From Candidatus Kaiserbacteria bacterium RIFCSPHIGHO2_01_FULL_53_31 (GTDB taxonomy: Bacteria; Patescibacteriota; Minisyncoccia; Phycocordibacterales; Phycocordibacteraceae): a stretch of 59,528 nucleotides of DNA. Where the stretch lies: positions 1-59,528 of the forward strand of contig MFKU01000014.1 in the NCBI GenBank assembly GCA_001781095.1, given 5' to 3'. The notes under the pieces are model-generated. The model was not told where the DNA came from. It made no database searches and saw only the letters and a list, made by a program, of their open reading frames with translations. Shown here one piece after another: positions 1 through 59,528 of this stretch (position 1 is the first letter of the stretch; every line of letters starts with the position of its first letter). The position numbers were made by a program, and so were the translations under genes.

Positions 1-57
1 AAACCTTCTAATCTGAGCTTCAGAGGGTATTTGTTTGAGTGTGTACATAGCTTCCAT
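1..57 (-). mobile_element. Possible 5' end of an IS1595-like transposase running off the left edge
   Basis: The minus strand reads MEAMYTLKQIPSEAQIRRF.. from 57 to the edge, in low-GC context. It resembles, from memory, N-termini of CPR IS1595-type transposases. Only 19 codons are visible. Confidence 0.3.
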
Positions 58-356
58 GATACGGGAGCTGTACCAACTGGGTCTGGATACCCATTTAGGA
101 GCACTAGAAGTAAAATAAAGAACCTAATTCTCTATAGAATATTCCACTGCGTTCCGTCCCTTATCTGATTTTGGCTTCGGTACATCAAACCATTGAGGGT
201 GTTGCTTGAACATGGCTCGTAATTCACGTATGCTTTTATCAAGATCCTTGAATTTGAGCTACGTTTTCGGTTCAAACTTCCGGACATCGTCACCGCTTGT
301 GCACAAAACTGCAGATACGAGCGAAGTCGCTCTCTAGGTTCTGCTATTATTTACTC

Positions 357-830
357 ATGTCTCGCGCCGCTATTTTTGAATGGGAGGGTCGAGAATATAC
401 TCACGGTCCGAAAAGCGCTGATTGGTACTGGGCGCTTGGCATCATCGCGGTGGCCAGCACGACAGCGTCGATTCTCTTCGGGAATTATCTGCTGACCGTT
501 CTTATTGTTGTGGCTGCCATAACTCTCGCGCTGCACGGAGCGAAGCACCCGCCGTTGCATCGTTTCCGCATCGTCGAGCAGGGACTCGCTATCGGCGACG
601 AGTTATATCCATTTGATAACATGATCTCTTTCGCCATCTTAGAGGATGTGGAAGACGAATTTCCTCCTCTCCTTTCTGTAAAGAACGAAAGTTGGTTGTC
701 GCCGCACTTGATGATCCCGCTTGAGGGCGTTAACGCGGATATGATTTATGAATATTTCCTCCATCACGTCGATGAGGGTAAACACGAACACTCCTTCAGC
801 GATCTCGTCGCCGCGTGGCTTGGGTTTTGA
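357..830 (+). CDS. Conserved CPR membrane protein (two TM helices plus PH-like soluble domain)
   Basis: ORF from ATG 357 (MSRAAIFEWEGREY..KSADWYW..), a hydrophobic hairpin, then a soluble domain. Confidence 0.7.
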   Translation: MSRAAIFEWEGREYTHGPKSADWYWALGIIAVASTTASILFGNYLLTVLIVVAAITLALHGAKHPPLHRFRIVEQGLAIGDELYPFDNMISFAILEDVEDEFPPLLSVKNESWLSPHLMIPLEGVNADMIYEYFLHHVDEGKHEHSFSDLVAAWLGF

Positions 831-864
831 AAAAAGGGCAATACTAAGGTACAGTCTCCGTACT

Positions 865-936
865 GCTCCCGTCGTTCAATGGATAGGACATCAGCTTGCG
901 GAGCTGACGATGTCAGTTCGATTCTGGCCGGGAGCA
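865..936 (+). tRNA. tRNA-Arg(GCG)
   Basis: Acceptor GCTCCCG/CGGGAGC, anticodon arm TCAGC-TTGCGGA-GCTGA, T-arm GTTCGATT. No encoded CCA. Confidence 0.9.
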
Positions 937-984
937 CATGTGAATGCTGGTGCAAAGCTTTTTAATCTGCGAGAATGGCCAAAC

Positions 985-1197
985 ATGAATCACCATCGGA
1001 TCAATCGGTATACAAAAGATTTCTCCATCGCGGTGGGTATCATTATCATTTGGCGAGGAGTGTGGGTGTTGCTTGATTTATTCGATAAGTGGATGTTCGG
1101 CAATAACCATGTTGTGACGGCCGTGTTGGGAATAATTGTTGGTATCATCATCCTCTATCTTCCCGACCACAATCTCAAAACACTCGAACGGCTATAA
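985..1197 (+). CDS. Small two-TM membrane protein (70 aa)
   Basis: ATG 985, MNHHRINRYTKDFSIAVGIIIIWRGVWVLLD.., two hydrophobic segments; lies between two tRNAs. Confidence 0.7.
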   Translation: MNHHRINRYTKDFSIAVGIIIIWRGVWVLLDLFDKWMFGNNHVVTAVLGIIVGIIILYLPDHNLKTLERL

Positions 1198-1233
1198 ACA
1201 CGACTAAATACAGCGTGGTATCGTAATTTTGCA

Positions 1234-1305
1234 GCTCTCGTCGTTCAACGGATAGGATGCGGCCCTCCGAAGGCTGTGATGCCAGTTCGATTCTGGCCGA
1301 GAGCA
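1234..1305 (+). tRNA. tRNA-Arg(CCG)
   Basis: Acceptor GCTCTCG/CGAGAGC, anticodon loop CTCCGAA, T-arm GTTCGATT. Confidence 0.9.
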
Positions 1306-1347
1306 CTACTTCGCTCAGTTAGGAAACAGAGCTTCGAAGTGCACGCA

Positions 1348-1614
1348 CTAAACTTTCGAACGTTTGATGAGCCCGGTGAGGCGGGACTTCTTGCGAGACG
1401 CGGTATTGGCTTTGATGACGCCCGTCTTACGTGCCTTATCGATTGCGGCATAGGCCGCTGGGAGCAGTTTCTCAGCTTTGACAACCTCTTTGGCAGTGAC
1501 CGCCTGAATCACGGCCTTGGTCGCATCATAGAGCGCGTTCTTGCGGCGCACGTTGAAAACATGCTTCTTAGCCGCCGTGCGGATTGCCTTCTTCGCGGAA
1601 CTGGTTATTGCCAT
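1348..1614 (-). CDS. rpsT: 30S ribosomal protein S20
   Basis: MAITSSAKKAIR..IDKARKTGVIKANTASRKKSRL, the typical S20 pattern. Confidence 0.95.
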   Translation of the reverse strand: MAITSSAKKAIRTAAKKHVFNVRRKNALYDATKAVIQAVTAKEVVKAEKLLPAAYAAIDKARKTGVIKANTASRKKSRLTGLIKRSKV

Positions 1615-1669
1615 GTGCGCTTACCATAATGTATACGCAGTATAAGTGCAAGAGTGATAGGATATACGC

Positions 1670-2215
1670 ATGATTCGACAAGTACGCGGGAAAGTGGTTT
1701 CAATTGGCCCGACGAGTGCCATCGTCGAGGTCGCCGGCCTCGGCATTAAGGTCCATATGAGTTCTCCCCAATCACTTTCAGAAGGCCGCGAAGCTTGCCT
1801 GGCCACCCACCTAGCCGTGAAGCAGGATGGCATGGATCTCTACGGATTCCCCGATGCTCTTGACCGCGACTTTTTTGAGCTCATTCTATCGGTTTCGGGT
1901 GTAGGCCCTAAGACAGCGCAGAGCGTTCTGCGTCGTGCGCCTCGCGAGGCACTCGAGGGAGCCATTAGCGCACGCGATCTCACGTATCTCACCAAAGTCG
2001 TCGGCATCGGGAAGAAAATCGCGGAGAAAATGCTCGTTGAGCTCGCAGACAAAGTAGGCCCGCGTGCCCACGAGAGCCAAGACGGCGAAGTATTTGATAC
2101 ACTCGTCGCCCTTGGCTACACAGAACGCGAAGCGCGCAAGGCGCTGCAAAATATCCCCGACAGCGCGGTCGGCAAAGACGTGCGCCTGAAGGCCGCTTTG
2201 TCGTCCGGCCAATAA
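1670..2215 (+). CDS. ruvA: Holliday junction branch migration protein RuvA
   Basis: OB-fold start MIRQVRG, LYGF, HhH VSGVGPKTA and GIGKKIAEK, C-terminal LVALGY. Confidence 0.95.
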   Translation: MIRQVRGKVVSIGPTSAIVEVAGLGIKVHMSSPQSLSEGREACLATHLAVKQDGMDLYGFPDALDRDFFELILSVSGVGPKTAQSVLRRAPREALEGAISARDLTYLTKVVGIGKKIAEKMLVELADKVGPRAHESQDGEVFDTLVALGYTEREARKALQNIPDSAVGKDVRLKAALSSGQ

Positions 2216-2221
2216 GTTCAT

Positions 2222-3502
2222 ATGTACGAACTCGTTAATCGCATCGTTCGCCTCTTGCAGACGGTCACGCCACAACCGGTGGTGCGACTGCTGCGGTCGC
2301 CGTATCATGCGTCCCTCGCTTCGCTTGCAACCGTTTCGTACCGATTCCCTGCAAAAAAACTAACGGTCATCGGTATCACCGGTACCAAAGGTAAATCCAC
2401 AACGGCTGAAATGCTTTTTTCAATATTCCGCGCTGCTGGCTATAAAACCGCCCTTATTTCAACGATACGATTCGCGATCGAAGACGACTCTGAACCTAAT
2501 CGATACAAAATGACATTGCAAGGGCGCGGCTTCGCACAGGCCTTTATGCGCAAAGCGCTCACGGCCGGATGTTCGCACCTCATTATTGAAATAACGTCAG
2601 AAAGCACGCTTCAATATCGGCACTGGTTCCTCAACCTCGACGCGCTCGTTGTGACGAATATTCAGCGCGAACACATAGAAAGCCACGGGTCGTTCGAGAA
2701 ATATGTAGCGGCCAAGCGCGCGATCGTCACTACGCTCGCACGCTCACCTAAGAGCGCGCGAATTCTCGTGACAAACGCGGATATTCCAGAAACGAAAAAT
2801 TTTCTTTCCATTCCGGTCACTAAAGCAATCGGCTTCACCGCGGAGGATCTGCATATGCTAGTGAGCGATGACCGCGAAGTGCGTTTTACCTATGCAGGAG
2901 AGGAGTTTTCGCTTCCTTTGCCGGGCACGTTTAATGCAATGAACGCACTGGCCGCCATAAAGCTATGCGAAGCATTCGGCATACCTCTCACCACCATGGC
3001 GACGGCTCTTGCGACGCTTCCTACTGTGCGAGGCCGCGTCGAGCATATCGACGCGGGACAGGATTTTCTCGCAATTGTCGATTACGCCCACACGCCGGAT
3101 TCGCTCCGCGCTCTGTATGGTGCGTTTAAAAACCGTAGGAAAATCTGTGTGCTCGGTAACACGGGTGGCGGCCGAGACACGTGGAAGCGTCTGGATATGG
3201 GAAAAATCGCCGATGAAGAATGCGCAGAAGTTGTTCTCACCAACGAAGACCCCTATGACGAAGACCCACGCACGATCGTCGACGCGATGGCGGCTGGTAT
3301 GCGCCGCGCGCCGACTATCATCATGGACCGTCGCGAAGCGATTCGACATGCACTGTCGCTTGCCAGGAAAGGCGACGCCGTGCTTATTTCTGGGAAAGGC
3401 ACTGATCCCTACATCATGGGACCAAAAGGGTCGAAGCTCCCGTGGAGCGACGCGGCTATTGTCCGAGATGAGTTGGGTACGTTGCTAGCAAATAAGCTAT
3501 AG
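2222..3502 (+). CDS. murE: UDP-N-acetylmuramyl-tripeptide synthetase (MurE family Mur ligase)
   Basis: GITGTKGKSTT P-loop, VDYAHTPD, EDPYDEDP and GKG motifs. Confidence 0.88.
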   Translation: MYELVNRIVRLLQTVTPQPVVRLLRSPYHASLASLATVSYRFPAKKLTVIGITGTKGKSTTAEMLFSIFRAAGYKTALISTIRFAIEDDSEPNRYKMTLQGRGFAQAFMRKALTAGCSHLIIEITSESTLQYRHWFLNLDALVVTNIQREHIESHGSFEKYVAAKRAIVTTLARSPKSARILVTNADIPETKNFLSIPVTKAIGFTAEDLHMLVSDDREVRFTYAGEEFSLPLPGTFNAMNALAAIKLCEAFGIPLTTMATALATLPTVRGRVEHIDAGQDFLAIVDYAHTPDSLRALYGAFKNRRKICVLGNTGGGRDTWKRLDMGKIADEECAEVVLTNEDPYDEDPRTIVDAMAAGMRRAPTIIMDRREAIRHALSLARKGDAVLISGKGTDPYIMGPKGSKLPWSDAAIVRDELGTLLANKL

Positions 3503-3511
3503 TAGTCTCGT

Positions 3512-4456
3512 ATGGAACGAGACGCATGGTTCTTCGTCGGAATCCTGGTTTTTATATTCCTCATTTGGATTGCTACCGGAGGACCTACGCATCCGATCTC
3601 CTTCACCGGCCCGACACTTGCGCAGCCAGAAGAGCTCGGCGGCGGCACCTATCTGCAATTCCCGCGTGCTCCGTTCACCATCGGCAGTCCCGAAACACGT
3701 TTGCTCGGCTCCTCAAATGGTGCGGAACGGCCGGCGGCGGCACCTCGATACGACTCATCTTTCGGCCCGACTTCAGCATACCGAAACATCGTCTCGTTGA
3801 ATGACTACATCTCGAACGCAGACACCGTGAAGGAATATGTCGAGATCAATGTGTCACAGAACGCGGGCGGGCCTGTGAACATTACCGGATGGACGCTGGC
3901 GAGCGAAACGACCGGTAACACCGAAGTGATACCGCGCGGGACCGCGGTTCCCATCCTCGGCGTCGTCAATCAGACTCAGAATATTCTTCTGAATCCCGGC
4001 GATCGTGCGATTGTGAGCTCCGGGCAGTCACCTATGGGGGTATCCTTCCGCGAGAATAAATGCACGGGATACTTAAACACGTTTCAGAATTTCTATCCAG
4101 CCCTGCCCCAGAATTGCCCTACGGCGGCAAAGGAGCTCGAAACCTTTTACGGCTCGCGAGGAAGTCACGATCTCGCCTGTGTCGATTACATGGAAACCGT
4201 CCCGCGCTGTCGCTTCCCGCTCGGAGGGAAAAATGATTTGAGTGTTACCTGCAAGGCGTTCCTCACCGATTATTTGAACTATAACGGCTGCGTGAATGTA
4301 CACCAGGGCGACGCCGATTTCGCAGGCAACACCTGGCGCATCTACTTGGGCCGCAAAACGACATCGGGCAAGACGAAGCCGATGTGGCGCACGAGCCGCG
4401 AAGTCGTTCAGCTTTTCGATGAGAGGTATAAGACCGTCGATGAGTTCAGTGACTAG
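3512..4456 (+). CDS. Membrane-anchored extracellular protein with lamin-tail-like domain and Cys-rich region
   Basis: N-terminal TM; EYVEI..N..GPVNITGWTL LTD-like motif; several paired Cys. Confidence 0.65.
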   Translation: MERDAWFFVGILVFIFLIWIATGGPTHPISFTGPTLAQPEELGGGTYLQFPRAPFTIGSPETRLLGSSNGAERPAAAPRYDSSFGPTSAYRNIVSLNDYISNADTVKEYVEINVSQNAGGPVNITGWTLASETTGNTEVIPRGTAVPILGVVNQTQNILLNPGDRAIVSSGQSPMGVSFRENKCTGYLNTFQNFYPALPQNCPTAAKELETFYGSRGSHDLACVDYMETVPRCRFPLGGKNDLSVTCKAFLTDYLNYNGCVNVHQGDADFAGNTWRIYLGRKTTSGKTKPMWRTSREVVQLFDERYKTVDEFSD

Positions 4457-4491
4457 AAAAAATTACCTAAAAGGGGTACGGTATACACAAC

Positions 4492-4564
4492 GCGCCCATA
4501 GCTCAGTTGGTAGAGCAGCTCCCTTTTAAGGAGAAGGTCGCAGGATCGTAACCTGCTGGGCGCA
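4492..4564 (+). tRNA. tRNA-Lys(TTT)
   Basis: Acceptor GCGCCCA/TGGGCGC, D-arm AGCTCAGTTGGTAGAGC, anticodon loop CTTTTAA. Confidence 0.88.
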
Positions 4565-4625
4565 CAGTGTGGTTCTTTTTACTGGAAGAGGAATTTGCTT
4601 CTTAAGAGCGGAAAAGGAGGAAATC

Positions 4626-4901
4626 ATGGAAGACGTAAATAACGCCTATGTATGTGCGCGTCGAATTATCGTGGAAATTGATCTTCCTGAAAGGTGTGCG
4701 AATGAATTTAAGAGAGAATTCCACGCCAAATTCACTGAGGACGGTGAATATTCAGAAGATATCGAGACACGAATGGTCGGCAGCCACCAAAAAGAGGACC
4801 AGTGCACGGTTATCTTCCGCACTTCAGAAGAGGAGGAGGGACGCATTTACAAGTTCTGCGAGCTCTTTTTCCTCGATAGGAACATTTCATTTCACATCTG
4901 A
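4626..4901 (+). CDS. Hypothetical protein (91 aa)
   Basis: AGGAGG RBS before ATG 4626; acidic, lower GC, directly 3' of tRNA-Lys. Confidence 0.6.
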   Translation: MEDVNNAYVCARRIIVEIDLPERCANEFKREFHAKFTEDGEYSEDIETRMVGSHQKEDQCTVIFRTSEEEEGRIYKFCELFFLDRNISFHI

Positions 4902-4943
4902 TACGTGCACATAGGGTTTCGCTTCCAGCGAAACCCTTGAAAT

Positions 4944-5648
4944 TTATACCGATAACGCGAATCGCTCTAAGGATTCTGCCAAGTCGAGTCCACGACGACG
5001 AGACTCTTGTAGGAGAGATACGAGATCGCGAGAAAGTTTCCTGGCTTCATCAAACGGCCACGTTCTGCTTCCCTTTTCCATCAAGTCGCGCGCTTTCCAG
5101 TGCAAGAGGCCATGGAGCATCTCGGGCGCGTCGCCCGCGTAAAGCGCTCGGTTGATCTCCAGCCAGAGTCTTTCGCGACTTCGTGCACCGAGTGCATTAA
5201 CGAGATTTGAATTGAATCCTCGTTCGGTCGAGTGCGCGACAGATTTGTCGTATTTGTATTCAAATTTCGCTTTGGCAATAATCTTTTTCGCTTTTGCCGC
5301 CAGCAGTTTGGGCGCGAGAATCACGATGGCGTTGTCTGAGTCAGCAATCATATCAATATAATCATCGAGCACCGAGCTCTTACTGGATTCTGACACCGTT
5401 AGTGCATCATCAGATGGTGGGCTTACGGTGTCCCTCACAGTCGGGAATGGATCATCGATGAGCGTGAGAGTCCTCTTCGCGAAGAGACTGTTTGATAATG
5501 CCGCATCGAGCAATGTGCTTACGTTCAGTTCTTCGCGCGAAAGTCGCACGTAGACGAGATTTGGCTCTTTTACTCTTGCTTTCTCGATCCATTCAAACGC
5601 TTTGGATCGCGTCTTCGCGACATCACTACCGTGGAAGAGATATATCAT
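4944..5648 (-). CDS. holA: DNA polymerase III delta-subunit-like protein (short)
   Basis: MIYLFHGSD start and SLFAKRTLTL resemble the HolA N-terminus; coupled to polA. Confidence 0.6.
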   Translation of the reverse strand: MIYLFHGSDVAKTRSKAFEWIEKARVKEPNLVYVRLSREELNVSTLLDAALSNSLFAKRTLTLIDDPFPTVRDTVSPPSDDALTVSESSKSSVLDDYIDMIADSDNAIVILAPKLLAAKAKKIIAKAKFEYKYDKSVAHSTERGFNSNLVNALGARSRERLWLEINRALYAGDAPEMLHGLLHWKARDLMEKGSRTWPFDEARKLSRDLVSLLQESRRRGLDLAESLERFALSV

Positions 5649-8050
5649 AGGCTCTGCATCGTGCCCCAGTTGGGCCCGCCCTTCACAGTCACAAGGATCG
5701 GAACGTCACGGACATCTTCTTTGGACAGCACTGACTCCATAATTTCCTTTATTCGCGCAGCGAGCGTTTCAGTGCGTTCCATTCGAACTTCGTAGACGAG
5801 TTCATCATGCACCTGCAGTACGACATGCGCGTCCTCCTGCACGCCATCTCGCACCATCATGTCGTCGACTCGCACCATCGCGAGTTTAATAATGTCCGCT
5901 TCCGTTCCTTGTACCGGCGCATTTATCGCCATGCGCTCTGCCTGCGCCCGCACATACGGGAGCGATGATTTCATTTCTGGGAATTGGCGGCGGCGGCCGA
6001 AGAGCGTCTCGGTGTATCCGTGCTTGCGCGCGAAGCCGCGCGTGCTCTCGAGATATTCCGAAAGCGTCTTGAATGTAGCGAAGTAGTCCTCGAGATATTG
6101 ATGCGCCTCGGCGGTAGTCGACCCGAGTTGCGCGCGGAGTGCATTCACCCCCATGCCGTAGAGAATACCGAAGTTGATAACCTTCGCGCGTCGGCGCATC
6201 TCGGGGTCAACCTTCTCGGGTGCAACATGGAATACTTGCGCTGCGACTTCTTGGTGCACGTCCCGGCCGTTTCTGAATATCGCGCAGAGCTTCTCGTCGC
6301 CCGAGAGGATGGCCGCAAGCCGCAGTTCTATCTGCGAATAATCGAGCGAGACGAGCGTAAACTCTGGAGGTGCGATGAATGCGTGGCGGATGGCTCTCCC
6401 GCGTTCGGAATGGAGCGGAATATTCTGGAGATTCGGATTTTGACTCGCCATGCGGCCGGTCGTCGTACCTGCCTGAAGAAATTCAGCGTGCAGGCGGTTG
6501 CCCGCATCGAGGAGCGGCGGGAGATTCTCAATATAGGTTGAGAGCAGTTTCTTCAGTTCGCGATATTCGAGGATGTCGCTGACGATGGGATGCGCATCGC
6601 GAATCTTCTCGAGCTCGCTCTCGCGCGTCGATCGCTGGCCGCCCGCCGTTTTCCTCTGTTTCTCGGGAATAATCCGGAGCTCATCGAAGAGCACTTCACC
6701 GAGTTGTTTAGGTGAACTCACGTTGAACTCACGTCCCGCCGCACTAAATATTTTTTTTTCAAAATTGAGAAGTTCGGAACGATATTTTTTTGCAAGGATA
6801 TTTAGTGCGCCGGGATCAATGAGAACGCCGCGTTTCTCCATTCGGTCTATGATCGGTATCAGCGGCTTTTCAATTTTTTCATAGACGTCGCGCACTCGCC
6901 CTAGTTCGGCTATTTGTTTCTCGAGGACCGCATACGCTCCGTCAAATGCTCGCTCTTTGGTAAACGCAAGAATATCGTCGAGTGATGGATTGGTGAAGTC
7001 CGACGAAATAAGCCAGAGCATGACTGCCGCTTCAGCGAGGAGCGTTGCCTCAACTTCTTCGACGGGTATGTCTGGCTCAAAGACTATGTCTAATGACCCA
7101 TTTTGGAGCGATGTGAGGCCTGACGACTTCGCGAGAACACTCTTCACCCGTTCGCGTAGTGAGCGGAAGCCGAACTCGTCGCACATACTAAGCACTTTCT
7201 GAATATTCACGCCCTCGTGCCAGAGTCTTTCTGGCAAGGTGAAAGCGATTGGAGCGTCGAGCCGTATCGTCGCAAGAGATTTGGAGAATCGTGCATCCTC
7301 TTCATGTTCTCTAAGCAAGCCAATCATGCGAGCTTTGATGCCTTTTTTTATGAATGCATCATCACCCTTCTTCAGGGCCGCATATATTTTCTCAATCGAG
7401 CCGAAGCCCGTGATGAGTTCTGTCGCTGTCTTCTCGCCGACGCCGGGAATACCCTTAATATTGTCGGAAGGATCTCCGCGAAGCCCTTTCCAATCCGGAA
7501 TGAGTGCAGGAAGAAAGCCGAATCGCGCGAGCACTGCCTTCTCGTCGTAGAGAATGGTGTCATTGATGCCTTTTTTGGGCGTGTAGACACGAACGCGCTC
7601 GTCGTCGACGAGCTGGAGCGTGTCCATGTCGCCCGACGCGATGATAACGTCAACTCCTTTCTCTGTTTTTAATTCGTGCGAGATCGTACCGAGCAAGTCA
7701 TCAGCTTCAAATCCTTCGCGTTCATATGCGGGGATGCCAAACGCGTCAAAAACCTTTCGCGATTCCTGTAGCTGGAGGGCGAGAGCGTCATCCGTCTTCA
7801 CGCGTGTCGCTTTATATCCTTCATATGCCTCGTGACGGATCGTCGGCTTCGGCAAGTCGTAGCAGGCAGCAATGTAGTCGGGCTTCAGATCAGTAATAAT
7901 CTTGAGCAACATCGCGACGAGACCGTAGAGCGCGCCCGTGGGCGCGCCCGTGGGGCCTGTGAACTCAGGGAGTGCGTGGTAGGCGCGATGAATGATCGCG
8001 TGCGTGTCGAGTAGAACGATTCGCTTCTTGTTTGTAAGTTTCTTAGCCAT
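5645..8050 (-). CDS. polA: DNA polymerase I (5'-3' exonuclease plus polymerase; 3'-5' exonuclease region strongly reduced)
   Basis: LLDTHAIIHRAYHA, GFEADD, GDPSDNIKGIPGVGEKTA, DYSQIELR, KVINFGILYGMG, QVHDEL. Confidence 0.97.
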   Translation of the reverse strand: MAKKLTNKKRIVLLDTHAIIHRAYHALPEFTGPTGAPTGALYGLVAMLLKIITDLKPDYIAACYDLPKPTIRHEAYEGYKATRVKTDDALALQLQESRKVFDAFGIPAYEREGFEADDLLGTISHELKTEKGVDVIIASGDMDTLQLVDDERVRVYTPKKGINDTILYDEKAVLARFGFLPALIPDWKGLRGDPSDNIKGIPGVGEKTATELITGFGSIEKIYAALKKGDDAFIKKGIKARMIGLLREHEEDARFSKSLATIRLDAPIAFTLPERLWHEGVNIQKVLSMCDEFGFRSLRERVKSVLAKSSGLTSLQNGSLDIVFEPDIPVEEVEATLLAEAAVMLWLISSDFTNPSLDDILAFTKERAFDGAYAVLEKQIAELGRVRDVYEKIEKPLIPIIDRMEKRGVLIDPGALNILAKKYRSELLNFEKKIFSAAGREFNVSSPKQLGEVLFDELRIIPEKQRKTAGGQRSTRESELEKIRDAHPIVSDILEYRELKKLLSTYIENLPPLLDAGNRLHAEFLQAGTTTGRMASQNPNLQNIPLHSERGRAIRHAFIAPPEFTLVSLDYSQIELRLAAILSGDEKLCAIFRNGRDVHQEVAAQVFHVAPEKVDPEMRRRAKVINFGILYGMGVNALRAQLGSTTAEAHQYLEDYFATFKTLSEYLESTRGFARKHGYTETLFGRRRQFPEMKSSLPYVRAQAERMAINAPVQGTEADIIKLAMVRVDDMMVRDGVQEDAHVVLQVHDELVYEVRMERTETLAARIKEIMESVLSKEDVRDVPILVTVKGGPNWGTMQSL

Positions 8051-8486
8051 ACACCAGTTTCCGCGCATTGTCGGGCAGTACCTCTATTGAAATGGTCTTC
8101 GCTGTGAATTTTACGAGGGCATCAGCTACTTTCTCTGGCCATTCGAGCAGAATAAGATTTTCAGGTTCCTGCATAATTTCATCGAAACCGAGCGAAGCGA
8201 GATCGCTCCCCTTTTCGAGCCGGTACGCGTCGATATGAATCAATCTTTCAAACTCGGAATTCGCACTTCCAAATTTATATATTTTCTCGAGGACAAACGT
8301 CGGACTATTCACCGTTTCTGTAACACCGAGCGTTCGCGCGACCGCTTTCGTAAAAGCAGTCTTCCCTGCCCCGAGCTCTCCCGAAAGGGTGATCAATGTC
8401 GCCCACTTCACCGTCGGCGCGAGTGAGTGCGAAAAGCGAGCTGCCTCTTCTTCAAACTCAGTAAGTGTGTGAATGATTCTCTGCAT
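8043..8486 (-). CDS. tsaE: tRNA threonylcarbamoyladenosine biosynthesis ATPase TsaE
   Basis: LSGELGAGKT, VNSPTF, HIDAYRL and LEWPE motifs. Confidence 0.95.
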   Translation of the reverse strand: MQRIIHTLTEFEEEAARFSHSLAPTVKWATLITLSGELGAGKTAFTKAVARTLGVTETVNSPTFVLEKIYKFGSANSEFERLIHIDAYRLEKGSDLASLGFDEIMQEPENLILLEWPEKVADALVKFTAKTISIEVLPDNARKLVYG

Positions 8487-8554
8487 GAGAGGCTCATTGT
8501 ACCGCTGAAAATGGAAGTGCGCCCGGGCCAGCGAAGGCTCGAGCGCACATTTTC

Positions 8555-8905
8555 CTACCAAGCCCGCCGATATCCGCGGATGCGGTCACGATGCCCCCAG
8601 CCGAAGCGAAAATCGAAAGCGGCAGGTGGATAGAACGATGGCGCAACATAGGTTATCGGCGGTCCGTCATAGAACGGATACACCGACTGATACGATGGCA
8701 TCGTGCATACCCAGCGTGTACCCGTATATACCCATCTGCCCGGGTGGGTACATTCAGGTAGAGCCGGTTGTGCTTGCTGCGCCATGACTGGCGCGGGCGG
8801 AGCGCTCGGCATCGGAGCCGATTGATAGGGACTCGGCTGGCAGACGGGCATCGCGCACCCAACCAGGACAGTAAAAAGAACCGGTACTAACCATTCTATT
8901 TTCAT
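8555..8905 (-). CDS. Pro-rich putative lipoprotein
   Basis: MKIEWLVPVLFTVLVGC lipobox-like signal; Pro/Tyr-rich body. Confidence 0.55.
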   Translation of the reverse strand: MKIEWLVPVLFTVLVGCAMPVCQPSPYQSAPMPSAPPAPVMAQQAQPALPECTHPGRWVYTGTRWVCTMPSYQSVYPFYDGPPITYVAPSFYPPAAFDFRFGWGHRDRIRGYRRAW

Positions 8906-9001
8906 GGTTTCTCCCTCCAAACCTGAATGTATTATATCACCATATATACGTCTTTGTCAAGTATCCCATTTGAGCCAGTATTCTGGTGTTATTATTCCGT
9001 C

Positions 9002-10672
9002 ATGGATTCACCCTTTGATACTCAAAGTGAGGACGCGAAACTCTCCGAAATGCATGCGCGCGAGGAGGAGGATGTCGTGCAGATCCTCTCCGAGAAATAT
9101 GGTATTCCTTACGTCGATCTTTCACTGAAAGAAGTAGACAACGACGCGCTCCGCACTATTCAAGAGGCGCAGGCGCGCGAGGCCGAGGCAGCAGCATTCG
9201 CTCGCGTTGCGCATGAACTCTCGCTCGCCATTCATAATCCGAACAACCCGGCGCTTACCAAACTTATCAGCGACCTCACGGGACGCGGGTTCAAGCTTAA
9301 AGAATTCCTCGTCTCGAAGCGGAGTTTGGAAAAAGCGTTTGCACGGTATAGCGACTTGTCGCTCGCGACCGAATCAAAGGCAGGGATATTCACGGTCGCG
9401 CCTGCAACGCTCGCGAAGTTAACTCGGCAAAACGGAACGCATGCCGCATTCGGCGCGGAGCTCGATACGGCGGCGGCGGCGAAATCACTCGATCACGTGT
9501 CGTATGTTTTCGAAGTCATTCTCGCCGGAGCATTTGCGCTCCGCGCCTCTGATATTCACTTCGAGCCCGAAACCGAGAAAACGCGTTTGCGTCTGCGTGT
9601 GGACGGCCTCCTTACTGATATTCATTTCTTCGATCCAAAAACGTATCACCAGCTCAATTCGCGCATCAAACTTCTCTCGGGAGTGAAGCTGAATGTGGCT
9701 AATCGTGCGCAAGATGGACGCTTCAGTGTCGCGCGGGAGGACGGTCAGGTAGAAATGCGCGTCTCGTTCATCCCGGGCAATTACGGTGAATCAATTGTTC
9801 TGCGCATCCTCGACCCAAAAGCGACAAAAGTTTCTTATAAAGAACTCGGTATTCATCCGAAGTTGCTCGCACGACTGGAGACAGAAATCCGTCGATCAAA
9901 CGGCATGCTCCTCACGACGGGACCTACGGGGAGCGGCAAAACAACGACGCTGTATTCATTCTTGCGCGAGATACATTCTCCCGAAATAAAGATCATTACT
10001 ATTGAAGACCCGATCGAGTACCACCTCGACGGTATCGTGCAAACGCAGGTTGCGGGAACGAAGTACACCTTTGCCGAAGGTCTTAAATCTATCGTGCGCC
10101 AAGATCCGGACATCATCATGGTTGGTGAAATTCGCGATGGCGAGACTGCCGATATTGCTATTCAGGCGGCGCTCACCGGCCACTTTGTCTTCTCGACCTT
10201 ACACACCAACGATGCCGCTGGCACCTTCCCGCGCCTCTGCGACCTTGGAGCAGACCCGAAGTCCTTCGGGTCTGCTGTCACCGTCTCGATGGCCCAACGC
10301 CTCGTACGCACGCTTGATCCGGACAAAAAGAAAGAACGTCCACTCACCGATGCTGAGAAAAAAATGATCGCAAACGTATTTGAGCCGCTAGCCGATAAAA
10401 CTTTAATTCCTGAAAAAATAGAAACGGTCTGGGAACCATCTCCTGCGAATGAAGAGGAGACGGGTTACAAAGGCCGCATCGGCCTCTACGAAGCAATCTT
10501 TATGAACGACGAGCTCGCCACTCTCTTGCGCGATAACCCGCCCGCAAACGAAATCGCGAAGTTGGCAGCCAAGCAGGGCTATCTCATGATGGCGCAAGAC
10601 GGCATATTGAAGGCACTCGCGGGTGTGACTTCCCTCTCCGAAGTCGCCGCCACCATCGACCTGCCACAATAA
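9002..10672 (+). CDS. GspE/PilB family type IV pilus assembly ATPase (copy 1)
   Basis: ASDIHFEP, QDGRF, GPTGSGKTTT, EDPIEY, RQDPDIIMVGEIRD and STLHTN; likely start ATG 9002. Confidence 0.92.
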   Translation: MDSPFDTQSEDAKLSEMHAREEEDVVQILSEKYGIPYVDLSLKEVDNDALRTIQEAQAREAEAAAFARVAHELSLAIHNPNNPALTKLISDLTGRGFKLKEFLVSKRSLEKAFARYSDLSLATESKAGIFTVAPATLAKLTRQNGTHAAFGAELDTAAAAKSLDHVSYVFEVILAGAFALRASDIHFEPETEKTRLRLRVDGLLTDIHFFDPKTYHQLNSRIKLLSGVKLNVANRAQDGRFSVAREDGQVEMRVSFIPGNYGESIVLRILDPKATKVSYKELGIHPKLLARLETEIRRSNGMLLTTGPTGSGKTTTLYSFLREIHSPEIKIITIEDPIEYHLDGIVQTQVAGTKYTFAEGLKSIVRQDPDIIMVGEIRDGETADIAIQAALTGHFVFSTLHTNDAAGTFPRLCDLGADPKSFGSAVTVSMAQRLVRTLDPDKKKERPLTDAEKKMIANVFEPLADKTLIPEKIETVWEPSPANEEETGYKGRIGLYEAIFMNDELATLLRDNPPANEIAKLAAKQGYLMMAQDGILKALAGVTSLSEVAATIDLPQ

Positions 10673-10908
10673 AACCAAGCCAGCAGACGATTTCTCGCCT
10701 ACTGGCCTCGCTCCTGAACATATTCCTCCAGGCAAAACCCGCATAAATGCGGGGGGAGCGTAGCACCTGAGGATATTCGCAGCATTAATACCGAGGTACT
10801 AGACCATGAAGTCCTTGGGGAAACGCTCGAAGCCGTCAAGCCTTGCCTAGAGGAATATGCACAAGATCAAAAAACGTGTGGTAGAATGCTAGCACATACC
10901 TTGTTTCT

Positions 10909-11904
10909 ATGTCAACCCCCTCCTTAAAATCGATCGTCGTACCTCAAGTTCTTGATGCGGCACTGCGCCCGGTACATTGGGACGATTATGTGGGGCAGAA
11001 ACAGGTTAAAGCGAACGTCCGCATCGCGATCGATGCTGCAAAGAAGCGAGGCGGGATGCCCGAGCACTTCCTTTTCTACGGGCCGCCGGGAGTTGGTAAG
11101 ACAACGCTCGCCCATTTAGTCGCGACAACGCTTGATGCTCCACTCAAAAGCACGTCCGGTGTGGCAATCGAACGTGCAGCGGATCTCGCCGCTATTCTTA
11201 CGAATCTCGATCCGGGTACTGTGCTTTTCATCGATGAGATCCACCGCCTCTCGCACAAAATCGAGGAGTTGCTGTATCCGGCGCTTGAAGGTTCGCATCT
11301 CGATATCGTCCTCGGGAAGGGTCCTTCGGCGCGGACGGTTGAGCTCGCGCTCCCCTCCTTCACTCTTGTCGGTGCGACCACCCGCGTTGCAGAACTCTCG
11401 GGTCCACTCCGTTCGCGCTTCGGTGGCGGCATCTACCAACTCGATTTCTATACCGACGACGACCTGCGAGATATCATTCGCCGTTCCGCACAGGTGCTTG
11501 GGCTTACTGCTCCGGAGGAAGTGATTGAACGCATCGCGGCACGAAGCCGCGCGACGCCGCGTGTCGCAAACGCGCTTCTGAAACGCGTTCGCGACTTCTC
11601 TGAAGTCCGAGAACGTGCTCTCACCGCCGCACTCTGCGATGAGGCATGCAAACTCTTCGGTATAGATTCTCTCGGCCTCACGAAAGATGATCGGCGTTAT
11701 CTTGAAACGCTTATGAATGGTTTCCACGGCGGTCCAGCCGGCGTGCGTGCGCTCGTCGCCGCTCTGCACGAGGATGTAGACACCGTCGAGCACGTGTATG
11801 AACCGTATCTCCTGCGGCTCGGTTTTATCGAGCGTTCTCCGCGCGGTCGCATCTTGACCCCCGCAGGCCGCGAGTATTTGAATGGCGACACTCTGCCAAT
11901 TTGA
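10909..11904 (+). CDS. ruvB: Holliday junction branch migration helicase RuvB
   Basis: LRP..YVGQ, GPPGVGKTTLA, FIDEIHRL, GATTR, EPYLL and PRGR. Confidence 0.97.
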   Translation: MSTPSLKSIVVPQVLDAALRPVHWDDYVGQKQVKANVRIAIDAAKKRGGMPEHFLFYGPPGVGKTTLAHLVATTLDAPLKSTSGVAIERAADLAAILTNLDPGTVLFIDEIHRLSHKIEELLYPALEGSHLDIVLGKGPSARTVELALPSFTLVGATTRVAELSGPLRSRFGGGIYQLDFYTDDDLRDIIRRSAQVLGLTAPEEVIERIAARSRATPRVANALLKRVRDFSEVRERALTAALCDEACKLFGIDSLGLTKDDRRYLETLMNGFHGGPAGVRALVAALHEDVDTVEHVYEPYLLRLGFIERSPRGRILTPAGREYLNGDTLPI

Positions 11905-11960
11905 ATTTCCTATCTGCTGATTTACTATTCCCTGCAACCTATTCACTAACAAACTAGTTC

Positions 11961-12518
11961 ATGTCCGGACACAGCAAATGGTCACAGATAAAGAGACAGA
12001 AAGGCGTGACCGATATCGCGAAGTCGCGCGTCTTTGCGAAATACGCGCGTATGATCACGCTTGAAGCGAAGAAGGCGGGCGGGCAAATTAATTCCCCAGC
12101 ACTTATCGCTGCCATCGCGCGCGCGAAGGCGGCTAATATGCCGAAGGACAACATCGACCGAGCGATGGCGAAGGGCACATCAAAGGACGCGGGTTCGATG
12201 GAACAGCTCCAGTGCGAGGCGTATGGGCCCGGCGGTACAGCTATTTTGATCGAAGCACTTACCGATAATAAAAATCGCACCGTACAAGAACTGAAACATT
12301 TGCTCTCACGAAATGGTGTCGAGCTTGCGGCACCCGGCTCCGCGAGTTGGGCGTTTTCTAAATTTCCGGAAGGCTGCTTGGTACCAAATGAGCCACTGAT
12401 GGAGCTCGGCGAAGCAGACGAGGAGAAGTTGGGCGTTATTCTCACCGCTCTCGACGAGCATGATGACGTCCAGGAGGTGTATACCAATGCGCTCGGCTAT
12501 GAGAAAGTATCCGATTAA
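11961..12518 (+). CDS. yebC: YebC/PmpR family protein (short form)
   Basis: MSGHSKWSQIKRQK, NMPKDNIDRA, EAYGPGG, TDNKNRT, DDVQEVYTN. Confidence 0.93.
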   Translation: MSGHSKWSQIKRQKGVTDIAKSRVFAKYARMITLEAKKAGGQINSPALIAAIARAKAANMPKDNIDRAMAKGTSKDAGSMEQLQCEAYGPGGTAILIEALTDNKNRTVQELKHLLSRNGVELAAPGSASWAFSKFPEGCLVPNEPLMELGEADEEKLGVILTALDEHDDVQEVYTNALGYEKVSD

Positions 12519-12520
12519 CC

Positions 12521-12991
12521 ATGAGGATACTTGCGATTGACCCCGGCTATGACCGGCTCGGCGTCGCGGTTGTCGAAGGTGATTCATCGCGGCCGACGCT
12601 CATCATGAGCGATTGTGTGATACCCAGAAAAGGCGAACGCAAGGATCGTCTCGCCACAGTATCGTGCACGATTTCTGCCGCAATTGAGAAGTACACACCT
12701 GATGCACTCGCTCTCGAGACGCTTTTTTTCAATGCAAATGTAAAGACGGCCCTCGGCGTCGCTGAAGCGCGCGGCGCCATCTTGGCGGCTGCTGGCATCG
12801 CTTCACTCACTGTTATTGAGTGCTCGCCACAACAGGTGAAAGTTGCGATTACCGGCCACGGTGGCGCCGATAAAACTGCCGTCGCGCAGATGATCCCGCG
12901 ACTTCTCACCCTCCCGACTAAAAAACGGCTCGATGATGAACTTGACGCCATAGCTATCGGCATCACCGCGCTTGCGACAAATCGTTTTTAG
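12521..12991 (+). CDS. ruvC: Crossover junction endodeoxyribonuclease RuvC
   Basis: ILAIDPG, E.LFF, EARG, DDELDAIAI. Confidence 0.95.
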   Translation: MRILAIDPGYDRLGVAVVEGDSSRPTLIMSDCVIPRKGERKDRLATVSCTISAAIEKYTPDALALETLFFNANVKTALGVAEARGAILAAAGIASLTVIECSPQQVKVAITGHGGADKTAVAQMIPRLLTLPTKKRLDDELDAIAIGITALATNRF

Positions 12992-13094
12992 AACTAATCC
13001 ACACCTAGCGAAAATAGTGCTTGCAAGAAAACTTATTTTCGTTTAAATATAGCGGTCTCGCTTGAGACGCGATTACCTATCTACACTATATAGT

Positions 13095-13202
13095 ATGAAT
13101 GAAGAAATTCGTGATGAGAACATCTTTGGCGATGACGTCGACGGACTCGATAAAGATAAAGAAGGCGAATTTGAGGAGGAGGACGTGGAGGAGGACGTCT
13201 AA
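13095..13202 (+). CDS. Small, very acidic peptide (35 aa)
   Basis: ATG 13095 to TAA 13202, MNEEIRDENIFGDDVDGLDKDKEGEFEEEDVEEDV; below the ORF-track length cutoff. Confidence 0.5.
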   Translation: MNEEIRDENIFGDDVDGLDKDKEGEFEEEDVEEDV

Positions 13203-13241
13203 ACGACGAGTTACGACATAATTCGTGTTAGCATACGAGCC

Positions 13242-15437
13242 ATGATGGCTCGTATGCTAGTTCATACAAAGAAATTGCACGCTTGGTGGCGTACGTCGCG
13301 ACGACACATTCTTATCGTGTCAGCTTTTGTGATTTTCGGCCTCGCGCTGACTCTCGCCGGGGGGACCCTACTGGCCGTCGCCTTCACTCCAACACCGAGC
13401 ATCAGTTCCTTTGCTGATCGCCAGGTCGATCAGTCGACAAAAATCTATGATCGCACCGGCCAGATACTCCTGTACGACTACAACAGAGATGCGAAGCGCA
13501 ACATCGTGCCGCTTGCTGACATATCCCGAAATGCCATCAGTGCAACGTTGGCTATTGAAGATTCCGATTTCTACGCGCATGGTGGTATTCGTCTAACCTC
13601 CATTTTCCGCGCGATTATCTTTGACATCATTGGTGGTTCTCTTTCACAGGGCGGTTCAACGATCACACAACAGGTGGTGAAAAATACGCTGCTCACCAAT
13701 AAAAAGAGCATCACGCGCAAAGTGCACGAATGGGTACTCGCGCTGAAACTCGAGCAGTCCTATTCAAAAGATCAGATTCTCGAGACATATCTGAATAGCA
13801 TTCCGTACGGCGGGACGCTGTATGGAATCGAAGCTGCATCTGAAGCGTATTTCGGCATTCCCGCAAAAGATCTTTCCACCGCGCAGGCGGCCTATCTCGC
13901 AGCGATGATCCAAGCGCCGACGCACTACTCTCCTTATGGACCGAACCGCGCCGAGGTTGATTCGCGTAAAGATCTTGTGCTTGATCGTATGCGCGCACTC
14001 GGATTCATCGATGACGCCACTCATACTGCGGCCAGAGCGGAGCTCGTGTCCTTCTCCCCTTCGGGTCAAAATTCTATCATCGCACCTCATTTCGTTTTCT
14101 ATATTCTCAGCCAACTGGAAGAAATGTACGGGTCAGACGCCCTCATGACGGGGCTTAAGGTCACCACGACGCTTGATGCGGATCTTGAGATAAAGGCTGA
14201 ATCTATCGTAAGCCGCTATGCACTCGAGAACGTTAGTAAATTTAAAGCATCAAATGCGTCGCTCGTTGCAATCGATCCGGCGACCGGGCAGATCCTCGCG
14301 ATGGTCGGCTCGCGCAGCTTCTTCGATACCGGCATCGACGGACAATACAACGCGACGCTCGCCCTCAGACAGCCCGGCTCGACGATGAAGCCATTTATAT
14401 ACTCTCTTGCACTTATGCGCGGATACACACGCGATACGGTTATCTTCGATGTTCCAACACAGTTTTCAACCGCGTGCAGCCCTACAGACGTTATGAATAG
14501 CACACCGCCCTGCTATGCCCCGAAAGATTATGACAATAATTTCCGCGGCCCCATGACGTTTGAGACGGCACTCGCCCAATCGATCAACATCCCTGCTATC
14601 AAAGTGCTCTATCTCGTCGGTATCAAAAATGCAATAAATCTTGCTAAATCATTCGGGCTGAACACGCTTGGCGACGCGAGCCAGTACGGCCTCACGCTCG
14701 TACTCGGCGGTGGTGAAGTCCGTCTTTTGGATCTTGTCGGCGCGTATAGTGTCTTCGCCAATGATGGGGTGAGAAATACTCCCACAGGCATTCTTGAAGT
14801 GAAGGACGGCCAGGGGAACGCACTCGTAAAATTTAAAACGAGTGCATCACAAGTATTGCCTGCTGCGATTGCGCGCGACCTATCCGCGATGCTCTCTGAC
14901 GCACCAGCGCGCTTGCCTGAATATCCACTCAATTCTCCCCTCTCCTTCCCCGGATACGACGTCGCGGCGAAAACGGGTACAACCGACGACACGCGCGATG
15001 CGTGGGTTATCGGCTATACACCCTCGATTGCACTCGGTGTGTGGGCCGGCAACAACGACAATACGCCGATGGTGAAATCTATCGCAGGATACATCGCGGC
15101 GCCGATGTGGCACGAGGCGCTTGCGTACGCACTTACGAAATATCCAAAAACATACTTCGGCGAGCCAAATCCTATTTCAGCTTCCGTGCCACCAATGCTG
15201 CAGGGTAATTGGCAAATACCTGACGGTGCAGGCAACGTTGCTCCGCACAGCCTCCTGTACTGGACTGATAAAAACAACCCGCAAGGTTCTCCGCCTTCCA
15301 ATCCTGCGCAAGACCCTCAGTTTTCGGCGTGGGAATACGGAATACAAGTGTGGTACGCGAGCTACCCGAATCTATTCATCAATCCGCCGATCTTCGTTCC
15401 TCTTTCTTATACAACGCAGACAACTTCACAACAATAG
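13242..15437 (+). CDS. Class A penicillin-binding protein (transglycosylase/transpeptidase)
   Basis: AIED..FY.H.G, GGSTITQQVVKN, RK..E, STMK (SxxK), SIN (SxN), KTGT. Confidence 0.95.
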   Translation: MMARMLVHTKKLHAWWRTSRRHILIVSAFVIFGLALTLAGGTLLAVAFTPTPSISSFADRQVDQSTKIYDRTGQILLYDYNRDAKRNIVPLADISRNAISATLAIEDSDFYAHGGIRLTSIFRAIIFDIIGGSLSQGGSTITQQVVKNTLLTNKKSITRKVHEWVLALKLEQSYSKDQILETYLNSIPYGGTLYGIEAASEAYFGIPAKDLSTAQAAYLAAMIQAPTHYSPYGPNRAEVDSRKDLVLDRMRALGFIDDATHTAARAELVSFSPSGQNSIIAPHFVFYILSQLEEMYGSDALMTGLKVTTTLDADLEIKAESIVSRYALENVSKFKASNASLVAIDPATGQILAMVGSRSFFDTGIDGQYNATLALRQPGSTMKPFIYSLALMRGYTRDTVIFDVPTQFSTACSPTDVMNSTPPCYAPKDYDNNFRGPMTFETALAQSINIPAIKVLYLVGIKNAINLAKSFGLNTLGDASQYGLTLVLGGGEVRLLDLVGAYSVFANDGVRNTPTGILEVKDGQGNALVKFKTSASQVLPAAIARDLSAMLSDAPARLPEYPLNSPLSFPGYDVAAKTGTTDDTRDAWVIGYTPSIALGVWAGNNDNTPMVKSIAGYIAAPMWHEALAYALTKYPKTYFGEPNPISASVPPMLQGNWQIPDGAGNVAPHSLLYWTDKNNPQGSPPSNPAQDPQFSAWEYGIQVWYASYPNLFINPPIFVPLSYTTQTTSQQ

Positions 15438-15558
15438 GACGTTCATATACGCTCGTGTATCCCAACATACGAAAAACACCTTCTTAAAAGTGTCCTTGAA
15501 ACAAATGCTTCGATACAAAAAAAGAAATTGATGGTGATGACAAAATAGACTGAGCACC

Positions 15559-16659
15559 TTATTGATTCATCGGGGAGATGAGATAGAGAAGTGAGTTATC
15601 GCCAACACCTTTGATAATGATGGGGCGGCCGATGCCGGCTGCGGTGAGAGAAATACTTTCAGAAGTTGTGAGAGAAAATACCGTTGAGAGGAAGCGATGA
15701 TTGAATGAGAGATTCAGGTCGCTGCCTAAGATTTGTGCCGAAAGCGATTCGGAAGATTCACCGATGTCGCTATTTTTTGCAAAGAGTACCAGATGTTTTC
15801 TTTTCGGATCGAAGCTGAGTGAGACTTTCTGGAATGAGTCTGCAAAAATAGTCGTTCGCTTCAGCGCTGTTTCGAAATCCTTTCGTAGTACAACTGCTTC
15901 AACGATGGAGTCTTTTGGTATTATTTGGCGATAATCGGGATACGCCGCACTTGTGAGTCGTGAGACGATCATTCCTTGTGAGCTCACAAATGCACACTGG
16001 TGTTCATCAAATGAAATAGTTACATCGCCGTCCGGGAGCGCCTGCGCTATCTCAAGTGCATTTTTTGCCGGTATGAGGAACGTCCCTTGGATGCCTTTAT
16101 TACTGAGTGGCACTTTTTTCTCTGCGAGCCGAAAGGAATCAGTTGCTACAACCGTTAATAATCCTCCTTCGACCGCGAAGTAGAGACTTGCGAGCTCCGG
16201 CCTGATGGTTGATGGTGACGCACAAGCAGCAATAGAGCTAAAAAGAGTTCGCAGCAGAACCCCAGGAAGAAGTATATTTTTTTTTGGGTTCTCCGGAAAT
16301 GGAATCGAGGGAAAATCGTCGTAGGGAACGGTCTTTATGGCACTTTTACTGGTCCCACTCGTGAGGGAAATGACATCTCCCGAGTGCTCAAGGGTTATTT
16401 TTCCCTCTCCCACGAGCGAACCCGCTATTTGTTGGAGCAGTGTCGCAGGAATAGCAACGACACCCTCACTCATACATATTCCTTCTAGTTTGAGGTCGAT
16501 ACCCGTTTCAAGATTCGTCGCGCGCATTTTTATTCCATCATCTCCTGCCAGTATGAGAATCGAAGAGAGTGCTGGTAGTGTCGAGCTCTTACGCTCAGCA
16601 AATCGTGCGACTTTATACACAGCTTCAGAGAATATCTTTTTTTCAATTGAAATATTCAT
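15559..16659 (-). CDS. dnaN: DNA polymerase III beta sliding clamp
   Basis: ATNLE, VATDSFRLA, YPDYRQIIP and C-terminal LISPM; downstream of dnaA. Confidence 0.95.
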   Translation of the reverse strand: MNISIEKKIFSEAVYKVARFAERKSSTLPALSSILILAGDDGIKMRATNLETGIDLKLEGICMSEGVVAIPATLLQQIAGSLVGEGKITLEHSGDVISLTSGTSKSAIKTVPYDDFPSIPFPENPKKNILLPGVLLRTLFSSIAACASPSTIRPELASLYFAVEGGLLTVVATDSFRLAEKKVPLSNKGIQGTFLIPAKNALEIAQALPDGDVTISFDEHQCAFVSSQGMIVSRLTSAAYPDYRQIIPKDSIVEAVVLRKDFETALKRTTIFADSFQKVSLSFDPKRKHLVLFAKNSDIGESSESLSAQILGSDLNLSFNHRFLSTVFSLTTSESISLTAAGIGRPIIIKGVGDNSLLYLISPMNQ

Positions 16660-16864
16660 ACATGCCTTATTAGGGTTGTTGATAGCGCGCATCTATGAAA
16701 AGAAGTGAGATGTGGCTTATGTATTTTTGTCAGTACTGATTTGATAAGGTGTGGATACATAGTGTTTTATATCTATACAAGAAGTGAACGAATATTTTGA
16801 ATTTCTTTTGCCAGACTTGTATCCACAACTATTTCACGCTTTATCTTCTCGCAGGAGTGGATAA
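16660..16864. promoter_or_regulatory. Candidate oriC segment (dnaA-dnaN spacer and 3' end of dnaA)
   Basis: AT-rich spacer with one-mismatch DnaA boxes TGTGGATAC (16750), GTATCCACA (16819) and AGTGGATAA (16856). A further box, TGTGCATAA, lies at 18201 upstream of dnaA. Confidence 0.5.
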
Positions 16865-18128
16865 CTGTTGTGTGATCGCGACCACCAAGTTTCGTTCCAA
16901 TCGAGGGATACGAAATGCGAAAATCTTCTCGCAAGAGATACATAATTACTTGACGCGGACGCACCACTTCCCTTCGGCGAGTCTTCTCGTAGATACTTTC
17001 TTCGTTGATGCCGTAGAATTCAGCAACCCTGCCAACAACATTCTTCACCGAGATGCTCTTCTGTGGTCGTGTAAACGATCGCAAGGACTGACGAACTTCA
17101 GCGATGTCCGGCGCAAGTCCTTTTACTTGCGCATGACAGACAATACTGTTCACCATACCCTCTAATTCCCGTATCGATCCAGTCAATGTTGTCGCGACAT
17201 ACTCAACGACGTCGTCTGACAGAATAACCCCATGTAATGCCGCCTTTTTCCGTACTATCACCATACGTGATTCAGGGTCTGGTTCGCTGATATCGACTGC
17301 CATTCCGCTCGAAAAGCGACCTTTCAAGCGCTCGGCAATGTCAGGTATCGCGACAGGCGCACGGTCTGATGAAAAGATAATTTGCTTATTGGTGTCGTGC
17401 AGCGCGTTAAAGAGATGGAAGAGCTCCTCTTGAGTTTTGTCTTTTTTCGACAGAAATTGCACGTCGTCCATGATGAGGAGATCATATTGACGGTATTTAT
17501 CTTTGAAACGATTCGCGGTTCCCGCCTGCACCGCGTCGGTGTAATCAACAACGAATTTTTCAGATGTTAGGTAATATACTTTTCGGCCGGGATACTGCTT
17601 CTTGTATTGATTGCCAATGGCTTGTACGAGATGGGTTTTTCCTCTTCCAGTATCACCGTAAATAAAAAGAGGGTTGTAGGTGATGCCGGGACGCTGAATC
17701 GCAACTTGCGCGGCAGAGTATGCGAGATCGTTGAAGGATCCAACAACAAAGGTATCAAACGTATAGCGCGGATTTAAATTGTCGCTTTTATTGATATAAA
17801 ACTCATGTAACGGTAGTTCTAGAGCACCGCGTCCCGCGCTTACCGTCTCTTTCATGGGTTTCCTGCGTTCATCCTTCACGATCATGTATTCAATATTCCT
17901 GAATTCGTACGATACATCGCGAATAATCTTCAGTAATAACGTGTGGAACTTCTTCAGATACCAATCTTTGAAAAATTGGCTTGGGACGCCAATGTATACA
18001 ACGCCATCCTCACCTATTTTAACGACGAAACTGCTTCGGAACCATGTATTGAAATTTGCCGATGATATTGAAAGTTCAACCTGCGTGAGCATATATTCCC
18101 ATAGTTCACGCGGATTACCCTTGTCCAT
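16773..18128 (-). CDS. dnaA: Chromosomal replication initiator DnaA
   Basis: LNPRYTFDTFVVG, YNPLFIYGDTGRGKTHL, DDVQFL, QEELFHLFN, GGRDHTTVIH. Confidence 0.98.
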   Translation of the reverse strand: MDKGNPRELWEYMLTQVELSISSANFNTWFRSSFVVKIGEDGVVYIGVPSQFFKDWYLKKFHTLLLKIIRDVSYEFRNIEYMIVKDERRKPMKETVSAGRGALELPLHEFYINKSDNLNPRYTFDTFVVGSFNDLAYSAAQVAIQRPGITYNPLFIYGDTGRGKTHLVQAIGNQYKKQYPGRKVYYLTSEKFVVDYTDAVQAGTANRFKDKYRQYDLLIMDDVQFLSKKDKTQEELFHLFNALHDTNKQIIFSSDRAPVAIPDIAERLKGRFSSGMAVDISEPDPESRMVIVRKKAALHGVILSDDVVEYVATTLTGSIRELEGMVNSIVCHAQVKGLAPDIAEVRQSLRSFTRPQKSISVKNVVGRVAEFYGINEESIYEKTRRREVVRPRQVIMYLLREDFRISYPSIGTKLGGRDHTTVIHSCEKIKREIVVDTSLAKEIQNIRSLLV

Positions 18129-18224
18129 AGTGCTCTCGATTATACGCTTATTACGGAATATCTGCAGGACTAGCATTTCGGGGAGAACCTGTTAGTATCA
18201 TGTGCATAAGCTAATTTCTTTTTC

Positions 18225-18365
18225 ATGTCGACGAAACGAACCTATCAACCGAAGAAGCGCAAGCGTGCAAAGGCGCATGGCTTCCGTGTGCGTATGAAAA
18301 CGAGCTCAGGACGCAAGATCGTCCGAGGACGTCGTCGCGCCGGTCGTACGCGCCTCTCAGTCTAG
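18225..18365 (+). CDS. rpmH: 50S ribosomal protein L34
   Basis: [46 protein letters not shown] (46 aa, not in the ORF track); divergent from dnaA. Confidence 0.95.
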
Positions 18366-18370
18366 ACACT

Positions 18371-18706
18371 GTGTTCCCACACAAAGAGAGAATTTCGCGT
18401 GCGGAGTTCCCTATCCTCAGCAAGACTGGCCGGAGAGTCTGTTCACCGCGTTTTAACATTGTCGTAGAAACAAATAATGGTGTATCTGCTCGGAATCATG
18501 GGTATTCTGTCGTCGTGTCCAAAAAGGTCGCGAGGCTCTCAGTAACCAGGCATCGCTTAAAGCGCCAGGTGGTCGCGGCACTCAAATCACTTTCGAACGG
18601 GCTTCCCGCGGCGCTCATCGTGTTCCCTCGGGTATCGGCGGTCGACATGGATTTCAAAGATATAAAGGCCGAGCTGGTAACACTCCTTTCTAAAATTCGG
18701 AAGTAG
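18371..18706 (+). CDS. rnpA: Ribonuclease P protein component
   Basis: VVVSKKVARLSVTRHRLKR (RNR-like motif); rpmH-rnpA-yidC synteny. Confidence 0.9.
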   Translation: MFPHKERISRAEFPILSKTGRRVCSPRFNIVVETNNGVSARNHGYSVVVSKKVARLSVTRHRLKRQVVAALKSLSNGLPAALIVFPRVSAVDMDFKDIKAELVTLLSKIRK

Positions 18707-18720
18707 CGTAGAATTGTCTT

Positions 18721-19473
18721 GTGATAAAGATTTTCTTCTACTCGGTTTTCTATAATCCTATCTACAATGCGCTTGTCGCGCTTGTCGCGCTTGTTCCGGG
18801 TTCGGACACGGGCATCGCCATTATATTGCTCACGATCATCATCCGGCTCATATTACTCCCCTTCTCGCTCTCCGCAGCACGCACCCAACGCGCGATGAAA
18901 TCACTCGAGCCGAAGATTAAAGAGCTGAAGGACAAACACAAAGGCGACAAAGAAAAAGAAGCGGTAGAGACACTCGCGCTCTATCGTGAGGCGCGCGTCA
19001 ATCCATTCGCAAGCATTTTAACCGTTTTTATTCAGCTTCCGGTGCTTCTCGCACTCTATTTCGTCTTTCTCTACGAGCCGTTTTCAACCATAAATACGGC
19101 GCGATTATATGCCTTTACACCTATCCCGGGCGCTATTTCACTCCAATTTCTCGGCCTGATTTCCCTCACTGCTAAGAGTATGATTCTCGCGATATTCGCG
19201 GGGCTCACACAGTTCCTCCAAGCCCACCTCGCTCTCTCAGGCAGCTTGAAGTCCGCGGACGGTACCAGCGTGCAAGGAGACTTCCAGAAAGTAATGAACC
19301 TCCAGCTAAAGTACGTATTCCCCTTCATCATCGCGACCATTTCATACACCACATCTGGCGCGATAGCGCTCTATTTCATCACCACCAATCTCGCAGGATC
19401 GCTCCAGGAATGGTATGTCCGCCGCACGATCGCGACACAGGAAACCGCAGTCGAGGTTCTTATAGAAGGTTAG
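18721..19473 (+). CDS. yidC: YidC/Oxa1 membrane protein insertase
   Basis: AIILLTIIIRLILLP, LYRE..VNPF, IQLPVL, ALYF..TN; synteny. Confidence 0.92.
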   Translation: MIKIFFYSVFYNPIYNALVALVALVPGSDTGIAIILLTIIIRLILLPFSLSAARTQRAMKSLEPKIKELKDKHKGDKEKEAVETLALYREARVNPFASILTVFIQLPVLLALYFVFLYEPFSTINTARLYAFTPIPGAISLQFLGLISLTAKSMILAIFAGLTQFLQAHLALSGSLKSADGTSVQGDFQKVMNLQLKYVFPFIIATISYTTSGAIALYFITTNLAGSLQEWYVRRTIATQETAVEVLIEG

Positions 19474-20663
19474 AGTTGATAGACCCAGAGGGAACCGTCG
19501 GTTTTATTGATAAACGCGAGTGTGGTGTTCGCGGAATCGAGAGCGAGTGCCTGCGCATCGAGCGATACCTTGGCTTCTTTAGAAAAATCGAGTACGAGCT
19601 GCGCGTACCGGCCGGCTACATCTATTTTCCAGATACGATCAGAGAATTGCACGGCACCCTGGTACCAATCGTCCGGGTATACATAGTTGGCTGACGGATT
19701 TGCAGGAACGCCGCAGTACACGCCTGAATCATCAACCGCCCAGACACACTTGTCGGCGATCGTGGCGACCGGGAGAGGGAGCGTTTCGCGCGTTGTCGTA
19801 TTGACTAGCTCCATCTGCATCTCGTTACTGCGCGTATAACTCACGAGCACCCACTTCCCCGAAGGGCTTGCGAGGGCGACAAGGCCGTTATGAGGACCAA
19901 CAATATGGGAGAAGAGTCCCACCGCGTCGACTAGAAATGCATCACCACCGAGCGTCGCCGATGGTCTGGTGAACGCGAGGTAGCGCTCCTTTCCTGCAAA
20001 CGAAGCGCGCAAAGATGAGAGCGGCGTAGTAAATAAAGCTTTTGTATTGGTACCATCGGGGCGCTCGATCGATGCGGCAGAGCCGTTCACGCCCGAGGCG
20101 AGCATGAGGACACTCGTGGAAGCAACAGCGATATCGGAAAGATTTTGCGGCAAGAAAAAGCCGGACGCGCCGTTTGCGGGAAGTGCATAGGTGTTCGCCG
20201 TAGAGAAGTCAGCACCTGAGAGATAGCGGACGAACGCTATACTTGCGTCGGGCAGCCATGATGCGGTCTCGATACCCGGGACCGTACGATTACTCGTACG
20301 AGTGATCGTTCGAGCGTGCGTGAGATAGCGGAAGATGTTACCACTCTGACGCTCGATGTAGTTGACCGCAACGTCCGAGGAAGAACTCGCGTTTGTTGCA
20401 GGTACGTCCACAACGACCAGCCCCCGCGCGACGGGGCCGGTGCTTATTCTCACCAGGCGCTGAGTTACAAGCGAGGCCGTTATGATGGGAGTCGTAGTCG
20501 CGTCGTCACCAACCCGTGCAGTCTGTCCGGCCGCGGGCAATGAAGACCCGTTCTTGGGCGCGACAATGATACTAGCGGTGTTGGCGAAGAAATAGAAATA
20601 GACCGCCACGCCGATCCCGAGGATGACAACCAGACTCGCGAGAATAATAAGTGCGCGTCGCAT
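19470..20663 (-). CDS. Membrane-anchored beta-propeller-like protein
   Basis: N-terminal TM anchor and beta-rich repeats; last gene of the VirB4 cluster. Confidence 0.6.
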   Translation of the reverse strand: MRRALIILASLVVILGIGVAVYFYFFANTASIIVAPKNGSSLPAAGQTARVGDDATTTPIITASLVTQRLVRISTGPVARGLVVVDVPATNASSSSDVAVNYIERQSGNIFRYLTHARTITRTSNRTVPGIETASWLPDASIAFVRYLSGADFSTANTYALPANGASGFFLPQNLSDIAVASTSVLMLASGVNGSAASIERPDGTNTKALFTTPLSSLRASFAGKERYLAFTRPSATLGGDAFLVDAVGLFSHIVGPHNGLVALASPSGKWVLVSYTRSNEMQMELVNTTTRETLPLPVATIADKCVWAVDDSGVYCGVPANPSANYVYPDDWYQGAVQFSDRIWKIDVAGRYAQLVLDFSKEAKVSLDAQALALDSANTTLAFINKTDGSLWVYQL

Positions 20664-20668
20664 AATAG

Positions 20669-21751
20669 TTAAGATGAACTCATGCTGCACGTTAACTCCT
20701 CGTTTGCGCATTTAAAACCATATTGGTTATCTGAGTCAACGATTGGAAGATTGGCATCGCCTGGGCAATCATATGCCGATCCAACCATGAACTTAACGAC
20801 CGTTCCGCCACCGACGGCGCAGGCCGCAGTAAACGAACTCTCAACGTTGGTATCGCGCGGTACGATCTTGCTACTCTTCTCATCATAACTAAGGCCGAGG
20901 TAATGAGTCGGGAAATAATATACGACCGTCACAGATTTTCCCTCACACGCAACCGGATATGTATCGAGACACTGTTTCGCATTCGGATCATAATTCCGAC
21001 AACCACTCTTAAACTGCAGTGTCCTCCGGCCCCCATTCTTACATGGGTAAGCCCGAGCTAGCTCTATGGTTGGGCATACAGCAGTTTCTAAATACTGATC
21101 ACTATGAACTGTTACGCAAGAGTTCGCAGGAGGGATGACATCTCTGTATGCATCTGGGTCTGTAGTTGATTGGGAAGTATTACCACCCGAGCTTCTGGAC
21201 GCCGTATCGAGCGGGGGAAGATTTAGAGACAGATTCAGAATACTTGGATTGATGACGGAGAAGACGATGACCGGAGAGAGGACGAGTACGAGGCCGAAGA
21301 TCGCCTGCACGATGTGCCCCTTGCTGTCAGTAATGGTGCTTATGCTGTCTTGATTGAGTGCAATCCGAATACCGGACCAGATAATCTGAATAATGGCGAG
21401 TATTGCGGCGAGTCCGATCAAGTATTTGTAAAGGTTATTGAAAAATATTGCGAGAGATTCCGAGTTCACAACGGCGGTCTGGCTGAAATCGGTGAGACCC
21501 GTGATCGGTGCTAGGGCCACAAAACCGCTCGGCCGTGATTGAATCAAAGAGACCTGCGACGAATCAGGAATACATGATTGGATGGTCGGATCGCATGAAG
21601 GAATGGTAGCTGGGGCTGGAGCTTGGGCGGGAGTTACCGCATCGGGGCACGATGTTCCTGGCTCACACTCGGCTTGCGCAGAGTGTACTCCGGCGAAAGC
21701 GGAAATTATTCCTACAAAAACAAACGTGGTAATGAGAAAGTAGTTGTTCAT
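20669..21751 (-). CDS. Secreted protein with TrbC/VirB2-pilin-like hydrophobic hairpin and Cys-rich tail
   Basis: Signal peptide (AGVHSAQA), LYKYLIGLAAILAIIQIIWSG..AIFGLVLVL..INPSIL CPR pilin-like motif. Confidence 0.6.
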   Translation of the reverse strand: MNNYFLITTFVFVGIISAFAGVHSAQAECEPGTSCPDAVTPAQAPAPATIPSCDPTIQSCIPDSSQVSLIQSRPSGFVALAPITGLTDFSQTAVVNSESLAIFFNNLYKYLIGLAAILAIIQIIWSGIRIALNQDSISTITDSKGHIVQAIFGLVLVLSPVIVFSVINPSILNLSLNLPPLDTASRSSGGNTSQSTTDPDAYRDVIPPANSCVTVHSDQYLETAVCPTIELARAYPCKNGGRRTLQFKSGCRNYDPNAKQCLDTYPVACEGKSVTVVYYFPTHYLGLSYDEKSSKIVPRDTNVESSFTAACAVGGGTVVKFMVGSAYDCPGDANLPIVDSDNQYGFKCANEELTCSMSSS

Positions 21752-22746
21752 AGGCCAAAGAATCCTTCGCCGGAGACTGCGCCGAAGGAGAGCGAGAGGT
21801 TCACCGTCGCGGTCGTCAGCTCGCCGGCCGAGGCGACGAGGGAGAGCGAGGCATTTCCCTTCCCCGAGCCGGTCGGCCGGAGCGTTATCATGCTTCCCGT
21901 CTGTGCGAGGGCGCCGTTTAGAAACCATTTGATGAGCGGCGCGCCCGCGCTGGCCGGGAAGGAGTATGCCGCACCGTAGAGCGAAGACTCCGCACTCGTA
22001 ATATCGTATGAATTAGAAATAGCGCGATCAAACATGACGCCGAGCAGAGGATCATTCCGGTAGATGCGCACAATGGGTTCCTCGGCGGTGAGCGAGAGCG
22101 ATGCACCGCTCGCAACACTGCCGTCCTGACTCTGCACGCTCACTGACACATCTCGATTGCGGTATTGCAGTGGTGACGCCATGATAATCGCGTCCCTACC
22201 GATACCCGAAGCGTTCGCGATCCTCGTGCCGTCAATGGTCCATTCGTATGACAATGTCGCGGGGTTAATTGCCTTGCCGTTCGCACCTGTCAACTGCGCG
22301 ACCGCGACAACTCGCACAGTCCCCTCGATTGGCACAAGCGGTTTGCCGGGGTAAAGCACCGGAGCCGAAGAGATTGGTTCAGCGATGATTGCGACATCCT
22401 GAGGACGGAGCGAGAGAGTTTTGGTGTAAGGAGTGCCGTCTGAGGTCATCGTAACCTTGACGGAGGTGAGTACACCGGGTGCATCAAGTGTGACCGCTGC
22501 CGGCTGTGCATTGCCTTTGTATATTTCTTTGCCGTCCACTACCACCGTCATGACCGCATTCGCCAAATTGACTGCGTTTGAGGTTGGATTGATTACTATT
22601 GTGCTATAGGGCCGCGGGTACTGTGGGCTAATCGAAAGAGTAAATGGATCGGTGGCATCCATCGATTGTGCAGACACGATAAGCGGCAACACAAACATCA
22701 CACCGGAAAAGAGTTTCAATGATAGTCCTAAAATGCGCGGAACCAT
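21748..22746 (-). CDS. Secreted Ig-like beta-sandwich protein
   Basis: Signal peptide, ISPQYPRP, LSYEWTIDG and IKWFLNG beta-rich repeats. Confidence 0.6.
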   Translation of the reverse strand: MVPRILGLSLKLFSGVMFVLPLIVSAQSMDATDPFTLSISPQYPRPYSTIVINPTSNAVNLANAVMTVVVDGKEIYKGNAQPAAVTLDAPGVLTSVKVTMTSDGTPYTKTLSLRPQDVAIIAEPISSAPVLYPGKPLVPIEGTVRVVAVAQLTGANGKAINPATLSYEWTIDGTRIANASGIGRDAIIMASPLQYRNRDVSVSVQSQDGSVASGASLSLTAEEPIVRIYRNDPLLGVMFDRAISNSYDITSAESSLYGAAYSFPASAGAPLIKWFLNGALAQTGSMITLRPTGSGKGNASLSLVASAGELTTATVNLSLSFGAVSGEGFFGL

Positions 22747-22776
22747 ACCGCTATAGTATATCGCTTCTTGCGACGA

Positions 22777-23526
22777 TTATGCCGCCTCGCGCATTCCTTC
22801 TGGGGAATCCTGTATTTCTCGCTCCTGTTCCAACCCCTCTTTTGCGATTTCAACTTCCTGCTCGTCCTCCATTTGGCGTTCAAATTGGGTTTCAGCCGCA
22901 TCGCGTTCTTGGCGCGCCCGCGTGAGATCTACAATTTTTTGATCGCGCTCCTCTCTCGCAATCACTTCCTGTTCTTTTTTCCATTGTTTTAGCTGTTTTT
23001 TCTCCACTGTAATCTGCGTGCGATACAACTTCCCTACCATGAAGGTGAGAGCCGGCAATGCACTCAAGAACGGGAGTTCACTTACGCCAAAACCAAGAAG
23101 AAACCAGAACACAGCACTCTCATTCGCCTTAAAAATGCGCGAGTTTTTCAGAATGAGAATAAGTCCAATCGTGAGCCAGCCGAGAATGCCGAGCGCCATC
23201 GCCATCACGGCTCCGAACATAATCAACGCTGGAGACAATACGGCACCCGCCTTGACGGCGACTGCTGAGCATATCGTGGCCACCGCCTTCGTTCCGAGCG
23301 CTCCCCCCGTGACGGCCGCGACAGTGTCACTCGCGCCATAGGTGCAGTATGCAGCGGCTAACGCCGGTCCGAAGAGCCAAAACATGCTAAAAAAACCACG
23401 GGTAAGATCGAAAATGACGCAGAAAACAAGAACGAACGACGCTTTTAGCCACGTCATCGTCTCTGGCGGCGGGCTTGCCCCTCCGACGCGGCCTCGCGCG
23501 GGGGGACTATTTTTGTTCGGAGACAT
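22777..23526 (-). CDS. Polytopic membrane protein with coiled-coil tail
   Basis: Several TM segments and an E/K/Q-rich C-terminus; overlaps the virB4 stop. Confidence 0.6.
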   Translation of the reverse strand: MSPNKNSPPARGRVGGASPPPETMTWLKASFVLVFCVIFDLTRGFFSMFWLFGPALAAAYCTYGASDTVAAVTGGALGTKAVATICSAVAVKAGAVLSPALIMFGAVMAMALGILGWLTIGLILILKNSRIFKANESAVFWFLLGFGVSELPFLSALPALTFMVGKLYRTQITVEKKQLKQWKKEQEVIAREERDQKIVDLTRARQERDAAETQFERQMEDEQEVEIAKEGLEQEREIQDSPEGMREAA

Positions 23527-25324
23527 GGCGCTCCTTCTCTTGTTTGATCGCGAGCAGCTGTGAAGGGTCAGACGTGATGATTTGATCCTCGGTGTAGCTC
23601 GCGACGATCTTGATCGCCACATGTTTAAGCCCTGCGAAGAACAACCCCTCGCCTACCCCGGCCTCGAGCAGAAGGTATTTCTCTTCATCGGTGAGGTTGA
23701 ACGTTTGTTGGAGCACATCGATGGTCGTCGGCGACTGCTTGAGGAGTAATTGCATTGAAGAATTGGTGAGTATCGGCCGCCCGTAGGGACTCTTCAAGAA
23801 ATCCTCAACGTCCTGCGTGATGGTACAGACACCGAGGTAATATTTGCGCCCGCGCTTCGCGAGGGAGTAGAGGAATGAGGCGGTGTCCTCACTCTTCATC
23901 ATCCACCACGCCTCGTCGATGATAAGCAGTCGTTTTTTAATCTCATGGCGCACGGCATTCCAGATATAGTGGGTGACAATGTACATCGCAACGGGCTTCA
24001 GCTCATCCTCCATATCGCGCACCGAGAAGACGACAAACTGCTGCTTAATATCGATGTTCGTCGGCTGATTAAGGAATCCTGCCCATGTGCCGCGGGTATA
24101 TTTCGATAAACGCTGGACCAGAGACTCGCTCCCTTCCATGCCGGAGAGCACTTGTTCGAAGTCGGAGAGGAGCGGCGGCTCGGCACCCGTGAAGTCGGCG
24201 TCGCCCGTAATGTCTTTGAGCGCATAGGTCTCACTGATTGCGCGATCGACAATAGCGTCCTCCTCGGGCGAGAGACCGCCGAGCATAATGCGGAAGAGCC
24301 CGACCAGATTGATGATGTTGGAACGCAAAATATCTTTTGGATCCTCGTCTTCTCTAACCGGTGGGAGATCAAATGGATTAATGTGGTGCTCCGACGAGAG
24401 TGAAATGTGGAAAGAACGTCCGCCGGTCGCCTCGGCAAGCTGTTCGTATTCGCGCTCGGGATCGATGACGATAACATCAGTGCCGAACATGAGTGAACGC
24501 AGTATCTCGAGCTTCGTCTCGTAGCTCTTGCCGGAGCCGGATTTCGCGAAGATGACGGAATTGTAGTTCTCGAGCGAGAAGCGGTCGAAGAGAATGAGAG
24601 AGGAATTATGGCGATTGATGCCGTAGAGGATGCCGCGGTCGCTCGTGAGATCGAAGGAGACAAAGGGGAAAATCGAAGAGAGCGGGGCTGAATTCAATTT
24701 CGAATTGACGAGGAGTTCATCGGTGCCGAGCGGCAGGCACGAGCGGAATCCCTGCTCCTGCTGGAAGAGTGCCGGCTTGGTGTAGACCAATTTCGCGTCA
24801 AGAATGCCGCGGATAGCGCCCTCGGTCTTGTCAATCTCTTCTTTGGAATCACCATAGAGTGCGAGATAGAGACCGACATCAAACAGCTTCTCCTGCGCTT
24901 GCTGAAGATTGTCACGCAGACTCTCAAGGTCTTGGTACGCTGTGTCCAAGAGAGGATCGCGCACGAGTCCGCGCGATTCGCGCTCGTTTATCTGGCTCTG
25001 TACCTCGGCAACCTTCTTCTGAAAGCCGCGTAGAGCCTGCTCAGTCTCAATCGGATGGATGAAAAGAGAGACATCGAGCACATGGTCGAGATTAATAACG
25101 GGCGCGAACCAGCTGTCGGAAAGAAAGCGGGGATATGAAATCGTATAAAACGCGCGGACAAACTTCTCGCCGAGTTCGAGCTCGCGCGAGCCGATCTTAA
25201 GCGCGGTCGGCGCGATCGTGTCGACGAGATCGAGCGCTCCCCGCACATAAATATTTTTCGGCAAGACCGGTGTTACCGTGGGTGTCTCTTCTTTCTTGTG
25301 ATTAAGAAAATTGAGCAGGGACAT
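23507..25324 (-). CDS. VirB4/TraC-like type IV secretion ATPase
   Basis: AKSGSGKSY Walker A, VIDPEREY, INPFD, IIDEAW Walker B, RGRKY, ITQDVEDF. Confidence 0.92.
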   Translation of the reverse strand: MSLLNFLNHKKEETPTVTPVLPKNIYVRGALDLVDTIAPTALKIGSRELELGEKFVRAFYTISYPRFLSDSWFAPVINLDHVLDVSLFIHPIETEQALRGFQKKVAEVQSQINERESRGLVRDPLLDTAYQDLESLRDNLQQAQEKLFDVGLYLALYGDSKEEIDKTEGAIRGILDAKLVYTKPALFQQEQGFRSCLPLGTDELLVNSKLNSAPLSSIFPFVSFDLTSDRGILYGINRHNSSLILFDRFSLENYNSVIFAKSGSGKSYETKLEILRSLMFGTDVIVIDPEREYEQLAEATGGRSFHISLSSEHHINPFDLPPVREDEDPKDILRSNIINLVGLFRIMLGGLSPEEDAIVDRAISETYALKDITGDADFTGAEPPLLSDFEQVLSGMEGSESLVQRLSKYTRGTWAGFLNQPTNIDIKQQFVVFSVRDMEDELKPVAMYIVTHYIWNAVRHEIKKRLLIIDEAWWMMKSEDTASFLYSLAKRGRKYYLGVCTITQDVEDFLKSPYGRPILTNSSMQLLLKQSPTTIDVLQQTFNLTDEEKYLLLEAGVGEGLFFAGLKHVAIKIVASYTEDQIITSDPSQLLAIKQEKERHVSEQK

Positions 25325-25326
25325 AA

Positions 25327-25959
25327 TTAATTATCTAGCCTAATAGGATTCTCAAGTTCGCCCGGGTTGAAGGAGCGGTACAAGAGTTCGATAACTTCTT
25401 CAGTGCCGAGCGGGATCGCACGGACGCCCGTACCCGCGAGTCCCGATGCGACGAGCGTGAGTCGCTGTTCGAGTTGGGCGCGATCCTCCTCGAACGAAAT
25501 GTCAGTGGTGCTCTTCGCTCTCGGCGTCCCTCTCCGTAGGAAACTGACTGCGCTCGCGGCAGTAACGCGTGGTGCATAGGGCACGACGACATAGAATGAT
25601 TTCGTCATGATGTTCGCTTGGTCGGCGAAAGAACGGACGAATTCGACATACTCATGCAGTTGGATCTTCATGAGCTCAGTTTTCTGCACGGACGCCTTTT
25701 CTTCGAGGAGTGCGAGATAGGGACGCAGGTCCATCTTGCGCGAGTTCACAACAATCTGGATGGAAAAGTCGAGCGTGTTCAGAAAATTCTGGAAACCGAG
25801 AGTGATGGCGTGCTGCTCATCTGCTGACTTGAGTCCGAAATTGATAGAGGAACAAATGAGGATACCGCGGTAACTGCCGTCTTTCAAAACGACGATGCCA
25901 TTCCGAATCTCTTTAACCGGAACGAATTGTTGCGTCGCGCCTGCGGGTTTCGTCGCCAT
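25327..25959 (-). CDS. VirB4-associated protein (TraE/TcpE-like partner)
   Basis: INFGLKS.DEQ..FQNFLNTLDFSIQIV motif; lies between prgI and virB4. Confidence 0.65.
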   Translation of the reverse strand: MATKPAGATQQFVPVKEIRNGIVVLKDGSYRGILICSSINFGLKSADEQHAITLGFQNFLNTLDFSIQIVVNSRKMDLRPYLALLEEKASVQKTELMKIQLHEYVEFVRSFADQANIMTKSFYVVVPYAPRVTAASAVSFLRRGTPRAKSTTDISFEEDRAQLEQRLTLVASGLAGTGVRAIPLGTEEVIELLYRSFNPGELENPIRLDN

Positions 25960-25961
25960 AC

Positions 25962-26408
25962 TTAGGTTGTTTGTTGGTCGTCAACGGGCGGCTGCTGCTG
26001 CACATCGAGCGACCACGCGAGCTCGGAGAGCTTCCCGCGAGTGAGCTTGGGCGTCCCGAGCGGCTGCCGCGCGGCTTCTTCGGCGGCTGCCGCAGCGGCT
26101 GCCGCGGCACTCACCTCCCCCGCCTTCAACTCTTTGTGCTTCCAGAGGAAGAACTTCGCACCGGTGTAGTAGTTGAATCCGGCCTCGAGGAGCTCAATAA
26201 AAGGTTTCCCGTTTATTTTATAAAAAGCGAGTGCACCGCCGAGCGCCACGACCGGTACGGAAAGCACTATAGCGAAAACAAGCGGCAGATAGAACGCGAA
26301 CACGACACAGAGACCGACGGTGCCGGCGATGTAGATAAATTGTTTCAGCGTGAGTGGACCAATGATTTTGTCCTCAACTTCAATAAATTGCGGCACTTGG
26401 TATTCCAT
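25962..26408 (-). CDS. PrgI family (VirB3-like) membrane protein
   Basis: YQVPQFIEVEDKIIGPLTLKQF signature followed by two TMs. Confidence 0.85.
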   Translation of the reverse strand: MEYQVPQFIEVEDKIIGPLTLKQFIYIAGTVGLCVVFAFYLPLVFAIVLSVPVVALGGALAFYKINGKPFIELLEAGFNYYTGAKFFLWKHKELKAGEVSAAAAAAAAAEEAARQPLGTPKLTRGKLSELAWSLDVQQQPPVDDQQTT

Positions 26409-26463
26409 CGCATACCATTATAGCAGTCGCGCGAAGCGCGAAATGAAGAAATCAAGTGGGATA

Positions 26464-26724
26464 TTACTCCCCGCTCCCCCTTATATCCTTGATTTGGATC
26501 GGGCTCTCGATGCCGGGGGACCACTTCGCGTCGATGGTTCCGAATTTCTTCTCGTATTCGTCGAGTTGGTGCGTGAGGCTCTGCACGACGCGCTTCATGT
26601 GTGGCGGCGTAAGTGCGTAGGCATTCGCCGTCTCTCCCACGTTCATAAGTAGCACAAAATTCTCCTGTGAATGCCCGGCGACAACGTTCTCGCAGAATTG
26701 TTTAGGTATTTTATTGAAGTCCAT
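26464..26724 (-). CDS. Small conserved protein (DUF3467-like)
   Basis: ATG 26724; SQENFVL..LTPPHMKR..LDEYEKKFGTI motif. Confidence 0.7.
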   Translation of the reverse strand: MDFNKIPKQFCENVVAGHSQENFVLLMNVGETANAYALTPPHMKRVVQSLTHQLDEYEKKFGTIDAKWSPGIESPIQIKDIRGSGE

Positions 26725-26731
26725 AGCGGCA

Positions 26732-27373
26732 TTATATGCTTCCACCTGCGACGAGTCCAAAGAGCCAGAGAACGAGATTGAAGAAAGGTCCAGCGAGCAC
26801 CGCCGAGAACACAAACAGGAATATAAGCAGCGAGAACACGCCGGCGCCCCGAATCTGGTTCTCAAAGCGGCTTAAACTCGAGGATACATCCCACGGAAGC
26901 GCAGCGCGCAGCGTCGTAAATCCATCAAGTGGAGGAAAAGGGATGAGGTTGAAGAGGCCGAGGAACAGATTAACGAATGAAATTGTTGCAGCGATCGACA
27001 GTGCTGCGACGTTCAGACCGACAATTGACCCGAAGCGCACGACGAGGCCGAACAGAATCGAAAGAAGGATATTAGTTGCGCTTCCAGCGATAGCGACGAG
27101 TGCTTCACCCCATCGCTGATTCTTTAGGTTATATGGATTATACGGAACCGGCTTCGCCCAGCCGAAGAGCATTGGGGAACCGGTGAAGATAAGCAGCGCC
27201 GGAATGACGATCGAGCCCATAAGATCGATGTGTGGAATTGGATTCAGCGTCAATCTCCCTTGGAGGCGGGCGGTCGGATCGCCGAGAGAGTTCGCCGCAT
27301 AACCGTGCGCTACTTCGTGCGCAATAATCGAAAGAATAAGAACGACAAGGGCAAGAATAGCGTCAGTAGTCAT
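26732..27373 (-). CDS. Site-2 protease (M50) family membrane metalloprotease
   Basis: HEVAH (HExxH) and FNLIPFPPLDG (NxxPxxxLDG). Confidence 0.93.
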   Translation of the reverse strand: MTTDAILALVVLILSIIAHEVAHGYAANSLGDPTARLQGRLTLNPIPHIDLMGSIVIPALLIFTGSPMLFGWAKPVPYNPYNLKNQRWGEALVAIAGSATNILLSILFGLVVRFGSIVGLNVAALSIAATISFVNLFLGLFNLIPFPPLDGFTTLRAALPWDVSSSLSRFENQIRGAGVFSLLIFLFVFSAVLAGPFFNLVLWLFGLVAGGSI

Positions 27374-27414
27374 ATGGTTGCTCGTTTAGCATCTTATGGT
27401 ACCATGCGAGAACT

Positions 27415-27657
27415 ATGGCACGCGTATGCGAAATCACCGGCAAGAGCACGCAGATTGGCGGGCGGTACTCTAACCGCACCCGCGCGACGCAATTCAACCC
27501 GACCGGTAAGGTGCGCCGTAAGGCGAATCTCCAGCGGCGGCGCATCTACGTCGCTGAGCTCGGCAAAACCGTCATCGTGGACGTTTCAGTAAAAGGGCTT
27601 AAAACTATAAAGAAAAATGGCGCCTTCGCAGCGCTCAAGAAGGTTGGGGTGGTTTAA
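27415..27657 (+). CDS. rpmB: 50S ribosomal protein L28
   Basis: MARVCEITGK..RRKANLQ..VSVKGLKTI. Confidence 0.92.
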   Translation: MARVCEITGKSTQIGGRYSNRTRATQFNPTGKVRRKANLQRRRIYVAELGKTVIVDVSVKGLKTIKKNGAFAALKKVGVV

Positions 27658-28163
27658 TTTTCCTTCGTAATCGTTTTTCCGTCTGAAATATAGACGCCTT
27701 TGGGTGTGGATGTTGAGATCGTGAGTGCGGTCGCGCCGTAGGATAGTCTGACGACGGGCGACTTTGTGGTCGTCAGGACATCAATAGATACGGCACCTAG
27801 CGAGAGGCGTTTGCCGTAGGGAGACTTCTCCATGGCGGAGACATGATATCGGCCCATGACGGCTGGTAACCCGCCCACGAGATTTGCACTTCCACTGGTC
27901 AGTATTATTGCGTCGAGCCTGCGTTGCCACATAGGGAGTGCAGTGCCGAGTGCGCGTAAAATGCTCGCATCCGGCCCGGCATTAATAAGCACTGTTTTAC
28001 CATGTGGGGTGCGCACGAGTAGCGCGCTGCCCTTCCCCACGTCAAGCATGATGATCGAAAGGACTGGAGCGGCGAATATGTCTCGATATATAAAAATGTT
28101 CGCCACGATAATTCCGCACAATATGAAAATGAGATGCGGCGTCTTAGCTCGTGTGCGAATCAT
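27654..28163 (-). CDS. ComEC C-terminal metallo-beta-lactamase-like domain, truncated and degenerate
   Basis: MLDVGKGSALLVRTPHGKTVLINAG matches the DVGQGD..LIDGG pattern, but the THxHxDH metal motif reads TSGSANL. Confidence 0.65.
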   Translation of the reverse strand: MIRTRAKTPHLIFILCGIIVANIFIYRDIFAAPVLSIIMLDVGKGSALLVRTPHGKTVLINAGPDASILRALGTALPMWQRRLDAIILTSGSANLVGGLPAVMGRYHVSAMEKSPYGKRLSLGAVSIDVLTTTKSPVVRLSYGATALTISTSTPKGVYISDGKTITKEN

Positions 28164-28205
28164 GAGTCGAGTATAGCGTCTCGGTTTATGGTATTTTTAT
28201 GCATA

Positions 28206-28796
28206 ATGAACTACACAGCAAAACAATTCAATATCCCGAACTTGGCGGGGATTTCGGAGAAGCAAATTAAAGTGCATTTGGGATTGTATGAGGGGTATGT
28301 GAAGCAGGTGAACTTCATTGGCGAGAAGCTCGCGGCTGCGCGCGCTGGGAAACTCGAGCTCGATCCATACATTGTTTCGGAACTGCGGCGGCGATTTGCA
28401 TTTGAGTTCGATGGCATGCGGATGCACGAGTATTATTTTGAACAGCTGCAGGGTGGAAGTTGTAAGGTGAAAGAAGAAAATGCATTCGCGAATGCAGTAA
28501 AGGAAAAGTACGGTGAGCAGGGACTCGAGGCGCATATTCGTGAAGTCGCAGGGAGTCGCGGGATCGGTTGGGTCGTTGTGTATTACGATCCGTTAAGTCA
28601 GTCGCTTATCACAACTTTCGTCAGTGGTCATGAGGTCGGCCAGCTCGCGGGGCTACCGATAATTCTCGCACTCGATCTCTGGGAGCACGCCTTTATGGTG
28701 GATTATGTCCCTGCAGATAAGAAGAATTATATTGATGCTTTCTTTGCCAACATCAATTGGGGCGTTGTTGAAAAGCGGTTCGACGCTACAAAATAA
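28206..28796 (+). CDS. Fe/Mn superoxide dismutase family protein
   Basis: ISEKQIKVH, HEYYF, GIGW and DLWEHAF motifs. Confidence 0.88.
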   Translation: MNYTAKQFNIPNLAGISEKQIKVHLGLYEGYVKQVNFIGEKLAAARAGKLELDPYIVSELRRRFAFEFDGMRMHEYYFEQLQGGSCKVKEENAFANAVKEKYGEQGLEAHIREVAGSRGIGWVVVYYDPLSQSLITTFVSGHEVGQLAGLPIILALDLWEHAFMVDYVPADKKNYIDAFFANINWGVVEKRFDATK

Positions 28797-30334
28797 ATTA
28801 GAATCGCATACGCGACGAGGACGAGCCAGAACGGGAATAATGGGAGAGTAAACGCCGCGAACGGTAATGCGGCGCTGCCTCGCGCGATGAAGATTAAATA
28901 CCAGTTGGCGAGATATGCCGGGAACGCGAGCACGATGCCGAGAAGTGGTGCGAGAGAACCGAATAGTATGCCGGCGAAGCCAGCGAGGGCTGAGAGCGCC
29001 ATCGCCACGGGCACTATCGGCATCGTGAGCAGGTTTGCGGGAATTGCGACCAGCGAGAGGTTGCCGGTGTCATAGAGGAGGATCGGAAGGACGGCGATCT
29101 GTGCGGCGAGGGTTGTGGCAATTGCTTGCAGCCAAAATCCGCTTGAGGAAGAAGATTTTTCAGAGCGTTTCGCCTCGCCTGGTGGCGAGGCTGCACTTGG
29201 CATCACTCTGAAAAATCTTCTTCTTCGCGCTCCTTCAGTCAGAATTATTTCAATAACGGGTTCCAACCAAATGAGTCCAGCAGTTGCCGCCACCGAAAGG
29301 CCAAAGCCGGGATCGAAGACGAGGTAGAGAGGGTTCCACACGAGCATGAGAAACACGACAAAGAGAAGCGCGCGGCTGGCGGCGTAGGTGCGGCCGGTCG
29401 CGCGTGCGTAGAGCGCGATGAGTGCCATCAGCGCCGCTCGTATTGCGGTCGCTGATGTGCCGGCGACACCGACGAAGAAGATCAGGGCGAGCGCGCCCGC
29501 AACAGCACTTCGCCTACGCGAGACATTGAAATACGCGAGCGCTGCCATGACCCACTCGGCAACGACCATCACGTTGTAGCCGGAGAGAACGATGATCTGC
29601 ACGAGACCGGAGCGGACGAACGCATCTTTCAGGCCAGTGCCGAGACCGGACTTCCCTCCTATCACGATGCCTCCGGCGAGCGAGGCATAGGGCTCGGGCA
29701 GTGTCGCCGAGAGTCCACCAAGAAATGCATGCTTCACGCGCGCGAGCCCCGTTAAAATTCTGATTTCTAACGAGGCAAGCGCAGCAGGACTTTCTAGGAC
29801 TCGTATTGTTGCGAAGTTGAAGATAAAGCGTACGCCGTCTCGTTGTAGATATTTATCATACTGAAATGTTCTCCCGCCTTCGCTCGCAAATGGTTCGGGC
29901 TTAAACAATGTGCCAGTCACGCTCACACGATCGCCAACGGTGACTATTGGATACAGCTTCGCGACTGCGAGCACGATCGTCGACACGTCTTCGTCAGCTG
30001 GTGAATTCACCCGAATTTGTACTCGCTGCGTGGCATCGCGTACGTCAGGATCTGCGACGACAATTCCCTCGTATGAAACGCGATGCCTCAACTGGCTCGC
30101 AAATGTTTGTGGCAGCGGCGTGTCGGCGAGCACCGCGCGTAGCATGCCGAACGCAAGCAGAAAGCAAAACACCGCGCCGAGCGAGTACACTTGGCGCGGT
30201 TTAAGAAATGCAGCCGCTCCAAACAGCATCGCAAGTAACACTGCAAACACCATCGGTTCCCACTTGAAAATAAAAATTGAGCGGAGAAATACCCCGCTCG
30301 CAAATCCCGAAACGGCAGCAATGAAGGAAATCAT
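28727..30334 (-). CDS. comEC: ComEC/Rec2 DNA-uptake channel (OB domain plus competence domain)
   Basis: SGLVQIIVLSGYNV, AIRAALM, DPGFGLSVAAT, AAQIAVLP. Confidence 0.92.
   Translation of the reverse strand: MISFIAAVSGFASGVFLRSIFIFKWEPMVFAVLLAMLFGAAAFLKPRQVYSLGAVFCFLLAFGMLRAVLADTPLPQTFASQLRHRVSYEGIVVADPDVRDATQRVQIRVNSPADEDVSTIVLAVAKLYPIVTVGDRVSVTGTLFKPEPFASEGGRTFQYDKYLQRDGVRFIFNFATIRVLESPAALASLEIRILTGLARVKHAFLGGLSATLPEPYASLAGGIVIGGKSGLGTGLKDAFVRSGLVQIIVLSGYNVMVVAEWVMAALAYFNVSRRRSAVAGALALIFFVGVAGTSATAIRAALMALIALYARATGRTYAASRALLFVVFLMLVWNPLYLVFDPGFGLSVAATAGLIWLEPVIEIILTEGARRRRFFRVMPSAASPPGEAKRSEKSSSSSGFWLQAIATTLAAQIAVLPILLYDTGNLSLVAIPANLLTMPIVPVAMALSALAGFAGILFGSLAPLLGIVLAFPAYLANWYLIFIARGSAALPFAAFTLPLFPFWLVLVAYAILIYFVASNRFSTTPQLMLAKKASI
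29148..29223. repeat. 76-bp palindromic mini-element, copy A (inside comEC)
   Basis: 18-bp perfect inverted repeat GAAGAAGATTTTTCAGAG / CTCTGAAAAATCTTCTTC around a core containing GCTGCACTTGGCA. Confidence 0.8.
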
Positions 30335-30355
30335 GCTCTTATTGCAGTGTTGTTA

Positions 30356-30775
30356 TTAAGATCCCCTATCCATCGCTTCGTTGGCGAGGGCGTCGGCGTC
30401 GCTGTTTTCTTCGCGCGGAACGTGCGTGAAGGTCACGGAGCCAAATGCCGACGCCCCCTGCGCGAGGCGCGCGTACTGTTCTTTCAGGACGGGATGCTTC
30501 ACTTTATATTCTTTTTTCATCTGCTTCACGACGAGCTCGCTGTCCATCTTTACCATGACGGGAGTGTCTTTACACTTCCCCGCTCCGACGAGTTTCGCAA
30601 GCGTTTCAAACGCGAGAATCACCGCTTCGTATTCTGCGAAGTTGTTGGTACGCGTGCCGAGGAATTGTGAGACGCTGGCGACTGAGTTACCGCGCTCATC
30701 GCGAATCATCGCTCCCGCGCCCGCTGGCCCGGGATTTCCCCGCGATCCCCCGTCAGCATGAATAGTGAAATGCAT
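30356..30775 (-). CDS. rnhA: Ribonuclease HI family protein
   Basis: DGGSRGNPGPAG, TNNFAEY, DSELVVKQ, HVPREENSDADALAN. Confidence 0.93.
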   Translation of the reverse strand: MHFTIHADGGSRGNPGPAGAGAMIRDERGNSVASVSQFLGTRTNNFAEYEAVILAFETLAKLVGAGKCKDTPVMVKMDSELVVKQMKKEYKVKHPVLKEQYARLAQGASAFGSVTFTHVPREENSDADALANEAMDRGS

Positions 30776-30807
30776 TCCGCCTACTATACACCTGTGCTTG
30801 CCCGGAC

Positions 30808-30883
30808 AGAAATGTTTTTGAGAGCGTTCCGCTCCGCCTCTTGGCGTAGCTGCACTTGGCAATTAACTCTCAAAAACATTTCT
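30808..30883. repeat. 76-bp palindromic mini-element, copy B (recJ-rnhA spacer)
   Basis: 17-bp perfect inverted repeat AGAAATGTTTTTGAGAG / CTCTCAAAAACATTTCT with the same GAGCGTT..GCTGCACTTGGCA core as copy A. Confidence 0.8.
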
Positions 30884-30897
30884 ACGCTCGCTCGCGG

Positions 30898-32631
30898 TTA
30901 CACGAGTCGAATGTCCAAGAGGCGCAGGCGGACGGGGGTGCCGCGCGAGAAGGTGTCGCGTTCGAGATGCGCGAGGAGACTCACACGGCTACCGGGCGCG
31001 AGATCGGTCGCCGTGCGTGCGGTCTGACCCTTGGTGAAAAATTGCACGGCGTCGATGGTGCGAGCGCCGTCGTCCGCAGCGATTTTTAATTTCAGGTGTT
31101 CCTGCCCTTTCCCGAAGCGTGAAATCTCTCGCAACGAGACATCACGCAGAAGGAACAGCGGTTTAGGATTCTTCATGCCGAAAGGGGCGAGTCGCTCCAC
31201 CTGCGACAAAAATTTTGCATTCACTTCCTCTGGTGTGATGACAGCATCGGCATGCAACGAGAGATCATTTGACTGCGCCTCCCCTCCTTCGCCAAGGCTA
31301 CGGAGGGCGAGGACGAGTCGATCTTCAAGAAAGAAAACGGCTGATTCTTGGACGGTGAATCCGCCCGCTGCAGCGTGTCCGCCGCACTCAACAAAGGTGT
31401 CTTCTGTCGCCCGCATCAGCTCGAGCGCATGCGTGGCTCCCCCACTCCGTACCGAACCTTTGATGCTGTTGTTGCCCTCGCGACCCCAGAGGAATACCGG
31501 CCGCTCATATTCTTCTGCAATCGTATTCGCAACGAGACCGAGGAGTCCCGGTCGCCACGCTGGGTCGCCAAGAGCGATCACGCTGCGCATCTCGCTACGC
31601 TCTTTGAGGCGCGCATGTACCGCGCGCGTGATAGCACCCGCTTCCGCTTTACGAGTCCGATTGACCGATTCTAATTTCTTCGCGAGGGTGTCGGCTTCGC
31701 TCTCGGAGTCGGTCGTGAAGAGGAGGAAGGCATCGCGTGCATCGTCCATCCGGCTCGCGGCGTTCACGCGTGGTGCAATCATGAAGCCGATATCGTCTTC
31801 GGTGATCGTGCACTGCTCGACGCGGATCACGCGACACAGTTTCTGCACGCCAATGCGCGGCGATTTGCGAAGCACAAGGAGTCCATACGTTGCGAGCACG
31901 CGGTTCTCACCAACAAGTGGCACCATATCTGCAATGGTTGCGATCCCTACCATATCGAGGAGCCACTTCTCCCATCCCTCGGGTACCCTCTCGCGAAATG
32001 AGGGTTCCACTGCGAGCGTGGCACACACAAGCTTCCACGCTACCGCGGCACCACAGAGATCGTGAAAAGGGTACATCTCGTCTACGCGTGCGTTTGGATT
32101 AACAACTGCGTATGCCTCCGGCAATCCCTTTTCTGAAATCAAATGGTGATCTGTCACAATCACTTCAATACTGAGTTCTTTTGCACGGGCGAGTGCTGCA
32201 TGATCAGTTATGCCAGAATCAATGGTGACCACGAGTGATATTCCCCTCTTCGCAAGTTGTTCGATGCCAGCGACGTTTACTCCGTACCCTTCCCTATGCC
32301 GGTGTGGAATGTAATTTTCAAAATTGGCACCACTCTTTTTTAAGAAATCGTGCAGCACGACTGCGCCCGGGATACCGTCGCAATCATAATCGCTCCACAC
32401 AGCAATTTTTTCCTTTGCGAGGATGGCATCTGCGAGGCGACGTGCCGCCTTCGGCATGTCAGTCATCTGGAGAGGGTCGTGCAGGTGCAAATCATAAGAG
32501 GGATTCAAAAATCTATCTGCGTCTTCCCTCGTCACAATGCCTCGGCGGGACAGTAGTGCCGCCGTGAAATCATCATATTGAGAAAATTCCGCACGAAGTG
32601 CGTCATCAATAGTGTCATGGAGTGAGAACAT
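30898..32631 (-). CDS. recJ: Single-stranded-DNA exonuclease RecJ
   Basis: DYDCDG, EGYG, TDHH, IADMVPL, APRVNAASR, GGHAAAGG, PFGMKNP. Confidence 0.96.
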   Translation of the reverse strand: MFSLHDTIDDALRAEFSQYDDFTAALLSRRGIVTREDADRFLNPSYDLHLHDPLQMTDMPKAARRLADAILAKEKIAVWSDYDCDGIPGAVVLHDFLKKSGANFENYIPHRHREGYGVNVAGIEQLAKRGISLVVTIDSGITDHAALARAKELSIEVIVTDHHLISEKGLPEAYAVVNPNARVDEMYPFHDLCGAAVAWKLVCATLAVEPSFRERVPEGWEKWLLDMVGIATIADMVPLVGENRVLATYGLLVLRKSPRIGVQKLCRVIRVEQCTITEDDIGFMIAPRVNAASRMDDARDAFLLFTTDSESEADTLAKKLESVNRTRKAEAGAITRAVHARLKERSEMRSVIALGDPAWRPGLLGLVANTIAEEYERPVFLWGREGNNSIKGSVRSGGATHALELMRATEDTFVECGGHAAAGGFTVQESAVFFLEDRLVLALRSLGEGGEAQSNDLSLHADAVITPEEVNAKFLSQVERLAPFGMKNPKPLFLLRDVSLREISRFGKGQEHLKLKIAADDGARTIDAVQFFTKGQTARTATDLAPGSRVSLLAHLERDTFSRGTPVRLRLLDIRLV

Positions 32632-32676
32632 GTAGGGCGATTGTATCAGGAAGTGAATGGAGTATCCTAACGGCAT

Positions 32677-33063
32677 ATGAACGACTGTATTTTCTGCAAA
32701 ATTGTGGCGGGTGAGATTCCTGCCGACAAGGTATATGAAGATGAGGACTTTCTTGCCTTCTTGGATATCCACCCCGCGTCATGTGGGCACACACTGATTA
32801 TTCCCAAAAAACACTATCGATGGGTATGGGACCTGCCTGCCGACAGGCAGGCGTCCCCGAACATTGGCGCCTACTTTGAAGTGGCTCAGAAGATCGCTCG
32901 CGCTCTGCAAAAAGCATTTGATCAAGAAGCAATTTGGAGCGGCATCAAGGGAGACGAGGTGCCGCACGCACATGTCTCTATCCTTCCTCATTCGAAGACG
33001 AAAGGAAATAAAAAAGATTTTGCCGGTAACGCAGCAAAAATCCGAGCAAATCTGGCTGCTTGA
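32677..33063 (+). CDS. HIT family nucleotide hydrolase
   Basis: CIFCKIV.GEIP, AFLDIHP, GHTLIIPKKH, VPHAHV. Confidence 0.92.
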   Translation: MNDCIFCKIVAGEIPADKVYEDEDFLAFLDIHPASCGHTLIIPKKHYRWVWDLPADRQASPNIGAYFEVAQKIARALQKAFDQEAIWSGIKGDEVPHAHVSILPHSKTKGNKKDFAGNAAKIRANLAA

Positions 33064-33087
33064 CAATAGACAACATTCGTGTATACT
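33060..33087 (+). promoter_or_regulatory. Sigma70-type promoter of the DGR target gene
   Basis: TTGACA (33060) - 16 bp - TATACT (33082); RBS AGGAGG at about 33240 before ATG 33251. Confidence 0.7.
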
Positions 33088-33250
33088 ATACAGATAGTTC
33101 TTTGATATCAACTTGCGTTCGCCACAGCAGAAAGTGGCTTTCCGTCAGCTGGCGGATCTAGGCCGTTCTCTGCTGTGGCGAACTCACTAACGAGAAGACC
33201 ACCAATACTGAGGCTACCCGCAAAGGAGTAGCGCTCAATAGGAGGAACCT

Positions 33251-33949
33251 ATGAGCAAAGCAACATTCGGACAGGCGCTTCAGGCGTTGAATCTGATTCA
33301 CGCAAAGGACCCGACTGCAGAACGCCTCACGGCGCTCTACAACTCCGGCATCCTCGCGGATGTGCTCGACGCAGACCTTTCGAAGGTCGAACGCGATGCT
33401 GTCCGTGCTGCGCTCAAGCTCGGAAGCATCTTCACTCGCAACGAGCACGGCCACGTTGTCGTGACCTTCACCGGTCTCGACATTACGGGTGCCGAGGAAA
33501 TCGCTCGGCTCGAAGCAGGCGGGTACCGCGTGGGCAACTACGCGAAGCAGTGCTTCACGAGCACGAACGACGACAGCTACGACAAGTGTCATCGTCTCGT
33601 CGCCGGTCAGCAGTATCGGATCGCCCTCGTCCCCGGAAAGGACATCGAGCGCGATTCCGAGCGGACAACCGCAGCCCTGCAGAAACTCGGCGAGAAGTGC
33701 GGCTATGGCAAGGCGCTCGGCGGACATATCCCGCGAATCCGAGAGATCATCTCGGACAAGCAGATGGAAGAAATGGGGATCTGGTACATCGCAGCCCTCC
33801 ATGACCCCATCAAGAATTCCGGCGGCGACCCGAGTGTGCTCGACGTCTACCGCTACGATGGCGAGCGATGGGTCAGCACCTATTGGGGCTCTCCCGACAG
33901 TCAGTGGGATGGCAGTGGCGCTTTCGCGTTTCCCGTTGCCGCAAGTTAG
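33251..33949 (+). CDS. DGR target (variable) protein, 232 aa, VR at C-terminus (probable C-type lectin-like fold)
   Basis: The last ~43 codons match the downstream TR except at adenines. The fold call is inferred from typical DGR targets. Confidence 0.9.
   Translation: MSKATFGQALQALNLIHAKDPTAERLTALYNSGILADVLDADLSKVERDAVRAALKLGSIFTRNEHGHVVVTFTGLDITGAEEIARLEAGGYRVGNYAKQCFTSTNDDSYDKCHRLVAGQQYRIALVPGKDIERDSERTTAALQKLGEKCGYGKALGGHIPRIREIISDKQMEEMGIWYIAALHDPIKNSGGDPSVLDVYRYDGERWVSTYWGSPDSQWDGSGAFAFPVAAS
33818..33944 (+). repeat. DGR variable repeat (VR)
   Basis: 127 bp, 119/127 identical to 34297-34423. Mismatches at 33827, 33834, 33842, 33848, 33891, 33908, 33912 and 33915 all face an A in TR. 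Confidence 0.95.
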
Positions 33950-34003
33950 CACTTAGGACTTGGAACCTTGGTCTTTTGGACTTAGGAACTTTGTTCTTCG
34001 TAT

Positions 34004-34039
34004 TTGGGCTCCGCTCGCTTCACTGCGCGCGGAGCCCAA
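34004..34039. other. Hairpin downstream of VR (candidate DGR homing hairpin or terminator)
   Basis: TTGGGCTCCGC / GCGGAGCCCAA 11-bp stem about 55 bp after the target stop. Confidence 0.65.
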
Positions 34040-34070
34040 TCTGTTTTGATACACTGCAAGTGGCAGTAGG

Positions 34071-34456
34071 TGCATACGCGGGAGATTACGGTTTCCCGCT
34101 ACCGAACCCAGTATCCATACATCCAGAATATTCGCGATTACGGTTTCGGGTACCGTGGTGTATGCAGACACTTCAAAAATTGAAGATACTTGGTGTGGAG
34201 TGCTCTGGCATTACAGATGCCGAAGACCGCGGGACCCCCGCAGACAGCCCCGAGAGTATTCAAGGGTGCAGTGATATGGACGGCACTCCACACATCTCCG
34301 GCGGCAACCCGAATGTGCTCAACGTCAACCGCTACGATGGCGAGCGATGGGTCAGCACCTATTGGGGCTATCCCGACAGTCAGTGGAATGACAATGGCGC
34401 TTTCGCGTTTCCCGTTGCCGCAACTCCCTTCACTTCTCGCCCCGCTATACGCGGGG
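34071..34456 (+). ncRNA. Putative DGR template RNA (structured leader + TR + 3' hairpin); ends approximate
   Basis: Multiple stems upstream of TR and a CCCCGC-TATAC-GCGGGG hairpin at 34440-34456. Confidence 0.55.
34297..34423 (+). repeat. DGR template repeat (TR)
   Basis: Adenine-retaining copy of VR (AAC/AAT codons) 479 bp downstream of it, with an A-free 3' segment GGCGCTTTCGCGTTTCCCGTTGCCGC. Confidence 0.95.
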
Positions 34457-34818
34457 TTGAGTTTTGCCTAGCTGCCCGTTCCAACCACCCAGCATTTTAC
34501 CGATTTCTTCAATCGGGACGGAGAGCGCAACGTATTTCTTCGTATCGAGTGATTTTGTCTCCCAGAGCACGAGTAACATCACCTTCAGGGTATCCAGTTT
34601 GCGAATGGCGAGCCGTACCCATGGCTGTTTTTCGGTTTTAGCGAGGAAAGTTGCAGAGGAGATCGCTTCTATCGTTTCTACAAAGAGCTCGTCTATCTTT
34701 CCGCCGAGAGTGTATCGATGTGTCTTGGGAATGGTCTGATAATATCCGTACCAAAGGATATATGCTGTCTTCAAACGCTCAAGCACGGGGAGAAGTCGTT
34801 GGGGGGGGGGTTACTCAT
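34445..34818 (-). CDS. avd: Avd-like four-helix-bundle accessory protein; ATG 34818 is out of frame by one base at the G10 tract, in-frame GTG at 34786
   Basis: IPKTHRYTLGGKID..LDTLKVMLLVLWETKSLDTKKY..EEIGKMLGGW matches the Avd/bAvd family pattern; located between TR and RT. Confidence 0.85.
34801..34810. repeat. G10 homopolymer shared by the 5' ends of avd (-) and RT (+)
   Basis: Exactly ten G at 34801-34810. Confidence 0.9.
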
Positions 34819-34856
34819 GGACGCTCGTATACGACGATATCATTTCGGTCGAGAAT

Positions 34857-35822
34857 TTGCTTGAAGCTTGGCGCGAGTTCAAACGAGACAAGCGCAAACG
34901 CGCTGATGTGCAGGAGTTTGGGAGAAACCTGATGAGCAATGTTCTCGACCTACATCGAGAACTTGCGACCGGTACGTACCAGCATGGTGGCTATCATCAT
35001 TTCAAGATAAGCGATCCAAAACCGCGTGATATCCACAAGGCGAGTGCGCGCGACCGGCTCGTACATCACTCGCTTCATCGAAAACTATATCCATTCTTCG
35101 ATCGCATCTTTATTGCTGACTCATATTCTTGTCGTATCGAGAAAGGAACGCACAAGGCGATGAATCGCTTTCGCGCATTCGCCTACAAAGTTTCGCAGAA
35201 CAACACACGCACCTGCTGGGTTCTCAAGTGCGACATTCGCAAATTCTTCGCGTCTATCGATCACGAAGCGCTCGTCCGTATCTTGCGTGCACATATTTCT
35301 GATGAGCGTCTGATGTTGCTTCTTGTAAATATTATCGGCAGTTTCAATTCAGACACTGTGGGGAGAGGTCTCCCGCTCGGGAATCTCACATCACAGTTAC
35401 TGGTAAACATTTACATGAACGAGTTTGATCAGTTCGTGAAGCATAAAATCAAAGCGAAGTATTACATCCGCTACGCTGATGATTTTGTGATTTTCTCCCA
35501 TGACCGAACTCATCTGGTAGAAATACTTCCATATATGGACGTATTTCTACGTTACCAGTTGAAACTTAAAATGCATCCGAACAAGGTTTCCATCGCAACC
35601 CTCTCTTCTGGCGTCGACTTTCTGGGCTGGGTCCATTTTCCCGATCGCCGCGTGCTACGTACGAGCACAAAGAAGCGAATGTTTAGAAACATACAAGAGA
35701 AGCAAGGGCACGAGGCAACAGTCCAGTCGTATCTCGGCCTGTTGAGTCATGGGAATGCTTGGAAACTTCAAGAAAGTGTAAAGTCCTTGCACGAGGTAGC
35801 GCTCGCGAAGCATTCGGTTTGA
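34857..35822 (+). CDS. DGR reverse transcriptase; RT-like sequence extends 5' of the TTG start, ATG 34762 joins in frame only with G11 or G8
   Basis: DPKPRDI, RDRLVHH, KGTH, CDIRKFFASIDH, GLPLGNLTSQ (DGR-type), YIRYADDF, VDFLGW. No maturase or endonuclease tail. Confidence 0.95.
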   Translation: MLEAWREFKRDKRKRADVQEFGRNLMSNVLDLHRELATGTYQHGGYHHFKISDPKPRDIHKASARDRLVHHSLHRKLYPFFDRIFIADSYSCRIEKGTHKAMNRFRAFAYKVSQNNTRTCWVLKCDIRKFFASIDHEALVRILRAHISDERLMLLLVNIIGSFNSDTVGRGLPLGNLTSQLLVNIYMNEFDQFVKHKIKAKYYIRYADDFVIFSHDRTHLVEILPYMDVFLRYQLKLKMHPNKVSIATLSSGVDFLGWVHFPDRRVLRTSTKKRMFRNIQEKQGHEATVQSYLGLLSHGNAWKLQESVKSLHEVALAKHSV

Positions 35823-35857
35823 CAGGGAAGGCATACCTAAAGTAGTATATTGGTATG
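35819..35857 (+). promoter_or_regulatory. TA promoter with operator-like inverted repeat
   Basis: TTGACA (35819) - 18 bp - TAGTAT (35843). The inverted repeat CATACC/GGTATG (35832/35852) overlaps the antitoxin ATG. Confidence 0.55.
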
Positions 35858-36130
35858 AATACGAAGACAACCATCACCATCAAAACCGACAAGAAGTTGC
35901 GTGACGCAGCGAAGCGCACGGCCATGAAATTGGGCATTCCACTCTCAACCGTGATGAATGCCCAACTTGCGCAATTCGTCTCCGAAGGGCGTTTTGAGGT
36001 GTCGCTCACTCCCCGTCCTGAAAGGGTACGAGCATGGGAACGCATAAGTGAAGAAATGGATCAACACCCGGAGCGCTATAAAGTGTTTACGAATGCCGAT
36101 GACTTGCTTGTTGATCTCGGTCTCGCATGA
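35855..36130 (+). CDS. RelB/DinJ-like ribbon-helix-helix antitoxin
   Basis: TTITIKTDKKLRDAAKRTAMKLGIPLSTVMN RHH pattern; ATGA overlap with the toxin. Confidence 0.8.
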   Translation: MNTKTTITIKTDKKLRDAAKRTAMKLGIPLSTVMNAQLAQFVSEGRFEVSLTPRPERVRAWERISEEMDQHPERYKVFTNADDLLVDLGLA

Positions 36131-36390
36131 TCATTGTCTACGCGTCCAGCTTTAAAAAGCAGATTCGCCACTTGCCTCCGGGGATCAAACGGGCACTGTC
36201 TGAACGATTGCGTCTGTTCGTGGACATGCCATACCACCCATTACTCGACAATCACGTATTGAAGGGAGATCGCCGCGGATACCGTAGCATCAATATCACC
36301 GGTGACTGGAGAGTTATCTATGAATATGTTGACGCAACAAACGTACGACTCATCGAAATAGGCACGCACCACGATCTGTACGGTACCTAG
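36127..36390 (+). CDS. RelE/YafQ family mRNA interferase toxin
   Basis: SSFKKQ, LDNHVLKG, RSINITGDWRVIY, IGTHHDLY. Confidence 0.88.
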   Translation: MIIVYASSFKKQIRHLPPGIKRALSERLRLFVDMPYHPLLDNHVLKGDRRGYRSINITGDWRVIYEYVDATNVRLIEIGTHHDLYGT

Positions 36391-37538
36391 CCGAGTGCTT
36401 CGATGCCGGGCAGGGTGCCGCCGTGCGCTAGGAATTCGAGCATGGCGCCACCGCCCGTAGACACGAAGGAGAATTGAGACAGGAGCCCGAGTTTCTCGAT
36501 CGAGGCGACCGTGTCGCCACCACCGATGGTGGAATCGGTGCTGGACGAAGCAACGGCGCGCGCGACCATATTCGTAGCATCAGCAAATCCATTTTCGTAA
36601 TTCCCAAGGGGACCGTTCCAGAGAATCGACTTCGCCCTGCGTATAAGCTCGCCGAGAAGGACCGTTGTTGCCGGCCCGACATCAAGAATAATCTCGTCGG
36701 AACGCACTTCCTCCACCAATGCAACACGAGCGTGTGAACGCGCGTCTGCGCTCGCGAGGGCGCTTTCCGGAACCACGAGAATGTCGATCGGCAGAACGAG
36801 TTTCGGGTTCGAGAGGAGTTCTTTAATTTGCGCTGAACCGCCGCTGCCGACGAGGGACTTCCCCACCACGTGTCCCGCCCCTTTGAGGAAATCGCTTGCA
36901 AGCGCGCCACCGACAAATACGCGGTCGTAGGTCGCGATGAGCGCGCGGAGCACTGGTTCCTTGGTAGAGAATTTAGCGCCGCCGATGATCGCAAGCGCGG
37001 GGTGCGTCGGTGTGCGTGCTCTCGTGAGCGCCGCGACTTCTTCTTCGAGGAGGATGCCGGCATACGAGGGAAGAATCTTTGGTAGACGGACGATAGATGC
37101 GTGCGTACGGTGGCAGGTATCGAAGGAATCTTCCACGAATACATCGCCGAGTGCAGCGAGCTCATGCGCAAACGTCACGTCGTTCATTACTTCCCCGCGG
37201 TTACGACGCAAGTTTTCAAGAACGAGCACTTTCCCCGGCATAAGATCGCGAACAGCCGCGCGCGTGGAAGCACCGATCGTTTCTGGAAAGAATGAGACAC
37301 CGGGCAATAATTTTCTAAGTGCATCTGCAACGGGCGCCAGTGTTTCTGTACCCTTCTGACCAAGGTGACTTATGAGTACGACGCGTGCACCGCGCTGAGT
37401 CAAATAGCGGATCGTCGGTATCGTACGACGCAAGCGATACTCGTCGGCGATGACGCAATGTTCCGTCGGCACGTTTAGCGTGGCGCGGACCAGTATGGGG
37501 ATATTCTCGAAGAGTCCGATGTCTCGAACGAAGCGCAT
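36387..37538 (-). CDS. pgk: Phosphoglycerate kinase
   Basis: ISHLG, LENLR, HRTHAS, GGAKFSTK, WNGPLG, GGGDT, STGGGA. Confidence 0.95.
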   Translation of the reverse strand: MRFVRDIGLFENIPILVRATLNVPTEHCVIADEYRLRRTIPTIRYLTQRGARVVLISHLGQKGTETLAPVADALRKLLPGVSFFPETIGASTRAAVRDLMPGKVLVLENLRRNRGEVMNDVTFAHELAALGDVFVEDSFDTCHRTHASIVRLPKILPSYAGILLEEEVAALTRARTPTHPALAIIGGAKFSTKEPVLRALIATYDRVFVGGALASDFLKGAGHVVGKSLVGSGGSAQIKELLSNPKLVLPIDILVVPESALASADARSHARVALVEEVRSDEIILDVGPATTVLLGELIRRAKSILWNGPLGNYENGFADATNMVARAVASSSTDSTIGGGDTVASIEKLGLLSQFSFVSTGGGAMLEFLAHGGTLPGIEALG

Positions 37539-37539
37539 G

Positions 37540-38286
37540 CTAGGAGATCTCCTTGATCAGTTGGCTGAACGTCTTTGGATCGATTGAGGCATGGCCAATG
37601 AGAAATCCGTCGACGCCGGAACTGGCTGCGAGGTCACGAATATTGGCCGGTTCGACCGAGCCGCCGTAGAGCACGAGCGTATGAGCAGAGCTTTTGCCGG
37701 GGAGAAATTCGGCGAGCACTTTGCGTATGTAGAGCACTATTTCGCATAGATCATCCGCGTGAATGGCGAGCGCAGCCGTTTTCTCAATCGCCCATTCTGG
37801 TTCGTAGGCCACAATGACCTTGCGCCGCTCTTTCGGAGAGAGCGATTTTATAGCGAGGGTCAGCTCTTCTCTTAGAAAGGAGAGGTAGCGGCCTTCAGTG
37901 TCACGCTCCTTCTCGCCGATACAGAGAATAGGTACGAGTCCATGGGCGAGCGCGTGCGCCAGCTTCTCGGCGATGACCGCGTTAGAATCGCCGGCGGCGC
38001 GACGTTCCGAGTGCCCGATGATTGCATAAACAGCGCCCGCGGCAGCGTACACCTGCGCAGTCACTTCACCGGTTTGCGCGCCGCCTGTCGTCGCCGAGAT
38101 ATCTTGGGCTGCGAAGAGAATGGGTGAGGAGTTCCCGAGCGCGAGAGCGCCGAGGAGAACAGACGGCGGCGCAAGTACGACGGTTGTCGTTCTCTGTCCT
38201 CGCACGAGTCGTTTGCCAAGCGAGAAGAGCTCCTTCGCTCTCTTAATATCCTCGACGTACGCTTTCCAGTTAGCAACGAGTAACAT
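37540..38286 (-). CDS. tpiA: Triosephosphate isomerase
   Basis: VANWK, GHSERR, AYEPEWAI, LYGGSV, DGFLIGHAS. Confidence 0.95.
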   Translation of the reverse strand: MLLVANWKAYVEDIKRAKELFSLGKRLVRGQRTTTVVLAPPSVLLGALALGNSSPILFAAQDISATTGGAQTGEVTAQVYAAAGAVYAIIGHSERRAAGDSNAVIAEKLAHALAHGLVPILCIGEKERDTEGRYLSFLREELTLAIKSLSPKERRKVIVAYEPEWAIEKTAALAIHADDLCEIVLYIRKVLAEFLPGKSSAHTLVLYGGSVEPANIRDLAASSGVDGFLIGHASIDPKTFSQLIKEIS

Positions 38287-38337
38287 ATATGAAGTATACC
38301 AGCCCATTCCGGCCTTCTCGCTTGCTATACTACGCGT

Positions 38338-38724
38338 GTGATTCGTACATTTAAAGAACGCGGATTTACGTTAATCGAGATATTGGTTGCGCTTTTCATT
38401 CTGTCGCTGACCGTTGTCTTCGCGACGCTCATCATCGGATCAATTAAGATAGTTGGGGATGCAAAATATGAAAATGTGGCCTTCCGCATCGCGAACAACA
38501 AGCTTGATGAGCTCCGTGCCGGAGGATACGATGCATTGTCTGCGGGTGGTCCGTTTGTCGACGACGAGCTTGCTAATCTGCCCCAAGGATCGGCGAGTAC
38601 GAGCATCACCATCCTTAACGAACAGACCAAGCAGGTAATGTCGGGCGTTTCGTGGCGCGGCGCAGACGGCATCACACGCGTCGCCTCGCTCACGACCTTG
38701 GTGACCGAATTTGGCGGCCTATAG
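38338..38724 (+). CDS. Type IV minor pilin (PilV-like)
   Basis: Class III signal ERG|FTLIEILVAL. Confidence 0.85.
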   Translation: MIRTFKERGFTLIEILVALFILSLTVVFATLIIGSIKIVGDAKYENVAFRIANNKLDELRAGGYDALSAGGPFVDDELANLPQGSASTSITILNEQTKQVMSGVSWRGADGITRVASLTTLVTEFGGL

Positions 38725-38726
38725 AT

Positions 38727-39275
38727 ATGTTGCGAGGCGTAACCTTAATCGAGATAGTGATCACCGTGGCGATTTCCGCTATTCTTATGCTCGCCATAAC
38801 GCAACTCTATGTGATGTATGGGCGCGTTATCGAATCGCAGCAAGCATCGATCGAAATGATGCTCGGCGGGAGCAGTATCATGGACACCGCGCGTGCCGCA
38901 GGCCTCCAAGCTGGACAGGTTGTCGCTTCGCATTCCTTCTCCGGCACAACCTACGCAACGGGCGCTACAACGGTCGTTTTTGAACTTCCTGCCGTCGATA
39001 TCTCGGGAGGTATAGTTCCTGGTGCATACGATTATATTGCGGTTTTTTCTTCCGGTTCCAATGTGTACCGTCTGGTCGATGCAGCCGCCGAAAGCGCGCG
39101 TATTTCAGAACAAACACTTTTGACGGACGTGCTCGGCGCACTCAGTTTTAGCTATGACAACCCTGACTTTCCTTCCGCGACACGGGTGACGGTCGATGCG
39201 ACAACCAGCATACGCGTGCGAGGTGTGGCAGCCGAGGCGCATTTCTATGAACAAATTTATCTTCGAAATATATGA
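38727..39275 (+). CDS. Type IV minor pilin (PilW-like)
   Basis: MLRG|VTLIEIVITVAI prepilin motif. Confidence 0.8.
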   Translation: MLRGVTLIEIVITVAISAILMLAITQLYVMYGRVIESQQASIEMMLGGSSIMDTARAAGLQAGQVVASHSFSGTTYATGATTVVFELPAVDISGGIVPGAYDYIAVFSSGSNVYRLVDAAAESARISEQTLLTDVLGALSFSYDNPDFPSATRVTVDATTSIRVRGVAAEAHFYEQIYLRNI

Positions 39276-41038
39276 TGCGGAACCACGAAGCGTATAAACG
39301 CGGTTATATCCTTCTCGTCGTCCTTGTCGTTAGTGCCGTCGTTATCGCAATTACAAGCGGTTTTTTCAATTATTACGGGAGCGCAGTTTATTCTGAGCGC
39401 CACGCATTCGCTTCAGCGCGAGCACTCGCGCTCGCAGAGGCGGGTATTGATAAGGCCGTGTATGAGCTCAATCAGGATGCGGATTACTCGGGAGAAAGCG
39501 ATACTGTTCTTGGCGCGGGTTCCTTCAGCGTCTCGGTCGCGAGCATCGATGGCAATACAAAACGCTTGACCGTCACCGGTTTCGCCCCGAACAGCGCTAA
39601 CCCAATCGCCACCAAAGTCGTCAAAGCGACCGTCAGCATAAATTCGTCCGTCGTGTCGTTTCGTTACGGGGTCCAGGTCGGGCAAGGAGGAGTTAGTATG
39701 AGCAACGGTTCGCGCATTGAAGGAAATCTATTTTCCAATGGCAGCGTTACCGGCAGCGGCACCATATCGGGCGATGTTACCGTGGCGGTGAGCACAGATC
39801 CTATTGCCAATCAACAGTGGACGGTACAAAACACGGGCTTCAAAATTGGAGACATCGCCGCACACGCCGACGTAGCGCAGTCGTTTAAGCCTTCAGTAAG
39901 CGCGTCGCTCGCGGGAATCAGTCTGCAACTTAAAAAGACGGGGAGCCCAGGCGATATCACGATTAAGATCGTGAACGACATTGGCAGCAAACCAGGATCG
40001 ACCGTACTTGCGAGCGGCGTTATCCCCGCATCACTCATAACTTCTGCATACGGCTTTGCCGACGTTACTCTTGATGCTTCTCCTACAGTCACATCGGGAA
40101 CAACCTATTGGATTATTGCGATCGCAGCCGTGAGTGTGAACGATTATTTCATGTGGGGGCAAGATAGCGGCGGCGGTTACAGCAGAGGTGTTGCGAAATA
40201 CAGCAGCAATTGGAACGCACCGAGTCCGTCATGGAATAATATCACAGGCGATTTAGATTTTAGGATGTTCGTGAACGGAATAGCTACGACATTGAGCGGG
40301 ATAACGGTAGGCGGAGATGCATGGGCGCATACCCTGTCAAGCTGCACCGTCGGTGGCGATGCCTCGTATCAGACCATTTCGAATTGTGATGTAACCGGAA
40401 CGGAAAATCCCGGAACAGATCCGGCGACGCCAGTGCCGCTTCCTATTTCTGAGGCGCAAATTGCAGAGTGGGAGGCCACTGCCGAAGCCGGAGGCACATT
40501 GCCCGGCCCCTATTCATATGAGGGTACTCGGACATTGGGTCCGGTGAAGATAGATGGCGATCTTACCGTGACGAATGGCGCCTCGCTCATTTTGACCGGC
40601 CCGGTGTGGGTACGAGGCAACGTGACGTTCTCTAACAACGCTGTTCTTACCGTTTCGCAAAGTACCGGCAACAGCGGGGCGGTCATCATCGCCGACGCAA
40701 CCGGAAATACGAACGTTAAAGGCATCGTTAATCTTTCTAACAACGTCATTGTCAGCGGCAACGGAGAAGAAAATAGTTTCCCGATGATACTTACCACGAA
40801 TACCGGATCAAACGCGGTTGAACTATCAAACAATGCAGTCGGCGTTATCCTGTACGCGCCCTACGGATCTGCCGAAATCAGCAATGGCACGCACGCGACC
40901 CAAGTGACGGCGAAGAGTCTTGAATTGGAGAACAACGCAGTCGTCAGCTATGACAATGGACTGCAGAACGCAAGCTTCTCTAATGGACCGGGTGCGTCGT
41001 GGGCGGTCGTTTCCGGCACCTACGCAATCACGCAGTGA
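39272..41038 (+). CDS. PilX-like pilin with large adhesin-like beta-rich C-terminus
   Basis: KRG|YILLVVLV (no E5), ALALAEAGIDKA PilX motif, VAQSF..YWI module and beta-helix-like repeats. Confidence 0.75.
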   Translation: MMRNHEAYKRGYILLVVLVVSAVVIAITSGFFNYYGSAVYSERHAFASARALALAEAGIDKAVYELNQDADYSGESDTVLGAGSFSVSVASIDGNTKRLTVTGFAPNSANPIATKVVKATVSINSSVVSFRYGVQVGQGGVSMSNGSRIEGNLFSNGSVTGSGTISGDVTVAVSTDPIANQQWTVQNTGFKIGDIAAHADVAQSFKPSVSASLAGISLQLKKTGSPGDITIKIVNDIGSKPGSTVLASGVIPASLITSAYGFADVTLDASPTVTSGTTYWIIAIAAVSVNDYFMWGQDSGGGYSRGVAKYSSNWNAPSPSWNNITGDLDFRMFVNGIATTLSGITVGGDAWAHTLSSCTVGGDASYQTISNCDVTGTENPGTDPATPVPLPISEAQIAEWEATAEAGGTLPGPYSYEGTRTLGPVKIDGDLTVTNGASLILTGPVWVRGNVTFSNNAVLTVSQSTGNSGAVIIADATGNTNVKGIVNLSNNVIVSGNGEENSFPMILTTNTGSNAVELSNNAVGVILYAPYGSAEISNGTHATQVTAKSLELENNAVVSYDNGLQNASFSNGPGASWAVVSGTYAITQ

Positions 41039-42256
41039 TCAAATTGCCGAGGAGAGCGAGTAGATAGGCGAGATCATCGAAACGGCGAAGATGCCGACCA
41101 CCCCGCCGATAAGGAGCATCAAGACCGGCTCGATAATAGTCGAGAGATCTTTTGTCTTCTCGGACACATCTTCTTCGTAGAATTCGGCAACCTGTTTCAA
41201 CATCGGTGCGACCTTCCCTGTTTCCTCGCCGACCGAGAGCATCTCGCTCATAAGTATGGGGTAAATCTTTGTATGTTCTGCAAATGCTATCGACAGTGGC
41301 TCTCCTTTTTTGACTCGTTCCTCGGCTTCTTCAATGACGCGAGCGAAGGCATTGTCACGAACCACTTCCTTGGTAATCGAAAGTGCGTTCAGCACCGGAA
41401 CGCCGGCAGAGAGGAGCGAAGAGAGCGTGCGCGCGGTGCGCGCCGCAAATGTCTCGCGAATGAGTTCGCCCACAACCGGCACATAAAGTGCGCCGGCGAG
41501 TACGATCGCACTGCCCCGCCGCGAACGGACGAAGGCGATAGTTCCCACTACAAACGCGATAAGTGCGGCGAAGACAAATGGCGCGTACGCCACCATGAAG
41601 TTTGAAAGCGAAATGAACAGTTTTGTCGCGGTTGGCAAAGGCACCTTAAGTTCGGTGAAGGTCTTGGTCAGCGTTGGCACGACATAGATAAGCATGAGAA
41701 TGCTGACGATCAGAATTGCCGTGATGATGATGAACGGATAGATCATTGCGCCCTTTATTTTCCGCGTTAGCGCTTCGGCGCGTTCCATCTGAAGCCCGAC
41801 GACCGCAAGTGAGTCAGACAGTGATCCTGATTCCTCGCCAGCGCGCACCATCGCGGTCAGTATTCCCGGGAACACCTTGGGATAACTAGTGAGCGCCTCG
41901 TGGAATGAGGACCCTTTTTTAATCGATTCAGAAATATTGGTAACGACCGCTTTCAGATGCTTATTCCCGGTCTGTCGTTCGATAACGGAGAGCGCACGAG
42001 CGAGCGAGAGTCCGGCGGAGAGCATCGTAGCGAGATTTTTCGCCATAAGACTCACATCGGAGCGCTTGATGCCGGTACCGAATATGCTGTAGGACAGCAG
42101 TTTTGAAAGACTTAAGTCCCATTTGTGCTCCGTAAGGTCGACTACGAACCCTCCCTCCTTCTGAACTTGTTCGTATACTTCGAAGCGCGACGCTGCGTCG
42201 ATGACGATCGTGCTGTCAGGCGCGCCCTCTTTGCGTATCGTGGTGCGGAATTTCAT
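41039..42256 (-). CDS. pilC: Type IV pilus inner-membrane platform protein PilC/GspF
   Basis: LATMLSAGL, AGEESGSL, KIKGAMIYP, GEETGK, IIEPVLM. Confidence 0.92.
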   Translation of the reverse strand: MKFRTTIRKEGAPDSTIVIDAASRFEVYEQVQKEGGFVVDLTEHKWDLSLSKLLSYSIFGTGIKRSDVSLMAKNLATMLSAGLSLARALSVIERQTGNKHLKAVVTNISESIKKGSSFHEALTSYPKVFPGILTAMVRAGEESGSLSDSLAVVGLQMERAEALTRKIKGAMIYPFIIITAILIVSILMLIYVVPTLTKTFTELKVPLPTATKLFISLSNFMVAYAPFVFAALIAFVVGTIAFVRSRRGSAIVLAGALYVPVVGELIRETFAARTARTLSSLLSAGVPVLNALSITKEVVRDNAFARVIEEAEERVKKGEPLSIAFAEHTKIYPILMSEMLSVGEETGKVAPMLKQVAEFYEEDVSEKTKDLSTIIEPVLMLLIGGVVGIFAVSMISPIYSLSSAI

Positions 42257-42257
42257 C

Positions 42258-44006
42258 TTATTCGGTTATCGCGCGCAGGACTTCTTCGATGCTTGTGATT
42301 CCGCGGGCAGCTTTATAGAGACCATCTTCGAACATCGTGAGCATGCCTTCCTTCTTGGCTTGCGCCTCAATCGAATCCGTTGTGCTGGTGTGGAGCATAA
42401 TCTCACGTATTGCAGGTGAGACCGCGAGCACCTCGTGAATACCGATGCGACTCTTGTAGCCGTCCTCGCTCTCGGTAGAGGGCGTGGGACGATAGAATCG
42501 CAAATCATTCACGGCCGCGTCCTCCTTCACTAGTTTTTCCGCACGGAGCGAGTTCAAAACAACATCGAACTCGGCGTCGCTCGCAATCTTCGCGCGCGCG
42601 ACCTTATCGAGCTCGTATTCTTTTTTGTTCTCGCAGAGCTTACGTACGAGCCGCTGCCCGACGATAACGCGAATAGTCGAAACGAGCAGAAAGGGCTCCA
42701 CGCCCATGTCGATAAGGCGCGGAATAGCGCCCGCGGCACTGTTGGTGTGGATGGTGGAGAGCACGAGATGGCCGGTGAGTGCGGCGTTTATAGCGAGCGA
42801 TGCCGTCTCGCTGTCGCGAATTTCGCCGACCATGATGATGTCCGGGTCCTGGCGCACGAGCGATCGAAGACCGTTCGCAAAGGTGAATCCGATGTCAGGA
42901 TTCACCTGGGTTTGATTGACGCGCTTCATCTGATATTCGATAGGATCTTCGACTGTGGAGATATTGACGTCCGGCCGATTCAGAATGTCGAGCATCGTGT
43001 AGAGCGTCGTCGTTTTCCCACTGCCCGTCGGTCCGGAGATGAGGATGATACCGGTGGTCTGTTGGAGCGCGTGATGTATGTGCTCCATATTTTCGCCATG
43101 GAGGCCAAGTGCTTCGAGCGTGAAGCCTTCGCCGGTCTCGCGCAGGAGACGCATTACTGTCTTCTCGCCATAGAACGTGGGCAGGATAGAAACGCGGAAT
43201 GAAACGCGGTCTGCCTCCGTTTCCATCTTGAATCGGCCGTCTTGCGGGAGGCGCTTCTCGTCGAGCTTTAAGTTCGCAAGTATCTTGATGCGCGCTACGA
43301 TGCCCGCCGCCGCGTTTTTTGGCAAGGTCATCGCGTCGTGGAGCATACCGTCGATGCGATACCGGACCAGCACCTCGTTTTCCATTGGTTCAATATGAAT
43401 GTCCGACGCACTTTGCGAGATCGCATGTCGTAGTAGTGTGTCGACGATGCGGACGATCGGCAAGTCCTCTGCCATTTTCTTCAGATCGTCGCCGGAGAGA
43501 TCTTTGGTTCCATCGGCGACGAGGCGAATCTTCCCCGCTTCAGTCGAGATGATGTCCCCGAACTCGTCCTTCAGGGATTTCTGATATTGCAGGAGCGAAT
43601 GTTTGATACTTTCGGAATCCGTCAGCCGTGGAAGTATCTTAAGCCCCGTCTTCTTGCGTACCGAATCGACTGAGGCGAGATCCTCGACATCGAGCATCGC
43701 GACTTCAAGCGAGTCGTTCCCCTTCTTGTAGGCGATGATGTTGTGCGTACGGGCGATTGGTTCCGGAATGAGGGCGAGGACTTCAATCGGCACGTGATGC
43801 TCCTTGAGATTAACGAACGGAATGCCGAACACATATGCCTGAATACGTCGTAGAGCATCATCGGTCAGTGATCCGCGCGAGACGAGGATGTCCGCGAGCG
43901 ACTGCCCTTTCTTCGTCGCTTCTTCTGCAGCAGCGTCGATATCTTTCTTTGCGACGAGGCCAGAGTCGATAATGAATTCTTTCAGCTGCCCTTCTGAAAC
44001 GTGCAT
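42258..44006 (-). CDS. pilB: Type IV pilus assembly ATPase PilB/GspE (copy 2)
   Basis: ASDIHIEP, RLPQDGRF, GPTGSGKTTT, RQDPDIIMVGEIRD; adjacent to pilC. Confidence 0.92.
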   Translation of the reverse strand: MHVSEGQLKEFIIDSGLVAKKDIDAAAEEATKKGQSLADILVSRGSLTDDALRRIQAYVFGIPFVNLKEHHVPIEVLALIPEPIARTHNIIAYKKGNDSLEVAMLDVEDLASVDSVRKKTGLKILPRLTDSESIKHSLLQYQKSLKDEFGDIISTEAGKIRLVADGTKDLSGDDLKKMAEDLPIVRIVDTLLRHAISQSASDIHIEPMENEVLVRYRIDGMLHDAMTLPKNAAAGIVARIKILANLKLDEKRLPQDGRFKMETEADRVSFRVSILPTFYGEKTVMRLLRETGEGFTLEALGLHGENMEHIHHALQQTTGIILISGPTGSGKTTTLYTMLDILNRPDVNISTVEDPIEYQMKRVNQTQVNPDIGFTFANGLRSLVRQDPDIIMVGEIRDSETASLAINAALTGHLVLSTIHTNSAAGAIPRLIDMGVEPFLLVSTIRVIVGQRLVRKLCENKKEYELDKVARAKIASDAEFDVVLNSLRAEKLVKEDAAVNDLRFYRPTPSTESEDGYKSRIGIHEVLAVSPAIREIMLHTSTTDSIEAQAKKEGMLTMFEDGLYKAARGITSIEEVLRAITE

Positions 44007-44051
44007 GGTGCACATAGTATAACGTGCATCGCTTCCTATACGACAATAAAT

Positions 44052-44088
44052 ACACACTGCGGCGCCCCGTAGGGGCGCCGCAGTGTGT
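44052..44088. terminator. Perfect 17-bp hairpin downstream of the HU gene
   Basis: ACACACTGCGGCGCCCC-GTA-GGGGCGCCGCAGTGTGT; only a weak U-tract on the minus strand. Confidence 0.5.
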
Positions 44089-44135
44089 CAACAGATTTAT
44101 TTAACCGCGAATGTGCCGCTCCGCCAGCTGGCGGA

Positions 44136-44408
44136 TTATTTTACGGCATCCTTCAATGCTTTTGCAGGGCGGAACTTTGCCGTGCGAGAAGCCGCGATAC
44201 GGATGGTCTCGCCGGTGCGAGGGTTGCGTCCTTCGCGCGCAGGGCGTGCCTTCGTCGCGAAGATGCCGAGGCCGGCGATCGAGACTTCGTCGCCGGACTT
44301 CAAGCTCGAGACGATTGAATCAATGACGGTTTCGACGGCGCGTTCTGCGTCGGCCTTGGTCGAGCCGAGAACACCATGGACCTTGTCGACAATGTCAGCT
44401 TTGTTCAT
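44136..44408 (-). CDS. hup: Histone-like DNA-binding protein HU
   Basis: MNKADIV..GLGIF..AREGRNPRTGETIRI..FRPAKALKDAV. Confidence 0.95.
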   Translation of the reverse strand: MNKADIVDKVHGVLGSTKADAERAVETVIDSIVSSLKSGDEVSIAGLGIFATKARPAREGRNPRTGETIRIAASRTAKFRPAKALKDAVK

Positions 44409-44542
44409 GAGTAAATCTTTAGTGATAAGTGCCCACCTCTGTGCTCCACTTAGGCGCTGCGCCCGACGTAGCCGAGCTCCGGCGAGGCGAAGGCGGGGGG
44501 CTGCGAAGAAGTATAGGAAATGAGCCATTTTGTGCAATAGGG

Positions 44543-44571
44543 TTGACAATAACATGTTGATACTGTATACT
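44543..44571 (+). promoter_or_regulatory. Near-consensus sigma70 promoter
   Basis: TTGACA (44543) - 17 bp - TATACT (44566). Confidence 0.7.
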
Positions 44572-44668
44572 CCCCCCGAATGGCATCGGTGGACAGCTCG
44601 CACATTACCGTCTGACAGGAGTACACTATCGGTGGAGCGCATGTTTTGTGGATAGGAAGGAGGCGAGA

Positions 44669-44773
44669 ATGTTAACCAGCATGTTGGTGGCCGTACTCGT
44701 CTGGCTTTTCGGGAAAAGGTGCCCAACCCCATCCTGTTCCTGTCCGCTTGGATGTGAACATCGAATCGGATGA
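44669..44773 (+). CDS. Unannotated 34-aa hydrophobic, Cys-rich micropeptide
   Basis: AGGAGG at 44658; MLTSMLVAVLVWLFGKRCPTPSCSCPLGCEHRIG; own promoter and downstream hairpin. Confidence 0.55.
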   Translation: MLTSMLVAVLVWLFGKRCPTPSCSCPLGCEHRIG

Positions 44774-44794
44774 GGGCATATCTCCTAGCGATCT

Positions 44795-44822
44795 AAGCCC
44801 CGACGCGCAAGCGCCGGGGCTT
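44795..44822. terminator. Hairpin between the micropeptide and the convergent rny gene
   Basis: AAGCCCCG-ACGC-GCAA-GCGC-CGGGGCTT. Confidence 0.6.
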
Positions 44823-44843
44823 CGAAGTTGTACGGATGAGAAA

Positions 44844-46373
44844 TTATCGGGCGAATTCAACGACGCGGTTCTCGCGAATGATATTCACTTTTATCTCTCC
44901 CGGATATTTAAGTTCTGCCTGGATACGTGTTGCGATAGAGCGCGCCAGCTTATGCATAGCGAGATCAGTAATTTTTCCCGGATTCACGAAGATGCGTATT
45001 TCCCGCCCTGCTGAAATCGCGTAGACTTTCTCAACGCCTTCAAAGGTGCCCGCGAGGCGCTCAAGGTCGCCGAGCCGTTCGAGATATCGCTCGACGGTGT
45101 CACGGCGTGCTCCCGGGCGGCTGCTTGAGATCGCGTCCGCCACCTGCACGATAACCGCCTCGGGCGTCTCGTAAGGGTACTCGTCATGATGCGACTGCAT
45201 CGCGAGGATAATACGCTTGTCGACGCCGAACTTCTCGAGAATTCTTCGGCCAATTTCGACGTGTGTGCCTTGTACTTCGTGATCAACCGCCTTGCCAATG
45301 TCGTGCAAGAGCGCGCCGGTTCGGGCGATTGAGGGATCGGCGCCGAGCTCGGTCGCCAATATGCCGGCGATATGCGCCATTTCGATGGAATGTTGAAGCA
45401 CATTCTGGCCGTAGCTCGTGCGGAAGTAGAGTCGACCGAGAAGCGCCGTCAGTTTCGGATCGAGTCCAATAACGCCTGCGTCGTACGCAGCCGCTTCGCC
45501 CTTCTGCCGCGTCATATCGGCTACTTCAGCGCGTGTCTTCTCCACGGTCTCTTCAATCTTTGCCGGCTGGATGCGGCCATCCGCAATCAGCTTTTCAAGC
45601 GCGATCTTTGCGATATGGCGCCGCAACGGATCGAAAGAAGAGAGCGTAATCCGATCTGGCACATCATCGATAAGCACGTCGACACCCGTCGCGCGCTCAA
45701 ACGCTTTTATGTTGCGCCCTTCCTTCCCGATGATTTTCCCTTTCACCTCGTCAGACGGCAGTGCGACGAAGAGCGACATAACTTCGGCATTCACGGTATT
45801 GCCCAGCCGATGGATAGTGCTTATGAGGATATCGCGCGCCTTATCCTCGAGGCGTTCACGCCCGTGTGCTTCGAGCTTCTGCAATCGCAGAAGAATAGAC
45901 TCTTCATACACATGTTCAATTTCTGAAAAAAGTTCTTCGCGAGCTTTGTCTTCTGAGAGGTTCGCCACTTTCGCCAATTCCTTCGTGCGCTCTGTGGCGA
46001 GGCTCTCCGCGACGGTTCGCAGATGCTTCGTCTCCTGTTCGTATGAGCGCAGCTCGTTCTCCTTATCATCGAGATCGCGCTGGCGCGAATCGAGAAACTC
46101 CTCGCGCGCGCCGAGGCGCTCTTCTCGCACCGCGAGTTTTTCTTCGCGCTCTTCGATTGGAGCAAGACGTTCCGTCTCAGCGACCTCACTACGAAACTCG
46201 GCATCAGCGATAATCTGTGCCGCGGTCTCTTTCGCCTGGAGCATTTTCTGCTTTATTTCGAGTTCGACTGAGCCGCGTTGAGCGAGCCCGATGAGGACTC
46301 GTAGAACGTAGCCAAGCGCAACGCCACCGACGCCCGAGAGCGCAAGCATTATCAATATTATTTTGAGTGACAT
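44844..46373 (-). CDS. rny: Ribonuclease Y
   Basis: N-terminal TM and coiled coil, KH domain KGKIIGKEGRNI, HD domain RTSYGQN..LLHDIGK, ADAISSSRPGAR. Confidence 0.96.
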   Translation of the reverse strand: MSLKIILIMLALSGVGGVALGYVLRVLIGLAQRGSVELEIKQKMLQAKETAAQIIADAEFRSEVAETERLAPIEEREEKLAVREERLGAREEFLDSRQRDLDDKENELRSYEQETKHLRTVAESLATERTKELAKVANLSEDKAREELFSEIEHVYEESILLRLQKLEAHGRERLEDKARDILISTIHRLGNTVNAEVMSLFVALPSDEVKGKIIGKEGRNIKAFERATGVDVLIDDVPDRITLSSFDPLRRHIAKIALEKLIADGRIQPAKIEETVEKTRAEVADMTRQKGEAAAYDAGVIGLDPKLTALLGRLYFRTSYGQNVLQHSIEMAHIAGILATELGADPSIARTGALLHDIGKAVDHEVQGTHVEIGRRILEKFGVDKRIILAMQSHHDEYPYETPEAVIVQVADAISSSRPGARRDTVERYLERLGDLERLAGTFEGVEKVYAISAGREIRIFVNPGKITDLAMHKLARSIATRIQAELKYPGEIKVNIIRENRVVEFAR

Positions 46374-46496
46374 ACCCGCTTTTTATTAGTTCCATCCCCT
46401 CTTTTGCGAGATGGCTTACGTTCTAGAAATGGGACAAATCTGAGTTCAGCCGAAGCGGTCGGACGGTCGTGCGGTGAGGCTTTGACTGTAGCACAA

Positions 46497-46529
46497 AACA
46501 CCGCGCGCCGCGATCCGGCACGCGGTGTT
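46497..46529 (-). terminator. Intrinsic terminator after clpP
   Basis: The minus strand reads AACACCGCGTGCC..GGCGCGCGGTGTTTT. Confidence 0.6.
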
Positions 46530-46543
46530 CACTCGAGTGTCGA

Positions 46544-47146
46544 TTATGCGTACACCTTATCGATGAGACCGTACTTCTTGGCTTCGTCTGCCGTCATGAA
46601 GAAGTCACGTTCGACGTCTTTCTCGATTTTCTCGAGCTGTTGGCCGGTATTCTTCGCGAGAATCCGGTTCAATCGCTCTCGCAGTTTCAAAATCTGCTTC
46701 GCCGTGATCTCGATGTCGGTTGCCTGCCCTTCTGCACCGCCGTGCGGCTGATGGATCATCACTTCCGCATTCGGAAGCGCGAAACGCTTCCCTTTCTCTC
46801 CGGCCGACAGGAGGATCGCTGCACCCGACGCCGCCATGCCGACACAGACGGTTGATACCGCCGGCTTCACGTGGTTCATCGTGTCCACCATCGCGAGCGT
46901 TGCCGTCACCGAGCCGCCCGGTGAGTTGATGTAGAGAGAAATATCTTTTTTCGGATCTTCCGCTTCGAGAAAGAGGAACTGTGCGATAACGAGGTTCGCG
47001 GTGTCGTCATCAATGACCCCACCGAGGAAGACGATCCGCTCCTTCAAAAGACGCGAATAAATGTCGTAGGCGCGCTCGCCGAACTGGCTCTTCTCGACGA
47101 CCATCGGCACCAGCATCGAAGCGCGAGGATGGGTGTGTGTATTCAT
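46544..47146 (-). CDS. clpP: ATP-dependent Clp protease proteolytic subunit
   Basis: [35 protein letters not shown]. Confidence 0.97.
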
Positions 47147-47159
47147 AGGAATTAATTAT

Positions 47160-47357
47160 TTATAGTGTCTCCTGCTCAGTCGTTGTTGCCGTGTCTATCG
47201 GCCCTTGTGCGACACGCTTGCCCCACGCATAGAACGCACCGACGATGATCATGAGCACGATGATGACGATAGAGATAACTGCGCCCCAGGATTGCTGCTT
47301 AGGCGTTGGCATCACTGTAGGAATCATTACATCATTCACAGAGGGTTCAGAGGTCAT
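47160..47357 (-). CDS. Small single-TM protein
   Basis: WGAVISIVIIVLMIIVGAFYAWG hydrophobic helix; co-oriented with neighbours. Confidence 0.65.
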   Translation of the reverse strand: MTSEPSVNDVMIPTVMPTPKQQSWGAVISIVIIVLMIIVGAFYAWGKRVAQGPIDTATTTEQETL

Positions 47358-47378
47358 AATGGCAGTATACTAATTCGA

Positions 47379-49517
47379 CTAAAAGAAAGCGGCGAGCGTT
47401 GCGAGCAAGAGCAGAGCTACGATGTTCGTGATCTTGATCATCGGATTGATCGCAGGGCCTGCAGTATCTTTGTAAGGATCACCGACGGTGTCCCCCGTGA
47501 CTGCGGCCTTGTGTGCGTCTGATCCCTTACCACCATGATTGCCGTCTTCAATATGTTTTTTTGCATTGTCCCATGCTCCCCCGCCTGAAGTCATCGAGAT
47601 GGCGACGAACAAGCCCGTCACAATGACGCCGAGCAACATAGCGCCGAGCGCATTAAAGGCAGACGATTTCCCGGCTATAAGGTTCACGATTATAAACAGC
47701 GCAACCGGTGATACGATCGGCAGAAGCGAGGGGAGCAACATCTCGTGAATGGCCGCTTTGGTAAGCATATCCACGGCACGACCGTAATCCGGTTTCTGCG
47801 TGCCCTGCATGATGCCGGGCATTTCCCTAAACTGTCGGCGTACTTCTTCTACTACAGCACTGGCTGCGCGACCGACTGCAGTCATCGCCACTCCGCCGAA
47901 CAGATACGGCAAGAGGCCGCCGAGGAAGAGACCGACCACGACCCACGGATCGGTGAGACTAAACGAAGGTACATCAATTCCGGCGAAGAAGGGATACGCC
48001 CCGGAATTGACGAAATATTTCAAGTCCTCTGTGTAGGCGGCGAAGAGGACGAGTGCACCGAGTCCTGCAGAACCAATTGCGTACCCCTTCGTAACCGCTT
48101 TCGTCGTGTTGCCGACTGAGTCGAGGGCATCGGTAACCTTACGGACGTCGCCCTCGAGACCTGCCATTTCGGCAATACCGCCTGCGTTATCAGTCACGGG
48201 ACCAAATGCATCAAGGGCGACAATCATGCCGGCCAATGACAACATCGTTGACACGGCAATAGCGATGCCGAACAGACCGGCGAAAGTGTATGCCGCAATG
48301 ATACCGACACAAATAACGACTGCTGGCATCGCCGTCGCTTCCATAGATACCGCAAGCCCCTGGATGACATTGGTACCGTGACCGGTGACTGACGCCGCGG
48401 CGATTTTCTTGACCGGACGGAAGTTCTTGCTCGTGTAATATTCACTGATCCAGATCAGGGCGCCGGTAACGGCGAGACCGACGACGCCCGCGAAGAACAA
48501 ATCTATGCCGGTAAACGTAAGACCTCCTGTCGTTGTAAGCGGCGCAGTTAATCCGCCTGGAATCAGTTTATTCATGAGCGGCCACAGTCCGATGAGAGAT
48601 AAAACACCGGTTGCTATGACTCCCTTGTAGAGGGCGCCCATGATGCTCTGTTTTGCGCCGAGTCGTACAAAGAACGTGCCGACAATGGAAGTCAGAATGC
48701 ACATGGCGGCGATGGCGAGCGGCAGGAGCATAAGCGCACTCTGTAGGTCGCCCGTGAAATAGATCGAGGCGAGCACCATCGTGGCAACCGTGGTCACCAC
48801 AAAGGTCTCAAAGAGGTCCGCTGCCATGCCGGCGCAATCGCCAACATTGTCGCCAACATTGTCAGCGATGGTTGCAGGATTGCGCGGATCATCCTCAGGT
48901 ATACCCGCTTCTACCTTGCCTACCATGTCGCCACCCACGTCGGCTCCCTTGGTAAAGATGCCGCCACCGAGGCGGGCGAAAATAGAAATGAGCGAAGCGC
49001 CGAAACCGAGCGCGATGAGTGAGTCCTGGATTACGCGGGCTCCTGCTGTCGAAGCGCCATCCAGTCCAAGACCGTACATCATGAAGGCATAGTAGCCGGC
49101 AACACCAATGAGCCCGAGACCAACCACAAGAAGACCGGTCACCGAACCTGCGCGAAATGCCAGCGTGAGTCCTTCAGCGAGGCCTTTGCGCGATGCCTCT
49201 GCAGTACGCACGTTGGCGCGCACGGAAACATTCATGCCGATATAGCCGGCAGCTCCGGAAAGTCCTGCGCCAATCAAGAAGCCCACGCCGACTTGCCACC
49301 CGAGGAAACAGGCAAGCACAAAAATAACTGCACCGACGATTGCAATCGTAGTGTATTGGCGATTCAGGTACGCCTTCGCCCCCTCTTGGATCGCTGCAGC
49401 GATCTCTTGCATGCGCGCATTCCCCGGACTCTTCGACATGACGGACTGTGCTGCCCATCCGCCATAAAGAAGCGCTGCAACTCCGCACGCGAGTATAAGT
49501 CCGAGTACTGTAATCAT
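47379..49517 (-). CDS. hppA: Membrane-bound H+-translocating pyrophosphatase, probably K+-independent
   Basis: [38 protein letters not shown] (Lys variant), [14 protein letters not shown]. Confidence 0.95.
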
Positions 49518-49542
49518 AGGTATGATTGATTATGTTTTAGTA

Positions 49543-50928
49543 TTATAGATCTTTTGCCACATCGCGATCTTCTTCTTTATCCGCGACGGTCTCATCGCTG
49601 TTCGGAAGGATTGTCGTCTCTTCTTCCGCGGGGAGTCCGGTCTTTTCTGTAGTTTCTTCAGTGGCGATTTCTGAGCTTTCCGTCGGAGCAACTCCTGCTT
49701 CAATAGCCGGATCCACGGCTCCATTTCCTGTGCCTTGACCCTCCTCGTCAGCCGACATGGCGACGGATTCGCCATCGGATCCTGCTACTTCGCCGCCGCC
49801 AGCAGAGACGATGTCGATGTTCCATCCAGTGAGCTTCGCGGCGAGCCGCACGTTCTGGCCGCCGCGTCCGATCGCTCGTGACTGCTCATCCTCGCTCACG
49901 GTCACCATGGCGCGATGCCCTTCTTCGTCGAGCGTGACATCGAGCGGAATTGCTGGAGAAAGTGATTCCTTCACGAACTCCCTCGCGTCATCGCTCCACT
50001 CGATAATATCGATACGCTCGCCGCCTAGCTCGCTCATGACGGTCGAGACGCGGACGCCGCGCTGACCAACGAGAGAGCCGACGGGATCGACGTGAGGATC
50101 AGTCGAGACGAGCGCTATCTTGGTGCGGCTGCCCGGTTCGCGCGCAAGCGCCTTCACTTCGATGGCGCCGGTTGCGAGCTCGGGTGCCTCGATCTCGAAG
50201 AGCTTCACAACGAACTTCGGATGCGCGCGTGAGAGTCGCAGATACACACCGCGGAATCCTTCGTCCACGGCGTAGAGATACGCGCGAATACGCTCGCCCA
50301 TGCGGTACCGCTCGCCCGGAATCTGCTCCTCGTAGGGAATGATTCCCGTGGTGCGGCCAAGATCGACGAAGATCGCACCGCGCTCCATGCGCTGCACGAT
50401 GCCGCTCACAATCTCGCCTTTCTTCTCGCCGAACTCCTCCATCATCGAGAGCTTTTCTGCCTCGCGCACCTTCTGGATCACGACTTGCTTCGCGGTTTGT
50501 GCGGCAATGCGGCCGAAATCATCCTGCGGCTCGAGCGCGAAAATGATCTCATCACCGAGCGCTGCGCCGCGTTTAATGAGTTTGGCATTGGAAAGAAGAA
50601 TGTGCTTCTCGCTGTCGAAGCGCGGCAACTCTCCTTCCGCAAGCTGCTCTTCTTCTGCGTGGAATGAATGGAGGCGTGTTCCGAGCTCTTCCTCACCTTC
50701 TTTCGGGAATCGCGCCGTTGTTTCATCGACGACGGCCTTCACTTGTTCAAAAGAAACGGTGCCAGTATTCAGGTCGAGCTTCGCACGCACGACTTGGCCG
50801 CGCTTGCCGTATTCCCTCTTATACGCCGTCGCCATCGCACTTTCGATGGCATCGATCATAGTCTCGCGGCTGATTCCGCGAGTTTCGAATTCTCCGAGCA
50901 CCGTGTTGATTGTTTTCAGGTCGATCAT
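49543..50928 (-). CDS. nusA: Transcription factor NusA
   Basis: FGRIAAQTAKQV, AREPGSRTKI, GQRGVRV, AIGRGGQNVRLAAKLTGW. Confidence 0.97.
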   Translation of the reverse strand: MIDLKTINTVLGEFETRGISRETMIDAIESAMATAYKREYGKRGQVVRAKLDLNTGTVSFEQVKAVVDETTARFPKEGEEELGTRLHSFHAEEEQLAEGELPRFDSEKHILLSNAKLIKRGAALGDEIIFALEPQDDFGRIAAQTAKQVVIQKVREAEKLSMMEEFGEKKGEIVSGIVQRMERGAIFVDLGRTTGIIPYEEQIPGERYRMGERIRAYLYAVDEGFRGVYLRLSRAHPKFVVKLFEIEAPELATGAIEVKALAREPGSRTKIALVSTDPHVDPVGSLVGQRGVRVSTVMSELGGERIDIIEWSDDAREFVKESLSPAIPLDVTLDEEGHRAMVTVSEDEQSRAIGRGGQNVRLAAKLTGWNIDIVSAGGGEVAGSDGESVAMSADEEGQGTGNGAVDPAIEAGVAPTESSEIATEETTEKTGLPAEEETTILPNSDETVADKEEDRDVAKDL

Positions 50929-51042
50929 ATGGGCTGTGTATGTAGCACGTTTTTATAAAAACTTCTCGCACGCAAATCGAAGTTGTCCACAAGATACCAG
51001 ATGCTCGCACCTATGTCAAATCACCCTATTTTTGTGCTTGCA

Positions 51043-51181
51043 CTTCGAAGCTCCGTCGGCGGAGCGAAGTAGTGCGGGATAGGAGAATCGGACTCCTGTT
51101 CTCAGTTTGGAAAACTGATGTTCTACCATTAAACTAATCCCGCTTCGCCCTTCGAAGCTCGCCCATGCGAGCGAAGTAGGG
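51043..51181. repeat. Two CTTCGAAGC..GCGAAGTAG hairpin repeats flanking tRNA-Gly(TCC); a third copy at 52918-52951
   Basis: Copies at 51043-51072, 51150-51181 and 52918-52951 share their ends and differ in the internal hairpin. Confidence 0.65.
51073..51143 (-). tRNA. tRNA-Gly(TCC)
   Basis: Reverse complement GCGGGATTAGTTTAATGGTAGAAC..TCAGT-TTTCCAA-ACTGA..ATCCCGCA. Confidence 0.9.
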
Positions 51182-51296
51182 CCTTCGCTGAAGCTACGGC
51201 GGGCACGCCCGCTTTCACTCGTGTCCCGCCGAAGCCCGTAATCGGGCGAAGGGGGATGATGCGAGGATACCATTTTTGCGTTACCGTAGAGAAGTC

Positions 51297-52367
51297 ATGG
51301 ATCGTGTAGCGCCATATCTTGGAATCGTTGCCGCGCTTGGCGTATTCTTTTTTGTCATCACGCATGTAGGCGTCGCGATACCGTCGCCCTCGAATATGAC
51401 GGCCATCGTTGGTTCTTCCCAGGCAGAATTGACTTCTCCGACGCAAGAAATATCGTCAGACGTCGCAACCACGTCATCCTCCAGTGAGCAGGCGGTACCC
51501 GTGAAGGCCTCGACAGCTCGAACAGTTGATCCCGCCAAGCTTCATGCCGCAGCATCGAAGTTGAACAGCGCTCTCGTAAACATTATTTGTTTCGCTCCCA
51601 AGAAAAGCGGCGTACATTCTATCTCGGGGAGCGGTGTCATCGTGAGCAAGAACGGGCTCATTCTCACGAACGCCCACGTGGCGCAGTACCTCCTTCTTGT
51701 CGATCGCGGCGTGTCCTGCGATATCCGTACCGGGAGCCCGGCGACGAGCACCTATCGTGCTGCGCTTGCTTATATTCCAACGGCTTGGGTTCAAGAGAAC
51801 AGCGCTGTTCTTACGACGGAACTGCCGAGAGGTACGGGCGAGCGCGATTTCGCCTTTCTCGCTATCACCGAGAGTACACAAGCGTCGAGTACTCTCCCGA
51901 GCGCTTTCCCCTACGTCCCTCTCTCGAGCGCGGCACCAGTCGAAGGAACTCCGGTCGCAATTGCCACGTACGGAGCGCAATTCCTCGAAGCGAGACAGAT
52001 TGCCTCCGCGCTCTTCCCTACCATTGTCCTCAGTACCGTGAAGGGCGTTTTTACGTTCTTAGACAATACGATAGATGTCATCACCCTCGGCGGTTCGGCG
52101 GCGGCGCAGGAAGGATCATCGGGCGGAGGTGTTGTCGATGCGAACGGAAACCTCGTAGGAACGATAACGACGAGTACCGTGAAGGGTTTACTCACCGATC
52201 GCTCGTTGAGCGCGATTACTGCCGCATATATCCGCACCGAATATGCGCGTGAGACGGGGCAGCCACTCGATGTGTTCCTCACTAAACCGACCGTGACTGC
52301 CGTTGCCGACTTCGCTCCTCAAGCGCCCGCACTCGAAGCACTGCTAGTGGGTGCTCTTAGGAGGTGA
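51297..52367 (+). CDS. Membrane-anchored trypsin-like serine protease
   Basis: SGSGVIV, LTNAHV (His), DFAFL (Asp), GSSGG (Ser). Confidence 0.85.
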   Translation: MDRVAPYLGIVAALGVFFFVITHVGVAIPSPSNMTAIVGSSQAELTSPTQEISSDVATTSSSSEQAVPVKASTARTVDPAKLHAAASKLNSALVNIICFAPKKSGVHSISGSGVIVSKNGLILTNAHVAQYLLLVDRGVSCDIRTGSPATSTYRAALAYIPTAWVQENSAVLTTELPRGTGERDFAFLAITESTQASSTLPSAFPYVPLSSAAPVEGTPVAIATYGAQFLEARQIASALFPTIVLSTVKGVFTFLDNTIDVITLGGSAAAQEGSSGGGVVDANGNLVGTITTSTVKGLLTDRSLSAITAAYIRTEYARETGQPLDVFLTKPTVTAVADFAPQAPALEALLVGALRR

Positions 52368-52400
52368 TTTAATATAGGAAGTTACTTAAAATACATAATT

Positions 52401-52817
52401 ATGTTTTTCAATAAAGAATCATATTCGAGAGAGGGGTACGAAAAAGCTCAGGAAGAGCAAAGAGAGGTTTCAGGAAATTTGGCAGAAGTCGTAGAAGAAA
52501 CTGGACAGTTTCCTGAAGAGAAAGACAAACAGAAGCGGTTAGACGCTGCACATAATTCATACGAAGCAGCAGGGGCGAAACTCGATCAATTGTTGAAAAG
52601 CGGCGCTAAGGATGCAATCGAAATCGATAAGGAGTACGACTTACTAATGAGTAAGAGAGACGATGCCGAAGATAAATTTGATTCAGCCAAGAAAGCATAT
52701 CTGGCGGCACAACAAGAATACAAAGCAGTTACTGAAGAACTTGAGGATTTCAGACGGGTTAAATTAGGAATTGACGAGCCTATTACTCTGGGAGAAGAAC
52801 GCGAAGTCCTGCAATAG
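52401..52817 (+). CDS. Acidic coiled-coil hypothetical protein
   Basis: 138-aa E/K-rich ORF, lower GC, converging on the 3' end of tRNA-Pro. Confidence 0.7.
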   Translation: MFFNKESYSREGYEKAQEEQREVSGNLAEVVEETGQFPEEKDKQKRLDAAHNSYEAAGAKLDQLLKSGAKDAIEIDKEYDLLMSKRDDAEDKFDSAKKAYLAAQQEYKAVTEELEDFRRVKLGIDEPITLGEEREVLQ

Positions 52818-52839
52818 GCATCCTTGTAACGCAATTCTG

Positions 52840-52910
52840 TCGGGGCGCCGAGAATCGGACTCGGTCTACTTGCTCCCAAAGCAAGTGTACTACCGGTATA
52901 CTACGCCCCG
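52840..52910 (-). tRNA. tRNA-Pro(TGG)
   Basis: Reverse complement CGGGGCGTAG..CTTGC-TTTGGGA-GCAAG..CGCCCCGA. Confidence 0.88.
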
Positions 52911-52970
52911 CTGTGCCCTTCGAAGCACGCCAGCTGGCGAGCGTAGTAGGGTTATTGCACTGTAGCAGAT

Positions 52971-53366
52971 TCAAACCAGTTGCGGCAGGTAGCAGACGCG
53001 CGCGATGCCATCGCGGCGCCGTAGCCAGACGAGGCAGCCGTCCACCTGCCACTCCCCTTCCCACTTTTTCTCAAGGACATACCATTCTCCCGTTCGAGAA
53101 ACCTTCCGTAGCTTCGCCGCGTGCAAATTCAGCGACGGATCATAGTTGTCTTGCGTCGATTGCTTAACGGGAAATTCTTCTACGAGAATCGTCTTAACCT
53201 CAACGAAATGCAGTGTCCCCTGCTCCTCTGCGATGATGTCCAGCTCCCCTGTTTTACGTGCAAAGTTAGTGTCGAGAATGCAAAATCCGTGTCTCACAAG
53301 GTATGCCGCAGCGACCTTTTCGCCTAGGGCGCCTACTTCTTTACGGCTTTTATCTGTTAAGTCCAC
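52971..53366 (-). CDS. yraN: YraN (UPF0102) family nuclease-like protein
   Basis: GALGEKVAAAYL..GELDIIA..LHFVEVKT. Confidence 0.88.
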   Translation of the reverse strand: MDLTDKSRKEVGALGEKVAAAYLVRHGFCILDTNFARKTGELDIIAEEQGTLHFVEVKTILVEEFPVKQSTQDNYDPSLNLHAAKLRKVSRTGEWYVLEKKWEGEWQVDGCLVWLRRRDGIARVCYLPQLV

Positions 53367-53518
53367 GACTTTTTTGAAAATGGCTTATTTACTTGATATT
53401 CTTTAAGACCGTATGTGAACAATCATAACAGACTTCTGTCCTTTATCCACTCTGCTAACAGCTTTGTCCACTACTATTGTCTTCCACAAAATGAATTTGT
53501 AGATAATAATATAGGTAC

Positions 53519-53950
53519 ATGACGTGGACGCCTGAACGGAGGAAAGAATATCAAAAAGAATATCTAAAGAAGAGAAAAGCTGCTTGTAAAGCAAGAGGGA
53601 TTTGCCCTAACTGTGAGAAAAATCCAGCTGCCAATGGAAAAACATGCTGCCAAGATTGTCTCAACGACAAAAAATTGACACTGCAATTTGGTACGGCCGG
53701 ACCATATAGACAGCTATATGCTGAACTATTTGAAAGGCAAGGCGGATTATGCGGAATTTGCCGCAATCCAATGCAAAGGCCAGTTCTTGACCATTGCCAT
53801 AAAACATTGGCTGTAAGAGGTTTACTATGCTCGAACTGCAATAATGGATTGGGTCAGTTTAAAGACAGTCTCGAACTTCTCTCGTCAGCGCTCAAATACA
53901 TTGAAAACAACGCAGGAATTGGCATTTTCATGAAAAGAAACAAGGAGTAA
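53519..53950 (+). CDS. Recombination endonuclease VII domain protein (His-Me finger)
   Basis: QGGLCGIC..VLDHCH..VRGLLCSNCNNGLGQFKD plus an N-terminal CxxC..CxxC; low GC. Confidence 0.85.
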   Translation: MTWTPERRKEYQKEYLKKRKAACKARGICPNCEKNPAANGKTCCQDCLNDKKLTLQFGTAGPYRQLYAELFERQGGLCGICRNPMQRPVLDHCHKTLAVRGLLCSNCNNGLGQFKDSLELLSSALKYIENNAGIGIFMKRNKE

Positions 53951-53988
53951 CTTTACAGTGCTTGCACTAGGAAGTTTTAACGAAGCAG

Positions 53989-54059
53989 TGCGGGTAGGGA
54001 GAATCGGACTCCCATCCTCTGATTGGCAACCAGATGTTCTACCATTGAACCATACCCGC
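53989..54059 (-). tRNA. tRNA-Gly(GCC)
   Basis: Reverse complement GCGGGTATGGTTCAATGGTAGAAC..TCTGG-TTGCCAA-TCAGA..TACCCGCA. Confidence 0.9.
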
Positions 54060-55512
54060 GTGTAGGCGACATCATACCACGCTGTTCACAATTGTTTCTA
54101 GTGTGCGCCGACCCGATAGAAGATCGAACCTATAAGCGAAAATGGCAGTCATTGATACTCAAAATGCTACGTTCCTTCGAATCCGAACGAAGCGATCATT
54201 TTCGCCGGCGGGCCGCTTGATCGACTACCAAGTCCGCATCTGCGTGTACTTTAGCATAGACGAATCGGGCCTCGCTCCAAGACCGGGAACGTTGCCGGAT
54301 GCGTTAGTAACTTCAAGCACACCTAGGCGGCACTGCGAAGACCAACCCGAGTCCAAGCTGGCTGGTCCACTTTACACACCCCCTTTCTGGTCCCCCGCTT
54401 GTTCGCCGCCACTCATTCCAAGCCTTTCTTTTTCAAATATGGCGAGAGCGTTCTGGGCATCCGCCACCGCTGTAGCAAGCCGCTCGCGCTCTTCCTCTAG
54501 AGCCAAGGCATCTCCATGTCTCCATGTGCATCTAAGATCGTTCCACTGAGCGAATGGGAAGTTCGGCAAACGGACTCCATCTTCGATTCTTCGCGTCTCG
54601 TCGCCGGTGTAATTATCCCGGTCAGTTCGGAAGTTCGAATAGAACCCCGGCTACCGGCCATGCACGCTTCAGGCAGTTCTTCCCTTCTCCAGGTGGCGGC
54701 GAGTTCGCGATTGCTCCCGCCATCCGCTTTTAGCGCCGATGTCAGTGTCGCGCTGGTTACTCTCCGCTGTTCTCCATCGTGAGCTGACAATTCACATCCT
54801 CCGCTCGCCTCTTCTACACCAGCAACATCCACACCGCAAGCCACATCTTCCGCCTTGACTTATTGCTCGTACCGACGTACGCTGCCGCAGCGGTAAGCAG
54901 ATATCAGCACGCTGCTAGTGCTGCTAGCAAATCTTCGAGCGAACGGTGCGATAGATGGAGATCAAAATGCACGTCATCAAGTCACCGGAAAACCAAGAAT
55001 GGATTCGAGGCCCGTAAGAAAAAGGGTGGCTGCGTGACCAGCCACCCCGTGACCATAGGTCGACCCCAGCAAAACCGTAGAATGAGGATAACTTATGATC
55101 AAATTAAATCTATCACTCACGCTTAATTATTGCAAGCCGAAGCGTCCGCCGTTTGTCGGGAGACCGCCTTGTCCGGGGCTCGATTCACTTAACTCGATTG
55201 CGCTGGTACGCCGCCTCAACGAACTGCTTCGACAGACACCCCCAGAGAGCCCATGCGGAGAAGGCCGTTGGGCGTTGCCCGGCCACCTGAGCGATAGCCT
55301 GCTTCCGCAGTTCGGCTTCCTCGCCTATGCACCATCGCGACAATTCAATCGGGAGTACTCGACCGGGACTGGTGAACGGTTTTATGGAAGTATTTGAGTA
55401 ATCATATATGGAGTACTTGACGCAGTCGCCATGTATACCTCATACTGACAGTACCGTGCGAAGGTTGCTCACTCCTTCGACCTCGGTAGTGGTAGACGGC
55501 GAACGTCAGCCC

Positions 55513-55543
55513 AGCCCTCGGATTTCGGTCCGGGGGCTTTTTT
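55513..55543 (+). terminator. Intrinsic terminator
   Basis: AGCCCTCGGAT-TTCG-GTCCGGGGGCT followed by a T-run. Confidence 0.7.
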
Positions 55544-56100
55544 GTCGCTGCCTTTATGAGGAAGGCGTTGAGGTTTCTCTACCTACGCGCCTGGCGCCCA
55601 CTGGCGCTCCTTTCAACCTTGCGTGGATCAAGCAGTGTCGTATGATACGCGGCTCGCGGGAGGGTGATCGTGCCGAGCAATAAATCCGTCGCCGCCAGCG
55701 ATCGAACCTGATAACGGTGGCTCTGCAATAGGATACGCGGGCTCTCGCACAACCGCCATTAATTCTGGGTGCCCAGAGTATGAGGCAATTATAAGTATAT
55801 TTCAAGACCGAAATTACATGGATAAAATGGCTCAGCAGTTGCTGTTTATCAAAATGCTTCAACGGGCGGAGGAATCTCAGAATGTATGAGGACGGGACGG
55901 AAATGAAGGGTCGAACCCGAGCATGAGGCTAATATAACCGGGGTTTTGAAATGACAAACGCTCCCGAGCTGGAGCGTTTGGATGGCATGTCTTTTTGGGC
56001 ACCATCTCAATCAAGCCGTGCTACAGAATAAGTGAGTGGTCATTTCTCAGATTAATTAGGCTCTACCTACTCAGACAACTTTTCCAAGAAGCCAGTCAAC

Positions 56101-56526
56101 TTATTGCGAGTAGATCTCCGAGGAAACAAGTACAATGTTATCCCAATGCTGTCTTGGCACATTATTCGTAATCACATCATTCAGTTCCTGTCTCTTGTTC
56201 CCCGGCACAATAACATAGAGTTTTGAAGGAAGTCCATTCTTGCTACGATTGGAGCACAGGCAATACTGAGTGATGGAGTGTTGTGTGCCGATATCACCTT
56301 CGCCTGTTTTTGCTTCACCTCGGGCGATACGCCCTGATGAAGTGTGCGTGCTGCAGATATCAGGTATTTTGTTCTCCCCATCTCCTATCGTGCCACTGTT
56401 TTCAATCACATCCGGCTTCTTATGACCCTCAATATCAATGGCGGTGATGGTATAACCGTCACGCTTCATGACTTGTGCGAGTTCAGCTATGAGGTCTACG
56501 TGCTTTTTACTTTCGGTCTTTTGCAT
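56101..56526 (-). CDS. Hypothetical protein, possible PD-(D/E)xK-like fold
   Basis: 141-aa ORF; KIPDI..GEAKT spacing resembles a PD..ExK motif. Confidence 0.55.
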   Translation of the reverse strand: MQKTESKKHVDLIAELAQVMKRDGYTITAIDIEGHKKPDVIENSGTIGDGENKIPDICSTHTSSGRIARGEAKTGEGDIGTQHSITQYCLCSNRSKNGLPSKLYVIVPGNKRQELNDVITNNVPRQHWDNIVLVSSEIYSQ

Positions 56527-56727
56527 AAATTGTTTATGCTACTAACTACTGATAGCATCATTAAGCTGGGAAAGGGATCGATCGCACCCTTCCCATTATG
56601 TCTGTAAATCACATTGATTCGCGCAGACAAACCCAGTGTAACTCTCTCGATGAGTCTGTAAAGAGTCTATTTACATTGAGGTGTGCATAACTTTTCTATT
56701 GACGGCAGAGGGCATTATAATGAGCGT

Positions 56728-57339
56728 ATGGAGATGCACGAGACTCAGAAAAAGCTCTTGAAATACCTCAAAAATGTAGAAGACTTGGAAGGGATAAGTC
56801 TCAGGCATATAGCACGGGAGGTGGGTATTAATAACGCCCAAACAGTTTCCCATCATTTGAAGCAGCTTGAAAAGCACGGCTATATTCGAAGGAATTTCAG
56901 TAATCCAGCCCTATTTGAGATTCTCAAAGACCCTGTAGAAGATGTTGTTTACTTAGATCTTCTTGGTTTTGCTCAATGTGGCAATGAAGCGGAATTCTTT
57001 TCTGACGGAAATCTCAAAGAAAAGATTGCCATATCAACTAAATTGTTTGGTATCCGAGATCCACAAGATGCTTTTTTAGTGAGAGCAAAAGGAGATTCGA
57101 TGTTACCAGATATTGTAGAGAGAGACTTGATCCTTTGCGATAAAAGAGACGACGTTGATAGCGGCAGCATTGCTCTTGTGATAGATGGAGATGAACCAAA
57201 ACTAAAGAGAGTTATTAAGAAGAGTAGAAATGAATACATTCTCAATTCTATTAATCGGAAATATGACGATAAGTCTGTGAAAAGAGGTCAGGACTTTAGA
57301 ATTCTTGGTGTCGGAAGAAGTGTAATAAGGGGTTTATAA
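56728..57339 (+). CDS. LexA-like repressor (winged HTH plus S24 peptidase)
   Basis: SLRHIAREVGI..VSHHLKQLEKHGYI; QCG cleavage-like site; AKGDSM (Ser) and PKLKR (Lys). Confidence 0.85.
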   Translation: MEMHETQKKLLKYLKNVEDLEGISLRHIAREVGINNAQTVSHHLKQLEKHGYIRRNFSNPALFEILKDPVEDVVYLDLLGFAQCGNEAEFFSDGNLKEKIAISTKLFGIRDPQDAFLVRAKGDSMLPDIVERDLILCDKRDDVDSGSIALVIDGDEPKLKRVIKKSRNEYILNSINRKYDDKSVKRGQDFRILGVGRSVIRGL

Positions 57340-57346
57340 TACTCAT

Positions 57347-58216
57347 ATGGAAATAAACTCACCATTTCGATACCCGGGCGGAAAATTCTACGCCAGGAAA
57401 CTCATAATGGAGTTATTACCAATACACGATTTTTATATTGAGCCATTCGCAGGTGGTGGTTCGGTATTTTTTGCTAAAGAAAAGGTAAAGGAGAATTGGC
57501 TGAATGATATGGATACAGAACTAATTAACTGTCTCTCTGTAATTCAGAAAAGGCCGCAGGATCTTATAGCAGCTCTTGAGGGTGAGGCTGCCACAAAGGA
57601 GCGACATAAATACTTCAAAAATGAATACCAACCTCGGAATCAACTTGAAAGAGCAAAACGATGGTTTTATTTGAATCGAACCTCTTACTCGGGAATAATG
57701 ATGATGCAAAATTGTTTTTGGGGCTATGGAGATAAATATAGTATGCGTCCAGAAAACTGGCCCAGAAATATTCTTCGTACCTCAGAAAAATTAAAAGGAG
57801 TTAAATTAACGTCTCTGGATTTTGAAGATGTCATCGATCAGGCACCTGACGGCGCCTTTCTTTTCTTAGACCCACCCTACTTTAACGCAGACCAAGATAA
57901 GTTTTATACACATTCATTTGCAAAGGATGATCATTTCCGTCTCAGTGACGTATTGAGGAGACACGCGGATCGACTCACATACCTAATTACTTACGATAAT
58001 TCTCCAGAGGTCAGAGAAATCTACTCGTGGGCTAATCATATCCTTGAAAAAGAGTGGAACTATACGATCAGTCGAACGGACGACCAGAAAACAAAAATAA
58101 AACGTAAGGGATCGAGGTCTAAAGGAAGAGAGATATTTATTCTTAATTATGGACCCAGCTATCAACAGGCTCCTTTATTCGACGAAGCCATCCAGTACGC
58201 GTACAGCATTGCTTAG
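57347..58216 (+). CDS. Dam/D12-class DNA adenine methyltransferase
   Basis: SPFRYPGGK, EPFAGGGSV, LNDMD, FLDPPY. Confidence 0.93.
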   Translation: MEINSPFRYPGGKFYARKLIMELLPIHDFYIEPFAGGGSVFFAKEKVKENWLNDMDTELINCLSVIQKRPQDLIAALEGEAATKERHKYFKNEYQPRNQLERAKRWFYLNRTSYSGIMMMQNCFWGYGDKYSMRPENWPRNILRTSEKLKGVKLTSLDFEDVIDQAPDGAFLFLDPPYFNADQDKFYTHSFAKDDHFRLSDVLRRHADRLTYLITYDNSPEVREIYSWANHILEKEWNYTISRTDDQKTKIKRKGSRSKGREIFILNYGPSYQQAPLFDEAIQYAYSIA

Positions 58217-59011
58217 ATAATGCCAGGGGGTTTGAGGTTCTAACGTTTCCGTAGTAAATGTGATAACCGGATAGTTTGGTATAAATCCGCAATTACGTTT
58301 TTTGGTGCATCGTCGACGTGTACATCGCACCCCGTTGTTGGCCACAGCAAGATCAGAGGCTTTGGCAATGTACATTTGACTGAAGGCAAAATCTTTTAAA
58401 GGCATCTCGGGTGAAATACCGTACTTGGCTCGCAGTGCCTCTAAAAACGCAATTCCATCTGAAGTGGGGGTCCAAGTGAAAAAACCAGTATTCGGATCGG
58501 TTTCGTAAAAAGCGTTACCTATGGACGTAATAACTACATCAAAATCTCCAGGTAAATATTGGTCGTTGTGCACTTTTAGTTGGGCCTCGGTCACATGAAA
58601 TCGTGGCGCCAATGCCTTGACCATCGCTTCACCAAGAGTGCGCGATCGCATGCACTTTACAGAAATCTCTGAAGAACCACTGGATTGATGCCGAAATCGA
58701 CCTTTCCCAGCAAGTTTACATTCAACATTTATTGCTCGTCCGGATGAAAGGTGGGTGATATTTACATCGATGTCATGCGCTCCTTGTTGAGCGTTCATCG
58801 GAGTTTTGCTCACTCTCCACGTGTGCTCATCCAGTATGCCTTGTAGAGCAAGCAGGACAGAAAATTCAAAGGCCTTCCCGCGTATCATAGGTACTACTTT
58901 TGGCTCATATAGGGTGTTCGCTAAGTATTCAATCGGAATATCGTATTCCTTGCAATATGCCTCAATCCTTCGTTGCCATTCTTCCATTGTGGCAAGCATC
59001 GCATTTCTCAC
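58175..59011 (-). CDS. Putative type II restriction endonuclease
   Basis: GKAFEF..HDIDV..VECKL PD-(D/E)xK-like motif; convergent with and overlapping the MTase. Confidence 0.65.
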   Translation of the reverse strand: MRNAMLATMEEWQRRIEAYCKEYDIPIEYLANTLYEPKVVPMIRGKAFEFSVLLALQGILDEHTWRVSKTPMNAQQGAHDIDVNITHLSSGRAINVECKLAGKGRFRHQSSGSSEISVKCMRSRTLGEAMVKALAPRFHVTEAQLKVHNDQYLPGDFDVVITSIGNAFYETDPNTGFFTWTPTSDGIAFLEALRAKYGISPEMPLKDFAFSQMYIAKASDLAVANNGVRCTRRRCTKKRNCGFIPNYPVITFTTETLEPQTPWHYLSNAVRVLDGFVE

Positions 59012-59194
59012 GATTATTTACAAACTCACAGTTGTGCGAGTAATCGATAGGTAAACCCTCATCAACACCGCTTATTCGCTTCCTGCTAACGAGTTTAAGT
59101 CGAATTGGTACATTTCCTCATTCGTGAGGTTTATTATCGTACGCAAAGGCATTATTATTTTTATGATTTATTGATTTTTATCAATCTTTATTCT

Positions 59195-59521
59195 ATGGCA
59201 AAAGGAGGATACCGTCCGGGAGCAGGGAGAAAGAAAGGATTCAATGCTATCAAAGCTGAACAAGCCAGAGCATATGTTATTGAACGAATAACGAAAGAAC
59301 TTGACTCTATCATCACAGCTCAGATAGAAGCTGCGAAGGGAATATATGTTGAGGAAGTGAACGAAAAAGGAGAACGGATCAGAGTATTCAAGAAAGAGCC
59401 GAATCTAAGAACAGGAGAATTCTTATTGAACCAAAACATAGGAAGATCGAAGGAAACGATAGAAACACACAAAATGCCGACAATAGACTGGGATGCTGTG
59501 AGAGCAGAATTTAGAGCTTGA
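59195..59521 (+). CDS. Phage-like DNA-binding protein (terminase small-subunit-like N-terminus)
   Basis: MAKGGYRPGAGRKKG basic motif of the kind seen at the start of phage packaging-region genes; low GC. Confidence 0.45.
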   Translation: MAKGGYRPGAGRKKGFNAIKAEQARAYVIERITKELDSIITAQIEAAKGIYVEEVNEKGERIRVFKKEPNLRTGEFLLNQNIGRSKETIETHKMPTIDWDAVRAEFRA

Positions 59522-59528
59522 AAGATGT

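Follow-up and report, generated by a model that had tools for sequence, protein, structure and literature searches.

The window, the whole 59,528-nt stretch of DNA analyzed here, carries a 3.3-kb island at 33064-36386. The island contains a target gene, a template RNA, avd, a reverse transcriptase (RT) gene and a RelB/YafQ pair, and its extent was determined by genome comparison. It is flanked by HIT (32677-33063) and PGK (36387-37538, minus strand), in agreement with the earlier note, which had placed a chromosomal diversity-generating retroelement (DGR) between hit and pgk with no phage genes nearby. In same-genus genomes without an RT, the gap between PGK and HIT is 11 nt (G007), 58 nt (G004), 251 nt (G002) or 453 nt (G006). 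The adjacency of hit and pgk in these genomes indicates that the cassette, together with RelB/YafQ, is an insertion, and the defined insertion site indicates that the cassette travels as one piece. The RelB/DinJ antitoxin (35855-36130) and the YafQ/RelE-type toxin (36127-36390), both on the plus strand and both identified via Pfam and NCBIfam, are cargo of the island. The toxin-antitoxin pair was also considered as a regular partner of related DGRs and was rejected in this role, as it was present at 0 of 160 related loci.

The target gene (33251-33949, plus strand) is an open reading frame of 232 amino acids with no visible signal peptide. A promoter-like site upstream of the gene, TTGACA and TATACT separated by 16 nt (33060-33087, plus strand), was found by pattern matching in a consensus scan, with 11 of 12 consensus matches. 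The target protein matched no family in Pfam or NCBIfam, and its 128 homologs at E<=1e-3 were all either without a name or named only "hypothetical protein". Similarly, a Pfam search over 103 of the homologs at E<=1 yielded no consistent family, and the ESM Atlas returned only Minisyncoccota clusters without names. The AF2 model of the target has a pLDDT of 86.5. When this model was used in Foldseek, 0 matches were found at E<=0.001 in PDB or BFVD, and C-type lectin chains appeared among the matches only at E of about 1-2.

The VR (33818-33944, plus strand) comprises the final 43 codons of the target gene, and the TR lies downstream at 34297-34423 on the same strand. The repeat search reproduced the ungapped 127-nt match between them that the earlier note had described, with 94% identity. 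Upon re-alignment, all 8 mismatches were again located at TR adenines (6 A>G, 1 A>T and 1 A>C), and all 8 altered the encoded residue (N>D, N>S, N>D, N>Y, Y>S, N>D, D>G, N>S), as had been claimed. The mismatches fall at codon position 1 or 2 in the frame of the target gene. The probability that 8 random sites would all fall on A is 1.2e-6 (hypergeometric). The adenine count also held: the TR has 26 adenines among its 127 positions, with 24 of them within positions 1-98, none at positions 99-125, and 2 at the end of the repeat. The TR adenines are placed in AAY codons, and 8 of the 26 are altered in the VR allele of the window. The A-free 3' part of the VR (33916-33942, plus strand), with 67% G+C, is by its composition a candidate IMH-like anchor. 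Its TR counterpart is 34395-34421, and these 27 nt are identical in VR and TR; no difference of the IMH versus IMH* kind was found within the VR/TR repeat. An inverted repeat with 15-nt arms, 93% complementary and followed by a T-rich stretch, was found by the repeat search at 34004-34039 (plus strand), 60 nt downstream of the VR. It may be either the terminator of the target gene or else a DGR hairpin. No further VR copies that could act as remote targets were found in the 667-kb genome, and the genome holds a single RT.

Three public alleles of the target, P0121, P0001 and P0123, share the same sequence from residue 1 to residue 192. At the protein level, the differences among them are confined to 12 VR codons, all of which contain TR adenines, and every difference is reachable through TR-adenine changes alone. 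Variation that is limited to adenine-templated codons indicates that the DGR was recently active. Four runs were also compared over the window as assembled contigs, not as reads. The contigs of runs X5 and X10 stop exactly at 33826, one base ahead of the first variable site. Gaps in cover were found at 33827-33860 in all four runs and at 33909-34009 in X5 and X10, and these gaps do not count as evidence. The VR/TR repeats themselves also break contigs. The RT-based metagenome scan contained no locus of the same strain, the best match being 76% identical.

The RT (34821-35822, plus strand) was assigned from its open reading frame and homology. The motifs that had been read from the sequence were found in it, GLPLGNLTSQ at 35367-35396 and YADD at 35472-35483. 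In RTs of the DGR type, [LIV]GxxxSQ replaces the group II/retron form, and the LGNLTSQ of this RT lies at 35376-35396. The best PDB match was 8ub7_A (328 aa, 154.8 bits, E 3e-44), which we take to be phage bRT, while group II and retron-type RTs in PDB reached at most 60.1 bits, at E 2e-15 or weaker. Among phage records, 142 matched the RT, known DGR phages among them, and all were below 40% identity. The top NCBIfam match was a group II maturase model (145.9 bits). This match is the one point in favor of a reading in which the locus is not a DGR, and the repeats are a plain duplication, or the product of gene conversion, next to a retron or group II RT that has nothing to do with them. However, the maturase score is less than half its cut-off of 300, the VR/TR mismatches occur at adenines only, the differences among the alleles are confined to adenine codons, avd is present, and the same cassette recurs among relatives, where 61 of 80 loci have A-biased TR/VR pairs. 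We consider this reading extremely improbable.

The earlier note had stated that an Avd-like gene and an RT follow the TR. Both genes are present; however, avd is on the minus strand, antisense to the TR. The core avd open reading frame, counted from an internal GTG, occupies 34445-34786 and belongs to the bAvd family, as identified by PF22296 (44.7 bits against a cut-off of 40) and frame analysis. The match to NF033474 (56.9 bits, E 2e-15) was below its cut-off of 80, and Avd had no match at E<=1 among PDB sequences. The order at the locus is TR (34297-34423, plus), avd (34445-34786, minus) and RT (from about 34821, plus). This is architecture B3, TR-(avd)-RT, which constitutes a 90% share of the CPR set in the main text of Wu 2018 (PMC5758913). 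At least 588 relatives were found in genome contigs, in CPR MAGs, and avd was on the opposite strand in all 75 loci with enough upstream DNA. With every DGR component present and the variation of the public alleles confined to TR-adenine codons, the DGR assignment of the earlier note was upheld. We conclude with high confidence that the locus is a chromosomal CPR-type DGR of architecture B3, which generates diversity in the 43 C-terminal residues of a target protein (232 aa) of unassigned fold.

As judged by its Patescibacteria relatives, the element probably belongs to DGR clade 2 of Roux 2021 (PMC8144416). The main text of that paper describes clade 2 targets as having no recognisable domain or transmembrane segment, and the target here is alike. 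The main text of Wu 2018 leaves most CPR VRs unclassified. As far as the main texts of both papers describe CPR DGRs, the gene order and strands are the same as those found herein, and the layout shows no difference. The elements are likewise encoded by cells and not by viruses, and the VR is C-terminal. A structured leader, a terminator after the TR, a junction tract and missing start codons are not mentioned in the passages compared here. The main text of Wu 2018 mentions no promoter, homopolymer or start codon, and that of Roux 2021 does not mention avd.

Between the target gene and avd, the sequence has the features of a separate template RNA. A putative promoter with an extended -10-like box, TGATACACT, is located at 34047-34055 (plus strand) at a conserved position; 29 of the 30 loci in the alignment have TAnnnT at this fixed position. 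Metagenome contigs with loose ends begin at 34060-34067. The box is followed by a structured leader of 233 nt (34061-34293, plus strand), which was identified via a covariance model and covariation. The leader contains two GATTACGGTT-tipped hairpins, an invariant ATACTTGG, and a long-range helix of 12 bp between 34193-34204 and 34282-34293 that ends 3 nt ahead of the TR. The covariance model gave matches in the window and at 65 of the 80 loci, on the plus strand every time. Compensatory changes were found in 27 of 36 leader pairs, and in 20 of 25 pairs in a second alignment. In the leader alignment, 96.7% of the cells were paired, versus 36-49% when slid, and 0 of 500 shuffles equaled this value. 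Rfam gave no match at E<=1 over 33000-36000.

Past the TR, a conserved box, CTCCCTTCACTT, lies at 34424-34435 (plus strand). Comparison of 62 TR ends showed that the box in most relatives is CTCTCTTCATTT. The box is complementary to leader positions 34175-34184 with weak covariation, and the two may pair. The positions of this possible primer duplex between leader and box are mostly invariant; one compensatory case (L029) is offset by mismatches in both the window and loci of the L024 type. The box is followed by a predicted intrinsic terminator, a hairpin with a T-run (34436-34467, plus strand; scan match 34439-34457), which overlaps the avd stop codon at 34445-34447. A hairpin with a dG of -8 kcal/mol or lower follows the TR in 59 of the 62 loci and starts 11-13 nt past the TR end in 42. 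Similarly, the 10-nt tail past this hairpin has at least 7 T in 43 of the 62 loci.

These features suggest that the TR would have a transcript to itself, about 400 nt long (34061 to about 34465) and apart from the RT. The bounds of this RNA, from the -10 box to the terminator, are placed from sequence only. The RNA would be bound by RT and Avd, and the VR would be replaced by cDNA with random bases opposite adenines, with the A-free 3' segment serving as the anchor. The BPP-1 DGR (mtd-avd-TR-brt), the prototype, shares with this element the RT with Avd, a target gene that carries the VR at its 3' end, a 3' anchor poor in A and rich in G+C, an RNA that needs structured flanks, and TR-to-VR adenine mutagenesis, here as read from the repeats. 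It differs in being phage-borne, with avd upstream of the TR on the same strand, and the RT studied here has less than 40% identity to phage RTs. In the text of the Handa preprint (10.1101/2023.10.23.563531), a 140-nt Spacer downstream of the BPP-1 TR supplies the priming adenosine, and sequences upstream of the TR pair with sequences downstream of it to form a stop duplex. In contrast, past the TR here there are only 12 nt and the terminator, and the structured part of 233 nt is upstream. The leader may stand in for the downstream Spacer of BPP-1, with a stop helix at the 5' edge of the TR, and possibly may also give the primer strand by pairing with the post-TR box.

The earlier note had called the DGR complete. 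All components are there; however, with the tract at G10, a canonical start in frame is missing from both RT and avd. The RT frame is open from 34743, and no ATG, GTG or TTG occurs in it between the stop at 34740 and TTG 34857, which is the first canonical in-frame start. RT homology begins by 34830, and the conserved residues from there onward precede TTG 34857. Likewise, the conserved Avd N-terminus extends beyond the core open reading frame up to a G10/C10 tract; the avd frame has a TAA just upstream of the tract, and the nearby ATG is out of frame. The missing in-frame starts suggest that RT and Avd may be produced at low levels or not at all by the assembled genotype.

The G10/C10 simple-sequence tract lies at 34801-34810, between the divergent avd and RT, and a tract was found at the same place in 132 of 138 non-redundant relatives. 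Over the 138 loci, the repeat unit was 1 nt in 118, 2 nt in 5, 4 nt in 7 and 7 nt in 2, and was never 3 or 6 nt. The length is 10 G in the window and 9 G in the same-strain contig of run X4. Among records with identical RT, the lengths also differ: 10 G (L133) and 8 G (L140), 11 G (L010) and 10 G (L091 and L092), 13 G (L079) and 11 G (L155), and (GT)10 (L030) and (GT)7 (L116). The tract thus has a unit that is not a multiple of 3 and a length that varies among near-identical strains, as in a contingency locus. The frames of avd and RT depend on tract length, and the state with both in frame is not enriched.

One explanation for the tract is that the element is phase-gated and OFF at G10, with the tract where the 5' ends of avd and RT overlap, and with mutagenesis only in a slipped subpopulation. 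Adding one G or removing two puts the plus-strand ATG 34762 in the RT frame, and the same change puts the minus-strand ATG 34818-34816 in the avd frame. Both ATGs are locked to one tract change in 11 of 12 loci, comprising the window and 11 loci of its subclade; the exception is L091, in which the near ATG of avd is in frame and the RT ATG is not. The variable length among records with identical RT, the absence of units of 3 or 6 nt, the 67 of 138 loci without an in-frame ATG past the tract, and the lower than average activity of clade 2 in the main text of Roux 2021 (PMC8144416) are also consistent with gating. However, none of these 12 loci, about 10 of them distinct, has both genes in frame. 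Upstream in-frame ATGs, which were rejected as regular starts of avd and RT, occur at about 18 of 65 poly-C loci, roughly the 1 in 3 of chance, and with several candidate ATGs per side some in-frame ATG is easily found. The remaining 71 of the 138 carry an ATG in frame past the tract, so that their RT would not be frame-gated, and the three VR alleles indicate a working element in the host species. Gating of this kind is proposed tentatively, and we regard it as rather doubtful.

The tract may instead be a promoter or RNA element, with the frame being irrelevant, which we consider clearly less likely than not. It would then be a spacer upstream of the -10 box of a leaderless RT mRNA, an RNA-polymerase slippage site, or both, and translation of the RT in this subclade would begin either from a non-canonical codon or from TTG 34857. 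The frame states do appear random. An in-frame ATG is located exactly 13 nt past the tract in 21 of the 71 loci that have one, TAnnnT followed by 7 nt and ATG is found in 18 of the 71, and many loci without ATG have an in-frame ATT or ATC at the conserved Ile of K/R-I-Q-F. The window itself fits this explanation less well: the hexamer past its tract is TTACTC and not TAnnnT, so that a leaderless promoter for its RT was rejected, and there is no start codon at the leaderless distance. A start at TTG 34857 would also lose the conserved YDDIISVEN, which has third-position changes that fit translation and whose alignment to the solved RT begins at residue 9. The non-homopolymer repeats of 4 and 7 nt count against it as well, as such repeats are not known to act as slippage sites of RNA polymerase. 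It is improbable, in our view, that the run of 10 G is simply an assembly miscount and that the true avd and RT are ordinary and in frame. Homopolymers are error-prone in assembly, run X4 has a 9-G contig, and one added G would mend both frames. However, record 21 of run X5 independently shows 10 G and is otherwise free of differences across 34184-35434, and every subclade assembly of other origin is likewise out of frame, a pattern not expected from random error.

Simple-sequence contingency loci, in which homopolymers or short repeats drive phase variation, are found in Neisseria, Haemophilus and Campylobacter, and in the fim promoters of Bordetella. The DGR loci share with them a G/C run of 7-14 nt or repeats of 2, 4 or 7 nt at the 5' junction of divergent genes, and a tract length that differs among otherwise identical copies. 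They differ in that the in-frame state is not enriched here and that switching of expression by the tract is a prediction from sequence. Among the papers listed, none ties simple-sequence tracts to the avd or RT genes of a DGR.

Taken jointly, the data may be read as a sign that CPR-type DGRs use a self-contained template RNA with a rearranged layout, built on its leader, combined with a hypermutable tract that serves as an on/off or rheostat switch of the mutator. We offer this joint reading as a possibility that falls well short of probable. In its RNA part, the upstream leader would give the stop helix, and possibly the primer strand, in replacement of the BPP-1 Spacer. In its switch part, the amounts of RT and Avd would be set by the length of the G/C tract; G10 would leave both genes without an in-frame AUG, and diversification would be limited to the rare cells in which the tract has slipped.

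CPR bacteria are already rich in DGRs and the layout here is the standard CPR one, so that as a DGR the element adds little. It is a clean natural example, with one RT, one target, no remote VR and three alleles that show activity. The more novel part is the layout of the template RNA together with the gating by the tract. If control structures do lie ahead of the template, this would show how the priming and stopping of DGRs can be rewired, and the template RNA would offer a small molecule with clear bounds on which targeted mutagenesis could be engineered. If slippery-repeat gating is true, it would be a second layer of bet-hedging, which caps the cost of hypermutation in a genome of 0.67 Mb.

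The element is a real, recently active diversity-generating retroelement (DGR) of the standard CPR type. A repeat search recovered a 127-nt ungapped repeat with 94% identity between the variable repeat (VR, 33818-33944) and the template repeat (TR, 34297-34423). All 8 mismatches fall on an A of the downstream copy (6 A>G, 1 A>T, and 1 A>C), and the probability of 8 of 8 hitting A by chance is 1.2e-6. Each of them is at codon position 1 or 2 of the ORF 33251-33949 and is non-synonymous. The TR contains 26 adenines, and 24 of these precede an A-free stretch at TR positions 99-125. The earlier note had described this repeat with adenine-only differences, and its coordinates, mismatch spectrum, and amino-acid effects were all reproduced. 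The search for additional VR copies that it proposed returned no other TR or VR copy in the 667-kb genome.

The product of avd (34445-34786) matched PF22296 at 44.7 bits, above the cut-off of 40, and matched NF033474 with an E of 2e-15, under the cut-off of that model. The RT matched RVT_1 of Pfam and contains the LGNLTSQ and YADD motifs. It matched PDB 8ub7_A with an E of 3e-44 (154.8 bits), whereas no group II or retron-type RT did better than E 2e-15. Its top NCBIfam match was a group II maturase model at 145.9 bits versus a cut-off of 300. The RT matched 142 phage records, all below 40% identity. The DGR RT is the sole RT of the genome (667 kb, 16 contigs, 94.9% complete). The DGR reading is supported, with two corrections: avd is on the minus strand, and the RT frame has no ATG, GTG, or TTG ahead of the conserved RT N-terminus.

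At least 588 relatives of the RT were found in genome contigs and at least 590 in metagenome contigs. Identity to the RT is 61-76% in the top 80 of each set, nearly all of them from Patescibacteria MAGs. A TR/VR pair at the same positions, with at least 80% of the mismatches at TR adenines, was found in 61 of 80 loci. In all 75 loci with enough upstream DNA, avd is the gene just ahead of the RT and is encoded on the other strand. The gene order is B3, TR-(avd)-RT, the same as in the majority (90%) of the CPR set reported by Wu et al. 2018 (PMC5758913). The inverted avd is ordinary for the group, since the 75 relatives and B3 share it. In Roux et al. 2021 (PMC8144416), the Patescibacteria lineage is described as DGR clade 2, with targets without recognisable domains and with activity below average.

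The target gene (33251-33949) encodes 232 aa with no Pfam or NCBIfam family, and no signal peptide was visible by eye. Its 128 homologs (E<=1e-3) are unnamed or carry "hypothetical protein" as their sole name. The AF2 model has a pLDDT of 86.5, mostly >90 for residues 61-230, and the VR forms the last three strands in this model. Foldseek with this model found no match in PDB or BFVD at E<=0.001, and the ESM Atlas matches were unnamed Minisyncoccota clusters only. The target would have a C-type lectin fold that has diverged, or its VR would sit on a scaffold of a new kind. The G+C content is 60% in the target gene, 47-50% in the RT, avd, and the toxin-antitoxin pair, and 52% in the whole window. 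An inverted repeat (33114-33186; 25-nt arms, 84% complementary, 23 nt apart) lies between a promoter-like site and the target start.

Five sequences make up the 90% cluster that holds the target protein. Three of them, P0121 (the protein of the window), P0001, and P0123, are each 232 aa, with residues 1-192 identical in the alignment. They differ at 12 VR codons, every one with TR adenines; the variable codons in the TR are of the types AAY (Asn), TAC/TAT, GAT/GAC, and ACC. Every residue of the alleles at these 12 codons can be obtained by adenine changes alone. The confinement of variation to TR-adenine sites, which the earlier note had expected, was thus found at the protein level in three alleles. 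P0122 has the VR of the window with one substitution outside the VR. Between P0001 and P0123, the 5' part of the VR is the same and the last three variable codons alone differ, a sequence pattern that fits partial replacement starting from, and anchored at, the 3' end. The read-level view consisted of Logan contigs with the organism at depth 3-8, which cannot yield an SNV spectrum. The contigs of metagenome runs X5 and X10 stop exactly at 33826, one base ahead of the first variable site.

The cassette is an inserted island (33064-36386) without phage genes. In same-genus genomes without an RT match, PGK and HIT are adjacent and tail to tail, with gaps of 11 nt (G007), 58 nt (G004), 251 nt (G002), and 453 nt (G006). 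The hit-pgk distance here is 3.3 kb, filled with the target gene, the template RNA, avd, the RT, and a RelB/DinJ-YafQ pair; this comparison indicates the insertion. The earlier description of a location between hit and pgk with no phage genes nearby was borne out for the island. Of 18 same-genus genomes, 11 carry an RT homolog, as do 4 of 12 from other families of the order; no homolog exceeds 68% identity. None of 160 related loci has the RelB/DinJ-YafQ pair. The YafQ-like toxin gene and pgk share 4 nt at their stops (36387-36390), which places the right edge of the island against the pgk end. Six of the 160 loci (L152, with 64% identity, L015, L101, L044, L075, and L082) have a HIT-family gene no more than a few kb from the DGR, which may reflect a shared insertion neighbourhood or chance.

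The template RNA has a structured leader at 34061-34293. Metagenome contig depth over 34010-34211 reached ~800-1164, versus ~7 over the rest of the locus, because the leader is a highly conserved non-coding element that many other organisms of the samples also carry; hundreds of their contigs match this segment at 88-95%, a larger number than for the RT core. The leader was detected in 42 of 80 loci by blastn. A covariance model built from 30 sequences (threshold E<=0.01) matched the window and 65 of the 80 loci; every match is on the strand of the RT, immediately ahead of the TR. Of the 15 misses, 9 have less than ~830 nt upstream of the RT. RNAalifold predicted 36 pairs, 27 with compensatory changes. 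In the MAFFT alignment, 96.7% of the cells pair, versus 36-49% with the partners slid, and none of 500 shuffles reached any measure. The folded region extends to the TR: a 12-bp helix of 34193-34204 with 34282-34293 closes off two small hairpins and stops 3 nt short of the TR start. An alignment of this region from 35 loci shows compensatory changes in 20 of its 25 pairs, with 8-18 double changes for each pair of the long helix. In 29 of 30 loci, the leader is preceded at a constant position by a TAnnnT box (TACACT in the window, with TG ahead). No Rfam match was found for the leader region at E<=1.

On the 3' side of the TR are a conserved 12-nt box and then a hairpin with a T-run. The hairpin has a dG of -8 kcal/mol or lower in 59 of 62 loci and starts 11-13 nt past the TR end in 42. 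With this layout of leader, box, and hairpin, the TR appears, at the sequence level, to be a self-contained unit of ~400 nt with the structured part upstream of the template. In contrast, a 140-nt Spacer on the 3' side of the TR holds the priming adenosine, along with other elements, in the Bordetella phage BPP-1 DGR, as described in the Handa preprint (10.1101/2023.10.23.563531), whose survey spanned only 40 nt upstream and 100 nt downstream per TR. The box is complementary to leader positions 34175-34184, with weak covariation for the pairing; by analogy, we infer that this pairing would mimic the BPP-1 primer:template duplex. Runs X4, X5, and X8 each contributed one contig (849-1613 nt) that aligns at 34255-34378, over the leader end and the TR up to two thirds of its length; the 14 differences are not restricted to adenines. 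Such contigs probably come from another organism of the same samples, as the TR or VR of a related element.

A G10 tract (34801-34810) separates avd from the RT. Among 138 non-redundant relatives, this position is a G run of 7-14 nt (mode 10) in 117 loci, a C run in 1, 2-nt repeats in 5, 4-nt repeats in 7, 7-nt repeats in 2, and only G6 in 6; a unit of 3 or 6 nt was found in none. Tract length varies between records with identical or nearly identical RT genes in four comparisons: L133 (10 G) and L140 (8 G), L010 (11 G) and L091 and L092 (10 G), L079 (13 G) and L155 (11 G), and L030 (GT)10 and L116 (GT)7. Five other pairs have equal lengths. Over 1.36 kb, L133 and L140 have 18 internal differences, of which the VR accounts for 15 and the tract for 2. 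Within the strain of the window, a contig of run X4 has 9 G with no other difference, and X5 has 10 G. L091 and L092 are identical in RT, VR, and tract, but one of the two records has its avd frame shifted by a single-base insertion that lies within avd, ~138 nt ahead of the RT.

This length variation would suit a polymerase slippage site, a frame switch, or a promoter-spacer rheostat. The RT frame is open from 34743, and its first ATG/GTG/TTG is at 34857, behind the conserved RT N-terminus that begins at 34830. The conserved avd N-terminus starts right after the tract, a TAA in the avd frame is just upstream of the tract, and the minus-strand ATG nearby is out of frame. The window and 11 relatives share a motif of a G run, T, and TRCTCATGG. 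In the window and 10 of the 11 (the exception is L091), one and the same tract change would bring both the upstream plus-strand ATG and the minus-strand ATG into frame, in the window one more G or two fewer, as a frame switch might require; the state with both in frame was found in none of the 12 motif loci (about 10 distinct). In 67 of the 138 loci, no in-frame ATG follows the tract. Among the other 71, an in-frame ATG stands exactly 13 nt after the tract in 21, and 18 have TAnnnT, 7 nt, and ATG after the tract (e.g. L008, L035, L064, L066, L070, and L072). Such spacing points to a leaderless RT mRNA whose promoter would have the tract as its spacer. Under each of the three candidate readings, the tract would be a putative control point.

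A literature search, covering neither supplements nor Paul et al. 2017, which may describe these features, found no paper on a CPR template-RNA leader and none tying DGR genes to simple-sequence tracts. The potential for novelty is in the RNA architecture and the tract, and both are features of the whole clade and not peculiar to this locus.

What the first reader, a model, noticed from the sequence alone, without database searches (positions are those of the whole stretch)
34762..34860. One G10 tract frameshifts both avd and the DGR reverse transcriptase on opposite strands: a candidate two-strand phase-variation switch for hypermutation
Seen in sequence: avd (-) and RT (+) overlap head-to-head across 34762-34818 and share the G10 run at 34801-34810. 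With 10 G, minus-strand ATG 34818 reads MSNPPPNDFSPCLSV-stop. Plus-strand ATG 34762 also runs out of the RT frame and stops at 34932. The RT frame holds the RT-like N-terminal stretch YDDIISVENLLEAW, but has no ATG/GTG/TTG between the stop at 34740 and TTG 34857. Adding one G (G11, or G8) repairs both at once: avd becomes MSNPPPQRLLPVLERLKTAY.. and RT becomes MLSSNAQARGEVVGGGGYSWTLVYDDIISVENLLEAW... Established: long G tracts slip during replication, and Avd and RT are both required for DGR mutagenic retrohoming. Inference: a single slippage event could switch the whole mutagenesis machine on or off and freeze a successful VR variant. I know of no description of this mechanism. The mundane alternative is a one-base homopolymer assembly error, and the internal GTG 34786 and TTG 34857 starts may give partly functional proteins.
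Basis: partly seen in the sequence, partly recalled or inferred. Interest (0 to 1): 0.92.

Follow-up and report, generated by a model that had tools for sequence, protein, structure and literature searches.

The report
Slippery repeat gating a hypermutation retroelement
A run of ten G's sits where two genes of a targeted-mutation machine (a diversity-generating retroelement) meet head to head; related bacteria keep a length-variable repeat, sometimes of a different kind, at this same spot, which suggests a random on/off switch for the machine.

Summary
G10 lies at 34801-34810 and is the longest G/C run in the 667-kb genome. It puts the conserved avd ATG (34818, minus strand) and the RT ATG (34762, plus strand) out of frame, and one extra G would repair both.

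The tract is not a one-off error. About 190 homologous DGR loci of Patescibacteria were examined, and 184 of 192 carry a simple repeat at this position. Most are G7-G14. The others are (GT)n, (GA)n, four different tetramers and two heptamers, and none has a unit that is a multiple of three.

Repeat length differs between near-identical loci (G11/G10, G10/G8, G9/G10). It also differs in the window's own strain between samples (G10 and G9).

Codon-level evidence shows avd is translated through the tract from a conserved upstream ATG, yet only 51 of 154 unique loci are in frame. All 12 repeat-less sister loci are intact.

Best reading: a slipped-strand contingency locus makes Avd phase-variable. 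It also affects RT, by reading frame in loci like this one and probably by promoter spacing in others.

No read-level data and no expression data were available. My searches found no description of this in print.

The parts
33251..33949 (+). DGR target gene (232 aa, no Pfam family) with the variable region at its 3' end
   Evidence: ORF; no Pfam match; VR lies at its end
33818..33944 (+). Variable region (VR)
   Evidence: 127-nt direct repeat, 94% identical to TR. All 8 differences are at TR adenines. A contig in run X8 differs at 10 places, 9 of them at TR-adenine positions, and contigs of X1, X9 and X10 break at the start of the VR
34078..34195 (+). Conserved structured RNA domain upstream of TR, probably the 5' part of the DGR template RNA (side finding)
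   Evidence: 75-87% nucleotide identity in more than 100 related loci. RNAalifold gives 36 pairs, 20 with compensatory changes. 96.3% of cells are paired; 121 compensatory cells against 32 in shuffles and 8-35 in slid controls. No Rfam family and no tRNA
34297..34423 (+). Template region (TR)
34439..34457 (+). GC-rich hairpin followed by T-rich tail right after TR, overlapping the avd stop; possible terminator of the TR RNA and/or of avd
   Evidence: consensus scan; function inferred
34445..34818 (-). avd (accessory variability determinant). ATG 34818, two codons, the C10 tract (Pro codons), then the body. It is out of frame at G10. An internal GTG at 34786 would give a 113-aa product
   Evidence: bAvd PF22296, E 2e-11. 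Translations. The upstream ATG is conserved by codon choice: TCA 22 of 22 and CAT 68 against CAC 1. Codons before the internal start vary at third positions only
34801..34810 (.). G10/C10 homopolymer: the proposed slipped-strand (contingency) tract, shared by the avd 5' coding sequence and the RT 5' coding sequence
   Evidence: G9 in run X8 and G10 in X1 and X9. A repeat lies at the homologous place in 184 of 192 loci
34737..34745 (+). TGATAATAT, an extended -10-like motif 16 nt before ATG 34762, followed by the AAGGA Shine-Dalgarno-like motif at 34754-34758 (inferred RT promoter and ribosome-binding site)
   Evidence: Sequence. A TAnnnT hexamer lies 16 nt upstream of the RT ATG in 15 of 62 loci of this type. 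The stricter two-hexamer scan found no promoter. The motif is also constrained by the avd Y-Y-Q codons
34762..35822 (+). DGR reverse transcriptase. ATG 34762 is out of frame with the RT body at G10. The RT frame is open from 34743 to 35822, and the first canonical start in frame is TTG 34857, inside the conserved N-terminal motif
   Evidence: RVT_1, E 3e-25

Best explanation
The G10 run is a hypermutable simple-sequence repeat, that is, a contingency locus. It lies in the 5' coding part of avd on the minus strand. In this type of locus it also lies in the 5' coding part of the reverse transcriptase on the plus strand.

Proposed mechanism. Slipped-strand mispairing during replication changes the run by one G at a time. 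No MutS/MutL mismatch repair was found in this genome. Only lengths of 3n+2 (G8, G11) join the conserved avd ATG 34818 and the RT ATG 34762 to their protein bodies. Cells therefore switch at random and reversibly between a state that makes Avd and RT and states that do not, or that make only N-terminally truncated products. Both proteins are needed for DGR cDNA synthesis (established for the Bordetella phage DGR), so mutagenic retrohoming of the VR would be phase-variable.

Shown here:
- the anatomy of the locus;
- conservation of a frameshifting repeat at this site across Patescibacteria;
- turnover of its motif;
- length polymorphism between near-identical sequences;
- translation of avd through the tract.

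Inferred:
- the slippage rate;
- that OFF alleles lack activity;
- that the switch serves to alternate between diversifying and freezing the target protein.

In roughly half of the related loci RT has its own ATG 13 nt after the tract. There the tract appears to lie in the spacer of a leaderless RT promoter, so the same repeat would act on avd through the reading frame and on RT through promoter spacing.
For: 1. Conserved place, variable length.
- Among relatives' genomes and metagenome contigs, 110 of 131 analysable loci have a G run of 6-14 at the junction, with the mode at 9-10.
- In a second collection, 65 of 76 analysable loci do. These are labelled Kaiser-, Giovannoni-, Yanofsky-, Taylor-, Lipton-, Adler-, Komeili- and Brennerbacteria and Paceibacterota, and include one single-cell genome.

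2. Motif turnover.
- Loci without poly-G carry another repeat at the same place: (TTCG)9, (CTGG)8-11, (TTGG)10, (TTGA)7, (GT)7-12, (GA)10 and two heptamers with 6 and 11 copies.
- Unit lengths are 1, 2, 4 and 7, never 3 or 6.
- On an RT tree of 159 unique loci the motif changes at least 17 times, and several motifs sit in one tight clade.

3. Hypermutability.
- Pairs with 656-800 of 656-800 identical flanking bases differ in run length: L006 G11 against L074 G10, L108 G10 against L109 G8, L131 G9 against L134 G10.
- Close relatives have (GT)7 against (GT)10, and (CTGG) with 11, 10 and 9 copies.
- In this strain, contigs of runs X1 and X9 have G10. A contig of X8 has G9 with no other difference over 615 nt.

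4. The tract is coding for avd.
- Codons -3 to -1 (Leu, Leu, Pro) before the possible internal start vary almost only at third positions (for Pro, entropies 0.26/0.15/1.62).
- The antisense ATG is kept by codon choice in the RT frame: His CAT 68 against CAC 1 (genome 49% CAT), and Ser TCA 22 of 22 (genome 16%).
- 16 of 108 loci have neither an in-frame ATG nor any internal start.

5. Mixed ON and OFF states.
- 51 of 154 unique loci are ON and 103 are OFF.
- The state changes 42 times on the tree, the same as shuffled labels (42.8 +/- 2.4).

6. Control. All 12 repeat-less sister-clade loci (RT 46-53% identical) have avd with an in-frame ATG.

7. Coupling of the two genes.
- 53 of 108 loci have no canonical RT start after the tract.
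- For 42 of the 50 that have an upstream ATG, RT and avd need the same correction, as this locus does.

8. Context. The MutS_V and MutL families were not found in this genome, which is 94.9% complete; the same search hit 11 of 14 control genomes.
Against: - An ON fraction of about one third is also what a neutral, untranslated tract would give.
- Both alleles seen for this strain (G10, G9) are OFF. Yet the VR differs between samples at TR-adenine positions, and contigs break at the VR. So either a minority ON subpopulation does the work, or truncated or recoded products suffice.
- Only assembled contigs at low depth (about 3-7x) could be laid, not raw reads. Heterogeneity within a sample is therefore unmeasured, and a homopolymer miscall in a single contig cannot be excluded.
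- An internal GTG/TTG at or near avd residue 1 exists in 76 of 108 loci, including this one (GTG 34786).
- The RT upstream ATG is less well supported than the avd ATG. It lies at varying positions, and the codon test gives only 19 of 50 against 6 of 40.
- Related loci are not independent, so the counts overstate significance.
- There are no expression data.
Confidence: 0.7

Rival explanations
1. The tract is non-coding. Avd starts at the internal GTG 34786 and RT at TTG 34857 or at a non-canonical codon. The repeat is a promoter or 5'-UTR element of the divergent gene pair, and its length only tunes transcription.
For: Internal avd starts exist in 76 of 108 loci. In loci where RT has its own ATG, a TAnnnT hexamer abuts the tract in 35 of 70 (background 1.3% per position) and the ATG lies 13 nt after the tract in 30 of 70. 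This fits a promoter spacer. An ON fraction of one third is the neutral expectation.
Against: Codons upstream of the internal start show protein-coding constraint in the avd frame. The upstream avd ATG is preserved by codon choice. 16 of 108 loci have no alternative start. Repeats of 36-77 nt cannot be a -35/-10 spacer, and no repeat has a unit of 3 or 6. TTG 34857 would cut the conserved RT N-terminal motif Y-D-D-I-I-S-V-E-N-L. Repeat-less sister loci all start avd at an upstream ATG.
Confidence: 0.13
2. Programmed recoding. The DNA length is largely irrelevant because RNA polymerase slippage or ribosomal +1/-1 slippage on the C/G run (CCC-C proline codons) restores the frame in a fraction of products. 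The tract therefore sets a low constitutive level of Avd and RT.
For: The VR is diversifying although the consensus alleles are out of frame. The commonest state for avd is one base too long (49 of 107, against 33 and 25 for the other two), which a +1 ribosomal shift would correct. From my own knowledge, not from any call: slippage on homopolymers and +1 shifts at CCC-N are established phenomena.
Against: It does not explain the tetranucleotide, heptanucleotide and dinucleotide repeats at the same site, nor the DNA-level length differences between identical flanks. All three frame states are common.
Confidence: 0.1
3. Homopolymer sequencing or assembly error. The real tract is in frame (G11 or G8) and there is no switch.
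For: Long G runs are error-prone. The contigs laid have low depth. One scaffold (L209) has a gap of N's right at the tract.
Against: Independent contigs of two runs from two studies agree on G10, and a third has G9; neither is in frame. Two thirds of 154 loci from many assemblies are out of frame, including loci with tetramer and heptamer repeats, which short reads resolve well. One pair differs by two bases. All 12 repeat-less loci are intact.
Confidence: 0.04

Closest known systems
Contingency loci: translational phase variation by simple-sequence repeats in the 5' coding region (poly-G tracts of Campylobacter jejuni, Neisseria and Helicobacter; tetranucleotide repeats of Haemophilus influenzae)
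   Same: A homopolymer of 7-14 G/C, or 2-, 4- or 7-nt repeats, lies a few codons after the ATG. Unit length is never a multiple of 3. ON and OFF alleles are mixed among relatives. Length differs between otherwise identical sequences. No MutS/MutL was found. The abstracts listed describe these features; the species examples are partly from my own recall.
   Different: The organisms are ultra-small Patescibacteria, not host-adapted pathogens. The switched gene is not a surface or restriction-modification gene but part of a mutagenesis machine. The same tract is read on both strands by two overlapping divergent genes.
One repeat controlling two divergent genes: TA repeats in the overlapping hifA/hifB promoters of Haemophilus influenzae; poly-G/C in promoter spacers (Neisseria porA and opc, Bordetella fim). 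All recalled from memory, not from a call
   Same: A single repeat in a compact divergent control region sets the expression of genes on both strands. In loci where RT has its own ATG, the G run seems to lie between -35-like and -10-like hexamers.
   Different: Here at least one gene (avd) is switched through its reading frame. In this locus both genes are. The promoter role is inferred from motif statistics only.
Canonical DGR (Bordetella phage BPP-1: mtd-avd-TR-brt, all on one strand)
   Same: An RT with an RVT_1 domain, a bAvd-family accessory protein, a TR/VR pair with adenine-specific differences, and the VR at the 3' end of the target gene.
   Different: avd is antisense and head to head with RT. 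TR lies upstream of avd and is followed by a hairpin. A conserved structured RNA domain precedes TR. A frameshifting repeat lies at the avd/RT junction. The papers searched describe no regulatory switch for DGRs.
Phasevarions and switchable mutators: phase-variable methyltransferases; repeat-mediated on/off of mismatch-repair genes. The latter is recalled from memory, not from a call
   Same: A stochastic repeat switch acts on a master function whose effects spread further. Here that function is the supply of variants of a target protein.
   Different: The downstream effect is targeted hypermutation of one gene, not a regulon or a genome-wide mutation rate.

Membership tests
Diversity-generating retroelement (DGR) | Reverse transcriptase of the DGR type | tested here: met
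   RVT_1, E 3e-25. Homologues are 60-76% identical and lie in loci with the same layout. DGR-specific RT motifs were not checked individually
Diversity-generating retroelement (DGR) | TR/VR repeat pair whose differences fall at TR adenines, with the VR at the 3' end of a target gene | tested here: met
   127-nt repeat; 8 of 8 differences at TR adenines; VR ends 5 nt before the target stop codon
Diversity-generating retroelement (DGR) | Accessory variability determinant (Avd) | tested here: met
   bAvd PF22296, 44.7 bits against a cut-off of 40
Diversity-generating retroelement (DGR) | Ongoing adenine-directed diversification of the VR | tested here: inconclusive
   A contig of run X8 differs from the window at 10 VR positions, 9 of them at TR adenines, and contigs break at the VR in three runs. 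Only contigs were available, so there are no read-level frequencies
SSR contingency locus (translational phase variation) | Simple repeat inside the 5' coding region, with a unit length that is not a multiple of 3 | tested here: met
   Tract lies at avd codons 3-6. Coding constraint reaches right up to the tract and the ATG is conserved. Units are 1, 2, 4 and 7 across 184 loci
SSR contingency locus (translational phase variation) | Repeat length polymorphic between otherwise identical or near-identical genomes | tested here: met
   Three pairs with identical flanks differ. This strain has G10 in two runs and G9 in a third
SSR contingency locus (translational phase variation) | Both in-frame and out-of-frame alleles occur in nature | tested here: met
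   51 ON and 103 OFF among 154 unique loci, with no phylogenetic signal. All 12 repeat-less loci are in frame
SSR contingency locus (translational phase variation) | High-frequency reversible switching within a clonal population, with a change in protein level | not testable with these tools
   Only Logan contigs were served for the runs, no RNA run was listed, and the organism is uncultured
Promoter-spacer phase variation (for RT in loci where RT has its own ATG) | Repeat located between the -35 and -10 elements of a mapped promoter | tested here: inconclusive
   TAnnnT abuts the tract in 35 of 70 loci against 1.3% background, and the ATG follows 13 nt after the tract in 30 of 70. No transcription start site is mapped. 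In this window's locus type the hexamer is rare (7 of 81)

The most novel reading that the evidence does not exclude
Across many Patescibacteria lineages, a single frameshifting repeat in the compact divergent avd/RT control region acts as a heritable, reversible master switch for DGR hypermutation. It is read on both strands, setting the avd reading frame and either the RT reading frame or the RT promoter spacing. Selection maintains mutability itself, because the repeat motif has been replaced many times (G, GT, GA, four tetramers, two heptamers) while its position and its frameshifting property are kept. Populations would then hedge between cells that diversify the target protein and cells that freeze a successful variant: one hypermutation mechanism gating another.
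Probability: 0.55. Interest if true: 0.9.

Novelty: new variant of a known kind. Interest (0 to 1): 0.85.

Why it matters
How DGR mutagenesis is turned on and off is largely unknown. The surveys I read in passages (PMC5758913; PMC8144416) classify DGRs as active or inactive but name no switch.

A repeat-based switch would give a testable genetic marker of DGR state in metagenomes: tract length modulo 3. It could explain why many DGRs look inactive. It would extend contingency loci, known mainly from host-adapted pathogens, to ultra-small episymbiotic bacteria with few regulators. It would also be an unusual case of one repeat read on both strands by two overlapping genes.

For annotation, avd and RT in these lineages will often be called as truncated or frameshifted genes. 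They should not be dismissed as pseudogenes.

Tried and rejected
Searches and scans that led nowhere.
- An exact-flank search of metagenome contigs for other alleles of this strain found nothing.
- The look-up of sequencing runs listed no RNA holder, and every run is kept as contigs. Read-level tract-length spectra and expression could therefore not be obtained. This blank is no evidence either way.
- tRNA and Rfam searches of 33000-36500 and 33900-34900 found nothing.
- The two-hexamer promoter scan found no site in 33900-35100.

Tests that did not support a stronger claim.
- A genome-level link between G9+ runs and the presence of a DGR was not clean. About 57 of 142 family genomes without an RT match also have a G9+ run, some at contig ends, so I do not claim poly-G is exclusive to DGRs in this family.
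- Some of those other runs in G002 sit in a repeated intergenic element with -35/-10-like hexamers, and one sits at the 5' end of a 327-aa ORF. I did not pursue these.
- The other three G/C8 runs of this genome lie inside open frames or in a repeat and do not look like switches.
- The 176-nt element folded alone is not exceptional (z = -1.27). Its structure became clear only from covariation.
- A test of whether the RT upstream ATG is selected gave only modest enrichment (19 of 50 against 6 of 40).

Rows dropped and scoring artefacts.
- One locus scored as 'none' (L128) does have G9; this was a tie-breaking artefact.
- One locus scored as a 'C' repeat (L180) is a 41-nt C run near a contig end and is probably an artefact.
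- Loci near contig ends (15, 4) and loci fetched with too little RT sequence were left out of the counts named there.
- Counts include some records present in two collections; 12 were found identical. Searches use unique loci.

Papers.
- Six full-text searches found no paper that links DGRs with repeat-mediated or phase-variable control. A seventh search concerned the RNA element.
- I read passages only, using find mode, of PMC5758913, PMC8144416, PMC12135933 and PMC5737381. None mentions such a tract.
- The main survey of CPR DGRs (Paul et al. 2017, Nat Microbiol) is not held and was not seen. Supplements were not opened. Either could hold a relevant remark.
Full report
**What is in the window.** The region is a complete diversity-generating retroelement.
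- A 232-aa target gene (33251-33949, plus strand) ends in a variable region, 33818-33944.
- The template region lies at 34297-34423. The two repeats differ at 8 positions, all of them adenines in the template.
- A GC-rich hairpin with a T-rich tail follows the template region.
- Next comes avd on the minus strand (Pfam bAvd, E 2e-11), and head to head with it the reverse transcriptase on the plus strand (RVT_1, E 3e-25).
- Exactly ten G lie at 34801-34810. This is the only G/C run above 6 in the window and the longest in the 667-kb genome.

- ATG 34818 on the minus strand gives MSNPPPNDFSPCLSV-stop.
- ATG 34762 on the plus strand leaves the RT frame and stops at 34932-34934.
- The RT frame is open from 34743, but its first canonical start is TTG 34857, inside the conserved motif YDDIISVENLLEAW.
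- The avd body frame reads PPPQRLLPVLERLK, with GTG 34786 as its first start.
- Both upstream ATGs need the same correction, +1 G.

**The tract is a conserved feature, not an accident of this assembly.**
- A search of 200 genomes of the same family found RT homologues in 58.
- I fetched those loci, 80 metagenome loci and 80 loci from a species-representative genome collection.
- All show the same layout, with avd antisense and head to head with RT.
- In the first two sets, 110 of 131 analysable loci carry a G run of 6-14 at the junction, most often 9 or 10. In the third set, 65 of 76 do.
- The record titles name many Patescibacteria groups (Kaiser-, Giovannoni-, Yanofsky-, Taylor-, Lipton-, Adler-, Komeili- and Brennerbacteria, Paceibacterota) and one single-cell genome.

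**The decisive observation: other repeats replace poly-G at the same place.** Loci of this clade that lack poly-G are not plain at this spot. They carry another simple repeat: (TTCG)9, (CTGG)8-11, (TTGG)10, (TTGA)7, (GT)7-12, (GA)10, and heptamers with 6 and 11 copies.
- Of 192 loci with RT at least 57% identical to the query, 184 have a repeat in the 200 nt before the conserved Tyr codon.
- Unit lengths are 1 (169 loci), 2 (5), 4 (8) and 7 (2). None is 3 or 6.
- On an RT tree of 159 unique loci the motif changes at least 17 times. One tight clade holds TTCG, TTGG, TTGA, CTGG, a heptamer and G9.

A specific sequence requirement, such as a Pro/Gly run or an RNA or DNA motif, cannot explain this pattern. 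Selection for a frameshifting, mutable repeat can.

**The repeat mutates faster than anything around it.**
- Three pairs of loci with 656-800 identical flanking bases differ in run length: G11/G10, G10/G8 and G9/G10. Two clearly independent pairs have the same length. The other same-length pairs are the same records held in two collections.
- Close relatives have (GT)7 against (GT)10, and 11, 10 and 9 copies of CTGG. Of those three CTGG loci, only the 9-copy one joins the conserved ATG to the avd body.
- For the window's own strain, contigs of runs X1 and X9 have G10. A contig of run X8 has G9 with no other difference over 615 nt, and the X8 assembly breaks just before the tract.
- These are assembled contigs at low depth, so a miscall in one contig cannot be excluded.

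**avd is translated through the tract.**
- In 45 and 31 unique loci of the two commonest spacings, the Leu-Leu-Pro codons lying between the tract and the possible internal start vary almost only at third positions. For Pro the entropies are 0.26/0.15/1.62 and 0.55/0.21/1.99.
- The ATG on the far side of the tract is preserved by codon choice in the overlapping RT frame. The His codon is CAT in 68 loci and CAC in 1, against 49% CAT in this genome. The Ser codon is TCA in 22 of 22, against 16%.
- CCC and GGG are minority codons here (21% of Pro, 16% of Gly). Codon preference therefore does not make the run.
- 16 of 108 loci have neither an in-frame ATG nor any internal start.

**Frame states.**
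- Among 154 unique loci, avd is in frame with an upstream ATG in 51 and out of frame in 103.
- The state changes 42 times on the tree, as often as shuffled labels (42.8 +/- 2.4).
- In contrast, all 12 loci of the repeat-less sister clade (RT 46-53% identical) have an intact avd with an ATG 4-13 codons before the first helix.

The broken frames therefore go with the repeat, not with uncertain annotation. The caveat is that one third in frame is also the neutral expectation.

**The reverse transcriptase: two locus types.** The 108 loci fall into two main types.
- Type with no start after the tract. In 53 of 108 loci, including this window, no ATG, GTG or TTG lies between the tract and the conserved N-terminal motif. 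RT can then start only upstream and must read through the run as Gly codons. 50 of these have such an ATG, 12 are in frame, and in 42 of 50 RT needs the same correction as avd. In this locus type a TGnTA(A/G)TAT motif lies 16 nt before the ATG in 15 of 62 loci. Here it is TGATAATAT at 34737-34745, followed by AAGGA. This motif is also constrained by avd codons.
- Type with its own ATG. In 41 of 108 loci RT has its own ATG after the tract. Among 70 unique loci of this type, the ATG lies 13 nt after the tract in 30, and a TAnnnT hexamer abuts the tract in 35, against 1.3% background. This suggests a leaderless RT promoter with the G run in its spacer. That is inference from motif statistics.
- The remaining 14 loci have only a GTG or TTG after the tract.

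The two-strand idea therefore holds in both main types, but by different routes. The universal, best-supported target is avd.

**Context.** The MutS_V and MutL families were not found in this 94.9%-complete genome, while the same search hit 11 of 14 control genomes. Lack of mismatch repair raises slippage rates in known phase-variable bacteria (established knowledge).

**Evidence that cuts the other way.**
- Both alleles seen for this strain are out of frame. Yet the X8 contig differs from the window at 10 VR positions, 9 of them at template adenines, and contigs break at the VR in three other runs.
- So either a minority of in-frame cells drives diversification, or truncated or recoded proteins work. 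Transcriptional or ribosomal slippage on the run is a possible rescue, but it would not work for tetramer or heptamer repeats.

**Comparison with what is known.**
- The anatomy matches translational phase variation at contingency loci, with a promoter-spacer variant in part of the clade.
- The element is a DGR by all sequence criteria tested.
- What I could not find in print is the combination of a repeat switch on DGR accessory genes. Six full-text searches and passages of four papers found nothing.
- The key CPR DGR survey was not available and supplements were closed.

**Verdict.** I rate it a new variant of a known kind (a contingency locus), with high interest. The remaining gap is direct evidence of switching within populations and of its effect on Avd/RT production and VR diversification.

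Noticed in passing
window 34078-34195 (+), with a -10-like box near 34044-34056: A conserved, structured RNA domain lies between the target gene and TR. It is more conserved at nucleotide level (75-87%) than the DGR proteins across more than 100 related loci. It has 5 helices and 36 pairs, 20 of them with compensatory changes, and 96.3% of cells are paired against 38-45% in slid controls. No Rfam family matches. Together with the hairpin right after TR, it suggests a template RNA built as a 5' structured domain, then TR, then a terminator. This differs from the Bordetella DGR RNA, whose functional spacer lies 3' of TR (recalled from memory).
   Followed up: partly
window 35855-36130 and 36127-36390 (+): A small overlapping gene pair lies directly after the RT. 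The second gene matches YafQ/ParE/HigB-type toxin families (E 9e-10) and the first has no Pfam match. It is probably a type II toxin-antitoxin module next to the DGR.
   Followed up: no
L229-L232 (genome G002, contigs C9 and C5): Other G10-G13 runs in a relative's genome sit in a repeated intergenic element with TTTACC ... G(n) TACGCT, which looks like a -35/spacer/-10 layout. One sits at the 5' end of a 327-aa ORF that begins ...PPPEGEV. This genus may have further repeat-controlled loci besides the DGR.
   Followed up: partly
L209 (Yanofskybacteria scaffold) and run X8 contigs at window 34785-34787: Assemblies tend to break or carry a gap of N's exactly at the tract. This would fit mixed lengths in the reads, or simply sequencing difficulty.
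   Followed up: no
L053 (genome G108, RT 51% identical): One locus of the otherwise repeat-less sister clade has a G9 run at the avd/RT junction. It may be an independent gain.
   Followed up: no
window 34842 (minus-strand ATG inside the RT codons for D-I-I-S): The conserved RT motif DIIS encodes a second antisense ATG in another frame. In some relatives (for example L005, L006, L152) this ATG is the one in frame with avd, so two of the three length classes could give Avd with different N-termini. In this window that frame hits a stop before the tract.
   Followed up: partly
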